Assembly (NCBI GenBank): GCA_020058315.1
Contig: JAGVEK010000152.1
Span: 1-35,877, forward strand
DNA length: 35,877 nucleotides
Origin: Candidatus Zixiibacteriota bacterium
GTDB taxonomy: Bacteria > Zixibacteria > MSB-5A5 > WJJR01
Reading direction: 5' to 3'
In this document: in pieces, positions 1-35,877 of the stretch
Position numbering within the stretch: position 1 is the stretch's first letter
Layout: each line of letters opens with the position of its first letter
Position numbers and translations under genes: made by a program
The notes under the pieces: generated by a model
Databases searched by the model: none
Told to the model about the DNA's origin: nothing
What the model saw: the letters and a program-made list of their open reading frames with translations, nothing else

Positions 1-2
1 AA

Positions 3-1706
3 CTTGGTTCGGGCCTCGCCGACGCCCGCTCGGCTTTCATTGGGCAAGTGCAGGCCGAGGTCGAGCGAGTGATCAGGCAATCCATAGTGACCGGCAATCA
101 CTTTGCAGGCGTTCACGTCGAAGATTGGCCGGCAATGGCAAGGGACGTGGTGGCGCTGACTCAACGTGGTGTCCTTGATCCCCTGGTGCGGACACTCGAA
201 GGGCTTCTGGAGATGCGCGTCCAAAGCATCCTGGCAGAAAGCGCCGCAGCTCTGCGAGAGCGGACTTCGGCGAGCGATGGACCGGGGTTCTTCGCGCGCG
301 GCCGCCTTGCGCTGGCAACTTTGCGGCTTCTGGTTCGGCGACTGGATGCGGATGCGAAGAAACAGGATACCGGAGCCGCGTCATCCGCATCGGGAGAACC
401 ACCTGAACGGGAGATCGCATACTACCTGGATATGCTGCAACAGCATGCTGTGCCTCGGCCCGGGGTTGTTGCCCTATTCGTCCGCGCGCTAATGGTGGGA
501 TTGGGAGTGGCGGTAGTCGCAACTGCGTACTGGCCGCAGTCCGGGATAGCATCCATTTTCGGCGTTCCGCTTGGGTTATTGGCTGGGTCGGCGGCGGCAG
601 CTCTGTCGGCCCTGGGCCTATACGGTTGGCATGGTCCACTTCATCTCTGGAGTTGCCAGAGAATCCTGGCATCCATCCTGACCGCATTGGACGAACATCG
701 GCGGCGGCAAGGAGGGCGCATCCTGGAAACCCTTCGAAAACGCTGGGACGACGCGCTCCGTTCTGCGCTACACGCTGATCACCGGCGTGCGATGGATCGC
801 CTCGCAGCCGGGGGTTCGCCAGCGGACGAGGAGGCCAGCGACGTGCATATGGTTCCGCCAACGACGATTGCCGAAACTATTGCCGGCTACTATAGCGCGT
901 ACATGGCCGCTACGGAGGATCTGCGCGAGCGTCTTGCGCGACACGATCGCGATTGCTCGGCGTACCTGCAACATCTTCCACGGCTAGATGGACCGGCGCT
1001 GCAATGTCCAACTATACGCAGGATGCTCGACGGCGTTGTCCCGATTGAAGACAATCAGCCACCAGACCATTTGCGGCTAGCCGCGTGGTTGCTGCAGAAC
1101 TTTCGCCCGCTCACGTTGCCTCAATCGTCGGCTGAGCCGTTACCAGAGGATAGCTGGGTTGATTGGCTCAGGAGTTGCTGGGATTCGGTGCGGTCGTGCG
1201 CCCGTGCAAATGTCCGTACCCAGCTGCGCACGTGGAATGTCCATCGCCTCTTGTCTGAGGTCCCAGTGCGCGACCTGCTGCAGTTGAGTGCGGCGCAGCG
1301 CGAACGCAGCCTGGAGAACAGTCTTCACTCGCCGCAAGCCGAGGAGGTCGACCGTGCTCGGTTGCGCGCCCTGGCCCAGGAGGCCGTGGACAAGGCCCAA
1401 CCCCAGATTCCGGCCGTTACGATGCCGGAAGATGGGGTGTACTACGTCGGAACCGGTGAAAGCGACGATTACCTGATGATGGACCCACAGCTTCACGCGC
1501 GAGTGGATTCGGCCGTTGTGCGAACAGCAGACGGAACATTCACGGGTATCCTGCGCCTCGGGGTTGGCGGCATTTCTTGGTCAACGTTGGCGCATTCGCG
1601 GTCATATTACGGCACCCTCTGTGCGACTGCACATCGAGAACTGTCCGCCCGACTGGAGGTTCAGCCTATTCAGCTGAACGGGGTACTGGAAGGAGGCGGA
1701 GAATAA
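3..1706 (+). CDS. hypothetical membrane protein, 5' end cut by window edge
   Basis: The frame is open from base 3 (LGSGLADARSAFIGQ precedes the GTG listed at 48), so the true start is probably upstream of the window. The TAA at 1704-1706 overlaps the ATG of the next gene (TAATG). There are two hydrophobic helices (GVVALFVRALMVGLGVAVVATAYW; IFGVPLGLLAGSAAAALSALGLYGW). I recognised no catalytic motif. Confidence 0.6.
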   Translation, partial: LGSGLADARSAFIGQVQAEVERVIRQSIVTGNHFAGVHVEDWPAMARDVVALTQRGVLDPLVRTLEGLLEMRVQSILAESAAALRERTSASDGPGFFARGRLALATLRLLVRRLDADAKKQDTGAASSASGEPPEREIAYYLDMLQQHAVPRPGVVALFVRALMVGLGVAVVATAYWPQSGIASIFGVPLGLLAGSAAAALSALGLYGWHGPLHLWSCQRILASILTALDEHRRRQGGRILETLRKRWDDALRSALHADHRRAMDRLAAGGSPADEEASDVHMVPPTTIAETIAGYYSAYMAATEDLRERLARHDRDCSAYLQHLPRLDGPALQCPTIRRMLDGVVPIEDNQPPDHLRLAAWLLQNFRPLTLPQSSAEPLPEDSWVDWLRSCWDSVRSCARANVRTQLRTWNVHRLLSEVPVRDLLQLSAAQRERSLENSLHSPQAEEVDRARLRALAQEAVDKAQPQIPAVTMPEDGVYYVGTGESDDYLMMDPQLHARVDSAVVRTADGTFTGILRLGVGGISWSTLAHSRSYYGTLCATAHRELSARLEVQPIQLNGVLEGGGE

Positions 1707-3073
1707 TGGACGGCCGCATTCCAGAACCGCGTGCGATGAGCTGGATGTCCTCCGCGCCGTTCTTGCTGCTGGTCCTAGCCTTGCTTTCTATGGTCGCCGG
1801 CCTCTTGTACTTGCCATCGCCGCCGGGCGGTGCTGTCACCGTGGCTGCCTCTGGCGTGGCACTCAGCTTTTTGGGCTCTTTCTTGCTGGCCTTTGTCGCG
1901 CGCCACCGTCCAGGCGTTGGCATGGTACTGGCGGAGGCTATGATCGCTGCGTGGGGCCGAAGCTACGGGGCGTTGAGCGACACGAGCAAACAGCCGGTGG
2001 CCCCAGACGGTCCGGCATTCGGCCAGCCGTTGCGGCGACTGGACGTTTTTCTAACCGTGTCTTTGGCGGTAGCGGTTGGCTTGGCGCTTACGCGCCTTTC
2101 GCTGGCCGAATGGGCTTTCGCGGCCGGTGTGCTGGTATTAGCGAGCGCTCTGCTACTGAGCATCGGGAACGGGATCGCAACTGCAGACACCTCTCGATGG
2201 TCACTTCGCCAATCATCGGGCGACGATCAGCCTGACGAGGCGTTGGTGACGACGATGCGCCGGCAAAGTTCGCCGGCGGAAATGTTTAGCGCGCTTGGGG
2301 CACGGCAAAGCGTCTTAACACGAGAACATGCCACCGAAGAAGCTAAGGGAGTCAAGAAGGGCACGCAGCCCACTGTCGTGATCCGGCGAGTACAGACGGT
2401 GTTCTGCCGCACCAAGGTGTACGAGGAAGGAGGGCGGTTCCACGTTAGTTCCGAGGAAGTGGCTCGGGCTCCGTTCTTTCTGAGTGTCGACTTGGGGCGT
2501 CTTGAGGAACTTCGGCGACACAATCAAACCGAGCAAGCTACGCTTCGTGACCGTATTGTCACATCTCGGTCCGCCGGAATTTTCGAACTTGCTGCATTTC
2601 TCGAGGCCGGTTTTCGTAACCTGCGCCTCTCTCCACTCGACCGGATTGAGAGCACGCTCCAACTTTGCCAGCCCCCGAATATCGAGTACGAGTATGACGA
2701 TTCGCGGAAAAGCGTCTGCGATTTCGCGGGTAAAGTGATTGCTGACTACTGGAGGTACCCGCTCGAAACGTTGTACGACCGGCATGGTGACTGCGATTGT
2801 CACGCCATCTTGGCTGCCAGCCTGTTCTACACGCTCGGCTACGATTGTTGCGTGCTTGCGGTCGAGACCGACGCCGGTAGTCACCTCTCCATTGGCGTGG
2901 CCCCGCCGTCGGGGCCCTGTTTGCTTCCGGCCAGCGTATGCGTCCGGACCAACGGGCAAGAATATTACTACTGTGAGACCGCTGGCGCGTCGTGGCATGT
3001 AGGTGCGATACCGTCTGACGTAAAACTTGAGACCCTCTGCGTCCGGTGGTCATCGCGCGAGTCTCTGCCGTGA
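1706..3073 (+). CDS. polytopic membrane protein with C-terminal transglutaminase-like (papain-fold) cysteine peptidase domain
   Basis: I moved the start from the listed 1577 to ATG 1706, because AGGAGG lies at 1691-1696 (9-nt spacer) and the start overlaps the upstream stop as TAATG. The N-terminal ~190 aa contain several hydrophobic segments. The C-terminal HGDCDCHAILAASLFYTLGYDC ... GSHLSIGV ... YYYCETAG shows the Cys, His, acidic order typical of transglutaminase-core proteins (recalled pattern, not searched). Confidence 0.6.
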   Translation: MDGRIPEPRAMSWMSSAPFLLLVLALLSMVAGLLYLPSPPGGAVTVAASGVALSFLGSFLLAFVARHRPGVGMVLAEAMIAAWGRSYGALSDTSKQPVAPDGPAFGQPLRRLDVFLTVSLAVAVGLALTRLSLAEWAFAAGVLVLASALLLSIGNGIATADTSRWSLRQSSGDDQPDEALVTTMRRQSSPAEMFSALGARQSVLTREHATEEAKGVKKGTQPTVVIRRVQTVFCRTKVYEEGGRFHVSSEEVARAPFFLSVDLGRLEELRRHNQTEQATLRDRIVTSRSAGIFELAAFLEAGFRNLRLSPLDRIESTLQLCQPPNIEYEYDDSRKSVCDFAGKVIADYWRYPLETLYDRHGDCDCHAILAASLFYTLGYDCCVLAVETDAGSHLSIGVAPPSGPCLLPASVCVRTNGQEYYYCETAGASWHVGAIPSDVKLETLCVRWSSRESLP

Positions 3074-3122
3074 TTGACGACGCGTTTACCTGTGAGGACC
3101 TCACCTATCACGGAGCGTACGT

Positions 3123-4337
3123 ATGCAACCTGTCGACATCCTTGATCTAGTGCTCGTGGGCCTGATTGCGTTCTCCGCGCTTCGCGGATACTTAAAAGGC
3201 TTCATCCGTCCGGCGCTGGGCTTGTGTAGTTTGGTCGCTGCCGGGCTTATCGCGCGGGCCGCATACGAGTTGCTCGGGGCTGTTGACCCAGAGCTACTCG
3301 AGGACAGCGTGAACCGCGTTCTTGCCTTTCTCGTTCCGTTTCTCTTGATCCTTGCCATCTGCACTGCCGTCGTTCGTCGCATCCGCAAGCAGACGAAGGA
3401 ACTTGGGCTAGGCGGACTGGACCGAGCAGCTGGCGCGGCGATCGGCGTTGTCCGTGTATGCACGCTGCTGGCTCTCCTGCTGGTTCCACTTCAAACCCAT
3501 CCGATTGCTGGAGCGCCACTTCGCCAGTCGCTCGTGTTGCCGTGCATTGCGTACGGCGGATTCTTAAGCAAACTGGTTCTACCATCGATTCCGCTGACGG
3601 TTGCATCGGCTGCCACTGTTGATATCGAGGTCTTGATCGAGAGCACGATCGATGACATGGGGCAAATGACGAGAGTCATCCGCGTGCGCGGTCCGGACGA
3701 GTTCTTCCCGAGCGCGCACACCGAACTTCCGCTCCGAGCGCAAAACTGGAACGTGGAGAGCCAGCCGGCAGGCAGCGGTCGCCGTGAGCTGACCTACCGG
3801 GGGGGATTCGATCGCCGCGATGCCCCGCTCACCTGGCCGACTCGTGTCGATTGGCGCCTAGACCATACCGCATTCCGACGACGGTTGGACTTTCGCGAGA
3901 GCATTAACCTCAGTGAGATTCTATCTTCCGCTGACGGACCGTTTCAGGCTCAACACCGCCCGAACGAAGACACGCTCGATGCGGTATTCCGTGAATGGCG
4001 GCATTTATGGACGGACGTGCGCCGCCGCACAGCAAGCCGTGCCGCGAAGGAGATCGCCGTTCCAGTCACTGTTCGACTCACGGCGACGGGACCCTTGACT
4101 GGAGTCCAAGGCTTAGGCGCGACGGTTCATGAGAACTTGGCGCGTTGGGATCTTCAGATCGCTCCGGGCCAGACGTACGAACTGATCGCTTGGCAGCGTG
4201 ACTGGGGATGGGCTTCATGGGTTTCGTTGGCATCCGTGGCTGTTGCCACGGTAATTGGCGGAGTGACCTACTCACGGCGATGGTACAACCGCCAACTGCG
4301 GCGTTTACTCGAGAATTCTGATGAAAAAAGCCATTGA
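3123..4337 (+). CDS. CvpA-family membrane domain fused to an unknown ~250-aa domain with a C-terminal TM anchor
   Basis: GGAG lies 7 nt upstream of ATG 3123. The N-terminus DILDLVLVGLIAFSALRGYLKGFIRPALGLCSLVAAGLIA matches the CvpA (colicin V production) N-terminal signature, and further TM helices follow. Residues ~165-375 match nothing I recognise. A last helix is present (WASWVSLASVAVATVIGGV). Confidence 0.6.
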   Translation: MQPVDILDLVLVGLIAFSALRGYLKGFIRPALGLCSLVAAGLIARAAYELLGAVDPELLEDSVNRVLAFLVPFLLILAICTAVVRRIRKQTKELGLGGLDRAAGAAIGVVRVCTLLALLLVPLQTHPIAGAPLRQSLVLPCIAYGGFLSKLVLPSIPLTVASAATVDIEVLIESTIDDMGQMTRVIRVRGPDEFFPSAHTELPLRAQNWNVESQPAGSGRRELTYRGGFDRRDAPLTWPTRVDWRLDHTAFRRRLDFRESINLSEILSSADGPFQAQHRPNEDTLDAVFREWRHLWTDVRRRTASRAAKEIAVPVTVRLTATGPLTGVQGLGATVHENLARWDLQIAPGQTYELIAWQRDWGWASWVSLASVAVATVIGGVTYSRRWYNRQLRRLLENSDEKSH

Positions 4338-5667
4338 TTGGGACGCAATCCGGTATCGCGGCGATACGGAGGGCGTCCGCGAGCTGCATGATGTATACCG
4401 CGTCGAACATTATCTTCAAACCTATGAGCAGGGTCAGCGACAGCTTGACCAGAATATCAGGGACAAGTTCTTGGCCAATAGTATCCGGCTTTCCGAGCAG
4501 ATTTCTCCCCGGATCTTCGCCATCTACCGTGGGGTTTGTGAGAATCTAGGACTCGACATAGGGGCTGAAATATTCTGCACTCCCAGCTCCGAAGTAAACG
4601 CCGCTGCGATATTAGATACGCAAGAAGCAACGGACCATTGCCTCATTGGCGTGACCTCTGCGGCGCTGGAGAAACTTGAAGATGCTGAGATCGCCTCGAT
4701 TCTTGGCCACGAGCTCGGCCACTTTCTGTTCAAAAACCACCGCCTGAATGCCCTGATCAACGAAGCTAAGGATAATCCGGCTGTGACCGTCCTTCCGCCG
4801 CTCGGAGAGAGTCTCTTCTTGCGCTGGCGAAAGAAAGCCGAGATAAGCGCCGACCGGGTCGGGTTACTTGCCTGTGGGGATTTTGCGTCCGCCGCGCGCG
4901 GCCTTCTAAAGGCGACGTTTGGGTTGAGCGATCGCAACATCAATTTGAATATCGATGGCCTCTTGGCTCAGATCGATGAAGCGAAGGGAAGTCGCGAACT
5001 GATGAACGCCTCCTTCGAATCCCATCCGCTGTTGCCAATTCGGCTAAAGGCGCTCGAGCTGTTTTCACGATCTGAGAATGCCGCAACGAACGGATACGTC
5101 CCGGTGAGCCGTGACCGGCTCTCCGCTGACGCGCTCGAGGATGCCGTGGACAACCTGATGCGGCTAACCGCGCGTTACCCCGATACGCCAATAAGCCAGA
5201 CAGTAATGCGGACGGTCGCACTCGGCGGCGTACTTGTGCTCGCAGCGGATGGAGACATCAGCGAGTACGAGACGAAGATTATGATCGAAATTCTTCATCG
5301 CTACTTCACCGACGAACCTGAGAAAGAAATCGTGGTCGATACGCATCAACTGCGTGAACAACTCGACATTGCCCTGAAAAAGGTCAACGAACTCGGGGGC
5401 CACGATGATAAAGTATTCATTGTCTCCAGGCTCGCTGACATCGCCCTGGCCGACGGAGCCCTGATGAGCGAAGAGGGCGCTATCGTCTTGGAAATTGCAG
5501 AACGCCTCGGGCTTCCGGCGCGCACAGTCCATTCCGTGTTCGTCGGTGCCGCAGAAACCGTCGGATTCCGTGTGGACGTGAAGCTGAACCGCGTCGCCGA
5601 CGAGCTTCGGCGTTCGCTTCGTGTCGGTTGTGGATTGGCGCCAGTCGAACGCTCAACGCCACGATGA
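4321..5667 (+). CDS. M48-family zinc metallopeptidase fused to a TerB-like domain
   Basis: ATG 4321 overlaps the upstream gene by 17 nt. HELGH (in ILGHELGHFLF) is followed by EISADRVG, the third-ligand E..AD motif of M48/HtpX-type peptidases. The C-terminal half has two TerB-like segments (LAADGDISEYETKIMIEIL; ALADGALMSEEGAIVLEIAERLGL). Confidence 0.75.
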   Translation: MKKAIDWDAIRYRGDTEGVRELHDVYRVEHYLQTYEQGQRQLDQNIRDKFLANSIRLSEQISPRIFAIYRGVCENLGLDIGAEIFCTPSSEVNAAAILDTQEATDHCLIGVTSAALEKLEDAEIASILGHELGHFLFKNHRLNALINEAKDNPAVTVLPPLGESLFLRWRKKAEISADRVGLLACGDFASAARGLLKATFGLSDRNINLNIDGLLAQIDEAKGSRELMNASFESHPLLPIRLKALELFSRSENAATNGYVPVSRDRLSADALEDAVDNLMRLTARYPDTPISQTVMRTVALGGVLVLAADGDISEYETKIMIEILHRYFTDEPEKEIVVDTHQLREQLDIALKKVNELGGHDDKVFIVSRLADIALADGALMSEEGAIVLEIAERLGLPARTVHSVFVGAAETVGFRVDVKLNRVADELRRSLRVGCGLAPVERSTPR

Positions 5668-5818
5668 TCTGTTCAATGAACAATTCATCATCGCTCGACT
5701 GGCGTGAGCGTCCTCTGAACGCTTACCTCGATTCTCTGAGGGCCGAGCGCACGGTGCTTTCGCGATGAAGGAAGCATCGAGGATGCATTCAGCGAGGCAG
5801 GGGCGGGAGAATCGGGCT

Positions 5819-6160
5819 ATGATCATGTACGTACTTGTCGTTGAAGGCCCCTGCACCGGGCCGCCAGCAGTGGCTGTGTTCACCCAGGAGAAGCTCGCAG
5901 ATCAGGTTGCGAAGGATCCATGGGGCTCCCTAGGCTGGTGTACGACCCAGTCCTACCGCGTAGAGTGTGCCGAAGTCTCAGGAGCATACGCAAGTGGCCA
6001 GCCGGTCTTTGCTGCGCACCGTCACGTGGAGGGGGCTGCCAGCTCCGCATGGGAGGTCTATCGGTTTGCGGGTCTCTACGCTGCGTTTGAGGAGGCTGAG
6101 AAAGCTGCCGGTGATCTCGGCGTCGTTAGGGAGATTGATCCAGATGCGTATGCGGATTGA
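5819..6160 (+). CDS. small hypothetical protein (start uncertain; ORF open from 5765)
   Basis: ATG 5819 is preceded by GGGAGAA (5805-5811). It gives a 113-aa product with no recognised motif. Called on ORF length and position in a co-directional cluster only. Confidence 0.4.
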   Translation: MIMYVLVVEGPCTGPPAVAVFTQEKLADQVAKDPWGSLGWCTTQSYRVECAEVSGAYASGQPVFAAHRHVEGAASSAWEVYRFAGLYAAFEEAEKAAGDLGVVREIDPDAYAD

Positions 6161-6186
6161 CTCCTCTCGATTGCGCGTAAACCACC

Positions 6187-6207
6187 GCGCGGCCTAATTG
6201 GCCGTGC
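6187..6207 (+). terminator. GC-rich hairpin downstream of the small ORF (possible terminator, no U-tract)
   Basis: GCGCGGCC (6187-6194), loop TAATT, GGCCGTGC (6200-6207): an 8-bp stem with one G-U pair. No T-run follows it. Confidence 0.25.
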
Positions 6208-6329
6208 TACTGCTCCTGTCGAGCCCGCTGGCCCGCGAATGTCGGTTCGCAGCAGTCGGCCAAAGCTGCTCTGGCCATTTGCCTGGATGGCGGCAGCTGA
6301 CGGTCTTGCTTGCGCTTGGCTGACGGAGA

Positions 6330-7262
6330 ATGCAAATGGACCTAATCAACTTGTCCTCCGAGTACGATCAGAAGCTTTACGGATGGCTTCCGCGTGACTT
6401 GATTGCTGAGAAGGTCGTGTTCTTTCCCGACGCCTGTCCGGGCAAGGCGCCCTTGCCCACTGGGACGGCAACGCTACTGAGGCGCGACGACTGGATGCGG
6501 TTCGCGATCTCGGACTGCGGTTGCGGCATGCGCTTGATGCGCAGCACCATGACCACCTCGGATCTGACGCCACAGCGCTGGGAGCGAGTCGCTGACCGCC
6601 TGTGCAGCAACAAGGGCTCCCTGGGCGATCTCGGTGGCGGCAATCACTTTCTCGATGCCCTCGAACCTCATTCTAGAAAGCAAATGTACTTCCTAATTCA
6701 CACCGGCAGCCGCAGTGAGTCGGGCTTAGTGAATGCGCTTGTCGATCAGCCCGCGAAGTTTGACCGCGAGTTCTCCCGGATCGTCGGCTGGGCCCGAGAC
6801 AACCGCGCCGCGGTTCAAGAAGCTCTCGAGGCGGAGTTCGGCGACTTGGAACTGGTGCTGGATCTGCCGCACAACACATACGAAGTACTGCCTGATGGCG
6901 GTGTCATTATCCGTAAAGGAGCAGTTCGTGTCGAACCGGGCGACCTAAACGTGATACCGTCGCACCTAGCGGGCGACGTAGCACTAGTGCGGGCAACGAA
7001 CGCCGTCCGAGGCACTTTGTTATCTCTGAGTCACGGCACCGGGCGGAAGATGGCGCGGTCGGCATCCAAGGGCCTGGCTGACGCCTACGATTTCGAGTCG
7101 CTGCGCCGGTGTGTGCTGATGCCGAATCGCATCAGCGATAGCTCGCTCCGAACCGAGGGCCCCTACGCCTACCGTGAACTGGGTGACTGCCTGAGTTTGC
7201 TGGAGGGCTACGTCGAGCTAGTCGAGCAGTTCAGCATCGTCGGCTACATCGGCCATCTCTAA
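6330..7262 (+). CDS. compact RtcB-family RNA ligase homologue (310 aa)
   Basis: The RtcB motifs appear in the canonical order: FFPDACPGK (canonical PDAHxG as I recall it), ISDCGCGM (DxGCGM), GGGNHFLD (GxGNHFxE), HTGSRSESG (HxGSRGxG), HNTYE, IRKGA, LSHGTGRKM (HGAGR) and PYAYRELGDC (P.AYKd). An alternative start is ATG 6336, with GGAGA 6 nt upstream. Confidence 0.75.
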   Translation: MQMDLINLSSEYDQKLYGWLPRDLIAEKVVFFPDACPGKAPLPTGTATLLRRDDWMRFAISDCGCGMRLMRSTMTTSDLTPQRWERVADRLCSNKGSLGDLGGGNHFLDALEPHSRKQMYFLIHTGSRSESGLVNALVDQPAKFDREFSRIVGWARDNRAAVQEALEAEFGDLELVLDLPHNTYEVLPDGGVIIRKGAVRVEPGDLNVIPSHLAGDVALVRATNAVRGTLLSLSHGTGRKMARSASKGLADAYDFESLRRCVLMPNRISDSSLRTEGPYAYRELGDCLSLLEGYVELVEQFSIVGYIGHL

Positions 7263-7331
7263 CAGGCTTGTGATTGGAGCGGAAACGCATCCGACTTGTC
7301 GACAACTTCTGCAGAGGGCAGAATCCAAGGT

Positions 7332-10300
7332 ATGCAGCCCCAAGAGCGACGCACGCGACTCCGTAGCGCGACGCTGGCGCGCGGACGGATGTTCCTAAAG
7401 GCAGAGCTTGGATGGCTACCGGGCTTCCCGATCGGCAAACAGCGTGGCATCGTCAAATGGGTGTCGGTCCCCAGCGATGGCAACCAGGGTCCTAAGCAGA
7501 TCGAATTGGATCGACAGCAGCTTCACCGTGCGGGCTACAACTACACCAAGCTGGTCTGCCACTTTCCAAGAGTGCTGCCGCGGCTCGTCGAGACCGTCGA
7601 GTGGTGGAAGCAGGGCGTCAGCAATATTCTCGGTTGGCTCAATGACGCTATCCACAAAGGCAAGTCACTACCGGTTTCGCTGCTCACCGAGGAGAACCAT
7701 TACAGCCCCGGGGCGATCAAGTTGGCGGGACAGCTTGCTACAGACAATCCCAAGCTGCGCCATTTTGTGGCGACCTTGTCGTGGGTCCACTATTTATCTC
7801 CTCGCGATTTCGGAAACGCTCTGCGCTGGGCGCGAGACAACGCTGCCACGATCGCGCTGTTGGGCGATGCGATGCAAGGAACGGAGGGCATTCTGGAGCC
7901 GCTTGTCCTTTGGGAGCTTGTGCGCCGTGACGGGACTCGGCTTGTGCAGCCGCTGATCCGGTTTTTCGGAGAGCGGCGAAGCTACACTTGTCCAACTCAT
8001 GGAAGCGAGGAGTTCCGGAATCGGCTTCGCTTTTTACTCGGGGAGCTCAGGGAGCACAAGCGGCTCGAAGAACTGCCGGTCCTCCCTCGCCCCGATCTCA
8101 CCGAGCACCTCCGGCGCTTCTCGCAATGGCTGATCCAACAAGACGAGGGCACCCGTCGCAGGGCGCTGGGTCTTCTCGACTTGGTGTTGTCACTTTCATT
8201 GCTGGATCCATGGGAACGGTGGTGGACCAGCTGTGGAGATGCAATTAAGCGCATCCGAACGCTGGAGGCGGCGCGTCCATTCTTGGAAACAAGTCAACTC
8301 AAGGAACTCAAGGGACGAATACATCAAGTGAATCAAACAGTCAACAGACTCGCTGCGGTTTTTCCGCCACAGATCCACATCGATTCAGTCATCGAGTGCG
8401 TCCAAAGTACTTCGCTTCCCAGCCGGAAATCGTTTCACCAAGCGGTCGTGACAAACATGAGGCTGTTGCCAGAAAGCAATAGAAAGGTGTTTACTCGAGC
8501 CGCGTTCTTGTGGCACTGGTGCCGCTTGGAGACTGTGCACGGAAGTAAGCTGACAGAGTACCTGCGGGAGTTCCGCTCGTATCAGCAAACGTACGCGGAG
8601 CATGAACGGTTGTTAGGTCCTTGGACATACAACTTCGAAGAGTGGGAGGACCCAAATCTTAGGCGGTGGTTACCGACTGACCCTGTGATGGATCAACACC
8701 AGTGGAGGGCTGCGTTCAAAGCTCTAGCGCGTTTCGCAGAGGGATATGAGGATCCGTTGACCTTTGATGAGGCAGAATGGATCTGCGTACTTGCGCCGTT
8801 TTCCCGATCAGCCGAAGAGACGTGCGAACGCTTCCGTGCCCTGTGCGCGGCCCAACTCACTAGGCCCTGGCACTCATGGGAGAGCCTGATCTCCTTCACG
8901 AGCCGCCTGTCCACGAGTGCCGATGATTTCGCCAAGTTGTTCGGCATCTTGGACAAGAGTGAAGCAACACAATCGCTCGATACTCAAGACCTGATCAAGC
9001 TTCAGACGAAACTGGAGCGCGCCGGCTGGACCACCTTGCTCCGGACTGCAATCTTGGGTGGGAAGGCCAAAGACGTCGTATACTTGCACCACTTGACTAA
9101 GGTCTTCTCGGCGCTTTCTCACGCCATTGCTCCACCACCAGCCCCAAGCGATCCCACTGTACCCGAGTGGGCTGCGGCGTATCCCACAGATGTTCGTCGC
9201 GCTCTGGTCTGCCTGAATGCCGCGACCCCTGATGCGCAAGCGCTGGGCGCGCGCATTCTGAAGGATGTGTTTCCTGACTCGGGGCGGGTTCAAGAAGAGA
9301 TTGAGGCAATCGAAAAGCAGATCCGGCTGCGACCGGCTGATGACAGGCTAAAAGTGCGACTCGCCAACTTGACGAGGCGACAAGCAGTTGTGTCCTCGCC
9401 TAGAGAATCCCAGATCCACAAAGCAATCGAGCGAATTGATCGAGCCACCTGCTCAGCAGTGCTCTCGACTTGGCGCGCCAAACTCGAGGCTGAGCTAGCC
9501 TCCGCCGTGCGCAGCATGCTGAAGATAGACGGGGGCGTTTCGTGGCTGTTTGAAACAAAGCACTTACAGGCATGGTTTTCGGCTCTTGAGCTAACTGGTT
9601 CCACGAAGGCATTGGCGCTCGACCTCTTTCGGCGACGGTGTCAACCTCCTCCTTGGAGTTTGCACGACCATCCGGCAAATCGGGCGTTTCTCAAGAAGAT
9701 GAAGGCGCAGGGGCTGGACATGGCTCCCTGGCTTGAATCCGGCAAGGCTTGGGAATGGAAGACACGGAACGGACTTAGACTGACCGTCCGATTCGAAGAG
9801 GATCCTCTGGAGATTTTCCAAATGGGCGCCTACTTTGATACTTGTCTTTCTCCCGGAAGCTTCAATTTCTTTTCAGTCTTTGCTAACGCCGCAGACGTAA
9901 ACAAGAAAGTTCTTTTCGCCCGAGATCAGCGTAACCTCGTGGTTGGGCGGTGCCTTCTCGCGCTCAGCGATGCCGGAGGAATCCTCGTTTTTCGTCCCTA
10001 TTGCCACGACTTCGAGGCCGGGTTTGCCCAGTACGTCAACAGCCTCGCTGCCGATTTGGCCAAGCACATGGGTACGATTGTCGTTCCGCGGGGTTCTATC
10101 TCAACGCTGGTGTCAACCGACTGGTACGACGACGGGCCGCAAGACCTCTGCGACCGGTTCACCTGTTTGCACGAGAATTCAGAATTCCGCCGAGCGCTGC
10201 CAACGGTGGAGCTTACGTCCCTCCGGGCGCTCATCGATGAGGCGTTTGACCCTCTGCCGGTTAACTCGCTTTCTCTTTCTCTGATTCTGGATCTTTCGGA

Positions 10301-17358: not shown

Positions 17359-17674
17359 GTTTTTCCTCCGTGCCACGAGGGCACCGCTCAAGTGATGGCG
17401 GTGCCCGAGCCGACGCGCAAAGGTATATCGGTCAGGCGCGGCGCTCTTTGGTTTTGATGTGATCTCATCTGCGCCGTTGATCGCCGATCCAAACGAACAG
17501 GATACGCGTTGTTCGGAACCTCGGACACACGCGGGTGGGTCTAACCTCAAACGGCGAGAAAACGCAAGAAATCGAGCATTCACTTGACTCACGCCTTCGG
17601 TCTGGGGCAAGGCATCCGAGCGCTGTATAATCCGACCTCGCGCGCGGCGAAGCCGGATTTTCGGAGAGCGTACT

Positions 17675-19270
17675 ATGGACGCGATAGGGGTCGTCGTAAC
17701 ATTCGCCATCGGGGTGACGGTGGGATGCGCGCTTGGGTGGATGTTGCTCCGGCAATCAGCCGCTAACGCCTTCCAGCGCGGACAAGCCGAAGGCGACGTC
17801 GAACTTGCCAAGCTGAACGAACGTCTAGCGGCGAAAGAGACCCAAGCAAGGGATCTTGTGGAGGCGCGTGACGCCTCGACCCGGCAGCTGGCACAACTTC
17901 AAACCGAGCTGAAGAACGAATCGGAACGTCGCGCGACTGCGGAGGAGAAGAACGCGCGATTGCCGCCATTAGAAGCGGCGATCGAAGTGCGAGATGGTCG
18001 GATCCAGGCCCTCACCGATGAGGCAGCCCTGCTAAGAGCTCGAGTCGCCCAACTCGAGACCAGGCTGGAGGAGGAACAAAAGGCCGCCGAGGCCAAGCTC
18101 TCGCTGCTCAATGACGCGCAGCAGAAACTGTCTGACGCCTTCAAAGCTCTGTCTGCCGATGCGTTGAACAGCAACAATCAGGCATTCATCGAACTGGCCA
18201 AAGCGACGTTGGAGAAGTTTCAGGAGGGCGCGAAAGGCGACCTTGAAAACCGCCAGAAGGCGATCGGCGACCTCGTCACACCGCTCAAAGAATCGCTCGA
18301 GAAGGTGGACACGAAGATCGCCGAACTCGAAAGGACTCGCGTCGGCGCCTATGCCGGACTCATCGAACAGGTCAAATCGCTTGCCACCACCCAACAGCAG
18401 CTCCAATTGCAGACCGGTAACTTGGTCACGGCCCTGCGGGCGCCGTCCGTCCGCGGTCGCTGGGGGGAGATCCAGCTTAAGCGCGTCGTCGAAATGGCCG
18501 GCATGATCGAATACTGCGACTTCGTCACGCAAGAGTCGGTCGAGTCATCCGACGGCAGGCTGCGACCGGACATGATAATCAAACTACCCAGCCGGAAAAA
18601 TGTAGTCGTCGATGCGAAGGCACCGCTCCAGGCTTATCTCGAGGCCCTGGAGGCCCAGGACGAAGCCGTTCGCCAGGTGAAGCTTAAGGATCACGCGGCA
18701 CAGGTGCGCGCCCATCTGACGAAACTCAGTAACAAGGGGTATTGGGACCAGTTCCAACCGGCGCCCGAGTTCGTGGTCCTATTCCTGCCCGGCGAAACTT
18801 TCTTCAGCGCCGCCCTGGAGCAGGATCCATCATTGATTGAGGCTGGCGTGGAGCAGCGTGTTATTCTCGCTACGCCGACGACACTCATTGCCCTTCTTCG
18901 TGCGGTGGCCTACGGCTGGCGGCAGGAACAGATCGCTGAGAACGCTCAAGCGATCAGCAATTTGGGCAAGATGCTGTATGACCGATTGCTCGTGTTTTCG
19001 GAACACCTTGCGGGGGTCGGCAAGGGCCTGGGCCACGCCATCGAGGACTACAACCGCGCGGTGGGCTCTTTCGAGGGTCGCGTCTTGGTGTCGGCCCGCA
19101 AGTTCAAGGATCTCGGAGCGGCTGCTGGCGACGACATCGAGCAGATCGAGATCATTGAGAAACAAACTCGCACTGTGCAGCAGGTCGACAACTTGCTTGT
19201 CGATCCGAACGCGAATGATCTTCTAGAGGGAGACGCCTATCAGCCAACCCGGCCGGTTAAGGAACCATGA
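17675..19270 (+). CDS. rmuC: DNA recombination protein RmuC (N-terminal TM, long coiled coil, RmuC nuclease-like domain)
   Basis: GGAGAG lies 6 nt upstream of the ATG. The N-terminal helix is [20 protein letters not shown], followed by ~230 aa of heptad-like E/A/L/K sequence. The RmuC core is [23 protein letters not shown]...[28 protein letters not shown]...LFLPGETFF. The stop overlaps the hsdM start (ATGA at 19267-19270). Confidence 0.85.
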
Positions 19271-21411
19271 CCAACGACGCATTCAAGGACATCGAGAGGC
19301 TCGAGTCGGACCTTTGGGAGGCGGCGGACAACCTCCGCGCTAACTCCAAGCTCACGTCCAGCGACTACTTCATGCCCGTGCTGGGCGTAATCTTCCTCCG
19401 CCACGCGGCCAACCGTTTTGAAACCGCGCACCGTCAAATCGAAGCCGATCGAGCAAGCGGCAAGATGCCCAAGCGCAAAGTGGTACCGGACGACTATATC
19501 GCCCGCCGGGCGCTCTTTCTACCTGAGAAGGCCCGCTACGACTGGATCATGCAGCAAGCGGCCGTGAGTGGTGCCGACCTCCCCACGCTCGTCACCGAGG
19601 CCATGACCGCCATCGAAGAGAAATTCGAGCCGCTCATCGGAGTTCTTCCGAAAGACTACGGCATATTCGAGTCCAGGGTGCTCGAAGACCTCATGCGGGG
19701 GTTCAACAGCGAGCAGATCAAGCAAGCCACGGGCGATGTGTTCGGCCGCATCTATGAATACTTCCTTGCCAAGTTCTCGATCCAAAAGGCGCACGACAAC
19801 GGCGAGTTCTTCACGCCATCGTCGATCGTCCAGACCATCGTCAACGTCATCGAGCCCGACCACGGCACCGTATTTGACCCGGCCTGCGGGTCGGGCGGCA
19901 TGTTCGTGCAGTCGAGCCATTTCATCGAGCACGAAGGCGGCGACACGGCAAAGAAGGTCGTCTTCTACGGCCAGGAGAAGAACCGCGACACCATCCGCAT
20001 CGCCAAGATGAACCTTGCCGTCCACGGTTTGGAGGGAAAGATCGCCGAGGCCATCACCTACTACCAGGACGACCACAACCTTGGCCCGAAGAGGGCGATG
20101 GAACCCGGTCGGTGCGACTTCCTAATGGCCAATCCGCCCTTCAACGTGGACCTGGTGGACGCCGAGCGCATCAAGGGCGATCCGAGACTGCCCTTCGGCC
20201 TGCCGGGCGTAAATAAGCAGAAGAAGGTGGGCAACGGCAACTACCTTTGGATCTCCTATTTCTGGAGCTATCTGAGCAAGAAGGGCCGCGCCGGCTTCGT
20301 AATGTCCTCCCAGGCATCCAGCGCCGGGCACGGTGAAAAGGAGGTGCGCCAGAAGATCGTCGAGACGGGCGACGTGGACGTAATGATCTCAATCCGCTCC
20401 AACTTCTTCTACACCCGCACCGTCCCCTGCGAGCTGTGGCACTTCGACCGGGCCAAGCCGCCCGAGCGCAAGGACAAGGTGCTCATGCTCGATGCGCGCA
20501 ACGTCTACCGGAAGGTCACGCGCAAAATCTACGACTTCTCGCCCGAGCAGATGCACAACCTCGCGGCGATCGTCTGGCTCTACCGCGGCCAGCGTGAACG
20601 GTTCCTTGCTCTGGTGAAAGACTACCTCCGCCGCGTTTGCGCCGAGAGCGCCGCCGTGCCGGGGGCGCTCGCCTCCTTCGAGACCACCCTCTCCGACCTG
20701 CGCGGACGCTTCGATGGATTGGCCAAGGCTGTGGCGAAGCATCCCGACCTCAATGCCGAAAAGAAAAAGCCCCTCGCCGATGCCGTCGCCGAACTGCGCG
20801 AGGCGTCCAAACTCTACGAGGCCGACGCGAAGAAGCTCCTCGCGAGCCTCACCGCCTTCGGCCGGAAATACGCCAAGGCACTTCCCGACAAGAACGACGC
20901 CCAACACGCGGCGCGCAAAGCGTTCGACCCCAGCGCGGAAGCTATACGCGGTTTGGTCAAGCAGGTGGACCTGCTGTACAAGCTCGCGGCTCGGGTGGCT
21001 GATCTGGGCGCCGAGATGGCGGGCGACGATGCGATCTCCGCCGCCTACGACCGCCGCGCCACCGGCCGGCTAATCAAGCAACTCGACGAGGAGCGCAAGG
21101 CCGCGGTCGAGCAATTGAAGCACGCCGTCTACTTCCACCGTCAGATGGTGTGGCTGCAGGACCGCTTTCCCAAGGCCGAGCTGCAAGCCGTGCCGGGGCT
21201 GGTCAAGCTGGTGGATCGCAAGGAGATCGCGGCCGCGGACTGGAGCCTCACCCCGGGCCGCTACGTCGGAGTCGCGCCGCCAGAGGAGGATGAGGACTTC
21301 GACTTCGAGCAGACCCTCCGCGACATCCACACCGAGCTGGCCGACCTCAACAAGGATGCGACGACGCTCGCGGCGACGATTCAGGAGAACTTCGAGGAGC
21401 TGGGAGCATGA
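19267..21411 (+). CDS. hsdM: type I restriction-modification N6-adenine DNA methyltransferase subunit M (long form, 714 aa)
   Basis: The AdoMet motif is [12 protein letters not shown] and the catalytic motif is NPPFN (LMANPPFNV). The N-terminal HsdM-N-like segment is [31 protein letters not shown]. The stop overlaps the hsdS start (ATGA at 21408-21411). Confidence 0.92.
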
Positions 21412-22556
21412 CTTGGCGCGCATCCCGGCTCGGAGATGTTCTGACGCTTAAGCGTGGGCACGATCTTCCCGACTCGCAGCGACAGGACGGCGATGTTCCG
21501 GTTGTTTCTTCGTCTGGAATCACCGGCCGCCACAGCGAATCCAAGGCGAAAGCCCCGGGTGTTGTGACCGGCCGCTACGGCACGCTCGGCGAGGTGTTCT
21601 ATGTTGAAGAGGATTACTGGCCGCTGAACACGGCGCTCTACGTCACGGACTTCAAGGGCAATCACCCGCGCTTTGTCGCTTACTTTCTTCAGGGCGTTTT
21701 ACGAAATTATCAAAGCGACAAGGCAGCGGTGCCCGGCGTTAATCGCAACGTTCTACATGAACTGAAAGTGCGGTCCCCAGATACGAAGGCTCAGGAGCGA
21801 ATCGCGGACATCCTTTCCGCCTATGACGACCTGATTGAGAACAACCGGCGGCGGATGGCGCTGTTGGAGGAGGCGGCGCAGCACCTCTACCGCGAGTGGT
21901 TCGTCCGCCTCCGCTTCCCCGGCCACGAGCACGCCCGCATCGCCGACGGCGTGCCGAACGGGTGGCAGCGCCGCACTTTCGCCGAGGCTTATTCAAGTCT
22001 TGAAGACGGCGACTGGATCGAGACCAAGGACCAAGGTGGCGATGATTTTCGATTGCTCCAGATCTCGAACATCGGAATCAACGAGTTCGTCGAGACTGGC
22101 AACTTTCGGTATGTCACCGAGGAGACGTTTAAGCGACTCAACTGCCGAGAGATCCTCCCAGGCCATATCCTGATCGCGCGGATGCCGAAGCCCATTGGAA
22201 GGGCATGGCTGGTTATGGAAATGCCTTGGCGCATGATCACCGCCGTGGACGCGGCAATCGCTGTCGCCAACGAAGAACTGGCGGATGCATATTTTCTGAC
22301 GCACTACCTCAACGCGCCTGCGAGCCTTGAGCACTGCGAGCGCAGGGCAGTGGGCGCAACGCGCCCACGAATCGCAAGACGTGAACTGGCCGGGCTGCCT
22401 CTGCTGCTCCCGCCACGCCAACTTCAGAGGCACTTCCGCGAGTTTGCCGAACCTCTGAATTGTCTGCGAGCCGTTCTCTATCGGCAGAACGAGAAGCTCC
22501 GCGCCGCCCGCGACCTGCTGCTGCCGCGACTTATGGGCGGAGAGATCGCGGTCTGA
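21408..22556 (+). CDS. hsdS: type I restriction-modification specificity subunit S (two target-recognition domains)
   Basis: The central conserved helix is ILSAYDDLIENNRRRMALLEEAAQHLYREWFVRLRFPGHE and the C-terminal conserved helix is LYRQNEKLRAARDLLLPRLMGGEI. Each is preceded by a variable ~130-150-aa region. It is translationally coupled to hsdM. Confidence 0.88.
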   Translation: MTWRASRLGDVLTLKRGHDLPDSQRQDGDVPVVSSSGITGRHSESKAKAPGVVTGRYGTLGEVFYVEEDYWPLNTALYVTDFKGNHPRFVAYFLQGVLRNYQSDKAAVPGVNRNVLHELKVRSPDTKAQERIADILSAYDDLIENNRRRMALLEEAAQHLYREWFVRLRFPGHEHARIADGVPNGWQRRTFAEAYSSLEDGDWIETKDQGGDDFRLLQISNIGINEFVETGNFRYVTEETFKRLNCREILPGHILIARMPKPIGRAWLVMEMPWRMITAVDAAIAVANEELADAYFLTHYLNAPASLEHCERRAVGATRPRIARRELAGLPLLLPPRQLQRHFREFAEPLNCLRAVLYRQNEKLRAARDLLLPRLMGGEIAV

Positions 22557-22655
22557 GCCGAGGAAAGTGCCCCGAAAATCGCGATTCGACACAAAAACCG
22601 CCGTTTAGTTAAAGTATACTTGCCTTGTTTGCCGTTTTCTGGTTGAATGCCTTGA

Positions 22656-24110
22656 ATGATCGCTTCACAACCGGAGCTTTTCGCCGTCCTTCGTCAGTAT
22701 AACCCGTGGTGGGCGGGCGGGCGTTCCGCAGATTTACCGGGCTGGCGGCGGGCTGCGTTTCGAGAGATCGCGGCCTGGATGGAAAACCCACCGGCCGGGC
22801 GGGCGCTGCTGCTTTCGGGCGCGCGACAAGTAGGCAAGACGACCCTGTTCCTTCAGGCGATCGACACATTGCTCGACCGTGGTGTGCCGCCGACCAACGT
22901 CCTCTACGCAACCTTTGACCATCCGCTCTTTAAGCTCGTGGGGCTCGAGGCGCTCGTGCGGTTGTGGCGGGAGTTCGAGCCGGCACGGGAGGGGCCGGAG
23001 TATCTCTTTCTCGACGAAATCCAGATGACCAAAGATTGGCAAACCTGGATCAAGCACCAGGTGGATTTCGAGAAGCGGCGGCGAGTCGCGGTAACAGGAT
23101 CGGCCACACCGCTGGTCACGGAGGGACAGGAATCGGGCGTGGGCCGCTGGCAGACGATCCGGCTCGCGACGCTTTCGTTCTACGAATACCTGCAACTGAA
23201 GAAACTGCCTACCCCCGCGCTTCCGGCGGTGACGTCGCTACGCGAGGTGTTCGACTGGCAGGCAGCACGGTTCGCGCGCGTGGCGGAGGAGGCGCGGCCG
23301 CTTGCGGGGTTGTTTCACGACTATCTGTTGCGGGGTGGTTTTCCGCAGAGCGCCCTCCTGGAAAGCATCCCGCTCGCGCAGAAGCTCCTTCGTGAAGACA
23401 TCGTGGACAAGGTGCTCAAGCGCGACATGACGGCGCTCTTCGGCGTGCGCCGCGTGCTGGAGTTGGAACACGTTTTTCTCTACCTCTGCTTGCACGATGG
23501 CGGGCAACTCGACCTGCCACAGTTGTGCGCCGGCCTGCAATTGAAGCGGCCCACGGTGAGCAGTTTCATCGACCTCCTGGAAGCGACGCACCTCATCTAC
23601 CGGCTCATGCCCTTCGGCTACGGGAAACAGGTGTTACGCGGGCGGCCCAAAATCTATCTCGCCGACGCCGCCATCGCGCCTGGTGTGCTGCTCAAGGGAA
23701 AAGCTCTTTTGGAAGACGCGGACGGGCTGGCACGCGCGGTGGAAACAGCGTTCTTCAAGCACGTTTTCACGCGCTACTATGCGCGAAGCATCGGTTTTTC
23801 TTATTGGCGCGGGAAGCAGGACCGCGAGGTGGACATTATCGCAGACCTCGATGGTCAACTCGTGCCGTTCGAGGTGAAATATCGCGGCGCTGCGCACACC
23901 GGCGTGGGCGACCTGAAGGGCATGATGGAGTTTTGCGCTACGCATGGAGTGGAACGGGGGTATGTCATTACGCGGGAACTAACGGACTTCGGGGTGCATG
24001 CCGTCGAGCGCGGGTCCACTCGCACGCGGCTCTTGAAGATTCCCGCGCCACTCGCTTGTTACTGGCTCGGGCGTTCCGAGCTAGAATCCGTCTCCGCGGA
24101 GGGCGCCTGA
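22656..24110 (+). CDS. AAA-type ATPase of the AAA_14/DUF4143 kind, embedded between hsdS and hsdR
   Basis: It has the N-terminal YNPWW motif, Walker A GARQVGKTTLF and Walker B-like YLFLDEIQ. The C-terminal region (WRGKQDREVDIIA...VPFEVKY) resembles the DUF4143 nuclease-like tail. The stop lies 1 nt before the hsdR ATG. Confidence 0.8.
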   Translation: MIASQPELFAVLRQYNPWWAGGRSADLPGWRRAAFREIAAWMENPPAGRALLLSGARQVGKTTLFLQAIDTLLDRGVPPTNVLYATFDHPLFKLVGLEALVRLWREFEPAREGPEYLFLDEIQMTKDWQTWIKHQVDFEKRRRVAVTGSATPLVTEGQESGVGRWQTIRLATLSFYEYLQLKKLPTPALPAVTSLREVFDWQAARFARVAEEARPLAGLFHDYLLRGGFPQSALLESIPLAQKLLREDIVDKVLKRDMTALFGVRRVLELEHVFLYLCLHDGGQLDLPQLCAGLQLKRPTVSSFIDLLEATHLIYRLMPFGYGKQVLRGRPKIYLADAAIAPGVLLKGKALLEDADGLARAVETAFFKHVFTRYYARSIGFSYWRGKQDREVDIIADLDGQLVPFEVKYRGAAHTGVGDLKGMMEFCATHGVERGYVITRELTDFGVHAVERGSTRTRLLKIPAPLACYWLGRSELESVSAEGA

Positions 24111-24111
24111 A

Positions 24112-27100
24112 ATGGCTCTCACCGACATCAACAGCGAAGACCGGCTCGTCCAGGAGACTTTCGCCAGCCATTTGCGCGACAAGCTCGGTTGGGAGAGCGT
24201 CTACGCCTACAACGTCGAGACCTTCGGGCCGCAGGGCACTTTGGGCCGGGCATCGGAGCGCGACGTGGTGCTGGTGCGGGACCTGCGGGCGGCATTCGCG
24301 CGCCTGAACCCGGACCTTCCGCAATCGGCGCGCGAACAGGCGGTCGAGAAGATCTGCCGCATCGACTTCGCCCGCTCACTGATCCAGCACAACCGGGAGT
24401 GCTACGGCTTTATTCGCGACGGTGTGCCGGTGGAATGGCGGGACGCGAGTGGCGAGACCCGGCACGCGCATGCGTATGTGATCGACTTCCGCAACGTCGC
24501 TAACAACCGCTTCCTCGCCGTGCGCGAGCTGAAGGTGCAGGGCGTGCGCGTGCCGCACTACAACCGGCGCGCCGATCTGGTGTGCTTCGTGAACGGCCTG
24601 CCGCTGGTCTTCATCGAGTTGAAAGCGGTCTATCGGAACATCCGCGCGGGCTTCGACGACAACCTGACCGACTACCTCACCGAGCACAGCATCGCCCACG
24701 CCTTCCATCACAACGCCTTCCTCATCGTGAGCAACGGGGACGAGGCCCGCTACGGCTCAATCACCAGCAAGTGGGACCACTTCGTTGAATGGAAGCGAAA
24801 CTCCGAGACGGAGAAGGGTCGCGTGGATGCCGAAGCGCTGCTCGATGGGATGCTCGCGAAAGACCGACTCCTAGATCTGGTCGAGAACTTCGTCCTGTTT
24901 GACGACAGCCGGGCTGGCGGCACGCGCAAAATTGTCGCTCGCAACCATCAGGTGCTCGGCGTGAACAACGCGGTCGGCTCGGTTCAGCGACAGGAGGAGC
25001 TTAAGAAGAAGTTTCCGCCGGAACAGCGTCTGCTTTATCGCACGGCAATCGTCGAGCAGAAGCTCCTACCCGAAGGTGAAACCGAATACGCTCACGCGCT
25101 CCAAATGCCGACGAAAGCTCTTGAACTACCCCTCATCGAAAAGGCGCATCCCGATCTCGGTCGACTGGGCGTTTTCTGGCACACGCAAGGCAGCGGCAAG
25201 TCGTACTCGATGGCGTTCTTCGCCGAAAAGGTGCGGCGCGTCGTACCCGGCAACTTTACGTTTCTGGTGATGACCGATCGGGAGGATTTGGATACCCAGA
25301 TCTGGCGCACGTTTATTGGAAGCGGTGTGACCGACGAGAAGACGCCGCGAGCCAGCTCGGGCAAGGAGCTGCAGGATATTCTGCGCGGCAATCACCGCTT
25401 TGTCTTCAGCCTGATCCACAAGTTTAACCAGCCCGTGACCGAGCCCTACAGCGTGCGCGACGACATCATCGTCATCTCGGACGAAGCGCATCGCACCCAG
25501 GCCGGCAAGTTCGCGCGCAACATGCGGCTGGCGCTGCCCAACGCTTCGTTCATCGGCTTCACCGGCACGCCGCTCTTCAAACACGACGAGCTGACCAGAC
25601 GGATCTTCGGCGACTACGTGTCGCGCTACGATTTCAAGCGTTCGGAAGAAGACCAGTCCACCGTTAAGTTGGTCTACGAGAGCCGGGGCGAGAAGCTGGG
25701 GATCGCGAGGCTCGACCTCAACGATCGGATTGCGGACGCGATCGAAAAAGCTGAACTCGACCCCGACCAATCCGCGCTGATTGAGAAGTTGCTCGGCAAA
25801 GACTACGAAGTCATTACCGCCGACGACCGTTTAGACAAGCTGGCCGAAGACTTTGTCGAACATTGCTCAACCCGCTGGGAGACGGGAAAGTCGATGTTTG
25901 TCTGCATCGACAAGATCACATGCGCGCGGATGTTTCAACGCATTGAGCCGCGCTGGCGGGCCAAGCTCGCCCAGCTCCAAGGGCTCATCCTCGGCAGGGA
26001 GGCGGAGCTCAGCGCCGCCACCGACCCCGATATCCTCGAGCGTGTGACGGCGCAACTCAAGGGACTGCGCAGCCAAGCGCAGTGGATGGAGAGCACGATC
26101 ATCGAGATCGTCATCAGCGAAGCGCAGAACGAGGTGCGCGACTTCCAGAAGTGGGGCTTCGACATCATCCCGCACCGAGTAGTGATGAAGACCGGTTTCC
26201 AAACGCCCGACGGGAAGCGCGTTCCGGTCGAGGACGCCTTCAAGGACCCGCAGCACCCATTCCGCGTCGCGATCGTCTGCGCGATGTGGCTGACCGGGTT
26301 CGACGTGGAGTGCCTCGCGACGCTCTACATCGACAAACCGATGAGGGCGCACAACCTGATGCAGGCCATCGCTCGCGCCAATCGGATTTATCCGGGCAAG
26401 GTCTGCGGCGTCATCGTCGACTACAACGGCATGCTTAAGAGTCTTCGTGAGGCGCTGGCACAGTACGCCCTGGGCGACGAGGACGACGGTAGCGGAGCCG
26501 GGGCCATTGTGGCCCCGATTGAGGTACTGGTCGCGGGACTGCTTCAAGCGATAGAGGCAGCAGAGAAGCACTTGCTTGGACTCGGTTTCGACGCGACCCG
26601 TCTTTGCGGGGCAACGGGGTTTGACCGAATCGAAGCCCTTCGGGACGCGGTGGACGGGCTCTACACCTCGGACGAGGCCAAACGCCGGTTCGAGATCATG
26701 GCCCGACAGGTGTTCATTCGCTTCAAGTCGCTTCTCATGGAGCCAAGCGCTTATGCCCTTGCAGAACGTCACGATAACATCGAGGCCATTTACAAAAAGT
26801 TGCAGGACAGACGCGACACGGCCGACGTGACCGAAGTGCTCAAGGAGCTGCACCGGATCGTCAACGAGGCTATCCGCGCCGCGGCGCCCGATGCGGACCA
26901 CGCGGAAGGGCTTAAGGTGGACCTAAGCCAGGTCGACTTCGCGAAGCTCCGCAAGGAGTTCGCAAGCAAGGTGCGCCACAAGCATGTTGCGCTTCAGGAC
27001 ATCCGCGACGTAGTCGAGAAAAAGCTCGCGCAAATGCTCGCCCGCAACCCAATGCGGATGGATTACTACAAGAAGTACCAGGACATTATCGCAGACTACA

Positions 27101-27510
27101 ATCGTGAGAAAGATCGGGCGACGGTCGAGGCCACCTTCGCGCAGCTCGTCGCGCTCGCCGCGAGTCTTGACGCGGAACAACGACGGGCGGCCGACGAAGG
27201 CCTCAGCGAAGACGAGCTGGCGCTGTTCGACCTTTTGTTCAAAGAGAGGATCAGCAAGGTGGACCGTGAGCGTGTCAAACAGGCGAGCAAGACTTTGCTT
27301 TCGTCGCTTCGGAAGCTTCTCGAACCGATTCAGGACTGGACTCAAAAGACTGCGACACAGGCAGAAGTAAAGGTCTTCATCCTCGACAATGTGTATCAAG
27401 CATTGCCCCGGCCACCGTTCACCGAAGCCGAGGCTGAGGAGATCGCCGCCCGTGTGTACGAATACGTCTGGCAGCGCAGCGCGAGTGGGGACGATCTGCT
27501 TGCGGCGTAA
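24112..27510 (+). CDS. hsdR: type I restriction endonuclease subunit R
   Basis: The N-terminal PD-(D/E)xK motif is RADLVCFVNGLPLVFIELKA. The helicase motifs are HTQGSGKSYSM (Walker A) and VISDEAHRTQ (DEAH), followed by GFTGTP and QAIARANR (motif VI). Confidence 0.93.
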   Translation: MALTDINSEDRLVQETFASHLRDKLGWESVYAYNVETFGPQGTLGRASERDVVLVRDLRAAFARLNPDLPQSAREQAVEKICRIDFARSLIQHNRECYGFIRDGVPVEWRDASGETRHAHAYVIDFRNVANNRFLAVRELKVQGVRVPHYNRRADLVCFVNGLPLVFIELKAVYRNIRAGFDDNLTDYLTEHSIAHAFHHNAFLIVSNGDEARYGSITSKWDHFVEWKRNSETEKGRVDAEALLDGMLAKDRLLDLVENFVLFDDSRAGGTRKIVARNHQVLGVNNAVGSVQRQEELKKKFPPEQRLLYRTAIVEQKLLPEGETEYAHALQMPTKALELPLIEKAHPDLGRLGVFWHTQGSGKSYSMAFFAEKVRRVVPGNFTFLVMTDREDLDTQIWRTFIGSGVTDEKTPRASSGKELQDILRGNHRFVFSLIHKFNQPVTEPYSVRDDIIVISDEAHRTQAGKFARNMRLALPNASFIGFTGTPLFKHDELTRRIFGDYVSRYDFKRSEEDQSTVKLVYESRGEKLGIARLDLNDRIADAIEKAELDPDQSALIEKLLGKDYEVITADDRLDKLAEDFVEHCSTRWETGKSMFVCIDKITCARMFQRIEPRWRAKLAQLQGLILGREAELSAATDPDILERVTAQLKGLRSQAQWMESTIIEIVISEAQNEVRDFQKWGFDIIPHRVVMKTGFQTPDGKRVPVEDAFKDPQHPFRVAIVCAMWLTGFDVECLATLYIDKPMRAHNLMQAIARANRIYPGKVCGVIVDYNGMLKSLREALAQYALGDEDDGSGAGAIVAPIEVLVAGLLQAIEAAEKHLLGLGFDATRLCGATGFDRIEALRDAVDGLYTSDEAKRRFEIMARQVFIRFKSLLMEPSAYALAERHDNIEAIYKKLQDRRDTADVTEVLKELHRIVNEAIRAAAPDADHAEGLKVDLSQVDFAKLRKEFASKVRHKHVALQDIRDVVEKKLAQMLARNPMRMDYYKKYQDIIADYNREKDRATVEATFAQLVALAASLDAEQRRAADEGLSEDELALFDLLFKERISKVDRERVKQASKTLLSSLRKLLEPIQDWTQKTATQAEVKVFILDNVYQALPRPPFTEAEAEEIAARVYEYVWQRSASGDDLLAA

Positions 27511-27634
27511 AGGTCCGAATCCACGAACAGGATGTGGCGTACACCCCACGCTGCCCCGGAACCGAACCCGTCGCAGGCAAGTGTGCGTCTTCAAACAGAC
27601 AGTTGTAGTGACGGATGGCGATGCTCCCCAGCAG

Positions 27635-35877: not shown

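Follow-up and report, generated by a model that had tools for sequence, protein, structure and literature searches.

Gene content of the window and of a second contig

The window, which is the whole contig C498 (JAGVEK010000152.1; 35,877 nt) of a Candidatus Zixiibacteriota metagenome-assembled genome (MAG), opens with four plus-strand genes, here called g1 to g4 (Table 1). An ORF read-out recovered all four as delineated in a preliminary description of this DNA, and the junctions described there (a TAATG overlap, a 49-nt gap and a 17-nt overlap) could each be read directly in the sequence. A GGAGG motif lies ~11 nt 5′ of the g2 ATG. The start codons of g2, g3 and g4 are backed by alignments to homologue N-termini, with 24 homologues matching the g4 start. 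Co-transcription of the four genes, proposed earlier as very likely, was upheld; a promoter and terminator scan of the locus performed no better than on shuffled sequences.

The suggestion that the module may be larger than the four visible genes was right, as the operon continues upstream of the window. At the end of C108, another contig of this MAG, lie genes for two von Willebrand factor A (vWA) proteins, a membrane protein and the Tubulin_2-family protein FtsZl1. The FtsZl1 gene is the sole Tubulin_2 gene in the MAG; it points outwards at the contig end and is 3′-open after 492 aa.

Table 1 Genes and junctions of the operon on C108 and in the window (window positions unless a contig is named).
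Feature	Location	Strand	Length	Details
Gene 1	C108		856 aa	Exported vWA protein; MIDAS DQSES; VWA_2 49.5 bits
Gene 2	C108		637 aa	vWA-2, membrane-anchored; MIDAS DVSAS
Gene 3	C108		398 aa	Membrane protein
Gene 4	C108:378-1367	-		FtsZl1, Tubulin_2 family (PF13809); 119 bits versus cut-off 27
g1	3-1706	+	567 aa	5′ open
g1/g2 overlap	1704-1708	+		TAATG; g1 TAA 1704-1706, g2 ATG 1706-1708
g2	1706-3073	+	455 aa	
g2-g3 gap	3074-3122	+	49 nt	GGAG ahead of g3 ATG at 3123
g3	3123-4337	+	404 aa	
g3/g4 overlap	4321-4337	+	17 nt	g4 ATG at 4321, g3 TGA at 4335-4337
g4	4321-5667	+	448 aa	

Three metagenomic contigs (L092, L093 and L095) are collinear with these genes, carrying vWA, vWA-2, a ~365-aa protein, FtsZl1, a ~945-aa protein (g1), g2 and g3. 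On the 1.1-Mb contig L092, the order is vWA, 635 aa, 365 aa, Tubulin_2 (1000 aa), 947 aa, 477 aa, 431 aa (Colicin_V) and 515 aa (PGAP1-like); L093 and L095 have the same gene order. By sequence comparison, each C108 and window protein from vWA through g3 matches its collinear counterpart in order. Positions 3-5667 of the window are the 3′ half of one eight-gene operon, a variant of the FtsZl1-vWA type, with its 5′ half on C108 of the same MAG. We infer the adjacency of the two contigs from collinearity with L092 and L093 rather than from a direct read; ~2.6 kb would be absent between them. Among public reads, two runs contained the sequence and gave only four 151-nt unitigs, none of them at the contig end.

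The MAG is 59% complete. In 14 genomes from the same family, flank markers of neither contig had an orthologue; the contigs are therefore either accessory DNA or mis-binned, and no empty site could be defined for island boundaries. Three genes further downstream in the window, encoding a 131-aa, an RtcB-like and a 1128-aa protein, co-occurred with none of the FtsZl1 loci examined and were therefore not counted in the system. Apparent parallels between the window and another locus, L019 (a B12-radical SAM protein, a periplasmic binding protein and a large unknown protein), showed no sequence similarity and were dropped. For GC-rich loci, neighbours were assessed by same-strand analysis and HMM scans.

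These comparisons bear on the earlier view of g1 to g4 as an autonomous, stoichiometric membrane module of its own kind. The tight junctions among all four genes agree with such a module, but g1 is 5′-truncated relative to homologues of about 945 aa, vWA and FtsZl1 genes always precede g1 to g3 wherever DNA further upstream is available, and all four genes together were found nowhere else. The expected co-location of homologues in other genomes was seen for g1-g2-g3 and failed for the complete set, with L092, L095 and a further locus, L021, lacking an M48-TerB gene at the g4 position. As genes 5 to 7 of a vWA/FtsZl1 operon, g1, g2 and g3 leave the stand-alone module a highly improbable explanation.

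Assignment to the FtsZl1-vWA class

The preliminary description could assign the gene combination to no described pathway. Because g1-g2-g3 are collinear within a vWA/FtsZl1 (Tubulin_2) operon, we placed the locus in the FtsZl1-vWA class, operons predicted by computer that include vWA-FtsZl1-B5-B12 arrays listed in the supplement of the original study (Makarova & Koonin 2010, PMC2875224). The class features found comprise the Tubulin_2 gene, vWA domains with an intact MIDAS (DxSxS) and intact FtsZl1 glycine motifs; the orthologue of the 637-aa vWA-2 protein gave a weak VWA_2 match. In FtsZl1, the GTP-binding motifs GIGGTGAA and CGGTGCG (G-box and T4-loop) are preserved, and G42, G44, G47 and G183-G188 are invariant in an alignment of eight FtsZl1 proteins, features from which we predict a GTPase. 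A Walker A motif was absent from all eight operon proteins, and none had a GTPase Pfam match.

Both the present operon and the arrays of Makarova & Koonin 2010 combine an exported, MIDAS-intact vWA protein, FtsZl1, a large protein without known domains and a membrane protein that bears a peptidase-type domain, in this order, and both share a sporadic distribution and membrane-associated partners. The present operon differs in having a second vWA gene and one more membrane protein ahead of FtsZl1, a short transglutaminase (TGase)-like protein (about 455 aa, 4 transmembrane (TM) helices) in contrast to the giant B12, an added CvpA/LppM-like fusion with a terminal M48-TerB gene, and no gene for a protein kinase, OmpA or a P-loop GTPase. 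With the added CvpA/LppM-like subunit and terminal M48-TerB, this variant is new within the known class. Among the surveyed loci, the TGase-like gene is the last gene of an FtsZl1 operon in 14 cases representing two operon types, and a CvpA gene follows it in six.

A second point of reference is the GTPase-centric tubulin-vWA cassettes of the GAP1-N2 type, conflict systems described from Firmicutes and Actinobacteria (Kaur et al. 2020, PMC7159879). They resemble the present operon in joining a tubulin-family protein to membrane or extracellular vWA proteins and variable effectors, but their defining GAP1-type P-loop GTPase is absent here.

Membrane-associated subunits g1, g2 and g3

TM and topology calls for the operon proteins were made by hydropathy and positive-inside counting only. 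The window preserves the C-terminal 567 aa of a ~945-aa g1 protein, with ~340 N-terminal residues lost at the contig edge. An exhaustive HMMER search found five relatives only (889-947 aa), which align from their residue ~340 to ~903; they contain no Pfam domains, and no PDB relative of g1 was found. On L092 and L093, the Tubulin_2 gene is immediately followed by the g1 orthologue, of 947 aa and 945 aa, respectively. That g1 might be the lost C-terminus of FtsZl1 was rejected, since its homologues are separate 889-947-aa proteins that lack Tubulin_2 and follow a complete 1000-aa FtsZl1. A TM hairpin lies in the centre of the protein (at about residues 155-200 of the part in the window), and both large parts are probably cytoplasmic. 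In hhalign, the N-terminus of the g1 family aligned weakly to the tubulin domain of FtsZl1 (probability 31%, E 5e-4); g1 may be a degenerate FtsZl1 paralogue. No significant relationship emerged between the profiles of the g1 family and the ‘722-aa’ family from the four-gene operon type (probability 0.4%), the latter being clearly paralogous to FtsZl1 in profile comparison (91%).

The g2 protein is predicted to cross the membrane with four TM helices and to end in a thiol peptidase domain of the transglutaminase fold (DUF553/LapG-like), probably on the cytoplasmic side. The transglutaminase-like call of the preliminary description was upheld by family, profile and fold evidence. Taken alone, g2 remains below the Pfam threshold (DUF553, PF04473; 16.1 bits, with the cut-off at 20.5), but nine of 11 g2 homologues match PF04473 at E <= 0.1 (best E 5.9e-08), and the family profile matches the LapG structures 4fgo and 4u65 over a DYW..P.E.L..GDC motif. 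In Foldseek, the top 50 PDB matches were nearly all of the transglutaminase fold, the two exceptions being flagellar doublet-microtubule entries; the model of the C-terminal domain has a pLDDT of 80-90. Within the putative triad C363, H393 and E424, the cysteine is present in 10 of 11 sequences and the other two residues are invariant. A metagenome scan seeded with the TGase alignment is not usable as a census, because Tubulin_2 occurred in only four of its 80 loci; most were archaeal DUF553 genes beside housekeeping genes.

With LapG/BTLCP (Peptidase_C93) and DUF553 proteins, g2 has in common the transglutaminase fold, a triad of Cys, His and an acidic residue, and the nucleophile motif DYW..P.E.L..GDC(E/D). 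LapG is a soluble, periplasmic, calcium-dependent enzyme that LapD recruits to cleave an adhesin (PMC3032545), whereas g2 has four TM helices as its anchor, a peptidase domain with a predicted cytoplasmic location and Glu as the third triad residue. Pfam scans of the operon proteins detected no LapD- or LapA-like gene.

The earlier CvpA, M48 and TerB assignments all exceeded their Pfam thresholds. In g3, Colicin_V/CvpA (PF02674) scores 81 bits versus 29.3 over residues 7-143 and aligns to 140 of 144 profile positions. This CvpA-type 4-TM module is followed by a ~200-aa beta-rich domain and, at the C-terminus, by a TM helix with a basic tail in the cytoplasm. The beta domain is predicted to be extracytoplasmic and to resemble Mycobacterium tuberculosis LppM, the top Foldseek match being 2nc8 (LppM; E 3.2e-06, TM-score 0.55) with an AF2 model of pLDDT 68. 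The LppM fold binds glycolipid in mycobacteria. No Pfam family beyond Colicin_V matched g3 at E <= 0.01; the likeness to LppM (DUF3153) is structural only and stems from a medium-confidence model; both proteins place a C-terminal TM helix after the beta domain. MarP offers a further parallel, with a CvpA-like 4-TM module joined to a periplasmic domain, a location also predicted for the domain appended in g3, and with a weak NCBIfam match of g3 to the MarP N-terminus, but the domain appended in g3 is not a protease. Besides the operon orthologues on L092 and L095, a single full-length g3 homologue was found among 5.8 billion proteins.

The terminal M48-TerB gene and the proposed function

Both domains of g4 score clearly, Peptidase_M48 with 44.2 bits versus 20.3 and TerB (PF05099) with 37 bits versus 24.4 at residues 303-404. 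The motifs HELGH (130-134), EISAD with E174 and SHP..P.R are present, and H130, E131, H134 and E174 are invariant in an alignment of 25 homologues. The HExxH motif, the downstream Glu in ExxAD and the invariant SHP..R motif are shared with HtpX, Ste24 and BepA, from which g4 differs by having neither a TM segment nor a signal peptide; its only PDB sequence relative was an HtpX fragment (E 0.008). Hydropathy revealed no hydrophobic segment in g4, and its description as a soluble enzyme was therefore borne out. The TerB domain likens it to TerB proteins and the DjlA N-terminus.

The g4 gene, at the end of the operon, is accessory and not one of its fixed members. In the closest operon relatives that extend this far, the site is taken in L092 and L095 by a gene for a TM-anchored PGAP1-like alpha/beta hydrolase and in L021 by an unrelated gene of 150 aa. 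M48-TerB genes also occur beside four other FtsZl1 or TGase-like loci: 60 nt 3′ of a TGase-like gene on a 2.9-kb contig (L022), 0.8-1.4 kb upstream of a vWA gene (L017, L019) and within a tight Tubulin_2/922/432/small radical SAM/M48-TerB array (L097). The family as a whole is larger, with 439 homologues in at least eight phyla, 55-69% identity across phyla and a mean column identity of 67%.

Such a distribution permits the reading that M48-TerB is functionally independent, for example a general quality-control protease of the cytoplasm or membrane face, and that the operon proper stops at g3. Most M48-TerB genes lack an FtsZl1 partner (45 of 50 genomes have no Tubulin_2) and some reside in unrelated contexts (GAF histidine kinase, response regulators, penicillin amidase); the gene is absent from the closest orthologous operons, and its tree tracks taxonomy in large clades, with inheritance in Acidobacteriota and Fibrobacterota that looks vertical. 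We nevertheless regard independence as unlikely in view of the 17-nt g3/g4 overlap and the location of M48-TerB beside five different FtsZl1/TGase-like loci from at least three lineages of its tree. Moreover, four of the five genomes with both M48-TerB and any Tubulin_2 have them on the same contig, 4-30 kb apart, for which our own estimate of chance occurrence is about 1% per genome (30-kb radius, 5-Mb genome).

Operon anatomy suggests the following membrane-spanning mechanism, which, taken whole with the identity of the eight-gene operon, we consider probable with appreciable doubt. Outside the cytoplasmic membrane, the LppM-like domain of g3 and both vWA proteins, each with its MIDAS, would bind an envelope or external ligand. 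The signal would cross the membrane via the 398-aa protein, g1, g2 and g3 to the cytoplasmic face, where FtsZl1 would assemble in a GTP-dependent manner on g1 as a hairpin-anchored scaffold. The cytoplasm-facing thiol peptidase g2 would be the conserved enzymatic output, cleaving either part of the assembly or a target close to the membrane. The last gene would supply a swappable membrane-proximal hydrolase, here an M48 zinc peptidase brought to the inner membrane face by its TerB domain and in the closest relatives a PGAP1-like serine hydrolase. As a net outcome, the membrane may be locally remodelled or breached.

The operon might serve envelope maintenance or, possibly, defence. In the latter case, the same machine would act in biological conflict, with a vWA/LppM-like envelope sensor triggering the tubulin-like assembly and membrane-directed hydrolases serving as abortive-infection effectors. 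A patchy distribution is in keeping with this: the TGase-type gene occurs in seven of 285 genomes of the phylum and none of three of the same genus, and M48-TerB is absent from 60 relatives. Defence-type neighbours were RmuC and type I restriction-modification genes in the window and, at individual loci, RAMP genes (by L092), PglZ and an SNF2 helicase (by L017), HicA and transposases. The terminal hydrolase is exchangeable (M48-TerB or PGAP1-like lipase), M48-TerB lies directly 3′ of an OLD/AriA/GajA-like ATPase in one acidobacterial clade of 13, TerB proteins are known from the Shango and Bunzi defence systems, and Kaur et al. (2020, PMC7159879) regard tubulin-vWA-GTPase cassettes as conflict systems. 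However, no model of PADLOC-DB 2.0, which includes Shango and Bunzi, matched FtsZl1, the vWA proteins, g1, g2 or g3, and only TerB matched, marginally, to PDC-S48 (E 0.002, 47 residues); the g4 locus also lacks a Shango-type helicase/ATPase partner. Unlike fast-evolving defence effectors, M48-TerB is highly conserved and follows taxonomy in large clades. We view a defence role as a credible minority option. The anti-phage or envelope-stress link drawn in the preliminary description remains conjectural, with no meaningful PADLOC match.

Combining defence with the putative paralogy of g1 yields an outside-in envelope immune machine, which we consider doubtful. Here, the MIDAS/vWA proteins and the glycolipid-binding LppM-like domain would act as periplasmic sensors of envelope damage or attacking phage and switch on a membrane-anchored heteropolymer of active FtsZl1 and its degenerate paralogue g1. 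The filament would activate the tethered thiol peptidase g2 and the last-gene effector, TerB-targeted M48 or, in sister operons, a PGAP1-like lipase, to kill or arrest the infected cell. If true, the operon would be a bacterial immune system based on tubulin and equipped with modular effectors.

FtsZl1-vWA operons belong to a small set of widespread, so far only predicted, cytoskeleton-type systems of prokaryotes. The locus provides a compact eight-gene variant with clonable and mutable parts, including a 455-aa TGase protein in place of giants of >1400 aa, and a first structural lead on the CvpA extension as a periplasmic LppM-like, possibly lipid-binding, domain. It further draws attention to soluble M48-TerB proteins as a conserved, uncharacterised enzyme family repeatedly docked onto FtsZl1 operons. 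A last gene that encodes a zinc peptidase here and a serine hydrolase in sister operons offers a concrete, testable hypothesis on the output of the system.

Proposed reconstruction of the operon across two contigs

The four consecutive plus-strand reading frames proposed in the preliminary description, g1–g4, were reproduced with the same coordinates (see table). The junctions said to join them were likewise read in the sequence: a TAATG overlap between g1 and g2 (1704–1708) with GGAGG upstream, a 49-nt gap ahead of the g3 ATG, which is preceded by GGAG, and a g4 ATG located 17 nt within g3. The start codons of g2, g3 and g4 are all backed by N-termini of homologues. Pfam matches agreed with the CvpA domain assigned to g3 (81 bits) and the M48 and TerB domains assigned to g4 (44 and 37 bits), while g2 gave a sub-threshold match to transglutaminase-like DUF553 and g1 gave none. 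NCBIfam returned weak matches to HtpX and the MarP N-terminus. On the same strand 3′ of g4 (5765–10682) are a 131-aa ORF, a short RtcB-like gene and a gene for a 1128-aa uncharacterised protein, all without a counterpart near any FtsZl1 or M48-TerB locus examined.

It had also been suggested that the module may be larger. The window is the entire contig C498 of a metagenome-assembled genome (MAG; 59% complete, 571 contigs), so direct extension was impossible. A single gene in this MAG encodes Tubulin_2 (PF13809), the tubulin-like GTPase FtsZl1; it lies on the minus strand of contig C108 and leaves the contig end after 492 aa. Three metagenomic contigs, L092, L093 and L095, were reached through homologues of g2 whose C-terminal domains are 49–58% identical; all minus-strand C108 proteins and window g1–g3 each match their counterpart there in conserved order. 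Because the counterparts are collinear throughout, we infer that C108 and the window are neighbours ~2.6 kb apart; the gap would contain the rest of FtsZl1 (its C-terminal half) together with ~340 N-terminal residues of g1. By this collinearity, the vWA, 637-aa, 398-aa and FtsZl1 genes on C108 belong 5′ of g1, in line with a larger module. Markers of both contigs (window 1–35877, a 1063-aa ORF at 29003–32197; G000:C108:1–12000, a periplasmic binding protein) had no orthologues among 14 genomes from the same family, and the regions are thus either accessory (strain-specific) DNA or mis-binned, which leaves the host assignment uncertain.

Features of the operon and related loci (lengths in aa within gene orders)
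Feature	Location	Strand	Details
g1	window 3–1706	+	567 aa, 5′ open
g2	window 1706–3073	+	455 aa
g3	window 3123–4337	+	404 aa
g4	window 4321–5667	+	448 aa
Exported vWA protein	C108, upstream of Tubulin_2 gene	-	856 aa, MIDAS DQSES
Membrane-anchored protein	C108, upstream of Tubulin_2 gene	-	637 aa, second MIDAS motif (DVSAS)
Membrane protein	C108, upstream of Tubulin_2 gene	-	398 aa
Related operon	L092 (1.1-Mb contig)		vWA 833 / 635 / 365 / Tubulin_2 1000 / 947 / 477 / 431 (Colicin_V) / 515 (PGAP1-like hydrolase)
Related operon	L093		vWA / 630 / 370 / Tubulin_2 1004 / 945 / 449 / CvpA gene start
Related operon	L095		...362 / 476 / 423 (Colicin_V) / 459 (PGAP1-like)
~720-aa divergent FtsZl1 paralogue	L019:17933–20098; L087:5666–7849; L105:5486–7699
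Four-gene type	L019/L026		Ignavibacteria MAG
Four-gene type	L087		deltaproteobacterial MAG
Four-gene type	G038, L105		genome from window's own class
Four-gene type	L017
Four-gene type	four more metagenome contigs
M48-TerB	L022		60 nt after TGase-like gene; 2.9-kb contig, no Tubulin_2 gene on contig
M48-TerB	L017, L019		0.8–1.4 kb upstream of vWA gene
M48-TerB	L097		compact Tubulin_2 / 922 / 432 / small radical SAM / M48-TerB array
ATPase-M48-TerB pair	L027–L031, L037, L039, L040, L042, L045, L070, L072, L075, L078		ATPase ~2 kb upstream of M48-TerB match

Probable tubulin-like paralogues and membrane subunits

An exhaustive HMMER search placed g1 in a rare family whose members (889–947 aa) begin to match it around their own residue 340 and contain no Pfam domain. 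As these relatives are separate proteins, the alternative that g1 is the C-terminus of FtsZl1 was ruled out. A TM hairpin is indicated by hydropathy at window-protein residues ~155–200, and the L092 orthologue lacks a signal sequence at its N-terminus; both large parts of g1 are therefore expected in the cytoplasm. In its N-terminal region, absent from the window, the family aligns weakly but collinearly to the FtsZl1 tubulin domain (hhalign E = 5e-4, probability 31%), with degenerate G-box and T4 glycines. On the basis of these comparisons, g1 is a likely but unproven degenerate, membrane-anchored FtsZl1 paralogue. The ~720-aa (722-aa) protein following FtsZl1 in a shorter, four-gene operon type aligned to FtsZl1 over 471 columns (hhalign probability 91%, E = 9e-7) and, judged from this profile match, is clearly a divergent paralogue, so that these operons encode a tubulin-like pair. 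Profile comparison of the g1 and 722-aa families gave no match.

For g2, an alignment of 11 sequences showed invariant H393 and E424, with C363 present in ten and replaced by Ser in L021. The motif DYWRYPLETL..R.GDCDC matches the nucleophile region of LapG, the AF2 model of the C-terminal domain is confident (pLDDT 80–90) and its PDB neighbours are nearly all transglutaminase-fold proteins. Hydropathy analysis indicated four TM helices. Since the N-terminus and second loop are rich in K/R, this simple hydropathy and charge calculation predicts a cytoplasmic peptidase domain, whereas LapG is periplasmic. The exceptional protein (L021:2–382), which adjoins the sole close CvpA-fusion homologue, reads GDSDGH, with Ser and Gly in place of Cys363 and Cys365, and may be a serine variant or inactive copy. 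Metagenomic relatives of the peptidase domain (L108–L187) are mostly DUF553-type proteins of ~420 aa on low-GC, apparently archaeal contigs, neighboured by housekeeping genes such as those for leucyl-tRNA-synthetase-like proteins (22 of 80 loci) and methyltransferases (20 of 80).

The g3 fusion is very rare, with one full-length homologue among 5.8 billion proteins in addition to the operon orthologues. Its extension was modeled with moderate confidence (pLDDT 68, from four sequences) as a beta domain with Mycobacterium tuberculosis LppM as top PDB match (E = 3.2e-06, TM-score 0.55). In LppM, a glycolipid-binding pseudo-barrel is followed by a C-terminal TM helix; the g3 beta extension likewise precedes such a helix. 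From the charge distribution, a similarly simple calculation predicts an extracytoplasmic extension and a cytoplasmic basic tail.

M48-TerB in the last-gene position

All M48 catalytic motifs are present in g4 and invariant among 25 homologues. Hydropathy detected no TM segment, and the sole PDB relative by sequence is a distant HtpX fragment. M48-TerB proteins form a large family of strong conservation (439 matches, 55–69% identity), with members in Acidobacteriota, Fibrobacterota, Eisenbacteria, Myxococcota, Ignavibacteria, Planctomycetota and others; none was found in 60 relatives of the window's genome. Four of six contexts looked up contained an FtsZl1 operon or its transglutaminase-fold thiol peptidase (TGase) gene within 10 kb. 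Among 50 species representatives with M48-TerB, five carry a Tubulin_2 gene, in four cases on the same contig at 4–30 kb distance. Large clades of the M48-TerB tree track taxonomy (25 Acidobacteriota; 16 mostly Fibrobacterota), and FtsZl1-linked copies occupy at least three separate lineages. In the operons nearest to that of the window, the last position is taken by a PGAP1/DUF676-like serine hydrolase with a TM anchor (L092, L095) or unrelated genes (L021). Our reading is that M48-TerB evolves independently and was repeatedly recruited as an accessory, exchangeable last gene; the overlap with g3 argues for expression of g4 together with the operon in the window.

A further, tightly packed FtsZl1 operon variant (L097:1–10644) encodes a 1115-aa Tubulin_2 protein and a 200-aa radical SAM protein (Fer4_12, activase-like), with a 178-aa protein and a 253-aa M50B-like peptidase after M48-TerB; the TGase HMM gave no match there. 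One acidobacterial clade (Vicinamibacterales, 13 genomes) has M48-TerB 3–175 nt downstream of an OLD/AriA/GajA-like ABC ATPase (~650 aa, AAA_15 and AAA_21; PADLOC AriA E = 2e-23, Old E = 5e-17), which could represent an undescribed two-gene ATPase-protease pair. This pairing, the swappable last gene and the occurrence of TerB in Shango and Bunzi fit a possible conflict or defence role of the operon, while M48-TerB is highly conserved and shows a vertical pattern, which speaks against it.

Operon class, distribution and proposed role

The four-gene type comprises vWA, FtsZl1, a ~720–760-aa protein and a ~340–390-aa TM-TGase. A TGase-like gene is the final operon gene in 14 FtsZl1 loci and is followed by a CvpA gene in six (window, L092, L093, L095, L021 and L087), the L087 version being a plain 182-aa CvpA. 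The window operon belongs to the FtsZl1-vWA class of Makarova and Koonin (PMC2875224). Their prediction was that this class acts in membrane remodelling; they also pointed to membrane partners specific to individual lineages, and their supplement contains vWA-FtsZl1-B5-B12 arrays. A TGase-like domain also occurs in L091 (3104–8143, minus strand; Planctomycetota, G091) within a single open frame of 1680 aa, which lies downstream of a Tubulin_2 frame of 1416 aa and is closer to the giant 'B12'-type architecture than to the short form of the window.

Across the phylum of the window this operon type is rare, with TGase-type genes in 7 of 285 genomes and in none of the three from its genus. The patchy distribution is again compatible with a conflict role, as are the type I R-M system with RmuC in the window, the RAMPs, PglZ/SNF2 and HicA neighbouring other individual loci, and the interpretation of tubulin-vWA cassettes as conflict systems (Kaur et al. 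2020, PMC7159879); PADLOC, however, gave no useful match for the operon proteins.

The locus is real and coherent. It falls into a known, uncharacterised class as a previously undescribed variant, with a pair of vWA genes, a short TM-TGase, a fusion of CvpA with an LppM-like domain, and M48-TerB as its last gene. Beyond the established gene order, folds and motifs, aligned catalytic residues and recurring partners, a function at the membrane can be proposed. The vWA/MIDAS proteins would bind a ligand in the periplasm, as would the LppM-like domain of g3, the membrane subunits would couple this binding to GTP-dependent FtsZl1 assembly on a g1 scaffold, and the g2 thiol peptidase and terminal hydrolase would act at the inner membrane face.
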